This document shows positions 1-64,000 of a stretch of DNA of 64,000 nucleotides, piece by piece (within the stretch, counting starts at the first letter, position 1; the number at the start of each line of letters is the position of its first letter). The notes beneath the pieces were generated by a model that saw only the letters and a program-made list of their open reading frames with translations, was not told where the DNA came from and did no database searches. Source of the stretch: Acidobacteriota bacterium (GTDB lineage Bacteria > Acidobacteriota > CAIWXX01); contig JBFMAF010000043.1 of assembly GCA_040755995.1 (NCBI GenBank), forward strand, positions 96,001 through 160,000. Direction: 5' to 3'. The position numbers and the translations under genes are program-made.

Positions 1-899
1 TAGCGCTCGACCTGCGTCGGTCGAGGATTGTGGCCGGAAGCATGTCGCGTGAAGAGCCCGAACGTGCAGCTGTCCCACGACCGGCACAGGCTGCCGCACC
101 ACGGATTGCCCTCGTCCTGCATATCGAAACACGAGCAGGATGGGCAGACGTACGAACAGATGCTGCAGCTCATGCACCGTTCGCCCAAGTGCTGCCATAC
201 CGGAAGGTCGAATGCGCGATCGAGGAGCGCCGGCCATTCCGGCATCACCGGGCTCCTCCTCATAGATTCCTCTACACGCCTTCGCTGATTCTCTGCGGCG
301 ACGTCGTGCTCGGCGGTGCTCTCCGGCCACGCATGGCGCTGTCGCGCGAGCAGGCCCGCGCCCTTCGGCGTGATCGAACGAAGCAGCCATCGACCGGCCA
401 GCGGGATCAGGATCGCATCGGCGCCCTCCTCGCCGTGGGGCGTTCCGCCGGCCGCCGTGCAGAAGCAGTCCGGCGTGGCATCGACGCACGAGAGCGACAC
501 GACGGTGGTGCGATCTCTGCGTCGTTGGTAGTGAGGATCCCGCGTGCCGGAGAGGAACACCGAGTCCAGCCGCGCCAGTCCGGCCGCGTCACAGGGACGA
601 ACGCCCACGATGGCCTGATCGGCCAGGAGCGGCTCCGGATCTCGCAGCCTCGGGGCACCGTCTTCGAAAGTGTATGCGTAGAGCGGCTCGGATCGAGGCA
701 AGAGGAACTCCTTGGGCGACCACTGGGTCTTGCCCGCAGCAAGCGAGATGGAATCGGCGGATGTCACCTGCCGGAAGATTCTCAGGTCATCCTCGTCAAC
801 CGGGCCAACCAGCTTCGTGCCGTCCGCAATCAGTTGCTGAAACCACTCCCGGAGCTCCCTCTCGGTCAACCACCAGCCCCGCGGAGTCTGCGCACTCAT
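1..899 (-). CDS. FlxB/AsrA-like 4Fe-4S dicluster protein (partial, runs off left edge)
   Basis: Not in ORF track; translated by hand from ATG 899 (ATGA overlap with upstream stop). Contains WSPKEFLLP, GVRPCD, CFC and ERCMSCSICSYVCPSCSCFD...RSWDSC...HASGHNPR, typical of AsrA/FlxB. Confidence 0.85.
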   Translation of the reverse strand, partial: MSAQTPRGWWLTERELREWFQQLIADGTKLVGPVDEDDLRIFRQVTSADSISLAAGKTQWSPKEFLLPRSEPLYAYTFEDGAPRLRDPEPLLADQAIVGVRPCDAAGLARLDSVFLSGTRDPHYQRRRDRTTVVSLSCVDATPDCFCTAAGGTPHGEEGADAILIPLAGRWLLRSITPKGAGLLARQRHAWPESTAEHDVAAENQRRRVEESMRRSPVMPEWPALLDRAFDLPVWQHLGERCMSCSICSYVCPSCSCFDMQDEGNPWCGSLCRSWDSCTFGLFTRHASGHNPRPTQVER

Positions 900-2308
900 C
901 GGATGAACTCCTCGGAATCGTCCTGGCGGAAGCTCGCCAATGGAGGAGACGCAACGGCATCCTGACCGGCGCGATATCCGAATCGGCGTTCGACTTCGAT
1001 CGCCAGCCGGCGGTTCAGAAGGTCCAGCCGGATGTTGGCGGGGCAGACGCGCGAGCACTCGTCGCAGCCGATGCATCTCCCCGCCAGGTGGAACGCCCTG
1101 ACGACGTTCCACGCGGTGTTGCCCTTGCCGTCGATCGAGGTGCTGATCCACTGCGGCCGGTGTTTTTCCGCGATGCAAGTTTCGCAGTAGCAGAGCGGGC
1201 ACACTGCGCGGCAGGCGTAACACCTCAGGCAACGAGCGAACTGGTTCTGCCAGAAATTCCAGCGGTCCAGCAGCGGCAGCGACTCGATATAGCCGACGTC
1301 CGCGTCCCGGACGTCCGGCGGGACTGCCACCTGCACCCCCATCGCCGCGGCGGCCGGCCGGGCGCCTCCTGCGCTCAGATCGCAGAGCGGCGAGACCTGG
1401 CCGTCGCAGTTGAAGCACTTCGACGCAAGGCGCCCGTTCACCCGCACTCCTGTGCAGGGCACGCCGATAAGCACGACGTCTTCACGCCGTATCTGATTCT
1501 CCTGGAGCAACCCCACCACGGCCTTGCTGTCGCAACTCTTGACGATGATGCCGACCTTGCCTGAGCGCATTGCAGCCGGTAGATACGCGGCGAGGTTCGC
1601 GGAGCACCCGTCGGTCCACGCGAGCACCGATGCATCTGCGACATTGTCCAGGAACACTGGGACGATCTTCCCGGGCAGCGAGCTCTCGCCGTATCCTATG
1701 AGCCTCGATATCCGGCCGCTGCTCAGCAGCTCCGATGCGGCTCTGCGCAGCTCCGCGAGTACCGGCGCGCGCTCGTCCTCGCCGGGCCTGCGGCCGGCCT
1801 GGTCGGCCGGCGAGGCGAAGCGGACCAGAGCAAGCCGGCCATGATCCTGCACTCGGCCCCAAGGAGAAATAGGGCCGGCATCACGAACGCCCTGCGTCAC
1901 CTCCTCGACAACTCGCGCCCACTTCACCCCTTCGGACGCCGAGACCCAGGAGAACTGCAGCCGCCGCGGATCGACGCCGAGGAATTCGAGCAGAGCGCGG
2001 AACACGGCAAACCGGCGCCGGGCGAAGTAGTTGCCCTGCACGTAGTGACAATCGCCTGGATGGCAGCCGGACACCAGAACCCCATCCGCGCCCTGTTCGA
2101 AGGCCCTCAAGATGAAGAGCGGGCTCATTCGTCCCGTACATGGGAATCGCAGGATGCGCACGTTGGGCGGATAGATCCGGCGCGTCGTGCCGGCCATGTC
2201 GGCTCCCGCGTACGTGCACCAGTGGCAGACGAACGCGATGATGTGCGGCTGCCAGGCGCTCGCGGACGCATCCACCGCCTGCGCCAACGGTGTCGCAGCA
2301 GAGTCCAT
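896..2308 (-). CDS. MvhD/FlxD [2Fe-2S] domain fused to FlxC-like 4Fe-4S domain (FlxCD-type)
   Basis: N-terminal CHWCTYAGAD, RFPCTGR and GADGVLVSGCHPGDCHY (MvhD); C-terminal CLRCYACRAVCPLCYC and HLAGRCIGCDECSRVCP. Confidence 0.88.
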   Translation of the reverse strand: MDSAATPLAQAVDASASAWQPHIIAFVCHWCTYAGADMAGTTRRIYPPNVRILRFPCTGRMSPLFILRAFEQGADGVLVSGCHPGDCHYVQGNYFARRRFAVFRALLEFLGVDPRRLQFSWVSASEGVKWARVVEEVTQGVRDAGPISPWGRVQDHGRLALVRFASPADQAGRRPGEDERAPVLAELRRAASELLSSGRISRLIGYGESSLPGKIVPVFLDNVADASVLAWTDGCSANLAAYLPAAMRSGKVGIIVKSCDSKAVVGLLQENQIRREDVVLIGVPCTGVRVNGRLASKCFNCDGQVSPLCDLSAGGARPAAAAMGVQVAVPPDVRDADVGYIESLPLLDRWNFWQNQFARCLRCYACRAVCPLCYCETCIAEKHRPQWISTSIDGKGNTAWNVVRAFHLAGRCIGCDECSRVCPANIRLDLLNRRLAIEVERRFGYRAGQDAVASPPLASFRQDDSEEFIR

Positions 2309-2315
2309 GCCGATC

Positions 2316-4331
2316 TCACCTGGCCGCAGCGGCGGGCAACGGGCCCAGTGCGCCGAGTTGAGCGAATACCTGATCGTCGGTGAAGCCGCACAGCTCGATC
2401 GAGCCGCTCCTGCAAGCGGCCGTGCAAACGCCGCAGCCCTCGCACATCGCCTGGTTCACACGCGCAACGACCCTGACCAGTTCTCCTTTGCGGTCGCGGA
2501 TCTCCTTGCGCTCGATCGCTCCATATGCGCACACTCGCTGGCATTCGAAGCAGCCCGAGCACGCGGCCTCGTTGACTTGCGACGTGATGGGCTCGCGACA
2601 CAGCATCGGCTTGGAGAAGAGCTCCATTCCCTTCGCGGCGGCGGCCGAGGCCTGCGCCACCGTGTCGGGGATGTCCTTCGGCGCATGGGCCGCACCGGCC
2701 AGATAGATGCCGGCAGTCAGCGTCTCGACAGGTCGCAGCTTCGGGTGAGCCTCCTGGAAGAACCCGTGTGCGTCGGCAGGGATGCGGAGCTTGCTCGCCA
2801 GATCCCCGTTGGAGCTCGGGATGCTGGCCGCGGCCAGCACGACGAGGTCCGCCTTCAGCTCCACCTGTTGTCCCGACAGCGTATCCGCGCCGAACACGAT
2901 GAGCTTGCCGTTGCGCGACAAGACGCGGCTCACGCGGCCGCGTATGTACAGCACGCGCTCCTCTTCCATCACGCGCTGGACGAATTCTTCATATCCCTTT
3001 CCGCCGGCGCGGATGTCCATGTAGAACACGTATGCCCTGGCGTCGTGGACCTTGTGCTTGAAGAGCAGTGCGTGCTTGGCGGTGAACATGCAGCAGACGC
3101 GCGAGCAGTACGGCACGCCGTGCCTCGGGTCGCGCGATCCTACGCACTGGATGAATACCACGTCCTTTGGGACCTTGCCGTCGGACGGCCTGCGGACCTC
3201 GCCGCCGGTGGGCCCTGAGGCCGAGAGCATGCGCTCGAACTCCAGGCCGTCGACGACATCAGGGAATTTGCCGTATCCGCACTCCTCGGCCTGCTCGCCC
3301 AGAAGCAGGCGGTATCCCGTTGCGACCACTATCGCGCCGACTTCGCGCTCGACGATCTCCGGCTTCATGTCGAAGTCGATCGCCTTCACGTTGCAGTCGC
3401 TTGCGCATCGTTCGCATGCGAGGACGCGGTAGCCGCTCTTACTTTCGAGTGTGGAGTTGACGCAGCGCGCCGCATCCAGGGTGTAGGTCGATGGGACGGC
3501 CTGAGGGAATGGGATGTAGATGGCCTTCCGCCAGGACAGGTTCATGTCGAACTCGTTCGGCACATCCACGGGGCAGACTTTCGCGCACGCATTGCAGGCG
3601 GTGCATACTCCCTCGCGCACGAAGCGGGGCTTCTTGCGGATGCGCACTTTGAAATTCCCGACGTACCCGCTGACTTCCTCGACTTCGGAGTAGGTCAGGA
3701 GCTCGATATTGGGATGGCGGGCGACCTCGACCATCAGCGGCGTGAGAATACACTGTGAGCAGTCGAGGGTGGGGAAGGTCTCGGAGAGGCGCGCCATGTT
3801 CCCGCCCAGGGACGGCTGCTTCTCGACGAGCACCACCGGGTGGCCGGCGTTGGCGATGTCGAGGGCAGTGCGGATGCCTGCGACACCGCCGCCGATCACC
3901 AGTGCCCGTTTCGTCACCGGCACCTTGATGGGCTCGAGCGGGCGCGCGTGGCGCACGCGTTCCACAGCGGACACGACCAGGTGGCACGCCTTCGGCGTTG
4001 CCATAGCTGGGTCGTGGTGCACCCACGAGCAGTGCTCGCGGATGTTTGCGATCTCGCAGAGGTAAGGATTCAGGCCTGCCTGGATCGTGGCGCGGCGGAA
4101 GGTGGGCTCGTGGAGCTGAGGAGAGCATGCGGCGACGACTACACCGGTGAGGCCGTGTTCTTTGACGGCGTCGACGAGGATCTTCTGGCCGGGTGAGGAA
4201 CACAGGTAGGCGTAGTCGGTGGAGAACGCGACGTGCGGGATGCGGCGTGCGAACTGCGCAACGTCGCCCACGCGCACGGTGCGGGCGATGTTCTCACCGC
4301 AGTGGCAGACGAAAACGCCTATGCGCGCCAC
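2316..4331 (-). CDS. hdrA: Heterodisulfide reductase subunit A (FAD/Fe-S)
   Basis: GVFVCHCGENI, AACSP, NIREHCSWVH, GGGVAG, TFPTLDCSQCILTP, QCVGSRD...YCSRVCC and C-terminal ferredoxin motifs. Start set at GTG 4331, just after the korA stop. Confidence 0.95.
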   Translation of the reverse strand: MARIGVFVCHCGENIARTVRVGDVAQFARRIPHVAFSTDYAYLCSSPGQKILVDAVKEHGLTGVVVAACSPQLHEPTFRRATIQAGLNPYLCEIANIREHCSWVHHDPAMATPKACHLVVSAVERVRHARPLEPIKVPVTKRALVIGGGVAGIRTALDIANAGHPVVLVEKQPSLGGNMARLSETFPTLDCSQCILTPLMVEVARHPNIELLTYSEVEEVSGYVGNFKVRIRKKPRFVREGVCTACNACAKVCPVDVPNEFDMNLSWRKAIYIPFPQAVPSTYTLDAARCVNSTLESKSGYRVLACERCASDCNVKAIDFDMKPEIVEREVGAIVVATGYRLLLGEQAEECGYGKFPDVVDGLEFERMLSASGPTGGEVRRPSDGKVPKDVVFIQCVGSRDPRHGVPYCSRVCCMFTAKHALLFKHKVHDARAYVFYMDIRAGGKGYEEFVQRVMEEERVLYIRGRVSRVLSRNGKLIVFGADTLSGQQVELKADLVVLAAASIPSSNGDLASKLRIPADAHGFFQEAHPKLRPVETLTAGIYLAGAAHAPKDIPDTVAQASAAAAKGMELFSKPMLCREPITSQVNEAACSGCFECQRVCAYGAIERKEIRDRKGELVRVVARVNQAMCEGCGVCTAACRSGSIELCGFTDDQVFAQLGALGPLPAAAAR

Positions 4332-4336
4332 GTGTG

Positions 4337-5533
4337 CTAGCCCCTCTTCGCGAGCAGGTCGAGCCGGCTCGGAGCCTTGTTGTCCACGACCGAACGGATG
4401 CCGTCGAGAATCTCCTCGGGCTCGTGCATGGCGCCGCCGGCGTTGGGCACGAGCCGGATGCGGCACCCGTCGACGGCGCAGCGCTCGACCTCCCTGACCA
4501 TCTGTCCCAGGTTGATTTCAGGGACCACGAAGCCCTTGACGCGCGCCGACAGCTCCCGCACACGCTCCTCCGGAAAGGGCCACACGGTCTTGAGGCGCAT
4601 GAAGCCCACTTTCATGCCGGCTTCCCGGGCCAGCGCGATGGCTCGGGATGCGATTCGCGCCGAGATGCCGTACGACAGCACAACGACGTCGGCGTCCTCG
4701 ACGCCGCGTTCGTCGAAGTCGTAGATGTCGAATCGATGCCGGCGGATCTTCTCGACCAGGCGCCCGACCAGCTCCCGATGCGCGCCCGCCGTCATCAACG
4801 GATAGCCGCGCTCGTCGTGCGTGAGGCTCTCGACGAACACACGATACCCTTCGCCGGCGCTCGGCATGGGTGGTATCAGATCCTCTTCGGGCTCATAGGT
4901 CCGGAACTCGCCGGGCGGTTTCGTGGGGCGCTTCCGGTTCCATATTTCGAGCCGGTCCGCCGGCGGGATGATCACCTTCTCGGTGAGATGGCCGACGTCG
5001 GCATCGGCCATCAGGAGCACGGGCGTGCGATACCGCTCGGCGAGATTGAAGGCCCGCACCGTCAGGTCGAAGCACTCCTGTGCCGTCCATGGTGAGAGCG
5101 CGATGATCTCGTAGTGGCCGTGTGATCCCCAGCGCGCCTGCATCATGTCGCTCTGGCCCACGAGCGTCGGGAGGCCCGTGGATGGCGCTCCTCGCTGCAC
5201 ATTCACGATCACGCACGGCGTCTCCGTGATGAGCGCCAGTCCGAGGTTCTCCATCATCAGGGAAAAACCCGGGCCGGATGTGGCAGTCATCGTCTTCAGA
5301 CCCGACCACGATGCGCCGATGATGGCGGCCATCGACGCGATCTCGTCCTCCATCTGCAGATAGGTCCCGCCGACCTGCGGCAGTCGCTCCGACATTCTCT
5401 CCGCCGTCTCGGTCGACGGGGTGATGGGGTAGCCCGCGAAGAAGCGACAGCCGGCTGCCGGGGCTCCTTCGGCAATCGCATGATCTCCCAGCAAGAAGTG
5501 TTCACCCGTGAGAACCGCCGATCGTTCCGTCAT
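4337..5533 (-). CDS. korA: 2-oxoacid:ferredoxin oxidoreductase alpha subunit (short type)
   Basis: GCRFFAGYPITPSTE, QMEDEIAS, TATSGPGFSLM, QRGAPSTGLPT; ATG 5533 overlaps the ferredoxin stop. Confidence 0.92.
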   Translation of the reverse strand: MTERSAVLTGEHFLLGDHAIAEGAPAAGCRFFAGYPITPSTETAERMSERLPQVGGTYLQMEDEIASMAAIIGASWSGLKTMTATSGPGFSLMMENLGLALITETPCVIVNVQRGAPSTGLPTLVGQSDMMQARWGSHGHYEIIALSPWTAQECFDLTVRAFNLAERYRTPVLLMADADVGHLTEKVIIPPADRLEIWNRKRPTKPPGEFRTYEPEEDLIPPMPSAGEGYRVFVESLTHDERGYPLMTAGAHRELVGRLVEKIRRHRFDIYDFDERGVEDADVVVLSYGISARIASRAIALAREAGMKVGFMRLKTVWPFPEERVRELSARVKGFVVPEINLGQMVREVERCAVDGCRIRLVPNAGGAMHEPEEILDGIRSVVDNKAPSRLDLLAKRG

Positions 5534-5832
5534 CTCTCTCTCCTCGTCTCCGCCGGCGGCGCCCCCGAAGCTCGCGGCGTCTCCGGGATTCTGGGCACCG
5601 GGAAGATCGCATAATCCGGGCAGATCGTTTCGCAGAGATGGCAGACTATGCAAAGATCGTTGGCGACCTTGGGATAGCGGTATCCCTTGGCGTTGTAGTC
5701 CGCCGAGAGGCTGAGCACCTTCATGGGACAGAACTCGACGCAGTACTGGCAACCCTTGCACCGCGGCGCCAGCACCACAACCCTCCCGCGCACCGGGGGC
5801 GGCAGAGCTACAACAGGCGCCCGCTCCATCAT
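5530..5832 (-). CDS. korD: 2[4Fe-4S] ferredoxin, 2-oxoacid oxidoreductase delta subunit
   Basis: CKGCQYCVEFCP and CIVCHLCETICPDYAI; NAKGY motif; coupled to korA. Confidence 0.85.
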   Translation of the reverse strand: MMERAPVVALPPPVRGRVVVLAPRCKGCQYCVEFCPMKVLSLSADYNAKGYRYPKVANDLCIVCHLCETICPDYAIFPVPRIPETPRASGAPPAETRRER

Positions 5833-6131
5833 CCTGAGACTGCCCCGCCGGCGTACGCTCGCCAATCGCGAGACCGCCCGGCGGGCTCCAGCTCGCACAT
5901 CCTGTAACTACCCTTGTCCTTCGAGTAACATACGCATGAGTGTATGTCAAGAACTTTCACTGTCGTTGTTGCGAAAAGTCACGCATTTCCATATGCTGTC
6001 CATATGGATTACGGGGCGAGGGCAGGGCGTGCGCGGGCGCATCTATCGCGTTCATGGAACTGCTGGAATGCGCATGGCTCAGTTGACGGCCGCCCGCGCC
6101 ATGGTAGGATGCACCGTCGGAGGAACGCGGG

Positions 6132-7529
6132 ATGAACACCGGTATGTACGATGTGATCATAGTCGGTAGCGGTGTAGCCGGCTCGTTCATTGCACAGGAG
6201 CTTTGCAAAGACGGAGCCGGGTGCCTGATGCTGGAGGCAGGGAAGCGTTTCGAGAGCACGACGTACCCCAGGAACGAGCTCGATGCCAACTCGCAGCTGT
6301 ACTGGGGCGGGGGCATGGAGGTGAATCACGATGCCAGCATCGTGTTCTTGCGCCCCAAGGTCGTGGGCGGCGGATCGGTCGTGAACCAGGCTCTGGTGGA
6401 CCGCTTCGACGACATCGCATTCGATTCGTGGCGCGATGTCTCCGGGATCGGCTTCTTCAACAGATCGGACATGGCCCAGTGGTACGAGATGGCCGAGAGT
6501 GAGGTCGCGATTCAGGAGATCCCCGAGAAGTATCGAAATCGCAACGCTCAGATCTACCAGTCCGGATTTGAGAAGTGCGGCTACCGGTACGCGCCGCTGA
6601 GGAGGGCGCAGAAGGACTGCCGTTACGAAGACGGCAACGACTGCATCGTATGCCTGTCGGGCTGCCCGCTGGACAGCAAGCAGAGCATGCCTGCTACGAC
6701 GCTGAAGCGGGCTCTGGAGGCGGGGCTCGAGCTGGTAGCGGACTTCGAGGCCACGCAGGTCGAGGCCGTGAACGGGACGATTCGGGTACGCGGAAGGAGT
6801 CGAGCAGGCGAGGAACGTTCCTACGAGAGCGGCAGGCTCGTCACGGCGGCGGGCGCCATCGGCAACTCCAGACTGCTGCTCAACTCCGGCTTCGACAAGC
6901 GCCTTCCGGCCATCGGCCGCAATTTCTTCACACACCCCCAGTTCATGAACTTTGGGATTTTCGACGAGCCGGTGCGATCGCACAAGGGACCGTTCCAGTC
7001 GTTGAAGTCGGATGATCCCAACTTTCGCAAGGACGGGTTCAAGCTCGAGAACGTCTTCGCACCGCCGATCGGAATCGCCATGCTCGTCCCGGGGTTCGGT
7101 GAGAAGCACCAGGCGTGCATGAAGCGGATGGACCACTTCGCTTGCATCGAGATAGCCGTTAGAGACACGAACCCGGGGCGTATCCGCGTGGACAGACGCG
7201 GCCGGCCCGTCGTGACGAAGTCGATGAACACGGAGGACCGGGCGCGATACCAGCGGGGGCTGACCGCAGTCAACAACGTCTTCCGCGCCGCGGGCGCGAA
7301 GGAGATCATCAATGCCGGCTGGGCCATCGGGCTCCACCTGATGGGCGGGTGCTGCATCGGCACCGATCCGGCCCGATCCGTCGTGGATCCGGATTTCCGG
7401 TTGCACGGCCATCCAAATATCTATGCCGCGGATTCCAGCATCTTCCCGAATGCCCCTGGGATCAATCCCTCTCTCACTATCATGGCCCTGGCGAAGAAGG
7501 CCGCCGCTTCGATCCGAGGACGGAGGTGA
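6132..7529 (+). CDS. GMC family FAD oxidoreductase
   Basis: YDVIIVGSGVAG, GGGSVVN, CxxCLSGCP, HLMGGC, GINPSLTIMALA. Confidence 0.9.
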   Translation: MNTGMYDVIIVGSGVAGSFIAQELCKDGAGCLMLEAGKRFESTTYPRNELDANSQLYWGGGMEVNHDASIVFLRPKVVGGGSVVNQALVDRFDDIAFDSWRDVSGIGFFNRSDMAQWYEMAESEVAIQEIPEKYRNRNAQIYQSGFEKCGYRYAPLRRAQKDCRYEDGNDCIVCLSGCPLDSKQSMPATTLKRALEAGLELVADFEATQVEAVNGTIRVRGRSRAGEERSYESGRLVTAAGAIGNSRLLLNSGFDKRLPAIGRNFFTHPQFMNFGIFDEPVRSHKGPFQSLKSDDPNFRKDGFKLENVFAPPIGIAMLVPGFGEKHQACMKRMDHFACIEIAVRDTNPGRIRVDRRGRPVVTKSMNTEDRARYQRGLTAVNNVFRAAGAKEIINAGWAIGLHLMGGCCIGTDPARSVVDPDFRLHGHPNIYAADSSIFPNAPGINPSLTIMALAKKAAASIRGRR

Positions 7530-7533
7530 CACC

Positions 7534-7941
7534 GTGACATCGACCTATCTGACTGCGCGACAACTGGCCGGGCTGATGAGAGCGGGCGAGATCCTGGCTC
7601 CAGGCGATGCCGATCTGCCTTCGTTCTCACGGCTGGGCTGCATCGAGCACGTGGATCGAATACTCGAGTACATGGGCGACAAGGACCTGGCGGATTTCGG
7701 CTCGCTCATGGGTGTCTTCGCCTGGCTGCCCGGGCCTGTTCTTCGAAGCATCCTCTGGCTGATGACCAAGAATCAAAGCATGCCGGGGTCGCTGGGGTTC
7801 AACCTGCGGATGCTCGAACTCGGCGTAAAAGGGGTCGTGATGACGCTTTACTACTCCGGGCTCAGCGGCGCCGGTTTCCAAGGGAAGAGCGTTTACGATA
7901 TCATCGGCTGGGACGCGAAGATCTGCACGCGCACGGAGTGA
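7534..7941 (+). CDS. Small hypothetical protein, probable GMC partner (gluconate-2-dehydrogenase subunit-3-like)
   Basis: GGAGG RBS before GTG 7534; ...LKGVVMTLYYS-like and IIGWD tail; directly follows the GMC gene. Confidence 0.55.
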   Translation: MTSTYLTARQLAGLMRAGEILAPGDADLPSFSRLGCIEHVDRILEYMGDKDLADFGSLMGVFAWLPGPVLRSILWLMTKNQSMPGSLGFNLRMLELGVKGVVMTLYYSGLSGAGFQGKSVYDIIGWDAKICTRTE

Positions 7942-8020
7942 GCGCATCTTCGCCGGTCGGATCTCGTGGCCCGCGAGACAGACCAGTCCGTCGATTTCTT
8001 CTTCACCTGCGGAGTAGATT

Positions 8021-9532
8021 ATGAGCTCACAGCCACCTCCGAGAGAACCGACATCTGCTGAGCCCGCGGAATGCTTCCGGCGGGCCAGGGCCGCGTCGTC
8101 GCGGCTGCGCGGCACGCGAGTGCGCGAACGGTCCAGGCACATCGACGCGCTGGCCGGCGTGATCCGCAACCGCCGCGAGGCGATAATCGATCGAGTCATC
8201 AAGGAGACCGGCAAGTCACGCACAGATGCACTCGTGTCGGAGATACTGAGCGTTCTCGATCATCTGGTCTACCTGCGGCGATTCGCCCCCAAGATCCTGG
8301 CTGACAGAAAGGTGCACACGCCTCTGACGCTGATGGGCAAGCAGTCCTGGGTCTATTTCGAACCTCTCGGGATCGTGCTGGTCATCTCCCCGTGGAACTA
8401 CCCGTTCTACCAGGCGATCGTCCCGATCACGTCGGCGTTCGTCGCCGGGAACGCCGTCGTCTACAAGCCGTCGGAGTACACGCCGCTGCAGGGCCTGGTG
8501 GAAGAGCTTCTGCATGCGGCGGGGTTCGAGCCGGATTGGGTCCAGGTCGTCTACGGCGACGGCGCGACCGGGGCGGCGCTCATCGACGAGCGCCCCGACA
8601 AGATCTTCTTCACGGGAAGCGTGCGCACCGGCAAGAAGATCATGGCGCAGGCCGCACCGGCCCTCATCCCGGTCGAGCTCGAGCTCGGCGGCAAGGATCC
8701 AATGATCGTGTTCGAGGACGCCAATCTCAAGCGGGCTGCCGCGGGCGCCCTCTGGGGCGCGATGACGAACACGGGCCAGTCGTGCACATCGGTCGAGTAT
8801 CTGTACGTGCAGGAGTCGATCTATGAGGAGTTCAAGCGACGGCTGGTCGCCGAGGCGAACAAGCTCCGGCAGTCGCTCGATGCGGGGGACGATATCGACC
8901 TCGGTGGCATGACCACCGACTTCCAGTGCGAGATCGTACGCGAACAGCTGCGCGACGCCGCCGGGCGTGGTGCTCGAGTCCTCGCGGGCGGCGGAGGAAG
9001 CGAAGGAACCAGGATCATCCCGCCCACCGTGATCGAGGCGGTGAGCCCGGAGATGAGACTGCTCACCGAGGAGACGTTCGGCCCAGTCCTGCCGATAATC
9101 TCATTCGAGGACGAGGCGGATGTGATCCGTCGAGTGAATGAATCCGAGTACGGTCTCTCGGCCAGCGTTTGGACCGCCGATATCGAACGCGCGAAGCGCG
9201 TGGCGCGGGCGATCGTGACCGGAAACGTCTCGATCAACAACGTGATGCTGACCGAGGGCAATCCGGCGCTGCCCTTCGGAGGCACCAAGCAGAGCGGCTT
9301 CGGACGATACAAGGGCGAGTTCGGCCTGTACTCGTTCTCGAACATCAAGTCGGTGATCGTCGACAAGAACAGCGCGAAGATCGAGGCCAACTGGTACCCG
9401 TACACGAAGCGCAAGTACGAGCTGTTTTCGCGGCTTACCGACACGCTGTTTTCGAGGGGGATTGCTGCCTTCACCAAGTTCGCGATCACGGGATTGAAGC
9501 TCGAATCGTACGCGCAGAAGGGGCGCGAGTAG
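8021..9532 (+). CDS. NAD(P)-dependent aldehyde dehydrogenase
   Basis: ISPWNYP, FTGS, LELGGKDP, GQSC (catalytic Cys), EETFGP, PFGGTKQSG. Confidence 0.95.
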   Translation: MSSQPPPREPTSAEPAECFRRARAASSRLRGTRVRERSRHIDALAGVIRNRREAIIDRVIKETGKSRTDALVSEILSVLDHLVYLRRFAPKILADRKVHTPLTLMGKQSWVYFEPLGIVLVISPWNYPFYQAIVPITSAFVAGNAVVYKPSEYTPLQGLVEELLHAAGFEPDWVQVVYGDGATGAALIDERPDKIFFTGSVRTGKKIMAQAAPALIPVELELGGKDPMIVFEDANLKRAAAGALWGAMTNTGQSCTSVEYLYVQESIYEEFKRRLVAEANKLRQSLDAGDDIDLGGMTTDFQCEIVREQLRDAAGRGARVLAGGGGSEGTRIIPPTVIEAVSPEMRLLTEETFGPVLPIISFEDEADVIRRVNESEYGLSASVWTADIERAKRVARAIVTGNVSINNVMLTEGNPALPFGGTKQSGFGRYKGEFGLYSFSNIKSVIVDKNSAKIEANWYPYTKRKYELFSRLTDTLFSRGIAAFTKFAITGLKLESYAQKGRE

Positions 9533-9560
9533 TTGTCAGTTGTCGGTTGTCAGTTGTCAG
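9531..9560. repeat. Heptamer tandem repeat (A/G)GTTGTC x4
   Basis: AGTTGTC AGTTGTC GGTTGTC AGTTGTC AG starting at the ALDH stop codon. Confidence 0.9.
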
Positions 9561-9608
9561 ATGTGGTCAACGACTGTCCTGTGCCCAATCGGTGAGTCGG
9601 TGTTTCTG

Positions 9609-10823
9609 ATGACGGCGGGGTGGTCGTACGAACCGATGCGGGCGCTGGTGGCGCACGAGAGGCTACCGGTTGCGATCGTGGATCTTGATATTCTCGATGC
9701 TAACGTCGGCAGGCTGCGAGCGATAGCAGAGCGAGAGAACAAGCGTATCCGCCTGGCGACGAAGTCCGTACGCGTGCCTGCGCTGATCCGCTACGTCATG
9801 GAACAAGGCCGAGGCGTGATCCGCGGCCTGATGTGCTACAGCCTCGAAGAGGCGTTCCTGCTGGCTTCGCTCGATTTGGATGACTTTCTCGTTGCCTACC
9901 CGACGGTACGACGGGACGACCTGGAATCTGCGGAGAAGATCGTGCGGATGGGCAAGAGCATCGTTCTGATGGTCGACTCCGAGGCGCATCTATCAGCCCT
10001 GGAGGCATTCTGGGGCCGAACCGGCCTGCCGCCGCTTGCGGTGTGTGTCGACATGGACGTCTCGTACCGGCCCCTCGGCGGTGCGGCTCACCTTGGTGTC
10101 CGTCGATCTCCGATCCGATCCATCGACGACTTCTGTGCGGTGATCGCGGTTCTGCGCGAGAAGAAGCGCCTGCGACTCGCCGGTGTGATGGCCTACGAAG
10201 CGCAGATCGCCGGCGTGACGGACCGCAACCCTTTCTCGCCGCTCTTGAACCCGGCCAAGAGAATGATCAAGACGCTGTCGCGGCGGGACGTGGCGGCCAA
10301 GCGTGCTCGGGTCAGCCGGCTGCTCGAGCAGCAGGGCGTCAAGTTGGAGTTCTTCAATGGAGGAGGGACGGGAAGCATCAGAACTACGGCGCGCGAGCCG
10401 TGGATCACGGAGGTGACTGCCGGTTCGGGCTTTCTGCAGTCGCACCTTTTCGACTACTACCGGGCGAATGAGAATGCGCCTGCCTTCTGCTTTGCGCTGC
10501 AGGTGAGCCGCGTACCCGAGCCCGGTGTCGTCACGTGTCTCGGCGGAGGCTACGTCGCCAGCGGCGAGTCGTCGCCGGATAAGGCGCCGGTTCCATTTCT
10601 TCCGCGCGACTTGAAGCCGTTCCCTCGCGAGGGATTCGGCGAGGTCCAGACGCCGTTGATCAACGGATCGGGCTACGATTTGAAGGTGGGCGATCCGGTA
10701 TTCTTCAGGCCGGCCAAAGCAGGCGAGATCGCCGAGCGTTTCTCGGAGTACCTGCTAGTTCGGCAGGGGAGAATCGTCGATCGCGCCAAGACGTACCGCG
10801 GGATGGGCCACTGCTTCTTCTGA
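9609..10823 (+). CDS. Fold-type III PLP enzyme (alanine racemase/DSD1-like deaminase-aldolase)
   Basis: IRLATKSVR (PLP Lys), MAYEAQIAG, NGGGTGS, EVTAGSG, FRPAKAGE. Start set at ATG 9609 because the longer ORF start is just repeat sequence. Confidence 0.85.
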   Translation: MTAGWSYEPMRALVAHERLPVAIVDLDILDANVGRLRAIAERENKRIRLATKSVRVPALIRYVMEQGRGVIRGLMCYSLEEAFLLASLDLDDFLVAYPTVRRDDLESAEKIVRMGKSIVLMVDSEAHLSALEAFWGRTGLPPLAVCVDMDVSYRPLGGAAHLGVRRSPIRSIDDFCAVIAVLREKKRLRLAGVMAYEAQIAGVTDRNPFSPLLNPAKRMIKTLSRRDVAAKRARVSRLLEQQGVKLEFFNGGGTGSIRTTAREPWITEVTAGSGFLQSHLFDYYRANENAPAFCFALQVSRVPEPGVVTCLGGGYVASGESSPDKAPVPFLPRDLKPFPREGFGEVQTPLINGSGYDLKVGDPVFFRPAKAGEIAERFSEYLLVRQGRIVDRAKTYRGMGHCFF

Positions 10824-10906
10824 CCGCCGCCGATGAACTCCTTGCGGTCTATCGCAGCCGTCTGATTTTCGTGCCCCCGCTTGTCGGCTTAGCGCTGAGA
10901 CTTCGA

Positions 10907-11143
10907 TCACTTTGTCAGGGAGTGCAGTCCGCCGCCAAGGACGAACAGCGTCCCACCGGCAAGCACCAAGATGATGCAGGGCCATACCGTGCGCCACCGG
11001 CTCATGAGGTAGTAGACCCACACTATCGGAACAAACAGCGATGCGACACCCCAAAGTGCCTCATCGTGCCTGAAGGCCAGCACGACCGTGAGCAACCATC
11101 CGACTACATAGAGTACCAGTCCGACCAAGGCCAATCCCCCCAT
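10907..11143 (-). CDS. Small multi-pass membrane protein
   Basis: AGGAGG RBS; about three hydrophobic segments; LAF...WG...LFVP pattern. Confidence 0.6.
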   Translation of the reverse strand: MGGLALVGLVLYVVGWLLTVVLAFRHDEALWGVASLFVPIVWVYYLMSRWRTVWPCIILVLAGGTLFVLGGGLHSLTK

Positions 11144-11328
11144 CACCGCCCTCCTGGAAGGTCTCACCTGAACTATGCGCCCCTGGCGGGCCGGTGTCAA
11201 TCGTGTGCAGCGCGCTCACCGGTAGCGCGATTCCGCGCGCCCTTCAGATCCGTTTCGTGTACGCACGGCGTCCGGCGCGCTGTGTACTGGCCCGCGGCCG
11301 GAACCCGCGCGAGGTCGCACTCAGGATG

Positions 11329-11739
11329 TCAGTTGTTGGTTCTGTGATAGGTGATGGGGGACAACGGAGCTGAACGAACCCGGGCCAAAGTACCGTCTGG
11401 ATTCCGGGTGAAGGATGTCGGAGTCGTCTTGCTTTCACCGGTTTCGAAGCACTTGACCACGAAATCATCCGATCTTAGCGAGCGTCGGCCCCGCATTACA
11501 GCCGTACCTTGACCGATTGCTCTGCCGCCACTACACAGAGTGAAGAATGTGTCATAGAGAAGCAGCTGGACTGTGCCGTCGCCGTTGTCGGTAATCGAAA
11601 GGACCTGGTGGGAGCCATCATCCGGGTCAACTGACTCCCAGAGACCAACAAACCGGCCGATGCTTCCTTGCTCCGCCGCACCAGCCGCGGGTGCTGTGAG
11701 GAGAAGTAAGATGGCTGCCGTGATGAGCGTGTGTCTCAT
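11329..11739 (-). CDS. Secreted hypothetical beta-rich protein
   Basis: AGGAGG upstream; signal peptide; FVGLWES (lipocalin-like GxW); two Cys. Confidence 0.65.
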   Translation of the reverse strand: MRHTLITAAILLLLTAPAAGAAEQGSIGRFVGLWESVDPDDGSHQVLSITDNGDGTVQLLLYDTFFTLCSGGRAIGQGTAVMRGRRSLRSDDFVVKCFETGESKTTPTSFTRNPDGTLARVRSAPLSPITYHRTNN

Positions 11740-12193
11740 TTCCCTTGCCTCCTCCTATTGTGAGTGTTTGACGCGCTCATAGCGGACGGGCGTCAACGAG
11801 TTCACCTTCCGAATGTCCGGCTTCCGGATCTCTACCTTCACCATCGGCGCCGTTGAATGTGAACCTACCGGCGATCACGCCGCCGCTGACTGTGCCAGTG
11901 AAGCCCTGTGTGCAACGATAGGTATTTCCCTGGCCTGTGCTGTTGCGCTCGATGGTTGTCAGATTGCGGCTGACGCTGCCGCGCAGCTGATTGCGGCCAA
12001 GTCCTGGGCGACAGGTCTTCCAAGCATCGTGATTCTCCCTCAGGCCGAAAGGGAGCCCTTGACTATGAACGTGCGGCGTTCGGCGGTAGATCACGGCTGG
12101 AGTGTAGGGCTGACGTGCCCTGATGTCAACTGATCCTGGAAGTCGGAGTCGGGGTCGGGGGCGTCAGACTCGGCCTCCGCCAGGGGTCGCGGG

Positions 12194-13681
12194 TCAGCAC
12201 GTGAACAGCCGTGCGACCTCGGACTTTAGCGTCTTGCCCATCGCGTTGCGGGGCAGGGAGTCCAGCAGAACGGCGCGTCGAGGGACCTTGTACGGTGCCA
12301 GCCGGGTGCTGGACCATGACTTCAGCGCTTCGGGATCGAGATCGCTGCCCGGGCGAAGCTGGACAGCGGCGGCGACCACTTCGCCTAAATGGGGATCTGC
12401 CACACCCACCACCGCGCAGTCGTCCACGTCGGGGTGAGCTCGGAGGACCTCTTCGACTTCCAGCGCGGACACTTTGTAGCCGCCGGTCTTGATGATATCG
12501 ACACTGGCCCGCCCCAGGATGCGATGGTAGCCGTCCTCTACTGCTGCGACGTCGCCCGTGCGGAACCAACCGTCGTGAAAGGATGCCTGGGTGGCCTTTG
12601 GCTTGCCCCAGTATTCCAAGAAGACTCCGGGTCCCTTCACCTCGATCTCGCCTGCCACACCGGGCTCCACAACCGAGCCCCGTTCGTCGACGATTCGAAC
12701 CTCGACCTGAGGGAGCGGCCTGCCCACAGTGCCCGGGCGCCGCTCGCCGTCAAGCGGGTTCGATAACGCCATGCCGATTTCGGTCATACCGTAGCGTTCG
12801 AGCAGCTCCATACCGCTGATCGCCCGCCACTTCTCGAAGAGCTGCACGGGCAAGGCGGCCGATCCCGAGACCATCAGGCGGAACCGGCGGCAGGCGGCCG
12901 ACATTGCCCTGCGTCGCCCCGGCGGCGATCGATCCCACGCGGCCGCCAGCCTCGCGTACATCGTCGGGATTCCCATGAACAGCGTGAGCTGGCCCCTCGC
13001 GAACCGTTCCCAGACCTGCTCCGCGTCGAACTTCCCCTGCATCTCACATGACGCGCCCGCCCACAGCGCGCAGGTGAGAACGTTGATGATGCCGTGGATG
13101 TGATGGAGCGGCAGAGTGCAGAGGATGCGATCCGACTCGGTCCATCCCCACGCACCGGCGAGCGTTGTCACCTGCGCCTGGATGTTGCGATGCGTGGTCA
13201 CGACCCCCTTGGGCTTGCTCGTCGTGCCGCTCGTGTACACGATCATGGCGCGCCTGGACGGACACACATCCGGGAGCGTCCCGCGGGCGGCCCCTTCCGG
13301 AACGTCACCGATTGTCAGCGAGCGCAGGCCACGCGCCTCCGCGATGGGTCGCAGCTGCGCTTCGCAGCTGCGGTGTGTGATCACCATACCAGCACCGCAA
13401 TCGTCGACGGCGTACTCGTGTTCGGTCCGGGTGTGCAGCGCGCTCAGCGGTACCGCGATTCCGCCCGCCCTCCAGATCCCCCACTGAGCCGCCGCGTAGT
13501 CGAAGCTCGACGGCACGAGATAGGCGACCCGCGCTTCGCACAGATCAGCTGCGCCTGCGAGGAGGAGCGATGCGATCGCGTGCGATGCGTCCAACAGATT
13601 CTTGAACGAAAATGCCCCTCGCGAATCGACGATCGCGATGCGATCGCCGTGTGACTCGGCCTGACCGACCAGCGGGATCAC
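12194..13681 (-). CDS. Acyl-CoA synthetase (MatB/ACSF3-like AMP-binding enzyme)
   Basis: YTSGTTSKPKG, ERYGMTE, FRTGD, IIKTGGYKVS, PRNAMGK. Confidence 0.92.
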   Translation of the reverse strand: MIPLVGQAESHGDRIAIVDSRGAFSFKNLLDASHAIASLLLAGAADLCEARVAYLVPSSFDYAAAQWGIWRAGGIAVPLSALHTRTEHEYAVDDCGAGMVITHRSCEAQLRPIAEARGLRSLTIGDVPEGAARGTLPDVCPSRRAMIVYTSGTTSKPKGVVTTHRNIQAQVTTLAGAWGWTESDRILCTLPLHHIHGIINVLTCALWAGASCEMQGKFDAEQVWERFARGQLTLFMGIPTMYARLAAAWDRSPPGRRRAMSAACRRFRLMVSGSAALPVQLFEKWRAISGMELLERYGMTEIGMALSNPLDGERRPGTVGRPLPQVEVRIVDERGSVVEPGVAGEIEVKGPGVFLEYWGKPKATQASFHDGWFRTGDVAAVEDGYHRILGRASVDIIKTGGYKVSALEVEEVLRAHPDVDDCAVVGVADPHLGEVVAAAVQLRPGSDLDPEALKSWSSTRLAPYKVPRRAVLLDSLPRNAMGKTLKSEVARLFTC

Positions 13682-13789
13682 TATGCGCTAGTCCTTTCGC
13701 CACAGGACCTTCGAGTACGAGTCACCGCAGTGGGAAGCCGACTGGGTGACGCTTGACGGGCGAGACGCTGAGTGCCAAGTCCGGTCTCC

Positions 13790-15097
13790 TCAGCGCGTCT
13801 CCGTCTCCCGGCGTCCGCGCGTCGCCTGTCGCCGTGCCTGCTTGCGCATGTAGTTTTTCGCCAGCTCCATGAAGATTCCGACGTCCTGGTCGACGGATTT
13901 CTGGGTTCCGTCGAAGTAGAACGTGCGAATCGGGATGCCGTCATGATCGGCGCTTATCCTTGGATAGATCGCCTCGCAGACAATCCCGTTCATGCATGTG
14001 AACGGGCTTATCTCGGCGATTCCGCAGGCGCCCTTCTCGTAAAGGTAGACCGCCTTCCCGACGCTCAGCACCATCTCTCCCATGGTTCCGTAGTGCGGGA
14101 GATACGGCAGGCTCCTCTGCAGTATCTCCGCGACGCTGTGCGGCTCTTCGCGGCCTTTCAGCAGCCCGCGCACCGGCTCGTACAGCGCATGCTCCTCTTT
14201 CTGCTGAATTGTGTTCTTCAGCCTGGCCTTGAGCATGGTGAGCGTGTACTTCTTGCCGGCCTCGGTGAGTTTTCTGATCTGTTCGCGGTTCGTGTACCAG
14301 ACCCACTCGGCGATGTCCGACAGCCAGCACTCGCCGCCGTGCTCCTCGATCTTTCGAATCACCTCTTCGTTGCTGAATGTCGAGAGCCTGCAGAAGATCT
14401 CGCCCACTACTCCGATGAGCGGGCGGCGCTCATTGCGGATTCTGATCGCACGGAACCGCTCGGCCACCCGGCCCATCGCGGCGGCCAGCTCGAGAAGCTT
14501 CTGCTTCTGATGGATGCCGCGGCGTTCGAGCACGGCGCAGGTTTCGGCGAGCGCGTCTTCGGTGGCCTGGTCCGCGTCGCCCTTGTGGATCTCGTACGGG
14601 CGGTACCGGAGCCGGAGCTTGCGGATGATATCGGCCGCCAGCAGCGCGCGCCACGACGTCCTGATGAGCTCGCCCGCGTGCTGGCCGATCCCGTCGTAGC
14701 TGTTCGTACTGGTCGGGGCCAGGACCGGGACGTCCTCGTGGCCGAGCTCACGGAGGACTTTCCGAAGATACGGCGCGTACTGGCCGAAACGGCAAGGCCC
14801 ATCGGCAGTGGGCATGAAGAACGCGACTTTGTCGGCGCCGAGAACCTCGATGCCACGCAGGAAATCACCGAGGGTGATCTTCTCCGGGTAGCATTCGTCG
14901 CCCGACGTGTATCGGCCTCCGAGCTCCAGAGTGCGATCGTTCGGTGGAAGCACCGGCATGGCCGCGACGCCGATCGAGCGAAAGGCCGCCGCGAAGGTCG
15001 TGGCGCCTTCGTCGCTCATCCTGGGGATGAGCAGCGTGCGCCCTCGCAGCCGGTCGATTGCCGGGATCTCCTGGAAGATTTTTGCGGCTTTGTTCAT
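13790..15097 (-). CDS. 2-hydroxyacyl-CoA dehydratase-like Fe-S subunit (activase-associated)
   Basis: SGDECYP, GPCRFGQY, VGEIFCR, PFTCMNG; ATGA overlap with the activase gene. Confidence 0.8.
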   Translation of the reverse strand: MNKAAKIFQEIPAIDRLRGRTLLIPRMSDEGATTFAAAFRSIGVAAMPVLPPNDRTLELGGRYTSGDECYPEKITLGDFLRGIEVLGADKVAFFMPTADGPCRFGQYAPYLRKVLRELGHEDVPVLAPTSTNSYDGIGQHAGELIRTSWRALLAADIIRKLRLRYRPYEIHKGDADQATEDALAETCAVLERRGIHQKQKLLELAAAMGRVAERFRAIRIRNERRPLIGVVGEIFCRLSTFSNEEVIRKIEEHGGECWLSDIAEWVWYTNREQIRKLTEAGKKYTLTMLKARLKNTIQQKEEHALYEPVRGLLKGREEPHSVAEILQRSLPYLPHYGTMGEMVLSVGKAVYLYEKGACGIAEISPFTCMNGIVCEAIYPRISADHDGIPIRTFYFDGTQKSVDQDVGIFMELAKNYMRKQARRQATRGRRETETR

Positions 15098-18000
15098 GAG
15101 CGGCTCGCCTCCATCGCAGGCTTCTCGGCCGCGGCGGGCGGCTTCGGCGCCCACCTCCGGAGAAACCCCTTGCTGTCGAGGTACGCTTCGCAACGAGTCA
15201 TGATGCCGGCGTCGTTGGCATGCCCATCGTACTGCAGCGACAGGTACGGCCTCCCCGAGGCGTCTCCGACGAAATGCTTGACGTAGGAGTCCGGGCCGCA
15301 CTTGAAGTTGGTTATGTAGACGATGTCGAGATACGGGTTTTTCTCCACGAACCTCGCCGCCTGCAGTATCTTCCTCCCGTAGTTCCAGTACATCGCCGGG
15401 TTCACGTCGCGAACGCTGATGTCGTCGAGGGGCAGGAAATCCATCGGTATGACGTTGACTCCATAGTAGTCTCGCAGCTTCGACGGGGTGTTCAGATTCA
15501 CGCCGCGATCGTAGATGTTGTAGGAGCGTCCCACCAGCACGATGCCCGGCTCGCCGGTCTGTTCGAGAACAGCCAGCGCTTCCCTGCCTGCATCATTCAG
15601 GCTTTTCCAGAAATCCCGTTGCGCCGCGAATGCCAGCTGAGCGGCCCGGCGGATTCTCTTTTCGGGAATCTTGAATCTTCTTGCGAAATAGTCAGCAAGC
15701 TCCTTTGCGACGCCGTCCTCGCCCAGGCGGAAGTGGACGGTCGGCGTGAGCATCTTCGGCTCGTGCACCTGCAGCGTCTTGGCACTTCGGATGACCCACG
15801 GAAGCGTCTGGCCCCAGGGGCAGAGATGCGATCCGACATCGTGGAACTGCGTCTCGGCGTTCATGAGATTGGGCTGGAAGACATAGTCGACACCCTTCGC
15901 TGCGATCTCGACCATGTGCCCGTGAGCGACCTTGACGGGAAAACAGGGCTCGGCCACCGTCGCGTCGACACCCGCGGCCGTGATGTGCTTGTTGGTTGGA
16001 TTGGACACCAGGATGTCGAAGCCGATTTCCCGCAGGAACACGCGGTAGAACGGGAAGCGGTCGAAGAAATACATGCTCCGCGGGATGCCGACCAGCGGCT
16101 GGCCGGTCCGCTCCTCGTTGTAGTCCTTCATCAGAAGCTGCTCGCGCAACGCGATCAGATCCGGGATAACGGGCTTCCTTTCCACCTTCGCGCGCTTGCG
16201 GAACTGGTCGGAGCACTTGTCGCCCCAGTACGTCTTGTTTCCCTCGACCCTGAATTCCTGGATGTCGCAGAAGTTCGAGCAGGCCTTGCACGTGAATGAG
16301 CGGATGGTGTAATCGACGGCGTCGAGACGATACCCGCGGAATGTGGTGGTCCTGCCGGTCCGCTCGATCTTCTCCTTCGCCAGCAACGCCATGCCGATTG
16401 CACCGATCACCCCGTTGTGCGGCGGCACGATGATCGGTCTCTTCAAGATGGTGGCGAAAGCCGCGGCCACCGAGTCGTTGTAGGCCGTGCCGCCCTGAAA
16501 GTAGATGGCGTTGCCGATCCGGCGGCCACGAACGACGCGGTTCAGGTAGTTCCACGCGATGGAGTAGGCGAGGCCGGCCACCAGGTCCTCCTTGGTGGCT
16601 CCTCTCTGCAGATAAGGAACCAGCTCCTTCTCCATGAACACCGTGCAGCGCTCACCCAGGCGTATCGGCTTCTCCGATGACAGAGCCAGTTGGGAGAACT
16701 CTCCCTGGATCCTGATCCCCAGCCGCTCTGCCTGCTCCTCTAAGAACGATCCCGTCCCAGCCGCGCATGCCTCGTTCATCGCGAAGTCGACGACCACACC
16801 GTGCTCGATGCTGATGAACTTCGAATCCTGACCGCCGATCTCGAAGATCGTGTCGACCTCGCCGCCGATCAGGCGCTGGCCGACGTACTGCGCTCCGGTC
16901 TTGTGTGCGGTGATCTCGTCGTTGATCGTGTCCGCACCGCTCAGTTCCCCAATCAGCTCGCGCCCCGATCCGGTAGTGCCCACCCCGCGGATCACGATCC
17001 TGTCGCCGATCTCATCCTCTATCTCCCGCAGCCCGCGATTCACGACCTCGATCGGCCGCGACTCGGTCCGCACGTAGATCTCCTTGATCAGCTCGCCTTT
17101 CTCGTCGATGACGGCAAGGTTGGTGGAAACGGAGCCGATGTCGATCCCGAGGTAGGTGTTGAGGGGGAGCGTCTTGCCCTCGAATGAGTAGGGCCTGATC
17201 CTGTCGCGGAGCAGCACGACCTGCTCCGTCGAGAGCGGCTCCGTGCGTGGAAGCCCCTCGGCCGCCTCGCTCGAGCGGATGTCGAGGGCCGAGAGATCAC
17301 CGAGCTCGCTGTTCGTCTCTTCTTCAGCCTCGAGCAGAGCCGCGCCGATGGCGCCCATGAAGGCGAATGCGGTGGGCACGATCATCTTGCCCTCCGCCAG
17401 CAGGAACACGTCGCGCATCGCCTGCACGACTCCGCGGTTCGCCGCGACACCGCCGATGAAGGCGACCGTGGGATAGACCGGCTTGCCTTTGACGATGCTC
17501 CCTTTGAAATTTCTGACCACCGCCTCGCAGAGGCCCTTCAGAATCTGGGCCGGGCTGAATCCCTTCTGCTGTGCGTGAATCATGTCGGATTTGGCAAAGA
17601 CCGAGCACCTGCCGGCAATCGTCGCCGCGGCTTCCGCCGTCATGACCACGTCCCCGACTTCCTCTATGTTGTATCGCAGCCTTGATGCCTGCTGGTCCAT
17701 GAACGAGCCGGTCCCGGCGGCGCAGTCCCCGTTCTTCTCGTAGTCGGCAATGCCGGCACCGTCGCCGTCCGCGTGCGGCTCGAGCAGAAGGTACTTCGAC
17801 GTGTCGCCGCCCATCTCGAACACCGTCCGCACCTCGGGGTGCATCACGCCGAACGCCTTCGCTATCGCGCGGAACTCGTTCTCGTATGCCGCGTTGATCG
17901 ACTTGGCGACAGCCGCACCCCCGGAGCCCGTTGTGTGGATGCCTGCGATGCGGTCGCGGGGGACGAGCTGGAGGAGCTCCTCGAGCAGCTCCAGCGCAGT

Positions 18001-18201
18001 ACTCGCAGGCTCGCCCTTTGTCCTCCTGTACGTGGATATGAAGATCGGTCTGCCACTCCTCGCGAGCGAGCCCGGCCCCATTGCCTCGAGGAACATGCCA
18101 CTGGTGAGAACTGTTCGCTTGACGAGATCTATATCCTCCTGCTCGCCGACTCCAGCCAGCTTGGCGCTTACCGAACCGATGTCCAACCCCAGGTATATCA
18201 T
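15094..18201 (-). CDS. Acyl-CoA dehydratase activase: two BadF/BadG/BcrAD ATPase domains plus DUF2229-like domain
   Basis: Two copies of GxDIGSVS...GGxDxK...CAAGTGSF...RC(S/T)VF; C-terminal PCFPVK, LCPW, FKCGPD. Confidence 0.9.
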   Translation of the reverse strand: MIYLGLDIGSVSAKLAGVGEQEDIDLVKRTVLTSGMFLEAMGPGSLARSGRPIFISTYRRTKGEPASTALELLEELLQLVPRDRIAGIHTTGSGGAAVAKSINAAYENEFRAIAKAFGVMHPEVRTVFEMGGDTSKYLLLEPHADGDGAGIADYEKNGDCAAGTGSFMDQQASRLRYNIEEVGDVVMTAEAAATIAGRCSVFAKSDMIHAQQKGFSPAQILKGLCEAVVRNFKGSIVKGKPVYPTVAFIGGVAANRGVVQAMRDVFLLAEGKMIVPTAFAFMGAIGAALLEAEEETNSELGDLSALDIRSSEAAEGLPRTEPLSTEQVVLLRDRIRPYSFEGKTLPLNTYLGIDIGSVSTNLAVIDEKGELIKEIYVRTESRPIEVVNRGLREIEDEIGDRIVIRGVGTTGSGRELIGELSGADTINDEITAHKTGAQYVGQRLIGGEVDTIFEIGGQDSKFISIEHGVVVDFAMNEACAAGTGSFLEEQAERLGIRIQGEFSQLALSSEKPIRLGERCTVFMEKELVPYLQRGATKEDLVAGLAYSIAWNYLNRVVRGRRIGNAIYFQGGTAYNDSVAAAFATILKRPIIVPPHNGVIGAIGMALLAKEKIERTGRTTTFRGYRLDAVDYTIRSFTCKACSNFCDIQEFRVEGNKTYWGDKCSDQFRKRAKVERKPVIPDLIALREQLLMKDYNEERTGQPLVGIPRSMYFFDRFPFYRVFLREIGFDILVSNPTNKHITAAGVDATVAEPCFPVKVAHGHMVEIAAKGVDYVFQPNLMNAETQFHDVGSHLCPWGQTLPWVIRSAKTLQVHEPKMLTPTVHFRLGEDGVAKELADYFARRFKIPEKRIRRAAQLAFAAQRDFWKSLNDAGREALAVLEQTGEPGIVLVGRSYNIYDRGVNLNTPSKLRDYYGVNVIPMDFLPLDDISVRDVNPAMYWNYGRKILQAARFVEKNPYLDIVYITNFKCGPDSYVKHFVGDASGRPYLSLQYDGHANDAGIMTRCEAYLDSKGFLRRWAPKPPAAAEKPAMEASRS

Positions 18202-18370
18202 CTGATCACCTCAGCGACTCTCTGCTTCACTCGAACCGGGTGCCGGCTCCTCAACCCTGCGCCCGCATGGTGGCCAGCCGGCCAATCCTCCTCCATCCGA
18301 GGGATTGCCACTGCCAAACTCCCCCTCGGCCACCCGGAACGTAGTTCCGCAGTCCCGGAACAAGTCCACT

Positions 18371-18400
18371 AGACTATGCTCCGACAGGGTGATCTGTCAA
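18371..18400 (-). promoter_or_regulatory. Putative sigma70 promoter of the activase operon
   Basis: Minus strand TTGACA-N18-TAGTCT. Confidence 0.45.
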
Positions 18401-18473
18401 GACGCACTCGAACCTTCGAACCCTTGGGCGCCGAACGGATCCTGGGGGGAGGGTCTTGCGGCTGTTTCGAGTC

Positions 18474-18521
18474 GTACCCGTACCCGTTCCCGAAGTTGGC
18501 GCCGGGCGCGGGTACGGGTAC
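18474..18521. repeat. Inverted hexamer repeats (GTACCC)n/(GGGTAC)n forming a hairpin
   Basis: GTACCCGTACCCGTTCCCG ... CGGGCGCGGGTACGGGTAC. Confidence 0.75.
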
Positions 18522-18642
18522 TATCGCAGCGAGACAATCCTCAGACAGGTCAAGCACCCCGAGACGGGCGCAGCCGAGATAGGCCCAGACCAGACCCTCA
18601 ATCGGCTCCGAAATCGGGCACGTTCCGACCGGGACGATCGAT

Positions 18643-18813
18643 CTACTTGATCGCCTTCTGCGCTTTCTGCGCCGATGCCTTCGAATAGAGGGCGCAGGGG
18701 CCTTTCTTTCCGTCCGGCTTGATTCCTGCCGCCTTGATGGCATCCTTCAGCTTCTTCTCGGATACTCCCAGCTCTTTTGCCCAGCTCCCGGCGCTCTTCA
18801 GATCTTCGGCCAT
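18643..18813 (-). CDS. 56-aa Lys/Ala-rich putative HTH/nucleic-acid-binding protein
   Basis: GGAGG RBS; MAEDLKSAGSWAKELGVSEKKLKDAIKAAGIKPD...; codon usage looks like a genuine gene. Confidence 0.7.
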   Translation of the reverse strand: MAEDLKSAGSWAKELGVSEKKLKDAIKAAGIKPDGKKGPCALYSKASAQKAQKAIK

Positions 18814-18909
18814 CGTATTCCTCCGTTCTTCGCTATTATTCCGCCGCGGATCATAGCATAAGGAGATCAAGTCTCGAAATCGGACTCGATGCCTCTGACG
18901 CCTCGACGC

Positions 18910-20217
18910 CTAGTCGACGTACCCGAGCGCCCGCATCGCCTCTTCGAGCTCCACATCCGGCCGTTCCTGCCTCGGCCGCGCGGTTGAGAGGTCGAACTTG
19001 CGCAATTCCGCCATCAGGTCGTCGTAGCCGCCTCTGCTCGCCAGGTTGTGGTGCTCGCGGGGGTCGGCCGTCAGGTTGTAGTACTCCGTTCGCTCCGACT
19101 GCGGCGCGAAGATAAGTTTGCGCCTGTCCTTGATGATCGCGAAGAGCGCATCTTCGTTCTTGGCGAGCGGGTGAAGCGTCTCCGCGTAGCATGGCCTGTC
19201 AGCGTGTTCCTCTTTTCTCATGACCGGCAACAGGCTCCGTCCATCAACTCCTTCGATTGGCGGCGTTCCCATCGCGTCCAGAACCGTCGGAGGGACGTCT
19301 ACCGTTCGCACGAACGTGTCGACGCTGAGCCCGGCGGGAACGCCGGCCCCATTCATTATCAACGGCACGCGCAGCTGTTCCTGGTAGAGCGCGCCGCCGT
19401 GCCGGCCGTAGCCGTGGTCCCCCAGACCTTGCCCGTGGTCGGCAAGGACCACAACCAGCGTCTTGGGCCTCCCGAGGATGGAACGGGCCCGGCTGAAGAA
19501 ATCCTTCAACTGCGAATCCATCCAGGCGATCTCGCAGTCGTAGCGTCTCAGCCAGTCCTCACCGCGCGAATTGCCCTGGCATTCCGCGACGAATTCCTTC
19601 GGCGGGACCAGCTGCGAGTCGTGTGCGTCGAACAGGTGGATGAAGATGAAACTCCTGTACGGTTTCTGCGCACTCAGCCAGTCCAGGCACGCCGAGAGCG
19701 TCCGGTCTGCTCTCCGCTGCCTCCGGATCACCGCCGGGTCGCTGCCCTCCGGGGTCTTCTCATGGGCAAGGAATTCCTCATCCCAGTGGTCGAACCCTCG
19801 ATTCAATCCGTAGATGCGGCTTTGGAGAGACTGTCCACTGACGAATGCGGCGGTCACGAATCCGCGCTCCTTCAGCGCCTCGGGCAGCGTCTTGACTCGC
19901 TGATTCAGGCGTATTTCAGCGAAACCATACAAGAACCGGACCCCGTGGCGGGGCGGATAGAGCCCCGTGAGGATGGAGGCGTGTGAGGCCGAAGTGAATG
20001 ATGAACAGGTGATCGCGTTGCGGAACATGGTCCCGCCGGCAGCCAGGCTGTCCAGAAAGGGCGTCCGCGCAAGGTCGTACCCGTAGCACCCGGTCCGATC
20101 GGCTCGCACCGTGTCCAGGCTCACCAGGAAGACCACGGTTCTGGTGTTTGCCCAATACACCGCAACCATCGAACCGGACAGCAGCATAAGAGCCGCTGCG
20201 GCCCACCATGCTCTCAT
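18910..20217 (-). CDS. Sulfatase-like hydrolase (alkaline phosphatase superfamily), exported
   Basis: LVSLDTVRAD, TSASHASILTG.YP..HG, HLFDAH, ADHG, LYQEQLRVPL; N-terminal signal/TM segment. Confidence 0.85.
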   Translation of the reverse strand: MRAWWAAAALMLLSGSMVAVYWANTRTVVFLVSLDTVRADRTGCYGYDLARTPFLDSLAAGGTMFRNAITCSSFTSASHASILTGLYPPRHGVRFLYGFAEIRLNQRVKTLPEALKERGFVTAAFVSGQSLQSRIYGLNRGFDHWDEEFLAHEKTPEGSDPAVIRRQRRADRTLSACLDWLSAQKPYRSFIFIHLFDAHDSQLVPPKEFVAECQGNSRGEDWLRRYDCEIAWMDSQLKDFFSRARSILGRPKTLVVVLADHGQGLGDHGYGRHGGALYQEQLRVPLIMNGAGVPAGLSVDTFVRTVDVPPTVLDAMGTPPIEGVDGRSLLPVMRKEEHADRPCYAETLHPLAKNEDALFAIIKDRRKLIFAPQSERTEYYNLTADPREHHNLASRGGYDDLMAELRKFDLSTARPRQERPDVELEEAMRALGYVD

Positions 20218-22313
20218 GCCGAGCCATCCATCACGACTATCACATGCACCTGCTTTGGTCCGTGTGCACCGATTGTCAGCGTCTGCTCGATGTCGCCCGT
20301 GCGACTGGGCCCGGTGATGAACGTGATCGCGCTCGGCCAGCCCCGCCGGCGGTAGTCGGGCGCCCGCGTAGCGACCCACTCGGCCAGCGTACCGAACAGG
20401 CGTCCGGCACGTACAAGCGCGATGTGAACCGGCGGGAGCCCGCTCACGAGCCTGGGATCGCCCGGCGCTGATACGAGCACCATAGTCCCGGTCGACGCAA
20501 TCGCTCCGTCGGCCGCGGTCACGCCGACCCCGGCGCTTGCCATCTCAGAACGCGTCTTCGCGGGGTCTCTCTGGCTGAACGTCATCGCAACTTCAACGTT
20601 CGCGGCGCGAAGAACTCCTTCGACACCAGCGTCGGCCAGAAGCTCGTCCTCGGCGCACACGACGCGGCGCGCTTCTCCTACGATCGCCAGCACAAGACCG
20701 GCCGCCTCCTCCAAGTCCTTCGCGACGTATCCGCATCCACCCACCTTCTCCAGCTCGGAGATGAACCTCCGGGCCAACTCGCCCGCGTCGCTCCCCAAAC
20801 CCGGCGCCACAAGATGCTGCTCTTTGTCCTCGGGTGGCCGAGAGGCCGGCTCTACTCGGCCACCCTCGCCGCGACTCCATGCAATCCCGCCGGCTGGAGA
20901 GGCCTCGCCCTCGATCTCCTCCGCCCACCTCTCGTGGAACGTGCGTTCTGCCACCGGCGGGAACTCGCGATGGTCGGTCCATCGTGACAGGGGCCACGGC
21001 AGGTGACGCAGTCCGCGCCCTCGCCTGAACGCCCGTTGGACGACACGCGCGAAACCGACCGAACGCTCATAGAGCCACGGCTGGCTCAGGACGATGCTGC
21101 TGAGCTTGAAGCCGAGCCTCTCCAGAATCCCGGCCCTGCCTTGTCGCACCCCCTCGCTGCGTTCATCCAGCAGCAGCCGCGGCAGGTCGACCTTGACCGG
21201 GCACGCGTCCCGGCAGGCCGCGCACAACGACGACGCGTGCGGCAGATCGAAGAACGACTCGAACCCCTCCAGAAGCGGCGTCAACACGGCGCCGATCGGA
21301 CCGCCGTAGGCCGCGCCGTAAGCGTGCCCGCCGGCCCGTCGATACACCGGACACGCATTCAGACAACTGCCGCAACGGATGCACAAGAGGGCCTCGCGGA
21401 ACGGGCCCTCGCGGATCCGCGACCGGCCGTTGTCGAGAATCACAAGATGGAATGCCTCCGGACCGTCCGCCTCGCCGGGCCTGCGAGGCCCGGTGACGGC
21501 CGAGACGTACGAGCTCATCTTCTGGCCCGTGGCGCTGCGCGCCAGGAGCTCGAGCATCGTCGCGAGCTCGTCCCAGGTCGACACGAGACGCTCCATTCCC
21601 ATCACGGCGACGTGCACGCGAGGAAGCCCCGTGACGAAACGCCCGTTGCCCTCGTTTGTGACGATCACGACTGTGCCGCTCTCGGCCACGGCGAAGTTGA
21701 CCCCCGAGATCCCGATGTCCGCGCCGAGGAACGCCTGCCGCAGCTCGCGCCGGGCGACGGCCGTCAAAGTCGAGATATCGTCTGCCGGCACGCGCTGCCC
21801 GGTCTTCGCCGAGAACAGCTCCGCCACCTCCTCCTTCGACTTGTGCAGCGCCGGCGCGATGATGTGGTAGGGGCGATCGCCCGCAAGCTGTATGATCCAC
21901 TCTCCGAGATCGGTCTCGACGACATCGATTCCGGCCGCGCCGAGGGCTTCGTTGAGCCGGATCTCCTCGGACACCATGCTCTTGGACTTGACCGCCGCTC
22001 GACACCGATGCCTGCGGGCGATGTCTACCACGATGCGGCATGCCTCGGCTGCATCGGCCGCGAGGTGCACGTGGCCGGCGCTGGACCTGACCCGCTCCGC
22101 CAGCGTCGTGAGGTGCACGTCCAGATTCGCAATAGCCGATTCGCGGATCGACCGGGCCGCCGTGCGAAGAGCATCGATCGCCGGCAGCTCGCGCCATTCG
22201 CGCTCGCGACCCTCACGGAATCGATCGGTGGCGGATGCGAGGTAGGCCTGAGTGCGGGCGTCGGCGAGAATCCCCGAGGCGCGGCGGCGAAAGGTGGAGG
22301 GAAGGAAACTCAC
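20214..22313 (-). CDS. lutB: LutB/LldF Fe-S lactate-utilisation protein fused to a C-terminal LutC/LUD domain
   Basis: KSKSM, ETDLGE, TNEGNG, CIRCGSCLNACP, CAACRDACP; tail FITGPSRTGDIEQTLTIGAHGP is LutC-like. Confidence 0.88.
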   Translation of the reverse strand: MSFLPSTFRRRASGILADARTQAYLASATDRFREGREREWRELPAIDALRTAARSIRESAIANLDVHLTTLAERVRSSAGHVHLAADAAEACRIVVDIARRHRCRAAVKSKSMVSEEIRLNEALGAAGIDVVETDLGEWIIQLAGDRPYHIIAPALHKSKEEVAELFSAKTGQRVPADDISTLTAVARRELRQAFLGADIGISGVNFAVAESGTVVIVTNEGNGRFVTGLPRVHVAVMGMERLVSTWDELATMLELLARSATGQKMSSYVSAVTGPRRPGEADGPEAFHLVILDNGRSRIREGPFREALLCIRCGSCLNACPVYRRAGGHAYGAAYGGPIGAVLTPLLEGFESFFDLPHASSLCAACRDACPVKVDLPRLLLDERSEGVRQGRAGILERLGFKLSSIVLSQPWLYERSVGFARVVQRAFRRGRGLRHLPWPLSRWTDHREFPPVAERTFHERWAEEIEGEASPAGGIAWSRGEGGRVEPASRPPEDKEQHLVAPGLGSDAGELARRFISELEKVGGCGYVAKDLEEAAGLVLAIVGEARRVVCAEDELLADAGVEGVLRAANVEVAMTFSQRDPAKTRSEMASAGVGVTAADGAIASTGTMVLVSAPGDPRLVSGLPPVHIALVRAGRLFGTLAEWVATRAPDYRRRGWPSAITFITGPSRTGDIEQTLTIGAHGPKQVHVIVVMDGSA

Positions 22314-23071
22314 TCCGTCCACCTGCTAAGTGCGCCGTCGAGCACCTGGGCCAGGTGCAGGACCGGAAGCTCGATCCCGGCGCGGCTCATGGCTCCACGG
22401 ATCTGCATCGCGCAGCCCGTGTCGTTGACCACTATCGCGTCCGCTCCCGTGTCGCGGATGCACCGCAGCTTGTCAGCGACCATGCTGCTGCTTATCTCCG
22501 GCTGCCGGATGCTGAAAGCGCCTCCAAACCCGCAGCACTGATCTGACCTCTCCATTTCGACGACTTCGATTCCCGAGCAGAGACGCAGCAGCGTCCTCGG
22601 CTCATCATGAACCCCGAGCCCGCGATTCAGATGGCAGGAGTCATGGATGGTGATCTTCGCCGGGTAGCGGCCATCGATGCTGCTGACCTTCAGAACATTG
22701 GCCAGGAAGCAGCTGAACTCGAATGTGCGAGCTGCTATCGCGCGCGCACGCGGTTCCCACGTGGGATCACCCGCGAACAGGCGCGGGTACTCGTGGGAGA
22801 CCATGAGGGCGCAGGAGCCCGATGGAGCCACGATCAGGTCGGATGGGCCAAGGCGCCGTTCGAAGGCGGAGATGAAGCGTCGCGCGATCCGTCGAGCCTC
22901 CGGTACGTGGCCGTTGTTGAAAGCCGGCTGCCCGCAGCAGATCTGGTCTCTTGGGAAGATGACGCGAAGCCCCGCCCGCCTGAGAACGCGGACCAGCGAG
23001 ACGCCGATCTCGGGTGCGAAAAGATCCGCAAGGCACGTTATGAAGACCGCAACGGCCCCAGGCGTTTCCAT
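22310..23071 (-). CDS. lutA: LutA/LldE CCG-domain Fe-S protein
   Basis: FITCLAD, QICCGQP, SGSC, HDSCH, CCGFGG, GCAMQI. Confidence 0.9.
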   Translation of the reverse strand: METPGAVAVFITCLADLFAPEIGVSLVRVLRRAGLRVIFPRDQICCGQPAFNNGHVPEARRIARRFISAFERRLGPSDLIVAPSGSCALMVSHEYPRLFAGDPTWEPRARAIAARTFEFSCFLANVLKVSSIDGRYPAKITIHDSCHLNRGLGVHDEPRTLLRLCSGIEVVEMERSDQCCGFGGAFSIRQPEISSSMVADKLRCIRDTGADAIVVNDTGCAMQIRGAMSRAGIELPVLHLAQVLDGALSRWTE

Positions 23072-23082
23072 GTGCCAGCGAC

Positions 23083-24066
23083 TCAGCAGGCGAATCCCCT
23101 CGCCGCGCCGGCGGCGGCGCGGATGTTTGCCTCGGGTGTCGTGATCATGGTCACGCAGCCCGTACCGACGATGAGGCGTCGACCTCCTGTCTGGGCGATC
23201 GCGTCCGCGACTTCGGCGCGGACAAGCTCGGGAGTGCCCCGGTGCATCACCGTGTCGCGCGAAAGCCCGCCGCAGGCGGCTCCATTGATCTTCGATATGC
23301 CCTGCTGCAACGACGGTGGAGTCTCGCGGTCATGCCAGTTCCAGACTCGAACAGGGTAGTCATTCGTGAGATCGAAGTAGATGTCCTCACCGTGAAGGTG
23401 CAGGACGTTGAGCCACAGGTTGCGAGCCGCGTCGAGAACGCGCAGGTCGTACTCGCGGCCCGCCTCACGGAATTCATCCTGGCTGACCAACCTTGCGGTG
23501 GGGTGCTGGACGGCATAGAAGATGCCTGCCGCGCCGGTGTCGCGGATGGCGCGCACGAAAGCTACAGTGCTCTCGGTCAGGCTTTCCAGTCCTTTCCGGA
23601 AATCAACCGGAGATTGTCGCATGTCGACCAGGTGGCGGTCTCCGGCGAGGTGCTTCGCCTGCGCAAGCGGGCTGAACACGGTCTGGATGACCGGTGTGCC
23701 GGGCAGGCTCTCCACGATCCGGGCCAGGCAGCGGAGCTGATCGCCGAGCGCACCGGCATGCGCATCCAGGATGGGCAGACGCCGCCAGTCGTCCGTCGCC
23801 TGGATCGGCCTGTGAACGCACTCGCGTGTACCCTCTTCGTTGCCCTTCCAGAGATCCCTGAGGCCCAGATCCCGAGACTGGAAGTTGCTGGCCGGCGTGA
23901 CCTTGACGAAATCGAAATCCCATCGCTTCTGCCAGGCCACCGTGGCCGCGGCCAGATCCTCCGGAGCCTGATCGTCCCCCGGGAAATGACGCCAGAATGC
24001 GACGGGGAGTATGTCCGGTCTCTGTCCGCTGATCGCAGCCTCCAGGCGCTCCCGCTTGTTCATCAT
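23083..24066 (-). CDS. Uroporphyrinogen decarboxylase family protein
   Basis: RERLEAA...P...WRHF, DFVK, QTVFSP, LHLHG, IVGTGC. Confidence 0.8.
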   Translation of the reverse strand: MMNKRERLEAAISGQRPDILPVAFWRHFPGDDQAPEDLAAATVAWQKRWDFDFVKVTPASNFQSRDLGLRDLWKGNEEGTRECVHRPIQATDDWRRLPILDAHAGALGDQLRCLARIVESLPGTPVIQTVFSPLAQAKHLAGDRHLVDMRQSPVDFRKGLESLTESTVAFVRAIRDTGAAGIFYAVQHPTARLVSQDEFREAGREYDLRVLDAARNLWLNVLHLHGEDIYFDLTNDYPVRVWNWHDRETPPSLQQGISKINGAACGGLSRDTVMHRGTPELVRAEVADAIAQTGGRRLIVGTGCVTMITTPEANIRAAAGAARGFAC

Positions 24067-24158
24067 TCCCAACCCCCGTAGCAGGGAGATTACATCTCGG
24101 AACGACTCCGATTTCAAGGGGCACGAGGCTGGAATCCGCAAAGGGTGCAGGCGCTGTC

Positions 24159-24199
24159 TTGTACGGCCCGCCCGCGTACGGTATACTCATTGTAGATAC
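24159..24199 (+). promoter_or_regulatory. mazEF promoter with overlapping imperfect palindrome (putative autoregulatory operator)
   Basis: TTGTAC-N17-TATACT; GTATACTCATTGTAGATAC overlaps the -10 box. Confidence 0.6.
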
Positions 24200-24214
24200 C
24201 AAGGAGGTACGGCC

Positions 24215-24457
24215 ATGACGGCTAGAGTTCAGAAATGGGGAAACAGCCTTGCGCTGAGACTCCCCAAGGCCCTTGTGGACGAATTTCGGCTCGAGCGAGG
24301 TAGTGCTGTTGAACTGCGAGTTCTGGATGGCAAGCTCGTGATCGAGACCCACCGTCCGCCGCAGTACAGGCTCGATGATCTCCTCAAGGTGGTGTCCAAG
24401 CGTAACATCCACGCCGAGGTCAAGAGCGGCCGGCCTGTTGGCAGGGAGGCTCTGTGA
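24215..24457 (+). CDS. mazE: AbrB/MazE antitoxin
   Basis: AAGGAGG RBS; VQKWGNSLALRLP; PVGRE tail. Confidence 0.92.
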   Translation: MTARVQKWGNSLALRLPKALVDEFRLERGSAVELRVLDGKLVIETHRPPQYRLDDLLKVVSKRNIHAEVKSGRPVGREAL

Positions 24458-24798
24458 CGACATCGCTATACGTCCCCGATCGCGGGGACGTTGCATGGGT
24501 CGACTTCGACGCACAGTCAGGTCACGAACAGGCCGGCCGGCGACCGGCCCTGATTGTCTCTCCCCGATCCTACAACCAGAGAGTGGGCCTGGTGCTTCTT
24601 TGCCCGATCACCAATCAGCGTAAGGGCTATCCCTTCGAGGTGCCTCTGCCCGGGGGCCTCGAGGTAGCCGGTGTCGTGCTGGCGGACCAGATCAAGAGCA
24701 TGGATTGGCACGCGCGACATGCTGAATTTTGCTGCAAGGCACCTGCGGCGACTGTTCTTGATGTAATCGGCAAGGCGCAGTCTCTCCTCGCGTTCTGA
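24454..24798 (+). CDS. mazF: MazF/PemK endoribonuclease toxin
   Basis: YVPDRGD, GHEQAGRRPAL, CPIT..KGYPFEV, DQIKSMDW; GTGA overlap with mazE. Confidence 0.95.
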   Translation: MTTSLYVPDRGDVAWVDFDAQSGHEQAGRRPALIVSPRSYNQRVGLVLLCPITNQRKGYPFEVPLPGGLEVAGVVLADQIKSMDWHARHAEFCCKAPAATVLDVIGKAQSLLAF

Positions 24799-24923
24799 AG
24801 CCTGACACAACCCTCGGGCTCGAAGCGGGCCGGTGCGTCCAACCCAGGGACGCGGTATCATGCTGGTGGTACACGTGCGAGCTGGCAACTGATATCATCG
24901 GAATCAAGCAGGGTGAATACGAG

Positions 24924-25592
24924 ATGAGAAGTGTTTCAGTGCGCGTGGTAGTTCCGGGAATCGCGGCGGGGTGGGTGATGGCCGAGGGCTGCCGGGTGGA
25001 GACATCCGGCGGAGCCCTGCTGGACGAGATGCGAGCCGTCCTCGCGCGGGCGATCGAGTCGAAGGATTCACCGCTGAGCCTGTCGAGGAAGGATGCGGCG
25101 AGGGATATGCTTCGGTTCGGCAAGTACAAGCCCACGGGAAGAGGCAAGCCTGCCAGCGAGTATCTGCTCAATGCGGCAGTCGAAGGCCGGTTTCCGGCCA
25201 TCAACAACCTTGTGGACATCAACAACCTGGTGTCGGTGGAATTCCTGCTGCCTATCTCGGTTGTGGACGTCGATCGCGCCGGCAGTCGCGCGTTTGACAT
25301 CCGTCGAGGCAGAGCAGGGGAGGAGTACATCTTCAATCCATCGGGCCAGGTGCTGGCGCTGCAGGACCTGCTGCTGACCTCGAAACTCCCGGAGGACGTT
25401 CCCTGCGCGAGCCCGATCAGGGATTGCCAGGCCACCAAGACCCATGATGGAACCCGCGAGGTTCTTGCGATCATCTACGCGCCGGCGTCGCAGGCGCACA
25501 CCGCCAAACAGGCAGCTGCGCGAATGGCGAGCCTGATGGTGCAGTTCTGCGGAGCTTCGGCCGAGTCGGGCTTGGCGGAGTACTCTGGCTGA
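24924..25592 (+). CDS. Stand-alone B3/B4 (PheT editing-like) domain protein
   Basis: YKPTGRGKPASEYL, INNLVDINNLVS, LPISVVD. Confidence 0.85.
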   Translation: MRSVSVRVVVPGIAAGWVMAEGCRVETSGGALLDEMRAVLARAIESKDSPLSLSRKDAARDMLRFGKYKPTGRGKPASEYLLNAAVEGRFPAINNLVDINNLVSVEFLLPISVVDVDRAGSRAFDIRRGRAGEEYIFNPSGQVLALQDLLLTSKLPEDVPCASPIRDCQATKTHDGTREVLAIIYAPASQAHTAKQAAARMASLMVQFCGASAESGLAEYSG

Positions 25593-25695
25593 CAGAGCAT
25601 CGGGTTCGGTCTTCGGCTCGACTAGTAGGCACGGCGCGAACCGAAGCGCACCCGCCTACCCGGTTTCGGTGATTGACCAGCCTCTCAGGCGCATT

Positions 25696-26835
25696 TCAGA
25701 ACCTAGGCAGCGGGAACCGGGGTGGTGGACGGGGTCCTGGCTTGTATGCCTGTGAATCGAAAATCTCCTGCAATTCTGGCTCCATCGATGGGATCTCCAC
25801 GGCGGGCACATCGATGCCGACCGTCAGAAGGGCATCCCGTCTCAAGTAGATGCCACACCAGGTTTCCCAGCTCGCGCCCTCGATGGTGTACCTCACACGA
25901 ACGAACCGCCGACCCTGCTCGTCCTCGATCGAAGTGTTCGAGGCGACATCGATCGGCGTGCCGTTGTCCCCCATGTCTCTTATGAGCGATTCGGCCATGG
26001 CTTCCAGATCCACCCAGGTTCCCTCAGGGATCTCCTCGACCCACACCACGAGGTGCGCCAAATAGCGGAGGTTGAAGGCGGAGCGGTCTGCATCAGGATA
26101 GTTCCGCGTGATCCATCCACTTGGGCGCAGATACCAATCAGCCCCCGGCAAGGAAATGGTATACCGTGCAGCATCCCCATCTACTCGGTTTGTTGGATTG
26201 CACACGATTTCCCCCATGAGAAAAAGGTGCCACCTGGTCATACCGATTGGGTTTGCCACCCATAGGATCTCCACCGATAAACAGGGCAACAGCACGGCGC
26301 CGGCCTCTACGAGCCTCAGAGGACTTGCAGAGTTGATAAGCAACAACAAGAGCCCCAACGATTCACCGACTTGAAGAGTCAACGTGAGGTAGTCTTGATC
26401 CGCCAGCGAGTAGCCGCCCACGATGAGGGTCTGGAGGACAACTACGCCCCGTGCCCACCAGATAGCGCGACGATAGTTCGCAACCAGTAACGCGCCCGCA
26501 GTCAAATTGGCAACGGCAAGTGCAATCACAAGGAGCTTCATGAAATCCGTGACAATCGACCCGTGACCGGGCCCCTGCAGGATCATCAGCAAGCCGAGGA
26601 GAGCAAGCACGGCGCCGCCGGCGGGGACGCCGAAATGGAGGCCCGCTGTACTGGAAGATGCCACCTCTGATTCCGTTGTGGCGGGAATGGGGGGCGTCGG
26701 CAGAGGCGCCTCAGTCCCATCAATGGCTGCATTGCACCGGGGGCACCTGCCGTCCGGTCGAGCGGAATGCTTCAGAGTGCAACTAGGACACTGAACCCAC
26801 TCTGTCATTCCGTCTCGTGCCTGCGTGGTGTTCAT
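25696..26835 (-). CDS. Hypothetical membrane protein with N-terminal Zn-ribbon
   Basis: CPSC...CPRC, Pro-rich linker, about five TM segments, soluble C-terminal domain; start uncertain. Confidence 0.6.
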   Translation of the reverse strand: MNTTQARDGMTEWVQCPSCTLKHSARPDGRCPRCNAAIDGTEAPLPTPPIPATTESEVASSSTAGLHFGVPAGGAVLALLGLLMILQGPGHGSIVTDFMKLLVIALAVANLTAGALLVANYRRAIWWARGVVVLQTLIVGGYSLADQDYLTLTLQVGESLGLLLLLINSASPLRLVEAGAVLLPCLSVEILWVANPIGMTRWHLFLMGEIVCNPTNRVDGDAARYTISLPGADWYLRPSGWITRNYPDADRSAFNLRYLAHLVVWVEEIPEGTWVDLEAMAESLIRDMGDNGTPIDVASNTSIEDEQGRRFVRVRYTIEGASWETWCGIYLRRDALLTVGIDVPAVEIPSMEPELQEIFDSQAYKPGPRPPPRFPLPRF

Positions 26836-26866
26836 TGACCGATCGGCCCGTGGTCCAGGGTGGTGA

Positions 26867-27760
26867 CTACTCGCTACCCGGTTGAGCTTGGCGATCTGCG
26901 AGGAACTCATCCAGAAAGCCTCCCAGTGCCAACTGCGCCTCCGGGCTCACAGTCAAGCCGCCCGAGTTGTGATATCCCACGAGTCGTGCGAACCGCTTGG
27001 GCTCGTTGGAGGCCTTGAACAGGGCTTCGCCCATCCAGAACGGGACGATGTCATCATCGGGGCTGTGGACGATCAAGACCGGGCAATGGACCTGGGACAA
27101 CTTTGCGATCGAATCGTATCGAATTCGCAGCAAGAGGCTGGAGGGCAACCAAGGGTAATGATGCCGGGCCATGTCCCGCACGCTGGTTAGCGTAGATTCG
27201 AGGAGAAGGGCACCAGGTGGTTGCCGGACTGCGCACTCCACCGCCACACCTCCACCAAGTGATTCGCCGTGGTAGACAATCCGGGCGCGCGGGATGCCTC
27301 TCTCGCGCACAACGTGCTCGACGGCCGCTTCCATGTCGCTGTAGGTCCCCTCCTCACCGGGCTTGCCTTCGCTCGTTCCGTATCCACGGTAGTCGAATGC
27401 CATGACCGACAGGCCCAGAGCATTGAACAACCGGAGGTGATCCAGCCGGTCTGAGATGTTGCCGCCGTTGCCATGGGCAAACACGAGCGCGACGCGGGCT
27501 TTCTCGGCCGGGACCCACCACGCCCCCAGCGCGACTCCGTCGCTCGTCTTCAGCAGAACGTCCTCGTACGCCAGCCCGACGAACTGCGGCGTGGCGCGAA
27601 TCGTGGCGTCGGGAAAATAGACGAAGGATTCCTGTCTCAAGTACATGTATGCCAGCAGCCCCACGAATCCGATCAGGAGCAGCAAAGCGACGCGAAGCAT
27701 CATCTTCAGGAACGCGTTCAGAACGTCACTCTCACTCGGATGTTTCGCTTCACTCATCAC
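26867..27760 (-). CDS. Alpha/beta hydrolase (ABHD13/Bem46-like) with N-terminal TM
   Basis: HGNGGN, DYRGYG, GESLGG, D-IVP, GYHN; start uncertain. Confidence 0.9.
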   Translation of the reverse strand: MMSEAKHPSESDVLNAFLKMMLRVALLLLIGFVGLLAYMYLRQESFVYFPDATIRATPQFVGLAYEDVLLKTSDGVALGAWWVPAEKARVALVFAHGNGGNISDRLDHLRLFNALGLSVMAFDYRGYGTSEGKPGEEGTYSDMEAAVEHVVRERGIPRARIVYHGESLGGGVAVECAVRQPPGALLLESTLTSVRDMARHHYPWLPSSLLLRIRYDSIAKLSQVHCPVLIVHSPDDDIVPFWMGEALFKASNEPKRFARLVGYHNSGGLTVSPEAQLALGGFLDEFLADRQAQPGSE

Positions 27761-27966
27761 CCTCGCAACCCGCGCTTGCGAGAACAGAAGTTAGCACACT
27801 GCGCATATCGATCCAAGTCGCGCGGGATCGCGGCCCAGTCGGCAGGTTGCAGGCCTATGTCGCAGCGAGCTTGCGTTGGCCGCTCTCGCATGCCATCCTA
27901 TCGCGATGTTCACATGAGCACGAGATCGAATCAGGCCGGCGTGCCGGGGTGAAGAGGAGCGGTAAC

Positions 27967-29433
27967 GTGGAAACAACTCTCGACAAGAGGAAGTTCGTTC
28001 CGATCGTGAGCACGATCGCGTTCGCGGCCTTCATGGTGTCGCTCGATTCCTACATCGTGAACGTATCGCTGCCGTCGATCGCGACCTTCTTCAATGTCTC
28101 CATGAGCAGGGTGACGCTGGTCATCCTCGCCTACATGGTCTCCCTGACCAGCACGACGCTCATCTTTGGAAAGCTGACCGACCGATTCGGGCTGAAAGCG
28201 ATCTTCCTGCTCGGCTACGTCGTATTCTCCATCGGCTCTCTGCTCTGCGGGATCTCCGCGCACCTCCCCATGCTTGTCGCGTCCCGGTTCCTGCAGGGTA
28301 TAGGCGGGTCGATGCTGATCATCGCAGCCTATGCCATCATTCCGCGACAGGTTCCGCACGAGATCAGGGGATGGGCCTTCGCGCGGGTCTCGGTTGTCGC
28401 GGCGTTTGGGGTCACCGTCGGGGCCCCTCTCGGCGGTCTCATCACAGGCTACCTCTCCTGGCACTGGGTCTTCCTGATCAATATCCCTATCGGCATCGCC
28501 GCCGTCATCGTCGGCCGCAGAATCCTGCCGGCGGACCGGCCGCGCGAGACCGAAGAAGCGCGGCCGCCGTTCGACATCCTCGGCGCGCTCCTCAGCTTCC
28601 TGGGGATCTTCGCGATCGTCTACGCTCTCAACAACGGCAGCGAAGAAGGATGGGCATCGCCGAAGATCGTTGCGGGCCTCGTTGTTTTCGCTGTCTCACT
28701 TCTCTCGTTCCTCGTCTGGGAAAAGCGCGCACCCGATCCGTTGCTCGCACTGAGGCTGTTCCGGAACGCGCGTTTCGACCTGATGCTGATCGCCGGCGGC
28801 CTGGCATTTATGGTCGTTGCCGGCAACAATCTTCTGCTGCCGTTCTACCTTGAAATCGACAGGGGGCTGGCTCCACAGCGCACCGGCATAGTCCTGATGC
28901 TCTATTCCATCGCCATCATGATCGTCGGTCCCAAGGCGGGGGCCGCTTCCGACCGGATCAAACCTGCGGTGCTCTGCACGATTGCGATGGGATCGGCCGG
29001 GACGGCCTTCCTCTTCTTCGCGCTCCTCCTCCCGCACCAGAGCCCATGGCCCGCGGTGATCTTCCTTGTGTGGCTGGGCGTGTCTTGTGGCCTCTTCCTC
29101 TCGCCGAACAGCAACCAGGTCATGAGCGAAGCACCTGCCGAGGACCAGGGCGCCGCATCGGGTCTCTTCAACATGGTGATGCGGCTGAGCCTCGTTCTCG
29201 GCGCCTGCATACTCGAAACCGTGTTCTCCGAAGTGGTGCCGCACGGAGCCGGGAGCCTTGCGGCGAGCGACACATCGAGCCAAACCCTGAACCACGGGTT
29301 CGCGCTTGCCTACACCTTGGCCGCAGCGCTGTGCTTCGTTGCGATGGCCGTTTCCCTGATCACCGCGACGCGTGCCCCTGGAAGAGAGGCGACAGCAACA
29401 GCTAAAGATGGATCCAACCTGCCCGCCGGTTGA
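27967..29433 (+). CDS. MFS transporter, DHA2 (EmrB/QacA) family
   Basis: FMVSLDSYIVNVSLP, GKLTDRFG, RFLQGIG, WVFLINIPIG; GAGGAG RBS. Confidence 0.92.
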   Translation: METTLDKRKFVPIVSTIAFAAFMVSLDSYIVNVSLPSIATFFNVSMSRVTLVILAYMVSLTSTTLIFGKLTDRFGLKAIFLLGYVVFSIGSLLCGISAHLPMLVASRFLQGIGGSMLIIAAYAIIPRQVPHEIRGWAFARVSVVAAFGVTVGAPLGGLITGYLSWHWVFLINIPIGIAAVIVGRRILPADRPRETEEARPPFDILGALLSFLGIFAIVYALNNGSEEGWASPKIVAGLVVFAVSLLSFLVWEKRAPDPLLALRLFRNARFDLMLIAGGLAFMVVAGNNLLLPFYLEIDRGLAPQRTGIVLMLYSIAIMIVGPKAGAASDRIKPAVLCTIAMGSAGTAFLFFALLLPHQSPWPAVIFLVWLGVSCGLFLSPNSNQVMSEAPAEDQGAASGLFNMVMRLSLVLGACILETVFSEVVPHGAGSLAASDTSSQTLNHGFALAYTLAAALCFVAMAVSLITATRAPGREATATAKDGSNLPAG

Positions 29434-29488
29434 TCGGGCCGGCCTCTCCTCTCTTGCCTTCGAGCGAACGATCCGGTAACTTACTTCA

Positions 29489-30058
29489 ATGCAATACGAT
29501 CGAGAAGCTGCCTGGAACTTGCTGGCGAGCTGGACCGAGTCTCATGCGCTTCGCAAGCACGCGCTCGCGGTGGAAGCCGCCATGCGCGCCCACGCCCGGC
29601 GCCTCGGCCAGGACGAGGAGGCCTACGGTGTGATCGGGCTCCTGCACGACTTCGACTACGAGCGCTGCCCCACGATGGAGACGCACGTGCGCGAAGGCGC
29701 TCGGGTGCTCCGCGAGCAACGATGGCCCGAGGCGTGGGTGCGTGCTATCGAGGGCCACGCCGACTACACGGGCGTTCCGCGGGATTCCGACATGGCCCGG
29801 TGCCTTTTCGCCGTCGACGAGCTCACCGGGTTCCTGACGGCCGCCGCGCTGGTTCGTCCCGACAAGATGATCGCCAACGTGCAGGTCGAGTCGGTAGTCA
29901 AGAAGATGAAAGACAAGGCCTTCGCGAGGTCCGTGAACCGCGACGATATCAGAAGAGGAGCCGAGGAGATCGGCATGCCTCTGGCCGAGCACATCGCATT
30001 TGTGCGAGACGCAATGGCTACGATTGCAGCCGATCTTGGGCTGGCCGGCCAGGGCTGA
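29489..30058 (+). CDS. HD-domain phosphohydrolase (HDIG type)
   Basis: KHALAVE, LLHDFD, GH, AVDELTG, KDKAFA. Confidence 0.88.
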   Translation: MQYDREAAWNLLASWTESHALRKHALAVEAAMRAHARRLGQDEEAYGVIGLLHDFDYERCPTMETHVREGARVLREQRWPEAWVRAIEGHADYTGVPRDSDMARCLFAVDELTGFLTAAALVRPDKMIANVQVESVVKKMKDKAFARSVNRDDIRRGAEEIGMPLAEHIAFVRDAMATIAADLGLAGQG

Positions 30059-30138
30059 CCGAGGACGGCCCTCTGTCCCAGTCCGGCGTATAGTGAGCGC
30101 GACAGCAACTCGCCAGAGCCCATCAACAGGAGAAACAC

Positions 30139-31386
30139 ATGAGTGAGCTCATCGACAACAAGGCCTATCGAATCCGCACCCTCAAGGAGATCATCAAGCA
30201 TCTGCATGCCGGGCAAGCTCCGGAGCAGGTGAAGCAGCGCCTGAAGGAGCTCGTGAGGGAGACGGACTACGCGGAGATCGCGGCGATGGAGCAGGAGCTG
30301 ATGGCCGAGGGGATGCCGGCCGAAGAGGTGCGATCCATGTGCGATCTGCATTCGCAGGTCACGCGCGAGATCCTGGCGAAACCGCCCGAACGCCATATCC
30401 CGCCCGGCCACCCGATCGACACCTTCAAGATCGAGAACGAGGCGCTCCGCAAGGTGGTCGCATCGATGCGAGCCGCGGTTGCCGGGATCGGCGCGATGCC
30501 CGAAGACGCTCGCCCCGAGAAAGAGCTTCTCCCATGGCGACAGGCGCTGAACGATCTCATGGACGTCGAGAAGCATTACCAGCGCAAGGAGCTGGCCCTT
30601 TTCAGCTGCCTCGAACGACACGGCATCACCGGCCCATCGAAGGTGATGTGGAGCAAGGATGACGAGGTGCGTGGCCTGCTGAAGAGCCTCGCCGAGGCTC
30701 TCCGCGAGGAGGCGACCGCAGGCGAGTGGAAGATCGTCGCGCAGACGGTGGCCGAACCCGCTATGCAGGCGGTCGAGGAGATGATCTACAAGGAGGAGCG
30801 CATTCTGTTCCCGCTGTCGCTCGAGACGCTCACCGAGGATGAGTGGGCGGAGATCTGGAGCGAGTCGCCGAGGTTCGGATGGTGCCTCGTGGAACCGCGC
30901 GAGGGCTACCAGCCGCCCAGGGCGGTGTCGGCCGAGAGAGTGATGCAGCTGCCGGGCGGCGAGGCTGTCATGTTCCCAACGGGCAATCTCACGTTCGATC
31001 AGCTGCTCGCCGTCTTCTCGACCCTGCCCGTGGACCTGACCTTCGTAGACGCCGACGATCGAGTCCGGTATTTCTCCGAAGGACGCGACCGGATCTTCTC
31101 CAGGAGCAAGGCCATCATCGGACGCAAGGTCCAGCACTGCCATCCGCCGCGCAGCGTCTCGGTTGTCGACAAGATCGTCTCCGACTTCCGTTCGGGTAAA
31201 CAGGACGTGGCTGAGTTTTGGATCAACTTTCGGGGGCGCTTCGTCCACATCCGCTACTTCGCCATGCGAGACGGCAAGGGGCAGTACGCGGGCACCCTCG
31301 AGGTCACCCAGGACGTCACGCATATAAGGGCGCTCGACGGCGAGCGGCGTCTTCTCCAGTACGATGAGCCCGAGAAGACCTCATGA
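30139..31386 (+). CDS. DUF438 + hemerythrin + PAS domain protein
   Basis: EQELM, CDLH, GHP, HYQRKE, MWxxDD, MIYKEE, CHPP, LEVTQD. Confidence 0.88.
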   Translation: MSELIDNKAYRIRTLKEIIKHLHAGQAPEQVKQRLKELVRETDYAEIAAMEQELMAEGMPAEEVRSMCDLHSQVTREILAKPPERHIPPGHPIDTFKIENEALRKVVASMRAAVAGIGAMPEDARPEKELLPWRQALNDLMDVEKHYQRKELALFSCLERHGITGPSKVMWSKDDEVRGLLKSLAEALREEATAGEWKIVAQTVAEPAMQAVEEMIYKEERILFPLSLETLTEDEWAEIWSESPRFGWCLVEPREGYQPPRAVSAERVMQLPGGEAVMFPTGNLTFDQLLAVFSTLPVDLTFVDADDRVRYFSEGRDRIFSRSKAIIGRKVQHCHPPRSVSVVDKIVSDFRSGKQDVAEFWINFRGRFVHIRYFAMRDGKGQYAGTLEVTQDVTHIRALDGERRLLQYDEPEKTS

Positions 31387-31913
31387 GCCTCCCCATCACG
31401 CCAGAGACCAAGATCGGCGCAATGCTGGACGCCTACCCGGAGCTGGAAGACAGGCTGATCGCCTGGGTCCCCGAGTTCAAGAAGCTGAAGAACCCGGTTC
31501 TGCGCAGGACGATCGCCAAGGTCGCAACGCTCGAGCAGGCCGCGAAAGTCGCAGGGATCAGCGTCCGTGGGCTGGTAGGGATGCTGAGAGAGGCAGCCGG
31601 CCAGGAGCCCGCCCGCGAAGGACCGGACCGCGATGATGCCGGATCGCCAGCGGAAGAGCCGCCGCTGTGGCTCGACCACCAGAAAGTCACGCGGACTATC
31701 GATGCCGACGCCATAATCGCGGCGGGACAGCACCCGCTCGGCGACGTCCGCCGCGCTCTGACAGTACTCGCTCCCGGCCACATCCTTCGGCTGCGCAGCG
31801 GCTTCCGGCCCGTTCCGCTGATCGAGAGCCTCGCGCGGGAAGGCTTCGACACATTCTCGATCCGGGAACCCGGCGGGGAGTTCTCCACGTATATCAGGAA
31901 GAGCGACGGCTGA
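31383..31913 (+). CDS. DUF1858 + DUF2249-like protein
   Basis: ITPETKI..LLD.YP, LKNPVLR.T, HP, F.PVPL; ATGA overlap with the upstream gene. Confidence 0.8.
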   Translation: MSLPITPETKIGAMLDAYPELEDRLIAWVPEFKKLKNPVLRRTIAKVATLEQAAKVAGISVRGLVGMLREAAGQEPAREGPDRDDAGSPAEEPPLWLDHQKVTRTIDADAIIAAGQHPLGDVRRALTVLAPGHILRLRSGFRPVPLIESLAREGFDTFSIREPGGEFSTYIRKSDG

Positions 31914-32025
31914 GCCGCGCGCAGGGAACGGATCACAACCGACACCCCCTCCCGCGGGCACGACCGGGCGCTCGCCGTCGGAACAGCCGCGGGACCGGGC
32001 ATTGAGGACTGGCGAAAAAAAGTGC

Positions 32026-32083
32026 TTGACAGGGTCGGCCCGCTAGGTATACTTACCGATCGGTAGGATGGACCGGTAGGTAG
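32026..32083 (+). promoter_or_regulatory. sigma70 promoter and TetR-type operator
   Basis: TTGACA-N16-TATACT followed by the perfect palindrome TACCGATCGGTA (32054-32065) and a degenerate copy GACCGGTAGGTA. Confidence 0.75.
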
Positions 32084-32096
32084 ACTGGAGGAACAG

Positions 32097-32726
32097 ATGA
32101 ACAGAGAGCAGGCCGGCGGGACGGCCCTCGGGCCGGGGGCGCGGGAGCGGCTGCTTGCGTGCGCCCTGGAGCTTTTTGCCCGAAAGGGGTACGCGGCCAC
32201 AACCGTGCGGGAGATCGTCCAGGCGGCAAACGTGGCCAAGCCTGTGCTGTACTACTACTTCCGAAACAAAGAGGGCATCTACATCGAGCTGATGCGGAGC
32301 GCCTTTGTGAAGTTCGAGGCGGTTGTCGACGAATCCACGCAGGAGCCGGCGCCGGCCGGGGACCGCATCCTGCGCCTCTGCGACAGGGTGTTCGCCCTGT
32401 TCCTGGAGAACGTGGAGCTGGCTCGCGTGATGAACTCGGTCTACTACGGGCCGCCCCAGGGGGCGCCCTTCTTTGACTTCGAGGTGTACCACAGGAAATT
32501 CCAGGATGCGACCACCGCGTTGGTCTCCCAGGGGATGAGGTCGGGCGAGTTTCGCAAGGGCAGTGTCGATGACGCGGCACTGGCCATCATCGGAGCGTTA
32601 AATATCGCCATGGAGATGCGGCTGTGCCATCCCGAGGTCGAGCTGGGCCGGCGCGGACTGGCGCGAATTCTGAGAGTGATCTTCGAGGGCGTCCGAAGGC
32701 GGGAACGGAAAGGAGCACGACGATGA
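32097..32726 (+). CDS. TetR/AcrR family regulator
   Basis: LFARKGYAATTVREI...VAKPVLYYYFRNKE HTH. Confidence 0.95.
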   Translation: MNREQAGGTALGPGARERLLACALELFARKGYAATTVREIVQAANVAKPVLYYYFRNKEGIYIELMRSAFVKFEAVVDESTQEPAPAGDRILRLCDRVFALFLENVELARVMNSVYYGPPQGAPFFDFEVYHRKFQDATTALVSQGMRSGEFRKGSVDDAALAIIGALNIAMEMRLCHPEVELGRRGLARILRVIFEGVRRRERKGARR

Positions 32727-33925
32727 GCGCATGTGGCGTGTGCAATGCCGACAAAATGAGAACAGGACGCAAGCTGATCGGGCTGGCGGTGCTGCTGGCT
32801 GCCGGCGCAGGCCTTTGGAGCTGCGGCAACAAGGCGGATGCGGAGAAGAACGGCGGGCTCTCGGCGACCCGGCCGGCCGTAGCCGTCGACCTGCTGCGAC
32901 TGAGCCCCACGGCGCTCAGTGAGGGGGTCGACGTCGTCGGAAATCTCACACCGAAGTTCCAGGCGGAAGTGAAGACCGAGTACACGGGCATCGTCGTGGA
33001 TGTGTACGTGACGGAATGGGTGCGCGTGCGCAAGGGCGACGAGCTGGCGAAGCTCGACACGCGCGAAGCCGACCTGATCCTGCAGAAGGCCCAGGCCGCC
33101 GCCGAGGTCGCGCAGGCCAGTCTGCTGGAGGCCGAGGTGGCGCGGACCCGCGCCGACCGCGAATACGATCGCGCTGAGAAGCTCAAGGAGGTCGGGCTGA
33201 TGACTCAGCAGGGCCTCGATGAGGCGCGCAGCGTTCGCGACGCCGCCGTGGCCCGCGTGAATGCGGCCCGGGCGCAGTCGAATGCGGCGGAAGAGGACGT
33301 GAAGCACGCCCGAACCAGGCTTGACAAGGCCGTCATCCGAGCCCCGATGGACGGTGTCGTGGCGCTGCGAGATGTCAACGTCGGCGATCTCGTCGAGAAC
33401 ATGGGATCGCCGAAGCCCATGTTCCGCATCGTCGACAACCGGCTGCTGGATCTGACGGTGACAGTGCCGTCGAAGGACATCGCCGGCGTCCGGGTGGGCC
33501 AGAGGCTCGTATTCTCCACGGATGCCCTGCCGGGCAAGGAGTTTGAAGGCAAGGTCATGTTCATCAACCCGGCGGTCGACGAGACCGACCGATCGGTGAA
33601 GATCGTGGCGCAGGTCAACAATGTGCCCGAGCTGCTCAGAGGAGGCCTGTTCGTGAAGGGGCGCATCGTCGCCCGCGAGCGGCCGGACGTCCTGCAGGTG
33701 CCGCGCACCGCGCTGCTAGGATGGGACGTCACCGCGAAGACCGGGCAGGTCTACGTGGTCCAGGGAGACGTCGCGCACCGGCGGACGGTCGAGACCGGGA
33801 GTGCCTCTGGGGACCGAGTCGAGGTCACACGGGGCTTGAAGGCGGGCGATGTGCTGGTGGTCCGCGGCGGGTTCAACCTGCGGGACGGCGACACGGTGAA
33901 GGTAGCCGGCCGGATCGGAGGTTGA
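32723..33925 (+). CDS. RND efflux periplasmic adaptor (MFP)
   Basis: Lipoyl/coiled-coil architecture, IRAPMDGVV, lipobox-like LWSC; the start may instead be 32757. Confidence 0.92.
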   Translation: MSACGVCNADKMRTGRKLIGLAVLLAAGAGLWSCGNKADAEKNGGLSATRPAVAVDLLRLSPTALSEGVDVVGNLTPKFQAEVKTEYTGIVVDVYVTEWVRVRKGDELAKLDTREADLILQKAQAAAEVAQASLLEAEVARTRADREYDRAEKLKEVGLMTQQGLDEARSVRDAAVARVNAARAQSNAAEEDVKHARTRLDKAVIRAPMDGVVALRDVNVGDLVENMGSPKPMFRIVDNRLLDLTVTVPSKDIAGVRVGQRLVFSTDALPGKEFEGKVMFINPAVDETDRSVKIVAQVNNVPELLRGGLFVKGRIVARERPDVLQVPRTALLGWDVTAKTGQVYVVQGDVAHRRTVETGSASGDRVEVTRGLKAGDVLVVRGGFNLRDGDTVKVAGRIGG

Positions 33926-33929
33926 GGCG

Positions 33930-36900
33930 ATGTTTCTTTCGAACCTGTCGATCAAGCGTCCCGTCTTCGCCACCGTGCTGATGCTGGCCCTCGTGACTCT
34001 GGGCATCTTCTCCTACCGGCGGCTGGCGATAGACATGTTCCCGGACGTCGAGATCCCGTACATCCAGATTGTCACGATCTTCCCGGGCGCCTCTCCGGAG
34101 TCCGTGGAACGCGAGGTGACGAAGCGGATAGAGGAGGCCGTCAACCCGATCTCCGGCGTAAAGCACGTCATGTCGAGCTCGCGCGAGGGGGTCTCCAGCG
34201 TTTGGGTGCAATTCCAGCTCGAGATCAAGGTCAACGATGCCGCGCAGGACGTGAAGAGCAAGATCAACACCATCCGCGGCGATCTGCCTCTCCTCATCGA
34301 GGAGCCGATCATCAACAAGGTGGACATCGCGGGGATGCCTATCGTGTCGCTGGCCGTGAGATCGACCAACCTGTCGGCGAGGGAGATTACTACTCTTGTC
34401 GAAAAGAAGGTGAAGCGCCGCCTGGAGAACCTGCCGGGTGTGGGCAAGGTGGACCTGGTGGGCACGTCAAAGCGCGAGGTCAATGTCAACATCGACCCGG
34501 TCCGCCTTCAGGCCCTCGGCATGGGTGTCGACGAGGTGATCGCGGGGCTGCAATCGGAGAACGTGAACACACCGCTCGGGCGGCTCACGCGCGAGGGCAC
34601 GGAATACCCCTTGCGGGTATCCGGAAAGCCGGCCATGGTCGACGAGTTTCACGCAATGGTGGTCTCGGAGCGCAACGGCCGCCCGGTCATGCTCGGAGAG
34701 GTGGCCGAGGTGGTGGACGGCATCGAGGAGCAGAGGTCGCTCGCCCTGGTCAACGGCGTCCCGGCGGTCGGGATCGATATCCTGAAACAGTCGAAGGCCA
34801 ACACGGTCGGCGTCGCCGACGCCGTGAAGGAGGAGGTCGGGAAGCTGCAAGAGGAGCTCCCGGCGGGAACCAACATCGAAATCGTCCGTGACGCCTCGAT
34901 CTGGATCCGGGACTCGGTTGCCGACATTCAGGAGACGCTGATCCTTGGCGGCATCCTGACGATCCTCATCGTCTTCTGCTTCCTGAATTCCTGGCGATCG
35001 ACGGTGATCACCGGCCTCACGCTTCCGATCTCGGTCATCTCGTCGTTCATCATCATGAACTTCGCCGGAATGACGATCAACGTGATGACGCTCATGGCGC
35101 TGTCTCTCGCCATCGGCCTCCTTATCGACGATGCCATCGTTGTGCGGGAAAACATCGTGCGGCACCTGGAGCGCGGGGAGGACCACTTCAAGGCGGCGCG
35201 CGAGGGCACGAGCGAGATCGGCCTGGCCGTTCTGGCCACGACGTTTTCCATCATCGCGGTGTTCGTTCCTGTCGCTTACATGAAGGGCATCGTCGGCCGG
35301 TTCTTCTTCCAGTTCGGGTTCACGGTGGCCTTCGCGGTGCTCGTGTCGCTTTTCGTCTCGTTCACGCTCGACCCGATGCTCTCATCGCGCTGGTACGACC
35401 CGGACATCGAGCGCAAGGGGAAGCGCCACATCATTGCCCGCATCCTGGATCGATTCAACGGCTGGTTTGACAGCACCGCCGACCGGTATAAGTTGCTGAT
35501 CGCCTGGGCGCTCGACCATCGCCGGGCGGTGCTCCTGATGGCGACGATCGCCTTCCTGGCCGGGGTGGGCGTGTTCTTCTCGCTCGAGACGACCTTCTTC
35601 GAGCTGGTCGACGCTGCGGAGTTCGACATATGGTTCACATCGGCACCCGACGCCTCCCTCGGGGAAACCCGGGGGCGCATGGAGACGGTGCTGAAGAACG
35701 TCGGCCAACTGCCCGAGGTCGAGTTGACCTACGCCACCATCGGGGCCGGCGACACCGGCACGGTGCGCGATGCGAGAGTATACGTGAGACTTGTCGACCG
35801 GAACGAGCGGAAGCGCCGCCAAGAGGCGGTTCAGCGGGACGTCCGGGAACGGCTTATGAAGATCCCTGGTATCCGCGCGTCAATCGTCGAGGCCGGCCGG
35901 ATGGATCAGATGAAGCCGCTTCAGGTGAACGTGCGCGGTGAGGATCTGGGCCTGTTGAAGCTGTATGGCACGCAGCTCAAGGACGAGATCTATCGAATAT
36001 CCGGCATCGTGGACCTGGACATGACTCTGGAACAGGACATTCCAGAGTTCAGGCTGACGGTGGATCGGGAGCGGGCGCAGGACGCCGGCGTCATGACGTC
36101 CGACATCGTGCGCACCGTGGGCGCGCTCATCGGCGGGCAAGCGGTCACGACGTACGAGGACGAAGACGGCGACGCCGTGGACGTCCGGGTCCGCCTGCCT
36201 GAGGCGTTGAGGCAGAGCCCCGAGCAGGTCACGAACCTGCGGATCGCCGTGAATCGATTCGACGAGCCTCCGGCGCTGATCCCACTGCTCGATCTGGTCT
36301 CGTACCAGATGGCCGCCACACCCTCCGAGATCAACCGGCAGGACCTCAGCCGGCAGGTGGTCATCTCCGCATGTCTCGACGGTTTGCCCACCGGGACTGC
36401 GGACGCCAAGGTGCAGCAGGCCGCATCGCGCCTGAAGATGGCGCCTGGGTACCGGGTGGTGCTCTCGGGCGAGACGGAAGACATGAAAGAGTCATTCGAA
36501 TACATGGCCGAGGCGTTGCTGATGGCGATCATCTTCGTCTACCTCATACTGGCCGCGCAGTTCGAGTCGTTCATCGACCCGCTCGTCATCATGCTCTCGC
36601 TGCCGCTCTCGATCGTCGGCATGGCCGTGCTGCTGCTGTTCACCGGCGACACCATCAACATCATGTCGCTCATAGGGCTGATCATGCTGATGGGATTGGT
36701 GACAAAGAACGCCATCCTGCTAGTGGACTACACCAAGGTGCTGCGCGGCCGTGGAATGGAACGGCGCGAGGCGATCATCACCGCCGGGCGCACGCGGTTG
36801 CGCCCGATCATGATGACCACCCTCGCGATGATCTTCGGCATGCTGCCCGTAGCGCTTGCGATAGGGAGCGGAGCCGAGATGCGGGCGCCGATGGCGCGAG

Positions 36901-37031
36901 CGGTGATCGGAGGGCTTCTCACTTCGACACTGCTGACGCTTCTGGTGGTGCCGGTCGTCTACACCGTCGCCGACGACATCACGACGTGGCTGCGCAGACG
37001 GTGGGCGGGCGGCAAGGAGGTGCACGCGTGA
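33930..37031 (+). CDS. RND efflux permease (AcrB/HAE1 family)
   Basis: IKRPV, GLLIDDAIVVREN, KNAILLVD, RLRPIMMT; 1033 aa. Confidence 0.96.
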   Translation: MFLSNLSIKRPVFATVLMLALVTLGIFSYRRLAIDMFPDVEIPYIQIVTIFPGASPESVEREVTKRIEEAVNPISGVKHVMSSSREGVSSVWVQFQLEIKVNDAAQDVKSKINTIRGDLPLLIEEPIINKVDIAGMPIVSLAVRSTNLSAREITTLVEKKVKRRLENLPGVGKVDLVGTSKREVNVNIDPVRLQALGMGVDEVIAGLQSENVNTPLGRLTREGTEYPLRVSGKPAMVDEFHAMVVSERNGRPVMLGEVAEVVDGIEEQRSLALVNGVPAVGIDILKQSKANTVGVADAVKEEVGKLQEELPAGTNIEIVRDASIWIRDSVADIQETLILGGILTILIVFCFLNSWRSTVITGLTLPISVISSFIIMNFAGMTINVMTLMALSLAIGLLIDDAIVVRENIVRHLERGEDHFKAAREGTSEIGLAVLATTFSIIAVFVPVAYMKGIVGRFFFQFGFTVAFAVLVSLFVSFTLDPMLSSRWYDPDIERKGKRHIIARILDRFNGWFDSTADRYKLLIAWALDHRRAVLLMATIAFLAGVGVFFSLETTFFELVDAAEFDIWFTSAPDASLGETRGRMETVLKNVGQLPEVELTYATIGAGDTGTVRDARVYVRLVDRNERKRRQEAVQRDVRERLMKIPGIRASIVEAGRMDQMKPLQVNVRGEDLGLLKLYGTQLKDEIYRISGIVDLDMTLEQDIPEFRLTVDRERAQDAGVMTSDIVRTVGALIGGQAVTTYEDEDGDAVDVRVRLPEALRQSPEQVTNLRIAVNRFDEPPALIPLLDLVSYQMAATPSEINRQDLSRQVVISACLDGLPTGTADAKVQQAASRLKMAPGYRVVLSGETEDMKESFEYMAEALLMAIIFVYLILAAQFESFIDPLVIMLSLPLSIVGMAVLLLFTGDTINIMSLIGLIMLMGLVTKNAILLVDYTKVLRGRGMERREAIITAGRTRLRPIMMTTLAMIFGMLPVALAIGSGAEMRAPMARAVIGGLLTSTLLTLLVVPVVYTVADDITTWLRRRWAGGKEVHA

Positions 37032-38377
37032 TGAAGAAAGTTGACAGTTGTCAGTTGTCAGTTGTCAGCACGATGATGGCGGCTATCCTGGCAACGGGGG
37101 GGCTGGTGATGGCCGCGTCGCTGGAGGCACCGGCGGTGCAGACGCAGCCGTTGCGAGTGCTGGAGCTGGACCAGGCTTTGCAGATCGCGGTGGATCAGAA
37201 CCGCGATATCCAGAAGGCATTGCAGTACCGGAAACAGGTAGAGGGGATATATATGCAGGAACGAGCGGCAGCATTGCCAGAGTTCACGCTCCACCTGAGC
37301 GGCTGGCGGGAGGGCGATGAGAGCCAGAAGGTATTCGGCGGCGGCATCTTCCCGCTCGAGCGAGACATGCGGATCGCCGAGGTTTCGCTCTCGCAGACGC
37401 TGTTTTCGTGGGGCAAGGTGGGAGCGGCCATACGGGCGGCGAAGGTGGGTCTGGCCACCGCCGACGATCAACTGCGTATCTTCAAGCAAGCTGCGATCCA
37501 TGACGTCAGCTCCGCGTTCTACGATGTGCTGCTCGCCAAGGAGCTGCATGAGCTGGCCGTCCAGGATCACGACCAGAAGGTGCGCCACCTTGACGAGGCC
37601 CGGCGCAAGTACACGGCAGGTGTGGCGACCGACTACGACGTGCTGGCGGCGGAGGTGACGGTGCAGAACGCGCGGCCCGAGGTCATCCGGACGGAGAACC
37701 AGATCAAGGTGGCGCGCGAGCGCCTGCGGTTCCTGCTGGCAGTCGATGATACCGAAGTCGATTGTACGGGGACGCTCGACAGCCCCATTGCCGACTACCC
37801 GACCTACGATGTGATGTTGCCTCTGGCCCTCGAGAGACGGCCGGACCTCTCGGACCAGCGGCACCGAGTGGGCGTCTATCACGAGCTCGTGAAGATAGCC
37901 AACGCCGACGACAAGCCCCGTATCGACCTGCGCGGCGCGTACGGTTGGAGAGAGATGAAGTTCGGGAGCATACACGGCGACGGCAGGGCCTGGTCGGCGG
38001 GGCTCTACCTCACGTTCCCGTTCTTCGACGGCATGCGCACGCGCGGGGCCGTGACGCGGGCTCGGGCCGACCTGGCCACCGCCGAAATAGACGAAGCGAA
38101 GCTCAGGGACTCGATCGCACTGGAAGTGCGCGATGCGGTCAACGCCGTGAGACAGGCCGGTGAGATCGTGAAGGCGCTCTCGGGCACCGTGGCTCAGGCC
38201 GAACGGCTTCTGCAGATGGCGGAAAAGGGATACGAGTACGGTGCCATGACTAGGCTCGAAGTCGAAGACGCCGAGACAAACGTAGTGCAGGCCAAGGGCA
38301 ATCTCTCGATCGCGCAGCGGGGCTACCTGGTGGCTCTCGCAGGGCTTGGTCGGGCAACAGGGACGCTCGGGGAGTGA
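37031..38377 (+). CDS. TolC family outer membrane efflux protein
   Basis: Two OEP repeats; PFFDG; operon position; start at 37031 or 37073. Confidence 0.92.
   Translation: MKKVDSCQLSVVSTMMAAILATGGLVMAASLEAPAVQTQPLRVLELDQALQIAVDQNRDIQKALQYRKQVEGIYMQERAAALPEFTLHLSGWREGDESQKVFGGGIFPLERDMRIAEVSLSQTLFSWGKVGAAIRAAKVGLATADDQLRIFKQAAIHDVSSAFYDVLLAKELHELAVQDHDQKVRHLDEARRKYTAGVATDYDVLAAEVTVQNARPEVIRTENQIKVARERLRFLLAVDDTEVDCTGTLDSPIADYPTYDVMLPLALERRPDLSDQRHRVGVYHELVKIANADDKPRIDLRGAYGWREMKFGSIHGDGRAWSAGLYLTFPFFDGMRTRGAVTRARADLATAEIDEAKLRDSIALEVRDAVNAVRQAGEIVKALSGTVAQAERLLQMAEKGYEYGAMTRLEVEDAETNVVQAKGNLSIAQRGYLVALAGLGRATGTLGE
37039..37068. repeat. Heptamer tandem repeat AGTTG(A/T)C x4
   Basis: AGTTGAC AGTTGTC AGTTGTC AGTTGTC AG. 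Confidence 0.9.
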
Positions 38378-38472
38378 GTAGGCAGTTGCTAATTGACGGT
38401 TGTCAGTTGACAGTTCGGTGACACGCCGCTGACGGTGGTTGCCCACCTACTGACAACTGACAACCGACAACT
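38377..38472. repeat. Inverted pair of heptamer tandem arrays
   Basis: Forward units at 38377-38415; reverse units ACTGACA ACTGACA ACCGACA ACT at 38449-38472. Confidence 0.85.
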
Positions 38473-38498
38473 TTGGCGGGTGAGGCGAGGAGGAAAGC

Positions 38499-38969
38499 AT
38501 GATCGTGAACAGCCGTGGTGACATCGAGGATTTCTGGGCGCAGAAGAGAATTGCGATCGCCGGAGTGTCGCGCGATCCGGGAGATTTCACGCGGAGGGTC
38601 TACGCTGCACTCGTGGAGCGCGGGTACGATGTCGTACCTGTGAACCCGGGCTGCTCAGAGGTCGATGGGCAGCACTGCTACGCGCGGGTCGCTGACATCC
38701 CCGCCTCCGTCGACGCCGTAGTGGTGATGACGCCTGCAGGGGTGACTAGCGAGATCCTCCAGGAGTGTGCAGCCAGATCAATCCGGCGCGTCTGGCTGCA
38801 CGGAACCGGTGGCAAGTGCAAAGTCCCGGCAGCCGGCGTCGAATCACTGAGGCGTGACGGAATGGTCGTCATCGCGGGCCTCTGCCCGTTCATGTTCATG
38901 CCACAGAGCGGCTTCTTCCATCGCTTCCACGGCTGGATCGAGAAGGTTTCGGGGCACGTTCGCCAGTAG
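38499..38969 (+). CDS. CoA-binding domain protein (YccU-like)
   Basis: IAIAGVSR, GYDVVPVNP, VWL, GLCP. Confidence 0.88.
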   Translation: MIVNSRGDIEDFWAQKRIAIAGVSRDPGDFTRRVYAALVERGYDVVPVNPGCSEVDGQHCYARVADIPASVDAVVVMTPAGVTSEILQECAARSIRRVWLHGTGGKCKVPAAGVESLRRDGMVVIAGLCPFMFMPQSGFFHRFHGWIEKVSGHVRQ

Positions 38970-38983
38970 CCGGGCGTCCGGCG

Positions 38984-39289
38984 CTACCTTCGTAGCGGCC
39001 GCGGGATCGGATACTCTTCGTTCAAACTCGCGTGACGCCGGAATCCTACGGCTTCCCGCTGCACCATCAGATACCAGCGATATCGCTCCGCCTCCTCTCG
39101 CACCTCGTTGAACGCCGCGACCAATGGCGGGCGCCCTTCCCGCGGCACGCTTTCCAGCTGTTCCCGGATCTCGTCGAGCTCTCTCAGCAGCCTCGCCAGC
39201 CGGCCGCCGATCCTGGCGAGCACGGCGGCCTTCTCGCGCAGGAGATCCTGCTCGGTTCGAGTGAATGCTTCGACGGTGTTCCGACCCAT
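38984..39289 (-). CDS. Small helical hypothetical protein
   Basis: EKAAVL.R.G, WYLMVQREAVG, YPIP conserved-looking motifs. Confidence 0.65.
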   Translation of the reverse strand: MGRNTVEAFTRTEQDLLREKAAVLARIGGRLARLLRELDEIREQLESVPREGRPPLVAAFNEVREEAERYRWYLMVQREAVGFRRHASLNEEYPIPRPLRR

Positions 39290-39321
39290 GCTCTACACCG
39301 TGCACTTCGGCTCGATTTCGC

Positions 39322-39990
39322 TCACCGGGAGCCGAGATGCTCGAACCACTGCATCCACCGGCGGAAGTGGGCGCATTCGCGCATCATGGCATCGATTCCT
39401 ACGGCGAGGGCAGCCACGTTTCCTCCCGTCACCTTGTCGTAGCCGGCGCAGACCGTCTTCAGGCGTTTCGAGGGGGCGGTTTCCTTGCCGTCATCAATGT
39501 GTTCGGGGGTCTCAGCAGACATGCGAATGGCGGCAAGCGAGGGTTCGAGGTCCGGACGGTAAAGGCCTTCTGCAAGACGCCCGGGGTCGCTGAACAGCAA
39601 TCCCTCGAACTCGTGCATCGAGAGATAAGGGTAGAACCGTGATGCGTCGAAGTCCGTACCCATTGTCTCACGAACGTCAGCCGCGACCGCTTCCTCGATT
39701 CTGGCGGCCTTGATCTCCGGTGAATTCCCCGATGGCGCGTTGTTCGACGGAAATGCGCCGAGCCCGTAGTAGTCGAAGAAACTCGTGCAGCAACAGTTGC
39801 GGTCGTGCTTGAGCGATCGCACGATATCCGGTCTTACGCGATCGTACTTGATGGCGCCTCCCCACGCCCGTCCAAAAACCTTGCCGGGGAGTATTGCAAT
39901 GAGGTGAAGGCCCGGGAACCGCCCTTGAAGAACCTCACGGACGAAAGCCTGCTCGGTTGGGCCTTCGCATACGACGTGAACGCGGGTCAT
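39322..39990 (-). CDS. DUF4276 family TOPRIM-like protein
   Basis: VVCEGPTE, FFDYYG, HEFEGLLFSD, PE.IDDG..TAPSKRL, C.HF..W. Confidence 0.85.
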   Translation of the reverse strand: MTRVHVVCEGPTEQAFVREVLQGRFPGLHLIAILPGKVFGRAWGGAIKYDRVRPDIVRSLKHDRNCCCTSFFDYYGLGAFPSNNAPSGNSPEIKAARIEEAVAADVRETMGTDFDASRFYPYLSMHEFEGLLFSDPGRLAEGLYRPDLEPSLAAIRMSAETPEHIDDGKETAPSKRLKTVCAGYDKVTGGNVAALAVGIDAMMRECAHFRRWMQWFEHLGSR

Positions 39991-41111
39991 CGCCCGGGGC
40001 CTCCTTCGAGTACGTTCTTGCGCCACAGCTCACCGGTCGAGTATTCGTCGAGCCACGTCGCGTATTCCTTCTCAGACAGGCGTCTCATCGTGGTTTCTCT
40101 GCCCGGCCGGCTCAGCACCACAATGTCGTCAAGCGAGAACTCATCTACAAACGGCACCGATTGGGTGGCGACGATTACCTGACAATGTGCCGAGACCTGA
40201 CGAATGAGGGATGCGACCAGCATGATTGCCTGAGGATGCAGCCCAAGCTCGGGCTCATCCAGCATTAGAATAGCGGGGAGCGTCGATTCCGGTTGACACA
40301 GGAGAGTCATCAGCGCGAGAAGTCTGAGCATTCCGTCCGATGCCTGTGATGCTGCGAACACCTCGTCACTCCCGCGCTCGCGCCACTGCAGGATGACGTG
40401 GCCGTTCTCCGGGATCAGGACAAACTCGGCGAAGAACGGCAGAACCTGACGCACCGAATCCTGGATGCGTCTCAAGGCCAAGCGTTCCCCTGGTCCGCCG
40501 GCGTTCAAGCGTTCCAAGAAGGCGGCGATGTTGGAGCCGTCACGGTGAAGGTATTGGGCATCAGCGCGTGGGGACTTTCGTCGCATCCCCGATGTAAACG
40601 ACGTGTCGTGGAACTGGTAGGCAACGCACTTCCGCAATAGCGAGCGCACCGTGTGGGCTAGCTGGTCGGCGCCTGAGAATGCCCTCTCCATCAGTCGGGA
40701 CTCGCGGTGACCTGCCACATGACCGCCGTCCTGCGGTTTGGTATACCCGTGCTTCAAGTATCCCCAGTTCTCATCGGTGAAGATCAGTGTGTCGTTGGCG
40801 GCGTACGATAGGCGAAACTCGTAGAAGTTCACGCCCTTGTCCGTCTGCAGTTCGATTCGGGCATGGATGCTCTCGGACACTTTTGGCCCGTCGTGCAACA
40901 GCCGACCGGCGCCCCCCGCCTCGGACACCGCGAGTTGCAGTTCTCCTCGCTCGGCCATGATCCGATAGAGAAGTGTGAAGAACGAAACCAGATTGGACTT
41001 GCCCGACCCGTTCCCGCCCACGAGCACGCTCAGCCGGCCCGGCTCGAAGCGTGGCAGATCCCGGTAAGTCTTGAACCCTCTTAACGACAACGATTTCAAC
41101 TCGACGCCCAT
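39987..41111 (-). CDS. ABC/SMC-like ATPase (AAA_21 type)
   Basis: GGNGSGKSN, YQFHDT, SDGMLR, LDEPELGLHP, ATQS, YSTGELWRKN. Confidence 0.9.
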   Translation of the reverse strand: MGVELKSLSLRGFKTYRDLPRFEPGRLSVLVGGNGSGKSNLVSFFTLLYRIMAERGELQLAVSEAGGAGRLLHDGPKVSESIHARIELQTDKGVNFYEFRLSYAANDTLIFTDENWGYLKHGYTKPQDGGHVAGHRESRLMERAFSGADQLAHTVRSLLRKCVAYQFHDTSFTSGMRRKSPRADAQYLHRDGSNIAAFLERLNAGGPGERLALRRIQDSVRQVLPFFAEFVLIPENGHVILQWRERGSDEVFAASQASDGMLRLLALMTLLCQPESTLPAILMLDEPELGLHPQAIMLVASLIRQVSAHCQVIVATQSVPFVDEFSLDDIVVLSRPGRETTMRRLSEKEYATWLDEYSTGELWRKNVLEGGPGR

Positions 41112-41313
41112 GCTTGGTCTCCTGATTCGCCAGTTCTCGCAAGCATTCTAGCACGTCGAGCGCGCCAGCGTGCGCCCTGCACGAGGAGCGGCTGGTTGAT
41201 TGACTGCCTCTTGGCGCGCGTTCTAGAATCCCGGCTGTGAAGCTACCTGGGACATGAATAGCCTATGTGTGCGCCAGAGCGGCCGCACTTGAATCACAGC
41301 AGGGAGGAACATC

Positions 41314-42585
41314 ATGTATGGCTGGAAACCACCGAAGAGGGCACTCGCAGCTGAAGAACGCCTGTCGAAGCTCATCGTGACGCCACCGGGCCGTGTGGGT
41401 CGATCGGTGCGAGGCGCCGTGGATCGACAGGACGCCGTCGACCAGTCACGATCGGCTGGGCTGGATCCGGATCTGCTCGATAGACACGAAGCTCGAGTCA
41501 CGCACACCCACCGCCGGATCAACGCGGTGGTAGTGGAGGTCTCCGAGCGAAAGCGAACGGCGCTCGAGCGCGCGCTGCGCAAACAGGGGTGCCAGGTGGA
41601 ACGATCGGCGCCCGTCGCGCCCATGTTGGACCAGAGCATCCCGCAGATGTGCGTGGATGCAGCGTGGCAGCTCGGAGTGACAGGGAAGGACGTCTCCATT
41701 GGCGTTGCCGATACCGGTGTGGACGCCTCCCATCCGGATCTCAAAGACCGGCTGCTGGCCTACGAAGACTTCACGCAGACAGATCGCGTAGACGCTGTTG
41801 GGCACGGCACCCACGTGTGCGGGATCATCGCGGGCGCGGGCTCACACTACCGGGGCGTCGCACCCGCCGCCTCGCTGGTCGTGGCCAAGGTGCTGACCGA
41901 GAACGGAGGCGACACGGCCGGCGTGATCGCCGGCCTCTCCTGGCTCTCGCAGCAAGGGGTCCGCGCAATCAACGTCAGCCTGGGTGGCAGCGGCAACCCG
42001 AATGACGCGCTGAGCCGGGAGTGCGAGGCGCTCGTCGCAGACGGAATCGTCGTGTGCGTGGCCGCCGGCAACGAGGGACCTTCTTCTCACACAATCAGCT
42101 CACCGGGCTGCGCGCCTTCCGTGATCACGGTCGGCGCGGTCGACAAGAACGACACGCTGGCGCGCTATTCCTCACGAGGCCCGGTCAGGATCGGCCGCAA
42201 GACGATTGTGAAGCCGGACGTGGTGGCAGTCGGAGGGGGCGTTGCGTTTCGCGACCAGTGCCTCTATACGACCGGGATCGTATCTGCGAAGAGCCGCAAG
42301 ATGGACAAGACGCCGTGCGACGTGGCATTCGGCCGATCCTCGCGCCGCTATGTTCGCATGAGCGGTACGTCGATGGCCACACCTCACGTCACGGGTGTCG
42401 TCGCACTACTGATCGAATCGGCGCGCCAGCAGGGCACTCCGTGCGATCCCGCTGCGATCAGAGACATCCTTCGCGGAAGCTGCAAGAAGCTCAAGTACAG
42501 AGCGAACGAGCAGGGTGCAGGTCGCGTCGACGCCGCCTCCGCCGTCGATCTCACTCTCAAGCGAGCCGCCCCCGCCTGCGCGTAG
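41314..42585 (+). CDS. S8 subtilisin-family serine peptidase
   Basis: DTG, HGTHV.G, AAGN, SGTSMATPHV; GGGAGG RBS; TTGACT-N18-TAGAAT upstream. Confidence 0.93.
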   Translation: MYGWKPPKRALAAEERLSKLIVTPPGRVGRSVRGAVDRQDAVDQSRSAGLDPDLLDRHEARVTHTHRRINAVVVEVSERKRTALERALRKQGCQVERSAPVAPMLDQSIPQMCVDAAWQLGVTGKDVSIGVADTGVDASHPDLKDRLLAYEDFTQTDRVDAVGHGTHVCGIIAGAGSHYRGVAPAASLVVAKVLTENGGDTAGVIAGLSWLSQQGVRAINVSLGGSGNPNDALSRECEALVADGIVVCVAAGNEGPSSHTISSPGCAPSVITVGAVDKNDTLARYSSRGPVRIGRKTIVKPDVVAVGGGVAFRDQCLYTTGIVSAKSRKMDKTPCDVAFGRSSRRYVRMSGTSMATPHVTGVVALLIESARQQGTPCDPAAIRDILRGSCKKLKYRANEQGAGRVDAASAVDLTLKRAAPACA

Positions 42586-42753
42586 ACCCGGCCCGGCAAA
42601 GGAGACGGGGGCGGTGCCATGACGACCGCGCCGGCCGGAGACGACAGCGGCGCCCGCCGTTCACCCGCTGGCTGACCACATGCCGCCAGCGGTTACGCAC
42701 GGGTTGGCCACGCGCCTGCCGCGACACGGCATTCCCCGTGGACCTACCGGCAA

Positions 42754-42776
42754 GGGCGGGCGCCGCCCGCCCCTAC
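42754..42776 (-). repeat. GTAG-type REP-like palindrome
   Basis: Minus strand reads GTAG-GGGCGGGC-GGC-GCCCGCCC; lies between convergent genes. Confidence 0.5.
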
Positions 42777-42816
42777 GACGACGTGTGGTGTGGGGCATTC
42801 GCTGATGATACGTACG

Positions 42817-43155
42817 CTATTCAGTCTTGTTGTCCTTCGTTAGGGTTACGCTGAGGGTGCCGCACAGGTCGACGTCTTCGATCATGTAGACGTTCTCATC
42901 CTTGTCGTTGGCCATGAGATCCCACACGCAATCATCGTAGCCCGCGAAGGTGATGGAGACGCTGTCGCCGTCTTCCAGCACGTCGACGCCCAGAATGTCT
43001 TCGCCCCAGTCCTTGCCGTCAGTCGGCTTCAGGAAGAGGTTGACGATCGGCTGACCGGTGTTGTTGACGAAAGTGAAGTCCTGGGTGTCGGCCTGGGCCA
43101 GGAACGCCAGCCCGATGAGGAATCCGAGAGCGAATGCTAACCCTTTTCGATTCAT
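42817..43155 (-). CDS. Small secreted acidic protein (DFT.VN.TG family)
   Basis: AAGGAG RBS; signal peptide; QDFTFVNNTG, WGEDILG, CVWDL, VDLC. Confidence 0.8.
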   Translation of the reverse strand: MNRKGLAFALGFLIGLAFLAQADTQDFTFVNNTGQPIVNLFLKPTDGKDWGEDILGVDVLEDGDSVSITFAGYDDCVWDLMANDKDENVYMIEDVDLCGTLSVTLTKDNKTE

Positions 43156-43377
43156 CGTGGTTCTCCTTCGGCCGGTATCTTACACCAGATTCCGTCGCTG
43201 GGGCGCGCCGCGGTCGTACGCCCCACGTGCCTCGCGGGGCCGGCACAGGACCAAGGAAGCGGAGGCAGTATTGATCGAGTTCTTGTGGCGGTCTATTAGC
43301 CTATTCCCGGCCTGGGGCTGGCCGCAAATGGTAATCTCCTACTAGTTCGTTGGGAACGATGGAGATAATGATCATAC

Positions 43378-43406
43378 TTGACAAGAGCAGGTCCACCGCA
43401 TATTCT
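43378..43406 (+). promoter_or_regulatory. sigma70 promoter of the mtrAB cluster
   Basis: TTGACA-N17-TATTCT. Confidence 0.65.
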
Positions 43407-43825
43407 TGCCTGCGGACCCAGGGCAGTGGGACCAGAGGACGCACAGCAGCTGAGTTGCAACATTCGTTTGTCGGCGCGCGAGTAGCAGGTCATTTTTCCC
43501 GCCGGTTCGGCAATTATCCTTGCCCATCAGGGTTGTCTATCTGCGATCGCACAGGAGGATACGCATGCACGGTGCTGAGGTCGGCCAGGCGCGGTCGCGG
43601 TGAATGCCTGTCAGCCCTCTATCTCGAGCCGTCTGTGTTGTGTCGAGCCGTCTGTGTGTTGAAGAGAGGTGGTATCGGTGATGAGCGCCGGTGAGGGTCT
43701 GGGATCCAGGTGGAGCCGCTCGCGCCGGCGCCCGGTGATTTCCGAAAGACGTGCGGGTTTTCCGCGTCTCTGTTGTTCGGGTTTCCCAGTCGACCTGACT
43801 TTCAACATACACTGGAGGAGATCGC

Positions 43826-44740
43826 ATGACGGTAACCAAGCAACGGCCCTTTCTGATGGCGCTGCTTTTCCTTGCGGCAGCGTGCCTCCTATGGGCGGCA
43901 TTGCTGCAGGCCAGGGAGGGCGGCCCGCCTGAAGGCACTCCGTACGCGGGTTCCGAGAACTGCGCGGCGTGCCACGAAGATCTGGTCGTGAGCCTGAAGG
44001 CGACGCCGCACGGGCAGAAGGCGTTCGAGCTGCGGTCTGCCCAAGGCTGCGAAGCGTGCCACGGCCCGGGGACGGCTCACATCGACAAGGAGGGCGACAA
44101 GTCGCTCATCCGAAGCTTCAAGACGATGCCGTCAGCCGAGGCATCGCAGACCTGCCTGCAGTGCCACGAGCGCGGAAGCCACGTGCTGTGGGTCGGCAGC
44201 ACGCACGAGCAGCGGAACGTTGGATGCACCGAGTGTCATTCCGTGCACCATCCGGTCTCTGAGAAGAGCCAGCTCAAGGCTGCACGGGAAGTGGCTCTCT
44301 GCTCCAAGTGCCACCCCAACATCCAGGCACAGACAATGCGGACGTCGCACCACCCGGTTCGCGAGGGGCTCATCACCTGCTCCGACTGCCACAGCCCGCA
44401 CGGCAGCGACGGCCCGAAGCTGATCGCGGCCGAAACCATCAACGAGAAGTGCTATCAGTGCCATGCGGAGAAGCGCGGGCCGTACCTCTGGGACCACCCG
44501 CCCGTCCGCGAGAACTGCATGAATTGCCATACGCCTCACGGGTCGAATTTTGAGAAACTACTGAACGCGAAGCGGCCTTACCTCTGCCAGCGCTGTCATC
44601 TCGACACCAGGCACCCGGGCACTCTGTACGATGCGGCGAATCTTCCTACAAGTGACAGGATCCTCAACCGATCCTGCTCCGACTGCCACATGAACATCCA
44701 TGGGTCGAACCATCCGTCCGGATGGACCTTCCTGCGATAG
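43826..44740 (+). CDS. mtrA: Periplasmic decaheme c-type cytochrome, MtrA/DmsE/PioA family
   Basis: Signal peptide; 10 CxxCH motifs counted; AEKRGP...HPPV.ENC and IHGSNHPSG signature. Confidence 0.95.
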   Translation: MTVTKQRPFLMALLFLAAACLLWAALLQAREGGPPEGTPYAGSENCAACHEDLVVSLKATPHGQKAFELRSAQGCEACHGPGTAHIDKEGDKSLIRSFKTMPSAEASQTCLQCHERGSHVLWVGSTHEQRNVGCTECHSVHHPVSEKSQLKAAREVALCSKCHPNIQAQTMRTSHHPVREGLITCSDCHSPHGSDGPKLIAAETINEKCYQCHAEKRGPYLWDHPPVRENCMNCHTPHGSNFEKLLNAKRPYLCQRCHLDTRHPGTLYDAANLPTSDRILNRSCSDCHMNIHGSNHPSGWTFLR

Positions 44741-44750
44741 GAGTGGGCAC

Positions 44751-46970
44751 ATGAACACGAGCACATTTTCAAGAATGATTCTCGCGCTGGTCGTGGCCGT
44801 TCTCGCACTGCCTGCTTTCGCGGAGGAAGAGGACGGTGTGGTCACCGACGTCTTCGTGGACTCGACAGTCGGGGTGAAAGATATCACCGAAGATTCTTCC
44901 AAGGCCGAAGAGTATGGCGAAATCCCTGAAGGGTTCTACGTGCGGAAGCTTAGAGCCTCGTTCGGCTGGGAGAGCTCGGGCCGAAGTCTCGAGTTCACCG
45001 GGGACAACGTGGGCCTGAACTTCGGCCACTACACTCTCGACTACGGCAAGTCGGGCCTCTACAACCTCTCCGTGGACTATCGCAAGATCCCCCATCTCTT
45101 CTCGAAAGATGGGATCACCATGTGGAGCGAGCTGGAGCCCGGGCGGTGGCGCGTAGCGGACAGCATACAGAAGGCTATCCAGGACCTGAATCCGTACGAC
45201 CCGGCCGACCCGCTCTACGCAGGCGCTCTGCAGCGCCAGCGGGCGTTCATATCGAGCATGATCAACACGGGCCACGATCAGTCGCTGGAGCTCATGCGTG
45301 ATCGAGGGTCGATTGGTCTCGACGTTACTCCGAGCGCTGCCTGGACGTACGGATTCGAGTATTTCAGGGAGAATCGCAAGGGCTACCGGCCCCTCGGCAC
45401 GGCCTTCGGCTTCAGCTGGGTGACGGAGCTGCCCGAGCACCTCGACAACAACACTCAGAACATGCGCGCCGATGTCCAGTATGCGAAGAATGGGACGACC
45501 TTGGAGGCTGCCTACAATGTGTCGCTCTTCCGGAACGATCTGGATAGCATAGTCTGGGACAATCCGTACAGATACGACGATCGCACCTACTCGGCCGCCT
45601 ATAGCAACGGTGACGGCACCTCCACTGGGCGCGCCGCGCTGCCGCCCGACAACGCAGCTCACACGCTCAGCTTCTCGGCCGGGAAGAAACTCGGGAGCCG
45701 GTCCAGACTCAACGGGTCGTTCTCGTACGGGATCTGGAAGGACGACGTGACGCTGCTCCCGTTCACGATCAACACGTCGATCGAGACTCCCGATCTCCCA
45801 GCCTCCACCTTCAAGGGGGATCTCCGGAACATATCGGCCAATGTCAACTTCAACACGCGATTCGGCTCCGGCGGTTCCTTCACCGCGAAGTACCGGCTCT
45901 ATGACCAGTCGAACAAGAGCTCGCAGTACACGTGGACGGAGTATGTCCGGTTCGACCAGGTCATCGAAGAGTTCCCGGAGGAAGAGGAAGGGGGATTCGA
46001 GAACGAGTTGCGCGCGTTCAGGACGCAGGACATCGACCTGGACGTCGGGTGGGAGCTGACCGACAGGCTGAACTTGCACGCGGCCTACAAGTTCAACCGT
46101 ATGGGTCGCGAGCACCGCGACGTGGCGAAGGCGGACACCAACTCGTTCAAGACGAGCCTGGACGCCAAGGCCGCGGACTGGGCGACAATCCGCTTCTCCT
46201 ATGAGTACGCCAGGAGGCGGTTTGACGAGTATGAGCTCGAAGGCACGTACAAGGTGGTACATCTGTACCGCTTCGATGAGGCCAATCTGAACAGGAACCT
46301 TGTCCGCCTGCTTGCCCAGCTTTCTCCCAATGAGAAGCTGAGTTTCGGGGCCGATGCCAGCTACGGAAACGACGACTATCTCGCCACGGAATTCGGCCTG
46401 CAGAAGGCCGAACGCTTCAACGCCGGCGTCGACATGAGCTACAGCTTCGCCGAGAACGCTCTGCTCAACCTCTGGTATGACCACACCGACATCGACATGG
46501 ATCAGAAAGGCCGCCAGAGCGGGAGCACGCCGTCGACCGACCCGAGGAACGACTGGACAGCGGGCATATCCGACAAGTTCGACACAGTCGGAGCTGGGTT
46601 TGTCACCGACTTGAAGAAGGACGTCGTCAAATGGGACATCAATCTGAGGTACGCGGCGGCTGATGGAAAAGTCGACCTGTTCAGCCCTCCAGGCGGCACG
46701 CCGGACGTTGCGAAAAGCATCCCGAACGCCGGGATCACAGACCTTCTCTCGGCCAAGACCAGCTTCGCGTTTGCTCTCTTCAAGACCGCCAAGCTCGGCC
46801 TCGGCTATGGATTCGAGAAGTACACCATCGACGACTACCAGGAAAACCTCATCAGGGCCGACCTCCTGGCCAACGTGGGCACGGTCAGCCCGGGCATGAC
46901 CACGCTGAATGCGATCCAGCCGGACTACCAGTATCAAATGGGCTGGGTCACATTGTCGTACCTGTGGTGA
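44751..46970 (+). CDS. mtrB: MtrB/PioB family outer-membrane beta-barrel
   Basis: Signal peptide; LPE..D..T, WDNP, LPPDN.AH, QPDY and a terminal aromatic residue; directly after mtrA. Confidence 0.92.
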   Translation: MNTSTFSRMILALVVAVLALPAFAEEEDGVVTDVFVDSTVGVKDITEDSSKAEEYGEIPEGFYVRKLRASFGWESSGRSLEFTGDNVGLNFGHYTLDYGKSGLYNLSVDYRKIPHLFSKDGITMWSELEPGRWRVADSIQKAIQDLNPYDPADPLYAGALQRQRAFISSMINTGHDQSLELMRDRGSIGLDVTPSAAWTYGFEYFRENRKGYRPLGTAFGFSWVTELPEHLDNNTQNMRADVQYAKNGTTLEAAYNVSLFRNDLDSIVWDNPYRYDDRTYSAAYSNGDGTSTGRAALPPDNAAHTLSFSAGKKLGSRSRLNGSFSYGIWKDDVTLLPFTINTSIETPDLPASTFKGDLRNISANVNFNTRFGSGGSFTAKYRLYDQSNKSSQYTWTEYVRFDQVIEEFPEEEEGGFENELRAFRTQDIDLDVGWELTDRLNLHAAYKFNRMGREHRDVAKADTNSFKTSLDAKAADWATIRFSYEYARRRFDEYELEGTYKVVHLYRFDEANLNRNLVRLLAQLSPNEKLSFGADASYGNDDYLATEFGLQKAERFNAGVDMSYSFAENALLNLWYDHTDIDMDQKGRQSGSTPSTDPRNDWTAGISDKFDTVGAGFVTDLKKDVVKWDINLRYAAADGKVDLFSPPGGTPDVAKSIPNAGITDLLSAKTSFAFALFKTAKLGLGYGFEKYTIDDYQENLIRADLLANVGTVSPGMTTLNAIQPDYQYQMGWVTLSYLW

Positions 46971-47025
46971 GAGCGAGGCGGCAGGCAGGTAGACATGGAA
47001 ACAGTCCCGACGTGACCTCGTGACC

Positions 47026-47070
47026 GGGGGCACGCAACGCAGGTCTGTCTTGGGCGTGCTGCGTGCTCCC
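47026..47070 (+). terminator. GC hairpin after mtrB (terminator or mRNA stabiliser)
   Basis: GGGGCACGCA ... TGCGTGCTCC stem; no U-tract. Confidence 0.4.
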
Positions 47071-47345
47071 GGCGCCGGGTATCTGGTGACGGGCAGCCTT
47101 GCCGGACAGCGAAAACAACAACGAATGGGGCTTGACATTGCTATGGACGACCGATATTTATCGTCGCCGGGCAGTAAGTGATGGATCGCAGAGCATCGAG
47201 TTTGACGGCATTCTCTGTTCTCGTGAATTGCTCGTTGCGACGCTGTGCGACCGGACAATCTTGCGTTGAAGGGAAGCCTATTCTCGCCAGGATCACTGGG
47301 CAGTGGGCCTGGCTGTAAATAGCCGCAGAAATGGAGGGACTATTG

Positions 47346-48650
47346 ATGCGGTATCGACACTCACTCACGGTCGCAGCAGCGTTCGTTCTGCTCGGCCTCG
47401 CCGCGGATGCTTCGTGGGCGATCACAGCGTGGGCAAGGAGATATGACTTGCCGTGCAGCGCCTGCCACTGGGGCAGCGGATACCGGCTGACTCGCGAAGG
47501 ACAGAAGTTCATGAGAACGGGACACTTCAATCCCGGCGACAAACCGTCGAAGAGCTTCGAGGACTACCTGGGTCTCAACACCAAGATCCGCTTCAACGAC
47601 GGGAACGACGCCAAGCTGACCGACAACAAGATCGGCGATGTCACGTTCGAGTACCACGCCTTTGCGCTGTACTCCGGCGGTCTCATCGCTCCCAACTTCT
47701 CGTTCTTCACCGAGCTTTATCTGCACGAGCGAGAAGGAACTCCGAAGAAGGTAGACGTGTTCAGCGACGGAGGGCGCACGAAGCTTGCAGAGGCATTCCT
47801 GCAGTATACGCGTGGCGGCGCCAACTACTTCACGATTCGAGCAGGACAAATCGCGTCGCAGCTCTGGTACATCCAGGGGGCTGGTGGCCGCGTCGCCGAA
47901 ACACGCAGCTACCTGGTCAACAACGCCACGATCACGACAAACGGAGGGATCGGCAACAAGTGGCTGCCCCGCCAGCGGGACTACGGCGTCGAGTTGGGTG
48001 GCCAGTACGGTGACCTGCATGCCGTGTTCGGGGTGATCAACGGCACGGGCAACTCGCCGACCAACGTGGTGGAGAACGCCGGGCAGGGGGCCAAGGACTT
48101 CTACACCAGCGCCGACTACACGTTGAAGGACATGGCCCAGTTCGGGATCTTTTACCACAACGGCAACCTCCAGGATCCGCTCGCCACTGACACCACGTCC
48201 GAGGACAACAACGAGGACAACTTCTACCGAGTCGGGCTCACGTTCAACGCCAACCCAACCGACCGGCTCTGGGTAGTCGCGGACTATGTGAACGGGAAGG
48301 ACGAAGATTCCAAACCAAAGATCGGAACCCTGCCCGAGGTCAAGAGCAATGGGTTCAGCCTCGAAGGCGATTTTCTCGCACTCGAGGATCCGGGCATTGT
48401 CCCGTTCGTACGCTACGACCGCTTCACACACGACGGCAAGTCGACTCCGTCTGCCGACTTTGACACTACGACGGATGCCTTCGTGCTGGGGTGCAGCTTC
48501 AACCTCTTCGACCAGCAGCGAGGCAGACTCGTTTTCGAGTGGCAGTACCTGAAGACGACTGAAGAGTACAAGACGGTGACAGGGGAGAGTGCGAGCAAGG
48601 ATCTGGTGAAAGACCAGAACCTCAGAATCGAGCTCTCCTTCATGCTGTAA
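47346..48650 (+). CDS. Monoheme cytochrome-porin fusion, Cyc2/ExtI-like
   Basis: Signal peptide followed by AITAWARRYDLPCSACH...LT..G.KF...G, then an amphipathic beta-strand barrel. Confidence 0.75.
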   Translation: MRYRHSLTVAAAFVLLGLAADASWAITAWARRYDLPCSACHWGSGYRLTREGQKFMRTGHFNPGDKPSKSFEDYLGLNTKIRFNDGNDAKLTDNKIGDVTFEYHAFALYSGGLIAPNFSFFTELYLHEREGTPKKVDVFSDGGRTKLAEAFLQYTRGGANYFTIRAGQIASQLWYIQGAGGRVAETRSYLVNNATITTNGGIGNKWLPRQRDYGVELGGQYGDLHAVFGVINGTGNSPTNVVENAGQGAKDFYTSADYTLKDMAQFGIFYHNGNLQDPLATDTTSEDNNEDNFYRVGLTFNANPTDRLWVVADYVNGKDEDSKPKIGTLPEVKSNGFSLEGDFLALEDPGIVPFVRYDRFTHDGKSTPSADFDTTTDAFVLGCSFNLFDQQRGRLVFEWQYLKTTEEYKTVTGESASKDLVKDQNLRIELSFML

Positions 48651-48670
48651 TCAGGTATCATAGGATCGAG

Positions 48671-48704
48671 GCCGCCCGGGGAGAGTCACACGCTCCCCGG
48701 CGGC
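48671..48704 (+). terminator. GC hairpin after the cytochrome-porin gene
   Basis: GCCGCCCGGGGAG ... CTCCCCGGCGGC. Confidence 0.45.
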
Positions 48705-48982
48705 GCGGCCCCTCGATCGGCCGGCACAGGGGGAAATCGTTCAGGTTGAGGCAGAGAGGCAAGATTGAAAAGGCGGCACCGGGACGTCCTCTAAGCTTGT
48801 TTCGCTGCTCCATCGGAGGCGCGGCTGGTGGCGTCTGCACGGCAATGAGAGGATTCTGCCGGCCGGATGGTGCGGCGGCGAGAAGGCCTCGGGCGATGAT
48901 CTCCTTCCCTGGGAGTGCCTCTGCTCGCGACAGGAGAACCGGGTGCGATGTCCGCGCTGAGTGACCTCGCACGCGGGCGACG

Positions 48983-51553
48983 ATGAGGTCGGCGCGAGCC
49001 GCGAGCATTGTCGCTGGGCTGCAGCTATTCTTGCCGATGGCCGTCGCAGCAGTTGACGCTTCCCGGTCCGAAATCGAGGCGTGCCTGATCTGTCATTCTG
49101 ACAGCGGATTGACCAGGGCCGGCGGCGAGAAGCTTCTCGTACCGGACGCGCTCGCGACCAGCGTTCACGCGGCGCTCTCCTGCGTCGACTGCCATGCCGA
49201 AGGGAATTTCGACGACGTGCCGCACGCGCCGAAGTACACGCCGGTTGACTGCGCCGGCTGCCACGCGGAGGTGGCGGAGCAGTGGAGCGGAAGCGTACAC
49301 GGCAGGGGCCCGCCCGCCAAGCGGATCGGCTGCGTTCAATGCCACGAGTCCGGAGACGATCCGCACGATGTGAGGCCCGCGGCTGGATTGGACCCGGCTC
49401 GGGTCTGCGTGAGGTGTCACCCGGAGGAGACTCAGCGCTTCGCATCCGGCGGGCATGCAAAGGCGATCTCGGCCATGTCGCCGCCGGGCTGCGCCGGGTG
49501 CCATCGCCCTCACGCTGAAGCGAGCCTCTCGAATGCGGGCTCCACGCGGGTCTGTGAGCCGTGCCACGCGTCGGCTGCCGAGAAGCTCCGAGGCGGGCCG
49601 CACGGCCTCAAGGAGGCCATTCCGCAGCGGACAAAGGATGCCCCGAAGGAGCAGGTCGGGTGCTCGAGCTGCCACGAGCCCCACGCTATGCCGGATCCTG
49701 TGCGATCGTCCGATGCGTTCTCGCAATGCGTATCATGCCACAGGAAGTCCGTTGTCGATTTCGCCGGCTCGGTGCACGAAGCGAGGCTGCGGGGCGGCGA
49801 GATGACGTGCGCAAGCTGCCATTCGATCCACCTCGAGCCCGGGCAGGTGGCGTTCCACTGCGGCGACTGCCACGAGAAGGCCAACGAGGAATATCGTCAG
49901 AGCGCGCACTTCAAGCAGAATCCGACCGGGCTGGGCGCCGCAGCGAATTGCGGCGACTGCCACAACCGTGGCCACCAGGTGCGCAGCGCCGGCGATCCGC
50001 AGGCCATGACGCACTTCGCAAACCAGCCCAAGATGTGCGGGAAGTGCCATGGCGAGAGCCTCGTAGTCGCTCCGAACTACGTGCGGCTTCCGATGACGCT
50101 TTCCAACTACCGGAAGTCGGTGCACTACGAGAGGCTGCTGGAGTGGGAGCAAGACCCGTCCAAACCTCGGGGAGCAGTCTGCACTGATTGCCACGAATCG
50201 CACCTGGTGCGTTCGGCCGGCGATACCGCTAGCGTGTCCAACCGCATGAGAGTCGCGGACACCTGCGGCAAGTGTCACCCGAAGCAGTCCAGGGACTATC
50301 AGACGTCGGTCCACGGGGCGGCTCTCGCCCATGGGCTGACCGATACGCCGGCGTGCCCCGACTGTCACGACTCCCACATGATCCTCTCGCAGTATGATCC
50401 CTTGTCGAGGACATTCGAGCCGAGCGTTTCCGCTGACTGCGGGCAGTGCCACGAAAGCCGCTCCCTGACCGACCGTTTCGGGATCTGGCCTGGCGTCGTC
50501 AAGTCGTACCGCGACAGCTACCATGGGTGGGCGATAGGCAAGCAGACCACGGTGGCCAACTGCACCGACTGCCACACTACCCACAGGATTCGCAGCCATC
50601 TCGATCCCACATCCACTACATACCCGAAAAACGTGGTGCGAACCTGCGGCCGCTGCCACGAGAACTCCAACGAGGAGTTCGCCACGAGCTACACGCACGC
50701 CTCTTTCGGCCAGATCTGGGGGGTTCACGACGTTGTGCGAGTTGTATACATAGTCCTCATAATCGCCGTCTTGACCGGGATGGTCGCGCACAACACGCTT
50801 ATCTTGAGCCACACGATCCGGAAACACTACCTGAGCCACCTCGAAGAAGAGCATGTGCTCAGGATGAACCGCACCGAGGTCTTGCAGCACATCCTGCTGA
50901 TCGTCACGTTCACCGGTCTGGCGGTGACCGGCTTCGCTCTCAGGTTTCCGGAATCATGGTGGGTGAGAGCATTGCGCTGGGCCGGCATGGACGAAGGTGT
51001 GCGTGCCGCTTCGCATCGCGTCTTCGCGGCGCTCCTTGTGGCCGGCACAGTCTGGCACGCGCTCTGGATGGTGCTCAGCCGGCGCGGGCGGGCCAAACTC
51101 GCAGCCTACCTGCCCGCGTGGCAGGATGTCGCCAGCGCACGCGAGACCGTCAGATATTACTTCGGGATGCGCGATGAGAAGCCCGGCTTCGGCGTCTACG
51201 ACTACACGCAGAAGGCCGAGTACTGGGCGCTCGTCTGGGGGACCATCGTGATGGGCCTGACCGGCTTCGTCCTCTGGTTTCCGTCCTTGATGACCTCATG
51301 GTCGCCGGGGTGGACCGTGCGCGTCTCAGAGGTCGTCCATTACTACGAGGCCATTCTGGCCGTGGGCGCGATCCTCGTGTGGCATTTCTTCTTCGTCATC
51401 TACCATCCGAAGGTCTACCCCGTTTCTCTCACGTTCGTGACCGGCCGGATGCCGTTGCACGAGTGGAAGGAGGATCACTCGCTCGCCGATCCGCTTCCGG
51501 ACGGGGATCACGAAGGAGCGTCAGGCGGAGAGACCCGCGGTCGCGATCAGTAG
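48983..51553 (+). CDS. Multiheme cytochrome c (19 CxxCH) fused to FdnI/HydC-type cytochrome b (CbcL-like)
   Basis: 19 CxxCH motifs counted; C-terminal TM domain with QH, HR, QKAEYW, VHYYEA.L, WHF. Confidence 0.88.
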   Translation: MRSARAASIVAGLQLFLPMAVAAVDASRSEIEACLICHSDSGLTRAGGEKLLVPDALATSVHAALSCVDCHAEGNFDDVPHAPKYTPVDCAGCHAEVAEQWSGSVHGRGPPAKRIGCVQCHESGDDPHDVRPAAGLDPARVCVRCHPEETQRFASGGHAKAISAMSPPGCAGCHRPHAEASLSNAGSTRVCEPCHASAAEKLRGGPHGLKEAIPQRTKDAPKEQVGCSSCHEPHAMPDPVRSSDAFSQCVSCHRKSVVDFAGSVHEARLRGGEMTCASCHSIHLEPGQVAFHCGDCHEKANEEYRQSAHFKQNPTGLGAAANCGDCHNRGHQVRSAGDPQAMTHFANQPKMCGKCHGESLVVAPNYVRLPMTLSNYRKSVHYERLLEWEQDPSKPRGAVCTDCHESHLVRSAGDTASVSNRMRVADTCGKCHPKQSRDYQTSVHGAALAHGLTDTPACPDCHDSHMILSQYDPLSRTFEPSVSADCGQCHESRSLTDRFGIWPGVVKSYRDSYHGWAIGKQTTVANCTDCHTTHRIRSHLDPTSTTYPKNVVRTCGRCHENSNEEFATSYTHASFGQIWGVHDVVRVVYIVLIIAVLTGMVAHNTLILSHTIRKHYLSHLEEEHVLRMNRTEVLQHILLIVTFTGLAVTGFALRFPESWWVRALRWAGMDEGVRAASHRVFAALLVAGTVWHALWMVLSRRGRAKLAAYLPAWQDVASARETVRYYFGMRDEKPGFGVYDYTQKAEYWALVWGTIVMGLTGFVLWFPSLMTSWSPGWTVRVSEVVHYYEAILAVGAILVWHFFFVIYHPKVYPVSLTFVTGRMPLHEWKEDHSLADPLPDGDHEGASGGETRGRDQ

Positions 51554-52230
51554 CCGCTCGATCGCCGTCGCGGCCGCCTGCGCTTGGGGAGGACGAGAAT
51601 CAGCGCCACTCCGGCCACGAAGCCGGCTGCGTGCGCCATGAACGCGATACCGCCGCCCGGTCCAGCCACGGCGCTCAGAATCTGCACGAAGAACCAGATG
51701 CCGAGCACGAAGAAGGCGGGCACCGGCACGATCTGGAAAAAGAAGGGGAACGGAAGCAACGTGTGCACGCGGGCACTGGGATAGAGCACCAGGTAGGCGC
51801 CGAGAACCCCGGCGATCGCGCCGCTGGCTCCTACCATCGGGATGCGTGAGTTCAGATTGAACAGAATGTGGCCGGCTGCCGCCGCCATGCCACAGAGCAG
51901 ATAGAAGACGACGAAGGAGAAGTGCCCGAGGGCGTCCTCGACGTTGTTGCCGAAGATCCAGAGGTAGAGCATGTTGCCGGCCAGGTGCAGGAAGCCGGCG
52001 TGCATGAACATCGCCGTGAGGACCGTGAGCGGGATCGGAACCGGCGAGAACGGCCGGATGTCGGTCAGGTGCACCAGCTCCCATGGAATCGCCCCCAGGC
52101 TCATGACATAGTAGTCGAGACTGCGAGGGGAGAAGGCCTGGTAGAAGAACACCAGCACGTTCACCACGATGAAGGTCACCGTGAAGATCGGCGGCCGCGT
52201 GGTGGGATTGTCGTCGTAGAGCGGAATCAT
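51547..52230 (-). CDS. Rhomboid intramembrane serine protease
   Basis: MF.H....H..GNM, GASG, AH..GF. Confidence 0.93.
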   Translation of the reverse strand: MIPLYDDNPTTRPPIFTVTFIVVNVLVFFYQAFSPRSLDYYVMSLGAIPWELVHLTDIRPFSPVPIPLTVLTAMFMHAGFLHLAGNMLYLWIFGNNVEDALGHFSFVVFYLLCGMAAAAGHILFNLNSRIPMVGASGAIAGVLGAYLVLYPSARVHTLLPFPFFFQIVPVPAFFVLGIWFFVQILSAVAGPGGGIAFMAHAAGFVAGVALILVLPKRRRPRRRSSGY

Positions 52231-52238
52231 TTGTGAGC

Positions 52239-52275
52239 AGTTGACAGTTGTCGGTTCTCAGTTGACAGTTGTCAG
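52239..52275. repeat. Heptamer tandem repeat x5
   Basis: AGTTGAC AGTTGTC GGTTCTC AGTTGAC AGTTGTC AG between efp and rhomboid. Confidence 0.9.
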
Positions 52276-52302
52276 CCCAGAGCTCCAGCCCAAGCAGCCG
52301 CC

Positions 52303-52869
52303 TCAGGCGGACTTCGCCCGCGAGAGGTACTTCAGCTCGGTCGTGTCCACGGTGATCAGCTCACCCTCCTGGATGAACATCGGCACCTGCACCGTGAGGC
52401 CGGTTTCGAGCTTGGCGGGCTTGGTCACGTTGCCCTGCGCGGCGCCCTTGATCGACGGCTCGGTCTCGACCACCTTCAGATCCACCGTCAACGGGGGCTC
52501 GATTCCGATCGGGCGTTTTTCGAACATCTCGACCACCAGCTTGATGTTCGGAATGAGAAAGTAGACGTTGTCGCCGAGCTGCTCCTCCGACATCGACACC
52601 TGCTCATAGGTCTCGGTGTTCATGAAATGATAGTCGCTGCCGTCAGAGTACAGGAATTCCATCTCGGCACCGTCCAGTTGAGCCTTCTCCACCCGATCCT
52701 CCGACCGGAACCTGTGCTCGAGCTGGCTGCCGGTGTGCAGATTCCTCATCTTGGCCTGGACCATTCCGCGCCAGTTCCCCGGCGTGATGTGCTGCAGTGC
52801 CATGATCTTGTATATCTGGCCCTCGAAAATGACGGCCATACCCTTCCTGAGTTGCGTAGCCTGAATCAC
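52303..52869 (-). CDS. efp: Translation elongation factor P
   Basis: LRKG, FMNTETYEQ, KPAKLETG, VPMFI, YLSR; loop HITPGNWRG; GGAGGAG RBS. Confidence 0.95.
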   Translation of the reverse strand: MIQATQLRKGMAVIFEGQIYKIMALQHITPGNWRGMVQAKMRNLHTGSQLEHRFRSEDRVEKAQLDGAEMEFLYSDGSDYHFMNTETYEQVSMSEEQLGDNVYFLIPNIKLVVEMFEKRPIGIEPPLTVDLKVVETEPSIKGAAQGNVTKPAKLETGLTVQVPMFIQEGELITVDTTELKYLSRAKSA

Positions 52870-53017
52870 GATTAAACTCCTCCAAACGGTAATGATACTA
52901 AACGAGACTAGAGCAATGAGCCTGGGCGGGGTGGAGGCTGGAGGAGCTGGTGCAGCAGAGTGAATTGAAAATGACAGTCGGCAGAACCCCGGATCATGAC
53001 GACAATACCCCTGTGGC

Positions 53018-54331
53018 CTACCGCTCCACCGTCAGCTCGGCGATAGTGTCCGGGCTCTCACTCTTTACTACAGTTGTAGTAGCGCCGTCCTTGACGATGC
53101 GAATCCGAACGGCGTCAGTGTCCCGGCCGTCCAGCATCGCGCCGTGGGCTGCGAGGTTGCCGCCGCAGCGCATCCGCCAGGCGTCGCAGAATTCGGCGGC
53201 GTCGGCGGTCCTGTCCCAGGCCTGTTTCCAGACGAGCGTGCGCCGCCCGCTCGAGTCGCGATACATCTGGTAGAAATCGCCGTCCCAGCCGGCAGAGGCG
53301 ACTCCATCCTGGTCGGCGGGGAACAGAGACCGCATGTAGAACTCGCCCAGCACGCCCTCGAACACCAGCGTCTGCCCGGGCAACCGGCTCGACAAATTGA
53401 AGTGCACGTCCTGCGGGTCGTCGCGCCCGAAGTACTTGTCCGGATGCAGCAGCTGCTCGCTGGTGGCCGGGGGCCGGGCGAGCACCCGGTTGACCTCAGA
53501 CTGGCCGCCGCGGTTGTAGGCCGCCTCGATGAATCTGTCGCCCTCGATGTAGGGCAGCAGCAGCTGCCGCTGGATCACCTCGGGGGCGGCGGCATACCTG
53601 CCGCCCGTGAGGGTGGCTGCCGACTGGATCATCGCGCCCAGATCCAGCGGAATGCCGCCCAGCAGCTCGCCCACATCGTCACCAAGCTCCGTATTCTGCG
53701 CTCCGAGGGAATCGACGCCTGCGAACCGGAGCATGACGAAAGTAGCGTCGCCCTCGTAGGCGCCGAGCGCCGCGAGGCGACGGTCGTCGAAGTCGCTGAG
53801 GTCGGGCAGCTTGTGCTCCAGGTCGAAATGCTGGTCCTGGATGGCGTGGCGGATCTCGTGCGACAGGATGAAGGCGTTGAGGAAGTCTAGCTGCGATGAG
53901 CTGCTGACAGCGTACAGCGATTTCGAAGGACTCCTTTCGTCATAGAATCCGGCGACGTTCTCGTACAGCAGCTGGGCCCGCTCGGCCCGCAGGTCGTAGT
54001 CTGCGGGGATGAGTCCCAGGAACTTCAGCAGCTCCGATTCGCCCACCGCCTCGGAGGCCGGGTACTCGTCGTCGAACACCTGTTCGAGATACTGCTTGAG
54101 CTGCTCCTTGGTCATGAAGCGGATCTGGAGAGGCCGTATGAGCTTCAGGCCGCCGATTTCTTCGACGCGGGCTTTGAGCGCGTCCTCCGTCATAGTCTCC
54201 TGGACGCCCAGCATGTCGAGGAGCCCGCGGATCTGTTCTTCCGCCGTCTCCTCCTGCGCGTTCAGGACGATCATGCCGAGACACACAACCGCCAAAGCGG
54301 CTCCGATCGCGCTCGCAAACGCTCTTCTCAC
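53018..54331 (-). CDS. Exported HExxH zinc-metallopeptidase-like protein
   Basis: Signal peptide; AGFYD, HEIRHAIQDQHF, EGDA, PY..G, P.TSEQ.LHP.KY, GWDGD. Confidence 0.7.
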   Translation of the reverse strand: MRRAFASAIGAALAVVCLGMIVLNAQEETAEEQIRGLLDMLGVQETMTEDALKARVEEIGGLKLIRPLQIRFMTKEQLKQYLEQVFDDEYPASEAVGESELLKFLGLIPADYDLRAERAQLLYENVAGFYDERSPSKSLYAVSSSSQLDFLNAFILSHEIRHAIQDQHFDLEHKLPDLSDFDDRRLAALGAYEGDATFVMLRFAGVDSLGAQNTELGDDVGELLGGIPLDLGAMIQSAATLTGGRYAAAPEVIQRQLLLPYIEGDRFIEAAYNRGGQSEVNRVLARPPATSEQLLHPDKYFGRDDPQDVHFNLSSRLPGQTLVFEGVLGEFYMRSLFPADQDGVASAGWDGDFYQMYRDSSGRRTLVWKQAWDRTADAAEFCDAWRMRCGGNLAAHGAMLDGRDTDAVRIRIVKDGATTTVVKSESPDTIAELTVER

Positions 54332-54432
54332 GCGCTGATTATAGGGGCGCGTCGAGGGGTTGTCAAAAACGCCGTTGGAATCGGGTGGGAAACCAATTCG
54401 GGGGGCGGCCGATCGCGCGACTCGCAGCCAAG

Positions 54433-54492
54433 CCCCTTCCCGCACCCGCCTGCGGTTTCGCTTCGGGTACGCGAGCGGGTGCGGGGACGGGG
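54433..54492. repeat. Inverted hexamer-like repeats forming a hairpin
   Basis: CCCCTTCCCGCACCCGC ... GCGGGTGCGGGGACGGGG. Confidence 0.55.
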
Positions 54493-54512
54493 ACCGGTAC
54501 GGTCGGATTTGG

Positions 54513-55925
54513 CTACCTGAACCGATAGATGGTCCGCACGTAGAAGGTGCGGTAGTCGTTCCCCTCGCCTCGAGCCTGCTGCAGCTCAGCTATCAACGTC
54601 AGTGCGCCTGCGAGCCTGTACGAAAGAGACGCTCCGATGATCTGGTAGCCGGGAACGGGCGTCAACTGCAGGCTGGTACCGATTTCGGTGATCACGATAG
54701 CGTCGCCGTAGTTGGAGTAGTCGACCTCGGCTGTGAAGTCGCCGATGGATCGCGCACAGGACAGGTATACGACTCCACGCCCTGCCGAGGCTTCGAGCGA
54801 ACGCGCGTAGGAGCCGTTGATGTCGAAGCCGGCGAGCTCCACTCCTGAGATCCCGATTCTCACCTGGCGCGTCAGTTGATCGCTCTGGCTCCTCTTGAAG
54901 ACGCTCATTCCGCCGTAGACCCTCATGCTCCGGTACAGACGATACCGGACGTCAAACATGAAGTTCTGGTAGTAGTAGTTGCCGATCACGTACGGATCCG
55001 TGATCAAGCCGCCGTCGGAAGCCGCGATCAGGAGTCTTCTATAGTCGATCGAGCGCCCAAAGCTGAATGAGCCGGAGAACGACAGGTCCTTGTTCACGGC
55101 GACTCCTCCTGAGGCCAGGAAGCGCGAGAGCCGGTTCGCGCCGGGGATGCCCGGGCCGAGCTCGTACTCCAGGCTCTGGTACAGCGAGGTCCCGGGCCTG
55201 GCGTAGATGAAGTTCTGCACCGAGAGGAATCGTCGTTCCGTCTTTCCGCGGAGGAGGACCTCGGTGAGAGCCACATCGGATCTCGATCCCCCCGCCGACT
55301 GGAGAGTCACGTAGCCGCCCGCCGTGACTGTGTCCGAGGAGAAGGCCGCCGTGTAGAAGTCCGGGACGACCCCGCCGTATCCGCCCAAGGAGAGGGATCC
55401 GTGACGGTAGCCGGCGCGGACGCCGTCGATGGTTCCTATACTACCGACGTCGTAAATTGACATCCGTCCCGCAGACACCTCGTATGAAGTGGCGCGGTAC
55501 GTGGCCTTCGCGTCGTAGATGAAGAGGGTCGAAGGGTGATTCCCGGCGACGTAGTGACGGTTGCGGAGATTCAGGTCGAAGGACCACCCCGACTGGCCCT
55601 TCGGGCGGAAGGTGGTCGTGATCTGGTAGCCGAGGGTTGTCACCGGGTCCTGACCCGGTACGGCCAGTGCATAGGCATCCGTCGAGAACCAACCCGTGAG
55701 CGCCGGGGTTGGGCGCGCGGCCGGCAACTCCTGTCCGCCCGCGGCGCACGAACCTGCCAGCAGCGCAGCCCCGATCGCTGCCAGCACGGAATTCACAACG
55801 AACCGGTCGTAGAGGCGGTGGGGAGCTCCTCCAGGCGACCCGGCTGCCGTACTGCTCGCCTGTCCTCGGTTTGCGGTTGAACGTGCCGGCGGCCGTACCA
55901 CCAGCCGTCTACCGATGCGCTTCAT
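54513..55925 (-). CDS. Hypothetical outer-membrane beta-barrel protein
   Basis: Alternating aromatic/hydrophobic strands, AGR....G...IDG, C-terminal ...RTIYRFR; GGGAGG RBS before ATG 55925 (start uncertain). Confidence 0.65.
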   Translation of the reverse strand: MKRIGRRLVVRPPARSTANRGQASSTAAGSPGGAPHRLYDRFVVNSVLAAIGAALLAGSCAAGGQELPAARPTPALTGWFSTDAYALAVPGQDPVTTLGYQITTTFRPKGQSGWSFDLNLRNRHYVAGNHPSTLFIYDAKATYRATSYEVSAGRMSIYDVGSIGTIDGVRAGYRHGSLSLGGYGGVVPDFYTAAFSSDTVTAGGYVTLQSAGGSRSDVALTEVLLRGKTERRFLSVQNFIYARPGTSLYQSLEYELGPGIPGANRLSRFLASGGVAVNKDLSFSGSFSFGRSIDYRRLLIAASDGGLITDPYVIGNYYYQNFMFDVRYRLYRSMRVYGGMSVFKRSQSDQLTRQVRIGISGVELAGFDINGSYARSLEASAGRGVVYLSCARSIGDFTAEVDYSNYGDAIVITEIGTSLQLTPVPGYQIIGASLSYRLAGALTLIAELQQARGEGNDYRTFYVRTIYRFR

Positions 55926-56185
55926 CGTGCTTGCCTCCCTTCGGTCACCTGCGGTACCAGTCAGATAACCGGCATAGAATGCCTGCCATGTGAACCGAAC
56001 CCCGGCGACCACACCGCGACTCGCAGCTCCAGGGGAAAGTCGCGTCCGCGGGCGCCCGTCGGACAGCGCGCCCACCAGCACGCTCAGTTCGTCACGACGG
56101 CACCACGTGCGATCGGCTGAGCCACTTTCATCATGAATCCCGGCGCGTTGATACTCGCAGTGCTCGAATCCGTTCTGCCCACGCG

Positions 56186-56215
56186 AAATTACCCGCGGCA
56201 CTCGAAGCTTGTCAA
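56186..56215 (-). promoter_or_regulatory. Putative sigma70 promoter of the beta-barrel gene
   Basis: Minus strand TTGACA-N18-TAATTT. Confidence 0.5.
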
Positions 56216-56239
56216 CACGATTTCCAGTAGGGATTGGCA

Positions 56240-56261
56240 GCGTGTGATCTACGTCACACGC
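56240..56261. promoter_or_regulatory. CRP/FNR-family binding site
   Basis: GCG-TGTGA-TCTACG-TCACA-CGC: exact TGTGA-N6-TCACA within 8-bp inverted arms. Confidence 0.7.
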
Positions 56262-56390
56262 TCCGGTGCCGCGGTCTTGGTCGCAAGCTCTGGCGCGATG
56301 CGTCATCGCCACACTCAGCGGGGGCGCAGGAAGTGACGCAGAGACGCGGCGAGGGGTGCAGTCACGTTCCACGCGTCTCGCGCCACACCA

Positions 56391-56419
56391 TTGAGATTCC
56401 GGTGCCGACCCGCTATGCT
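56391..56419 (+). promoter_or_regulatory. Putative sigma70 promoter of the small UGA-containing gene
   Basis: TTGAGA-N17-TATGCT. Confidence 0.55.
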
Positions 56420-56456
56420 CATTGTGGTTATGGACATCATGCGAAAGGTCCGTGAG

Positions 56457-56627
56457 ATGCATACACAGGATTGGATATTGCTGGGGGTCCTCGCACTCTA
56501 TCTTGTCTTGCAGTTCTACGTGTTTCCGAAGCTCGGCGTACCCACCTGAGGGTCCCGGGTATGCAAGACCGAGGATCGGTCGAAATCCGGCACGACACTG
56601 AAGCTCTTCGACGACGAGAAGCACTGA
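56457..56627 (+). CDS. Candidate small single-TM selenoprotein (Sec at UGA 56547-56549)
   Basis: MHTQDWILLGVLALYLVLQFYVFPKLGVPT-U-GSRVCKTEDRSKSGTTLKLFDDEKH; SECIS-like hairpin follows the UGA. Confidence 0.65.
56555..56590 (+). promoter_or_regulatory. Bacterial SECIS-like hairpin
   Basis: Lower stem CCGGGT/ATCCGG; upper stem GACCGA/TCGGTC; GGA apical loop 23 nt after the UGA. Confidence 0.6.
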
Positions 56628-56696
56628 GCCGCCTCCCCTAGCGTCTGCCCCCTTGGCGGCTGCGCAGCGGATCGGACTGCGCACCTTCGCAGGCGG

Positions 56697-56731
56697 AACT
56701 GCCAACTGACAACCGACAACTGCCAACTGCC
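56697..56731. repeat. Heptamer tandem repeat x5 (reverse orientation)
   Basis: AACTGCC AACTGAC AACCGAC AACTGCC AACTGCC. Confidence 0.88.
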
Positions 56732-56805
56732 ATCGACTTGAAGCCTCCTCTGCACTGGGCATAGAATGGGCGCCTTCGCCCCGAGGGCGCAGTATGGAGG
56801 GAGAC

Positions 56806-58197
56806 ATGGTTTATATCCCCTGGATCATCGCGGTCTTGGTTGTCGTCGTCATAGTTCTTCTCTGGGCCAAGAATTACCACAAGGTGGGGCCCAACCAGGT
56901 GCTGGTCATCGTGGGCCGTACCAGCACGATCATCGACAAGGACGGGCGCGGAAAGAAGGTGGGCTACCGCCTCCAGGTAGGCGGCGGAACGTTCGTCTGG
57001 CCGATGCTGGAGAGCGCCGAGGTGTTCCCGCTCGAGGTCCAGTCGATTGCGCTTCGCTGCCCCGAGGTGCTCACGAGACAGGGTGTCGTCATTTCCGCCG
57101 AGGCGCAGGGACAGGTGAAGGCTGCCAGCGACGAGCCGCTGCTCCATCGCGCCGTCGAGAATTTTCTTTCGAAAGGAACCTCCGGAATCTCGTACGTGGC
57201 ACAGGAGGTCCTCGAGGGGCACATGCGCGGCATGTTCGGAACGATGACGGTCGAGGAGATCTACTCGCAGCGCGAGGAATTCGCGCGGCGCCTGCGCGAA
57301 GAGGTGGCGGCCGATTTCTCGCGGCTCGGCCTGGAGGTTGTCTCGTTCTCGCTCAAGGACATCTCTGATGCACAGGGGTACATCCAGTCGCTCGGCGCGG
57401 GCCGAATCGCCGAGGTCAAGCGCGACGCCGCAATCGCGCAGGCCGATGCCGAGCGTGATTCGGCCATCCACGCGGCACAGTCGCGGAAGGACGGCGATGT
57501 TGCGCGGTTGAAGGCGGAGGCCGAGCTGGCCGAGGCCACTCGCGATTTCGAGTCGCAACGCGCGGACTACCAGGGGGTCGTGAACGTGAAACGGGCGCAG
57601 GCGGATGCCGCGTACGAGCTCGAGCGGTCGCGACTTGCGATGGACATCAAGCAGCAGGACTACCAGGTGAAGCTGGCCGAGAAGGAGCTCGCGCGGCAGG
57701 TGGAGGAGAAGGAGGTCGCGCGGCGCGAGAAGGAGCTCGAGGCCACCGTGAAGGTGCCCGCGCAGGCAATGCAGTTCCAGGCGAGGATCGAGGCCGAGAC
57801 CGAGGCGTATCGCAAGGAGCTGGACGCCAAGGGCAAGGCAGCGGGCGTCAGGCTCGACGGCACGGCCCAGGCCGAAGCCATCACCGCCAGGGGCCAGGCC
57901 GAAGCCTCAGCCATGCGTGAAAAAGCCACCGCCTGGAAGGAATACACCGACGCAGCGCTCGCCGAGATGGTAATCAAATCTCTTCCTGACCTGGCTCGGG
58001 CCGTCTCCGAGCCGCTCTCCAAGGTCGACAAGATCGTCATGGTAGGGGATGCCGAGGGAGTCCAGAAGGTGACCGGGCAGGTCGCTGCGGTGCTCGCGCA
58101 GCTCCCACCCACGATCGAGAGCCTCACCGGACTCAGACTGCAGGATCTGCTCGGCCGCCTGAAGAAAAGCAAGGAGAGCCCTGATGAGAAGAAGTAG
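56806..58197 (+). CDS. Flotillin/SPFH domain protein
   Basis: N-terminal TM, GGGTFVWP, LEGHMR, KDISD..GY, AEA-rich coiled coil, PLSKVDKI. Confidence 0.92.
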   Translation: MVYIPWIIAVLVVVVIVLLWAKNYHKVGPNQVLVIVGRTSTIIDKDGRGKKVGYRLQVGGGTFVWPMLESAEVFPLEVQSIALRCPEVLTRQGVVISAEAQGQVKAASDEPLLHRAVENFLSKGTSGISYVAQEVLEGHMRGMFGTMTVEEIYSQREEFARRLREEVAADFSRLGLEVVSFSLKDISDAQGYIQSLGAGRIAEVKRDAAIAQADAERDSAIHAAQSRKDGDVARLKAEAELAEATRDFESQRADYQGVVNVKRAQADAAYELERSRLAMDIKQQDYQVKLAEKELARQVEEKEVARREKELEATVKVPAQAMQFQARIEAETEAYRKELDAKGKAAGVRLDGTAQAEAITARGQAEASAMREKATAWKEYTDAALAEMVIKSLPDLARAVSEPLSKVDKIVMVGDAEGVQKVTGQVAAVLAQLPPTIESLTGLRLQDLLGRLKKSKESPDEKK

Positions 58198-58214
58198 CTC
58201 TCTTCGGGAAAGCT

Positions 58215-60545
58215 ATGCTGTCTGACCGGGCGAACCGCATCGCGCTTTCTCCGACCCTCCGCGTGAGCGCGCGCGCTCAGCAGATGCGCGCTCAGGGGAT
58301 CGACGTCGTGGATCTTTCTGCCGGCGAGCCGGATTTCCCCACACCGGAAATCATCAAGCGGGCGGCAAAGGCGGCCATCGATGCCAATTTCACAAAATAC
58401 GTCGCAAACGATGGCATCCCGGAGCTCAAGCAGGCGATCAAGGAGAAGTTGCAGCGCGAGAACAATCTGACCTACTCGCCCGACGAGATCATCGTCTCGT
58501 GCGGGGCGAAGAATTCGCTCTACAACATTGCGATGGCGCTGTTCGGTCCTGGCGACGATGTGCTGGTTCCTTCGCCCTGCTGGGTGTCCTACCCCGACCA
58601 GGTGCGTCTCGCCGGAGCGAACCCGGTCTTCATTCCGACATACGAAGAGAACGGCTTTCGCCTCCAGGCCAAGGACCTGCTCGCTTCGATCACGCCGAAC
58701 ACCAAGGCGCTGGTCCTGAACTACCCGTGCAATCCGACGGGGGCGGCGTACTCGCGGGACGAGCTGGAAGCCATCGCGGATGTGTGCGTGCGCGAGGAGA
58801 TCTTCGTCGTCGCGGATGAGATCTACGAGAAGCTGATTTACGACGGAGCTCGTTTTGTCTCGATCGGATCCCTGAACGAGAAGATCAAGAAGCTCACCCT
58901 TACGGTGAACGGTTTCTCCAAGGCGTTTTCGATGACGGGTTGGCGGCTCGGTTATGCGGCCGGCCCCAAGGAGATCATCGCAGCCTGCTCGAAGATCCAG
59001 TCTCACAACACCTCGAACGCGACCTCCTTCGTCCAGAAGGCCGCCGTCGACGGGCTACGGTCCTGCGCGATGGAGATCGAACGGATGCGGCAGGAGTTCG
59101 AACGGCGCCGCAATTTCGTCGTCTACAAGCTGAGGGCGATCCCAGGGGTCTCGTGCTATTCGCCGCAGGGGGCTTTCTATGCGCTCCCAAACATTGGGCG
59201 CTACCTGAGATGCGAGTTCGAGGGCGCGCCGATCCGCAACACCTACGGCCTCGCCTACTACCTGCTGAAGGATGCCCACGTCGCCCTGATCGCAGGCGAG
59301 GCGTTCGACGCCAGCGAGCACATCCGGCTGTCGTTCGCAACCTCCATGCAGCGTCTCGAAGAGGGCATGCGCCGGATCGCTCAGGCGCTGGCGCGCCTCG
59401 AGGAACCGAGGCGCCTGAGGCCCCGGGCGCTCAACAACGTCGTCACCAAAATCAACGACTACGTCCCGACCCGCCCGGTCGGGTCGCTGGTGGAACGGAA
59501 TGCGCTGCTGGCCGAGGCCGAAGCACATCTGCCCGCCGACAGCTACTTCGAGTGGAACGCGGCCGTCGCGGGAGCCATCATCCAGCTCCGCACAAGCTCC
59601 CCTCATCTCGCGGACTTCTACCAGGAGAACTTCTACCCGGCTACACTGGAGGGAGACCTGGAGCCCCACGCCGTGATCTACGGAATCAAGGACGTGGCCG
59701 GCAGGGAGCCGCAGGCGTTCCTGAGCCGCGACACGGCGACGGCGGTCGTGTTCAACACGGCCTACTACGGCCAGGTCAGGTCGTTGGCCCTCTGCCTGGC
59801 CGCCGAAGCGTCGCTGCGCACTTCCGGCGCATTCCTCGCTCACTGCGCGGCGCTCGACAAGGACGCCCGCGGCGTGCTCGTGTGGGGCGGGCCCGGCTCG
59901 GGCCGGACCGCCGTGCTTGCCGCCGCGTTGCGCGAGCCGGGTGTCCGACTGGTGGCCGGCGACTCCGTGCTCATGAGGCTCTCCGGCGGAGAACCGGTGG
60001 CCGATCTGGTCGAGCGGAAGCTATACGTGAAGGCGAAGTGGGCGAAGCACCTGCCCGAGATCGAGAAGCTCGTCGATCGCTGCAAGCTCGAAAACCTCGT
60101 GACCAGCCGGGAGCAGTGTGCCGTCGAGTACTGCCCCGAAGGGGACAACTGCGTGCTGGACCGGGGTGCGCCTGCGTGCTCGATCGCGTCCACCCGCGGC
60201 CGCATCATGTTGGACCCGTATTGGCTTGGCGGCGCACAGAGACACGCCCGCCGGACCGTCGCACGGGCCTGCGTATTCGTCTGCAAGGACCCCATACAGC
60301 CGCCGGTGAAGGAGATAGGAGCGAATGAGGCCAGCCGATGGATGGTGGGGGGACAGCTGCCCGGCAGCACGGGGCGCTCGGTACTGTTCATGAATCCACA
60401 TGTCGAAGGAATGGACAGCGCGCGAAACGAATTGCTGCGACAACTGCACGAGCGGCTTTTCAGCCAGACACGTTGTGTGCTTATCAATACGGCCATGGGT
60501 ACGCCCGAATCGGTGGCGAGGCGGCTCCTGGAGACGTTGAAGTAG
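58215..60545 (+). CDS. Class I (aspartate-type) aminotransferase fused to a PEPCK/HprK-like P-loop domain
   Basis: GEPDF, PCNPTG, DEIY, NGFSKAFSMTGWRLGY, IRLSFA; about 375 further aa containing HCAALD, GGPGSGRT, LVAGD, MNPH. Confidence 0.85.
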   Translation: MLSDRANRIALSPTLRVSARAQQMRAQGIDVVDLSAGEPDFPTPEIIKRAAKAAIDANFTKYVANDGIPELKQAIKEKLQRENNLTYSPDEIIVSCGAKNSLYNIAMALFGPGDDVLVPSPCWVSYPDQVRLAGANPVFIPTYEENGFRLQAKDLLASITPNTKALVLNYPCNPTGAAYSRDELEAIADVCVREEIFVVADEIYEKLIYDGARFVSIGSLNEKIKKLTLTVNGFSKAFSMTGWRLGYAAGPKEIIAACSKIQSHNTSNATSFVQKAAVDGLRSCAMEIERMRQEFERRRNFVVYKLRAIPGVSCYSPQGAFYALPNIGRYLRCEFEGAPIRNTYGLAYYLLKDAHVALIAGEAFDASEHIRLSFATSMQRLEEGMRRIAQALARLEEPRRLRPRALNNVVTKINDYVPTRPVGSLVERNALLAEAEAHLPADSYFEWNAAVAGAIIQLRTSSPHLADFYQENFYPATLEGDLEPHAVIYGIKDVAGREPQAFLSRDTATAVVFNTAYYGQVRSLALCLAAEASLRTSGAFLAHCAALDKDARGVLVWGGPGSGRTAVLAAALREPGVRLVAGDSVLMRLSGGEPVADLVERKLYVKAKWAKHLPEIEKLVDRCKLENLVTSREQCAVEYCPEGDNCVLDRGAPACSIASTRGRIMLDPYWLGGAQRHARRTVARACVFVCKDPIQPPVKEIGANEASRWMVGGQLPGSTGRSVLFMNPHVEGMDSARNELLRQLHERLFSQTRCVLINTAMGTPESVARRLLETLK

Positions 60546-60644
60546 AAATCAGTTGACAGTTGCCGGAAAGCTATTGGGCACCTCACTTGTAATGCAACAT
60601 CCGCACCTCTACGGACACGCCCACGACGAGGTGGTGGGACGGTA

Positions 60645-61892
60645 GTGGAGATCCAGAGGTCGAAGAAAGCGGAGCACACCGAGATACGTCTGCACGGGCG
60701 CCTGGACGCCTCCTGGTGCGGCCAGTTGGAAGCCGAGCTGGACGATGTGATCCGCGCCGGGGAAACGCGCGTCAGGCTGCAGATGAGCCAGGTGGCCTTC
60801 ATGAGCTCCGCCGGCATCCGCGTTCTGCTGAAATACCTCAAGATGCTGAAAGGGCTCGGGGGCACCTTCCGCGTCGTCGATCCCTCGAAAGCAGTGAGCA
60901 CAGTTCTCGAGCTGTCGGGCCTGGCGGGTCTCCTTCTCGGAAGCGAACCGCCGCCGGCCACACTCGCGGCCCAGGCGACCGAGCCTTCCGAGATCGCAAT
61001 TGGGCCACTGCGGTGCAGCGTCCACAACGTGGCAGCGGGCGGATCTCTCAGGTGCAGGCTCGCCGGCGACCCCTCGCGCCTCGGCAACGCGCAGTATGCC
61101 CCGGCTGACGCCCGTGCAGTTGATCTCGGACCGAACCATCTTGCCGTTGGGATCGGAGCCTTCGGACAGGACGCCGAGGACTGTGCCGGCAGGTTTGGAG
61201 AGATGATGGCGGCCGGAGGCGCAGTGATCTGCCTGCCCACGGATGGTGCGAATGTCCCGGACTACCTGCTCTGTACAGGCACGTTCGTGCCGCGAGTGCA
61301 CACGCTCTACGCGGCAGTCTGTGAGGGCCGGCTCTCCAGGTGCATCCGATTCCAGACGGAAGGGGAGGAGGCTGCGGCCGGGCTCTCAGCGATCGTGCGC
61401 GCCGCCCTACGGATCGCGGCGGCTCCGGTCGCAGGTATCGTGATGCTGGCGGAGTCGGCGGGTCTCATCGGAGCAGCTCTCAAAGCCTCTCCTGCAGCGG
61501 CGGGCACGACGCCGCGCTCGTTCGCTCACCCGGAGATCCGCAACTGGTTGACGTTTACACCTGAACCTTCATTCGACAGGAGCCTTGCACTGGTCGCAGG
61601 CATGGCGACGACCGGCGAGAAGGAGGAGCTCGCGGGGTTCGTGCGGCCTCTGGACCGCGACGGCTCCTGCGCCGGCCACTTTCATGCTGCGGCGTTCGCA
61701 TTCAAGGCGCTTCCCAAGGGGGCCATGGCTCTGGAGGAGACGGTCGCCGGGCTCTTCGAAGAGTCCAGGCTGCTCGGACTGCTTCACCTCGTGAGCGACC
61801 ACCGCGACATCGTCGGGGCAGGCGAGAGCCGCTTCGTCCGAGGCGCCGTATGGGTCAGCCCCATAGGCTCGATCACGATGGAAGGGCGATGA
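60645..61892 (+). CDS. STAS (anti-anti-sigma) domain fused to an unknown C-terminal domain
   Basis: LHGRLDA, V.FMSSAGIRVL, VLELSGL; about 300 aa extension containing GHFHAAAF. Confidence 0.8.
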   Translation: MEIQRSKKAEHTEIRLHGRLDASWCGQLEAELDDVIRAGETRVRLQMSQVAFMSSAGIRVLLKYLKMLKGLGGTFRVVDPSKAVSTVLELSGLAGLLLGSEPPPATLAAQATEPSEIAIGPLRCSVHNVAAGGSLRCRLAGDPSRLGNAQYAPADARAVDLGPNHLAVGIGAFGQDAEDCAGRFGEMMAAGGAVICLPTDGANVPDYLLCTGTFVPRVHTLYAAVCEGRLSRCIRFQTEGEEAAAGLSAIVRAALRIAAAPVAGIVMLAESAGLIGAALKASPAAAGTTPRSFAHPEIRNWLTFTPEPSFDRSLALVAGMATTGEKEELAGFVRPLDRDGSCAGHFHAAAFAFKALPKGAMALEETVAGLFEESRLLGLLHLVSDHRDIVGAGESRFVRGAVWVSPIGSITMEGR

Positions 61893-61908
61893 GCGGAGCG
61901 AGCGTGAG

Positions 61909-62859
61909 ATGACGCTGTTCATAGGATCTCTGACCATCGGCCTCATCCTCTCGCTGCTGGCGCTCGGCGTCTACGTTTCGTTCCGGATCTTCAATTTCCC
62001 CGACATCACGGCCGAAGGATCTATCACGCTCGGAGCATCCGTCTGTGCCATCATGTTGGTGAAGGGGATGGACCCGCTCTGGGCCACGCTGGCGGGGACC
62101 GCGGCCGGAGCAGTCGCGGGGAGCGTCACGGGTATTCTGCACACGCGTTTCAAGATTCATGGGTTGTTGTCGGGCATCCTGGTGATGACTGCGCTGTACT
62201 CGATCAACCTCCACGTGATGCAGCGCAGCAATCTGCCGCTTCTCAACGTGACGAGCCTGATGACGCGCGCCGAGCGCATCGGCAGCTGGGTGTTCGGATC
62301 TGCCGCAGAGGTCAATGTCGCGGGCTGGCAGGTGGCCGCGAACGACCTTTCAATGTTGCTATGGAGTCTGCTTCTCATCATCGCAATCGGCATGGTCGTA
62401 TACCTGTTCTTCCGTACCGACCTCGGCACGGCGATGCGCGCCACCGGCGACAACCCGCAGATGATACGGGCACTTGGGGTTCACACCGGCAACATGATCA
62501 TCGCCGGCCTGGCGTTGTCCAACGGCCTGATCGCATTGAGCGGCTCCCTGTTGGCCCAATACCAGGGGTTCGCCGACGTCCAGATGGGCATCGGGATGCT
62601 GGTGTGGGGATTGGCGAGCGTAATCATCGGCGACGCACTCGTGCAGACGCGCCGGCTGGGGCTCACGATCGTCGGAGCCGTCATGGGCTCCGTGCTGTTC
62701 CGTCTGCTGGTCGCGATCGCTTTGCGCTGGGGGCTCGATCCGAACGATCTGAAACTCATCACGGCTGCATTCGTCTTTGTCGCCCTGGTCCTCCCTTCCG
62801 TGCTGGAGAGGGTGGTGAGGCGGAGGGATCTGCGTGCTCTACGTCCAAAGCCTCAGTAA
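61909..62859 (+). CDS. ABC transporter permease (BPD_transp_2, putative aromatic amino acid type)
   Basis: FPDITAEGS, LLSGIL..ALYSINL, MRATGDN, FADVQMGIG. Confidence 0.9.
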   Translation: MTLFIGSLTIGLILSLLALGVYVSFRIFNFPDITAEGSITLGASVCAIMLVKGMDPLWATLAGTAAGAVAGSVTGILHTRFKIHGLLSGILVMTALYSINLHVMQRSNLPLLNVTSLMTRAERIGSWVFGSAAEVNVAGWQVAANDLSMLLWSLLLIIAIGMVVYLFFRTDLGTAMRATGDNPQMIRALGVHTGNMIIAGLALSNGLIALSGSLLAQYQGFADVQMGIGMLVWGLASVIIGDALVQTRRLGLTIVGAVMGSVLFRLLVAIALRWGLDPNDLKLITAAFVFVALVLPSVLERVVRRRDLRALRPKPQ

Positions 62860-63646
62860 GACATTCAACCCGGGAACGCCTGACCAGGTGGAGGCGCTTC
62901 GTGGGATCAGTCTGAAGGTCGAAGAAGGCCAGTTCGTCACCGTCATCGGCACCAACGGTTCGGGCAAGTCGACACTCCTGAACGCAGTGGCTGGAACATT
63001 CGTGCCCGACGCGGGTCGCGTCGGAGTGGCCGGCAAGGATGTGACACGCTGGCCCGAACACCGGCGGGCACGCTTCATCGGGCGGGTGTTCCAGAACCCG
63101 TTCCTGGGGACGGCCCCTCACATGAGCATTGCCGAGAACCTCGCTCTTGCAACGCGACGAGGCCGGCGCCGCGGGATCGGATGGCTTCTCCCCGCAGGCC
63201 TCCGGCGGCAGATGCGCGAGCGCGTCGAGGAGTTGAAGATGGGGCTCGAGGACCGCCTCGACAACGAGATAGGAACGCTCTCAGGCGGCCAGCGCCAGGC
63301 CTTGACTCTCCTGATGGCCAGCTGGCACAAACCGCAGTTGCTGCTGCTCGACGAGCACACCGCAGCGCTCGATCCCAAGACCGCGGACCAGGTGGTCAGG
63401 CTGACGCGCGAGATCGTCGCTCGAGATAAGCTGACGACGCTGATGGTCACTCACTCGATGCAGCAGGCTGTGAACCTGGGCGACCGGCTGATCATGATGC
63501 ACCGCGGCCAGATCATCCACGACTTCCAGGGCGCCGAGAGAGGCCGCCTGCGCGTCGAGGACCTGCTGAACAGGTTCGACGAGGTGCGCCGCATGGAACA
63601 GCTGGACGCCGGCGCAGCCGAGCTGCTGCGCGCGGCGTACGTCTGA
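62834..63646 (+). CDS. ABC transporter ATP-binding protein
   Basis: GTNGSGKS, LSGGQRQ, LLLDEHTAALDP, VTH. Confidence 0.93.
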   Translation: MLYVQSLSKTFNPGTPDQVEALRGISLKVEEGQFVTVIGTNGSGKSTLLNAVAGTFVPDAGRVGVAGKDVTRWPEHRRARFIGRVFQNPFLGTAPHMSIAENLALATRRGRRRGIGWLLPAGLRRQMRERVEELKMGLEDRLDNEIGTLSGGQRQALTLLMASWHKPQLLLLDEHTAALDPKTADQVVRLTREIVARDKLTTLMVTHSMQQAVNLGDRLIMMHRGQIIHDFQGAERGRLRVEDLLNRFDEVRRMEQLDAGAAELLRAAYV

Positions 63647-63649
63647 GGG

Positions 63650-64000
63650 TCAGTCGAAGAGTCCGAGCTGGCCGGTCGGGCGCCGGAAAGACGACGCCGA
63701 GAGGTCAGGACCCGAATCAGCCAGCCCCACCTTGCGACAGGACATCGCGAAGAGCGACCGGATCTGCCTCGCCAGCTCGCCCTCGCCGGTGAACCTGCGT
63801 CCGATACGCTTTTCGTCCAGATCCTCGCCGCGGATCTCTCGAAGCCGATCCAGCACCTTCTTCTTGGCAGCGGGCCTGTGCCGTGCGAGCCAACGCTCGA
63901 AGATCGCTCTCACGCTCTGCGGGAGCCGGACGATTGCATACGCCGCGCTTGTGGCCCCAGCGGCGGCGGCAGCCGCGACAATCGCCGGTATTTCGTGATC
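63650..64000 (-). CDS. PA0069/Rv2578c-like radical SAM protein, C-terminal part (runs off right edge)
   Basis: DHEIPAIV..A..AGA, VRLP..V..IF..WL..H.P, R.TGEG..A.QI..LF, terminal QLGLFD (clamp-binding-like). Confidence 0.8.
   Translation of the reverse strand, partial: DHEIPAIVAAAAAAGATSAAYAIVRLPQSVRAIFERWLARHRPAAKKKVLDRLREIRGEDLDEKRIGRRFTGEGELARQIRSLFAMSCRKVGLADSGPDLSASSFRRPTGQLGLFD

Follow-up and report, generated by a model that had tools for sequence, protein, structure and literature searches.

A gene for a 56-residue membrane protein with a predicted selenocysteine at residue 31 was found at 56457..56627 on the forward strand of the window (the whole 64,000-nucleotide stretch of an Acidobacteriota contig that was analysed), and its homologues form a family that appears to be uncatalogued. 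The hairpin following the in-frame TGA is, by comparative criteria, a bacterial SECIS element, and the comparison of homologues makes it very likely that SelB reads it and inserts selenocysteine at the UGA. For the protein, a role as a membrane-tethered selenol/thiol relay for sulfane sulfur is proposed from gene order, and we give this role about an even chance.

The features of the locus are as follows.

56391..56419, forward strand: promoter-like site, sigma70-type, TTGAGA-N17-TATGCT (9/12 matches)
56443..56448, forward strand: likely ribosome-binding site GAAAGG, 8 nt 5' of ATG 56457 (from the sequence)
56457..56627, forward strand: small membrane-protein gene, 56 aa, predicted Sec at residue 31 (from the sequence and homologues)
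56472..56522, forward strand: hydrophobic segment, approximately residues 6-22, predicted transmembrane (from the sequence)
56547..56549, forward strand: in-frame TGA, codon 31, predicted selenocysteine, after the conserved P-x-x-G-x-x-T (from the homologue column)
56562..56564, forward strand: Cys36, the +5 partner in the U-x4-C motif (from conservation)
56567..56581, forward strand: bacterial SECIS-type hairpin of 6 bp, GACCGA-GGA-TCGGTC, with the GGA loop 23 nt after the UGA (from covariation)

The gene and its in-frame TGA codon

Three ATG codons (56430, 56439 and 56457) are candidate starts for the small gene, whose terminal stop is the TGA at 56625-56627. The start is very likely ATG 56457, giving 56 rather than 65 amino acids, because homologues mostly begin 28-31 codons 5' of the in-frame TGA and a purine-rich site of the GAAAGG type is kept in the same-family loci (GAAAGG in L005, GGAAGG in L006). 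The -35- and -10-like hexamers with their 17-nt spacer were likewise in register in both same-family genomes despite a different upstream gene, which in L006 encodes an MgsA-type ATPase. Together with the purine-rich site, this points to the 56-residue form and to a probable separate transcript. Promoter-like sites of that grade numbered 2 in 1 kb, compared with 0.3 expected.

The product would run from a short acidic N-terminus through the hydrophobic stretch and P-K-L-G-V-P-T to U31, the Cys at +5 and a charged tail. The initial annotation had described an ORF with one transmembrane helix, an in-frame TGA at 56547 followed by 25 sense codons including a Cys at +5, and an upstream TTGAGA-N17-TATGCT promoter. 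All of these elements were found again, the helix as a single hydrophobic stretch. Of the two lengths it had allowed, 56 aa agreed with the homologues, and the 65-aa form starting at the upstream ATGs did not. The open frame beyond the TGA is weak evidence alone, because such frames are common by chance in this genome, where at least 15 open codons follow 73% of 2078 ordinary TGA stops.

The small gene lies between a divergent 471-aa gene without a Pfam match and a flotillin gene. Co-transcription with the latter was considered doubtful, given a second promoter-like site at 56738-56767 and other downstream genes in the same-family relatives. Several further elements were recorded in this intergenic space: a perfect palindrome TGTGA-N6-TCACA at 56243-56258, which we take to be a CRP-type site, some 130 nt before the promoter-like site of the small gene and some 315 nt away from the divergent one (the genome contains 23 perfect sites of this kind); a hairpin at 56333-56387, just 5' of the promoter-like site (z -2.5, 3/200 shuffles as stable); and, at 56696-56730, a short intergenic repeat on the word AACTGCCAACTG, with 27 copies of the word in the genome. 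Elsewhere in the window, 58215-60545 (forward strand) encodes a 776-aa protein with an aspartate aminotransferase-like domain (approximately residues 1-395) and a 380-aa C-terminal part, which has a P-loop-like motif and no match among the 25 families listed. Two ORFs of about 470 aa on the reverse strand, at 54513-55928 (an outer-membrane protein by eye) and 53018-54445, had no Pfam match, and 48983-51553 (forward strand) encodes an 856-aa protein in which a multiheme cytochrome c is joined to a cytochrome b561-like membrane domain.

A search with the single protein gave matches in 21 of 61 related genomes. A family profile built from 18 homologues and run on 401 genomes of the phylum Acidobacteriota (one of them, the unpublished G025, counted in these tallies only) matched 115 places in 113 genomes. 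Five matches from a single-protein scan of named genomes fell on the unconserved middle, gave no score with the family profile and were dropped; L018 and L022 from the related-genome search were dropped too.

Column codons were read at 94 of the 115 matched places, yielding TGA in 93, TGT (Cys) in one, and neither TAA nor TAG in any, whereas the terminal stops use all three codons (TGA 52, TAG 26, TAA 15). Among the other 21 places, the search listing shows a TGA inside 20, and a weak second match in G303 has a TAA. Downstream of the column, the +5 Cys was present in 69 of the 93 TGA loci (TGC 49, TGT 20) and in 139 of 147 database representatives, most being Cys forms. It is regarded as a protein constraint, since it is kept in the proteins and both of its codons are used in the TGA forms. 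The expectation that homologues would carry Cys or TGA at this column, with conservation past it, was borne out.

The 24 TGA loci without the +5 Cys include a supported 17-member clade. This clade represents a subtype with mostly U-A-V-P-x-P at this point (L060-L070, L072-L075, L104, L113, L114); in several of its members a Cys lies further on, 9-17 residues downstream. One genome, G055, has the gene twice, as the divergent copies L009 and L077.

An 84-sequence profile matched 248 proteins in the protein databases. Among the 120 matches listed, 63 had Cys at the column, 56 ended exactly before it and one had Glu; the entries ending at the column are mostly 29 residues long, which is the truncation by annotation pipelines that had been predicted. 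Cys homologues in these databases number over 100, the named ones coming from KSB1 and Thermogutta. In a representative library, 2654 clusters matched at E 0.001 or better, and the best 150 of these comprised 123 with Cys (120 by pattern, 3 by eye), 19 with Trp and 8 with Ser, Gly, Arg or Leu. These five other residues, found at the column in 27 of the 147 representatives, were read from protein sequence only; each has a codon one base from TGA, and the Trp entries could also arise from TGA translated under another code. A cluster look-up for the latter case was set aside, as the 30-aa member proved to be a different fragment.

A tree built on 42 columns from 134 sequences, 83 with Sec and 51 with Cys, showed the two forms intermixed, with 16 changes between them. 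Because the supported branches are compatible with one origin, no claim is made about the origin of either form.

The SECIS-type hairpin and selenocysteine machinery

Taken alone, the hairpin was not more stable than chance. For an 81-nt segment, z was -0.75 and 45/200 shuffles were as good; for 31 nt, the energy was -8.2 kcal/mol, with z -1.41 and 15/200 shuffles as good. Its weight therefore comes from conservation and, since the open frame after the TGA is also common, the case for selenocysteine rests on comparison.

Covariation was evaluated in an ungapped alignment of 69 loci, from which near-duplicates were left out, as was the U-AVP subtype because its loop sits roughly 5 nt nearer to the UGA. 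In this alignment both sides vary at 8/8 pairs, and pairing held in 71.7% of cells; the corresponding values were 50.6% after shuffling and 30-51% when the partners were slid. Conservation is confined to the upper stem, below which the two same-family homologues fold differently. Of the two-part hairpin originally described, the 6-bp upper stem with its GGA loop 23 nt after the UGA was thus retained, and the lower stem was not.

According to the available text of PMC13188914, the bSECIS consensus comprises a loop of 3-9 nt, a stem of 4-16 bp, a G in the first two loop positions and a distance of 16-37 nt from the UGA. The window hairpin has this geometry, with a 3-nt GGA loop, 6 bp and 23 nt. 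Relative to a threshold of -7.5 kcal/mol, it yielded -8.2 for 56560-56590 and -6.8 for the bare stem; on the bare stem, 72 of 91 TGA homologues pass. When a stem was counted if it matched the PMC13188914 consensus at -5 kcal/mol or better, the number followed by one was 86 of 91 among TGA forms, 5 of 25 among Cys forms and 127 of 600 among ordinary TGA stops in the source genome. Rfam gave 0 matches within 55900-56900.

The source genome (99.8% complete) contains selA, selB and selD above cut-offs together with tRNA-Sec, in agreement with the machinery that the initial annotation had called for, and its selD itself carries an in-frame TGA. Within the phylum, 295 of 401 genomes gave a selA match, among them 110 of the 113 that carry the small gene. 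Two of the gene-bearing genomes with no selA match (G088 and G217) do have selB and tRNA-Sec. The third, G333 (99% complete), has no Sec machinery above cut-off, and its column codon is TGT (Cys). Among the gene-bearing genomes examined, no TGA form was seen in a genome without Sec genes.

If the UGA were instead a true stop, the product would be a 30-residue peptide and the hairpin a terminator, a stability element or part of a restart at the following ATG. A Met directly follows the TGA in 50 of 93 loci, which suits a restart, but Met +1 is also kept in 120 of the 147 database representatives and therefore argues against stop-and-restart; the full-length Cys homologues share other downstream residues as well. 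The insignificance of the window hairpin on its own is likewise compatible with a stop, as is an internal TAA in G303, a weak second match (E 2.9e-4). Termination is, however, difficult to reconcile with the lack of TAA and TAG at the column in 94 loci, with the loss of the hairpin in Cys forms and with the confinement of the TGA forms seen to genomes with Sec genes, and no U-run was found after the hairpin in the window sequence. A true stop is accordingly considered very improbable, and insertion of selenocysteine is the reading adopted below.

Protein design and comparison with known families

Pro, Gly, Thr and the Sec/Cys residue were invariant in 84/84 members, and the C-terminal tail is unconserved across the family. 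More Lys/Arg residues were present on the C-side of the helix than on its N-side in all 84 of 84 members (mean 3.5 vs 0.2), from which an N-out/C-in orientation is predicted. U31 and C36 would then probably be cytoplasmic and near the membrane, about nine residues past the helix and before the charged tail.

A single 208-aa Cys form (P0204) is fused to a thioredoxin domain, which could be an assembly error. A search for longer or fused forms gave one weak match among 7996 scored, a mis-started truncated form, and this is weak evidence that a common fusion is absent.

The 18 Sec members matched 0 families of NCBIfam (release 20), and the 101 Cys members gave only weak scattered matches there (E 0.025 or worse). 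In Pfam, no family was obtained for the 18 Sec and 101 Cys members (best E 0.0024, unrelated), and PDB sequences gave nothing better than E 0.26. One cluster in the ESM Atlas at 0.87, labelled 'hypothetical protein', with 123 members and commonest in Planctomycetota, was taken as a lead only. In the available text of the 2026 review PMC13188914, the 119-family table contains no entry with a U-x4-C motif behind a single membrane helix, the nearest motif spacing being the UxxxxU of rhodanese-like TsoB. The available portions of deep-Sep (PMC12013277) and BSepDB (PMC13326102) contained nothing on the small family, and a literature search by motif and topic found no paper on it; an entry for the family could exist in Haft and Tolstoy 2025, in Deng et al. 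2026 or in BSepDB Table S2.

With known bSECIS selenoprotein genes the small gene shares the in-frame UGA, the small G-initiated loop, selABCD and the existence of paired Sec and Cys homologues, and it differs in matching no NCBIfam or Pfam model and in its U-x4-C behind a single helix. SELENOK and SELENOS of eukaryotes are also single-pass membrane selenoproteins with a disordered cytoplasmic tail, their Sec lying at the extreme C-terminus and their SECIS in the 3' UTR. In the small protein, by contrast, the Sec adjoins the membrane, and no homology is implied.

A partial likeness was observed to DUF2892 (PF11127), whose C-terminal L-G-[IV]-x-x-C aligns with the L-G-V-x-T-U/C of the small family. 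In hhalign comparisons the probability was 58-67% over 17-19 columns for the DUF2892 subtype found beside the small gene and 2-32% for the canonical subtype. Under this alignment Sec takes the position of a second Cys that is frequent in canonical DUF2892 and mostly absent from the neighbour subtype. In contrast to the small family, with its one helix and no C-P, DUF2892 has two helices and a conserved C-P, and PF11127 itself matched none of the 18 + 101 small-family members. The C-terminal similarity is therefore treated as a possible lead, not as proof of homology.

Gene neighbourhood and proposed function

The neighbourhood survey covered 94 loci from 38 families with flanks of 1.5-3 kb, neighbours being labelled by Pfam and NCBIfam scans of selected proteins and the labels spread by BLAST. 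A core neighbour (DUF2892, DUF302, PG0541-like, rhodanese, TauE, YeeE, SQR or a CoA-disulfide reductase-rhodanese) was present within 1.6 kb in 51 of 94 loci and 24 of 38 families, and none in 43 of 94 loci. DUF2892 (YgaP-TM) was the most frequent neighbour within this distance (29/94 loci, 13/38 families), and in 18 of 94 loci it lay immediately next to the small gene, the stop of one often touching the start of the other; 12 of these 18 cases came from one family. Also within 1.6 kb were RND in 18 loci (12 families), thioredoxin in 17 (4 families; in family f19 its gene lies directly 3' of the small gene), DUF302 in 14 (10 families), SufS in 14 (2 families), PG0541-like in 13 (9 families), ArsR in 8 (7 families), rhodanese in 6 (2 families), TauE in 3, and YeeE, SQR and CoA-disulfide reductase-rhodanese in 2 each. 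DUF2892 and DUF302 recurred at 8 and 9, respectively, of 27 Cys-form metagenome loci.

None of these neighbours was present around the small gene in this window or in its two same-family relatives. The setting between the 471-aa and flotillin genes is uninformative on function. The 7.7-Mb source genome holds only a handful of genes of the neighbour types. An operon of ArsR, OsmC, outer-membrane factor, adaptor, RND, DUF2892 and PG0541-like genes, without the small gene, is located at G000:C11:113935-121011. Because this operon is on another contig and the small gene has its own promoter-like site, any partnership in the source genome would be in trans.

Most PG0541-like proteins have a C-x-x-C near the C-terminus. 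Among selA genomes, 43 of the 51 that have a PG0541-like gene also had the small gene, compared with 67 of the 244 that do not; this test is partly circular, because the PG0541 profile was built from neighbours of the small gene, and it is inflated by kinship, related genomes not being independent. No PG0541-like match was found in 70 of the 113 gene-bearing genomes, and 10 PG0541-like genomes gave no small-gene match. The ArsR neighbours scored far below the BigR cut-off, so sulfide-responsive control by them stays unsupported.

Rhodaneses, SQR, TauE, YeeE, CoA-disulfide reductase-rhodanese fusions and ArsR proteins of the SqrR/BigR type take part in bacterial sulfide and persulfide handling. 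In the available texts, SqrR, BigR and YeeE are placed in this context (PMC9774590), and E. coli YgaP is described as a rhodanese with a two-helix anchor (PMC9774250, PMC4730233) whose gene is derepressed by sulfide through YgaV (PMC9774250). For DUF302, DUF2892 and PG0541, no established function was found in the literature searched, the available part of PMC12094164 listing P. gingivalis PG0538-PG0541 only as a candidate in a heme-homeostasis table.

The proposed selenol/thiol relay is suggested by the recurrence of DUF2892/YgaP, DUF302, rhodanese, TauE, SQR and PG0541 beside the small gene. Such a relay would take up sulfane sulfur, as persulfide or polysulfide, on the membrane's inner face and hand it over to partner proteins to be reduced or exported. 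The U-x4-C pair would cycle between a selenol/thiol, a sulfur-loaded form and a selenenylsulfide. Stand-alone DUF2892 (YgaP-TM), DUF302, rhodanese and the PG0541-type RND pump would be the partners, and thioredoxin or CoA-disulfide reductase would re-reduce the relay. This cycle, its working partners and its route of re-reduction could equally turn out right or wrong. The redox or metal-binding role given in the initial annotation was itself inferential, and the neighbourhood appears to favour sulfur handling over metal binding.

Three other functions were weighed against the relay. The selenoprotein may be an AcrZ-like accessory subunit that tunes the PG0541-type RND pump (or DUF2892), with U-x4-C as a redox switch. 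AcrZ, the accessory protein of E. coli AcrB, shares its size of about 50 residues and its single-helix design according to the available text of PMC7267776. The RND link of the small family comes from gene order, the small gene often being last in RND-DUF2892-PG0541 operons (18/94 loci, 12 families), and the PG0541 co-occurrence and the strictly conserved motif at the helix end, which suggests a binding surface, point the same way. The Sec/Cys pair conserved in the small family distinguishes it from AcrZ. No sequence match to AcrZ was obtained in Pfam or PDB, many loci have DUF302, SufS/thioredoxin or TauE/rhodanese instead, and the gene-bearing genomes without a PG0541-like match also speak against a subunit of this kind, which is considered unlikely.

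A role in binding soft metals or metalloids (Cu, Hg, As, Te) through Sec and Cys, as a chelator or sensor anchored in the membrane that feeds an efflux system, is regarded as distinctly improbable. Sec/Cys pairs do bind soft metals, ArsR/SmtB regulators and RND pumps occur nearby, and some Cys forms have an extra Cys in the tail. But the 97 Pfam-scanned neighbours (of 276 called) included no gene of the Mer, Ars, Cop, P-type ATPase or HMA kinds, the single RND protein scanned fell short of the CusA/CzcA cut-off, and it is sulfur enzymes that recur near the small gene. A general membrane thiol-redox or oxidative-stress protein, one that scavenges peroxide or hypochlorite or shields the thiols of membrane proteins and has no particular connection to sulfane sulfur, is also rather unlikely. 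Its 56 residues with a disordered tail could hardly hold a thioredoxin or peroxiredoxin fold, and it is DUF2892, DUF302 and the RND module, not peroxide enzymes, that occur most often beside the gene. In favour of such a protein, the neighbours also include OsmC, Usp, ECF sigma factors, thioredoxin and cytochrome bd, and in the window's own family the gene is solitary and has a promoter-like site to itself.

A more specific version of the relay can be put forward as speculation, with little expectation that it holds in full: the small selenoprotein would be the missing redox subunit of a DUF2892/PG0541-type RND exporter of sulfane sulfur, sharing ancestry with the C-terminal end of DUF2892 and supplying in trans, as Sec, the second Cys that the neighbour subtype mostly lacks, so that the two proteins form a selenol/thiol gate in the membrane.

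The decoding mechanism itself is textbook, and what stands out is the family, which appears uncatalogued and combines one helix, Sec at the surface of the membrane and U-x4-C, a layout that sets it apart from the listed bacterial selenoproteins. Because its database entries are 29-residue stubs or Cys forms without a name, a curated model is needed. If Sec-decoded, it would be a common selenoprotein in the phylum, present in 110 of the 295 sampled selA-positive genomes. As a 56-residue peptide that is easy to make and test, it offers a handle on its function-unknown partners DUF2892, DUF302 and PG0541 and on the movement of reactive sulfur across bacterial membranes.
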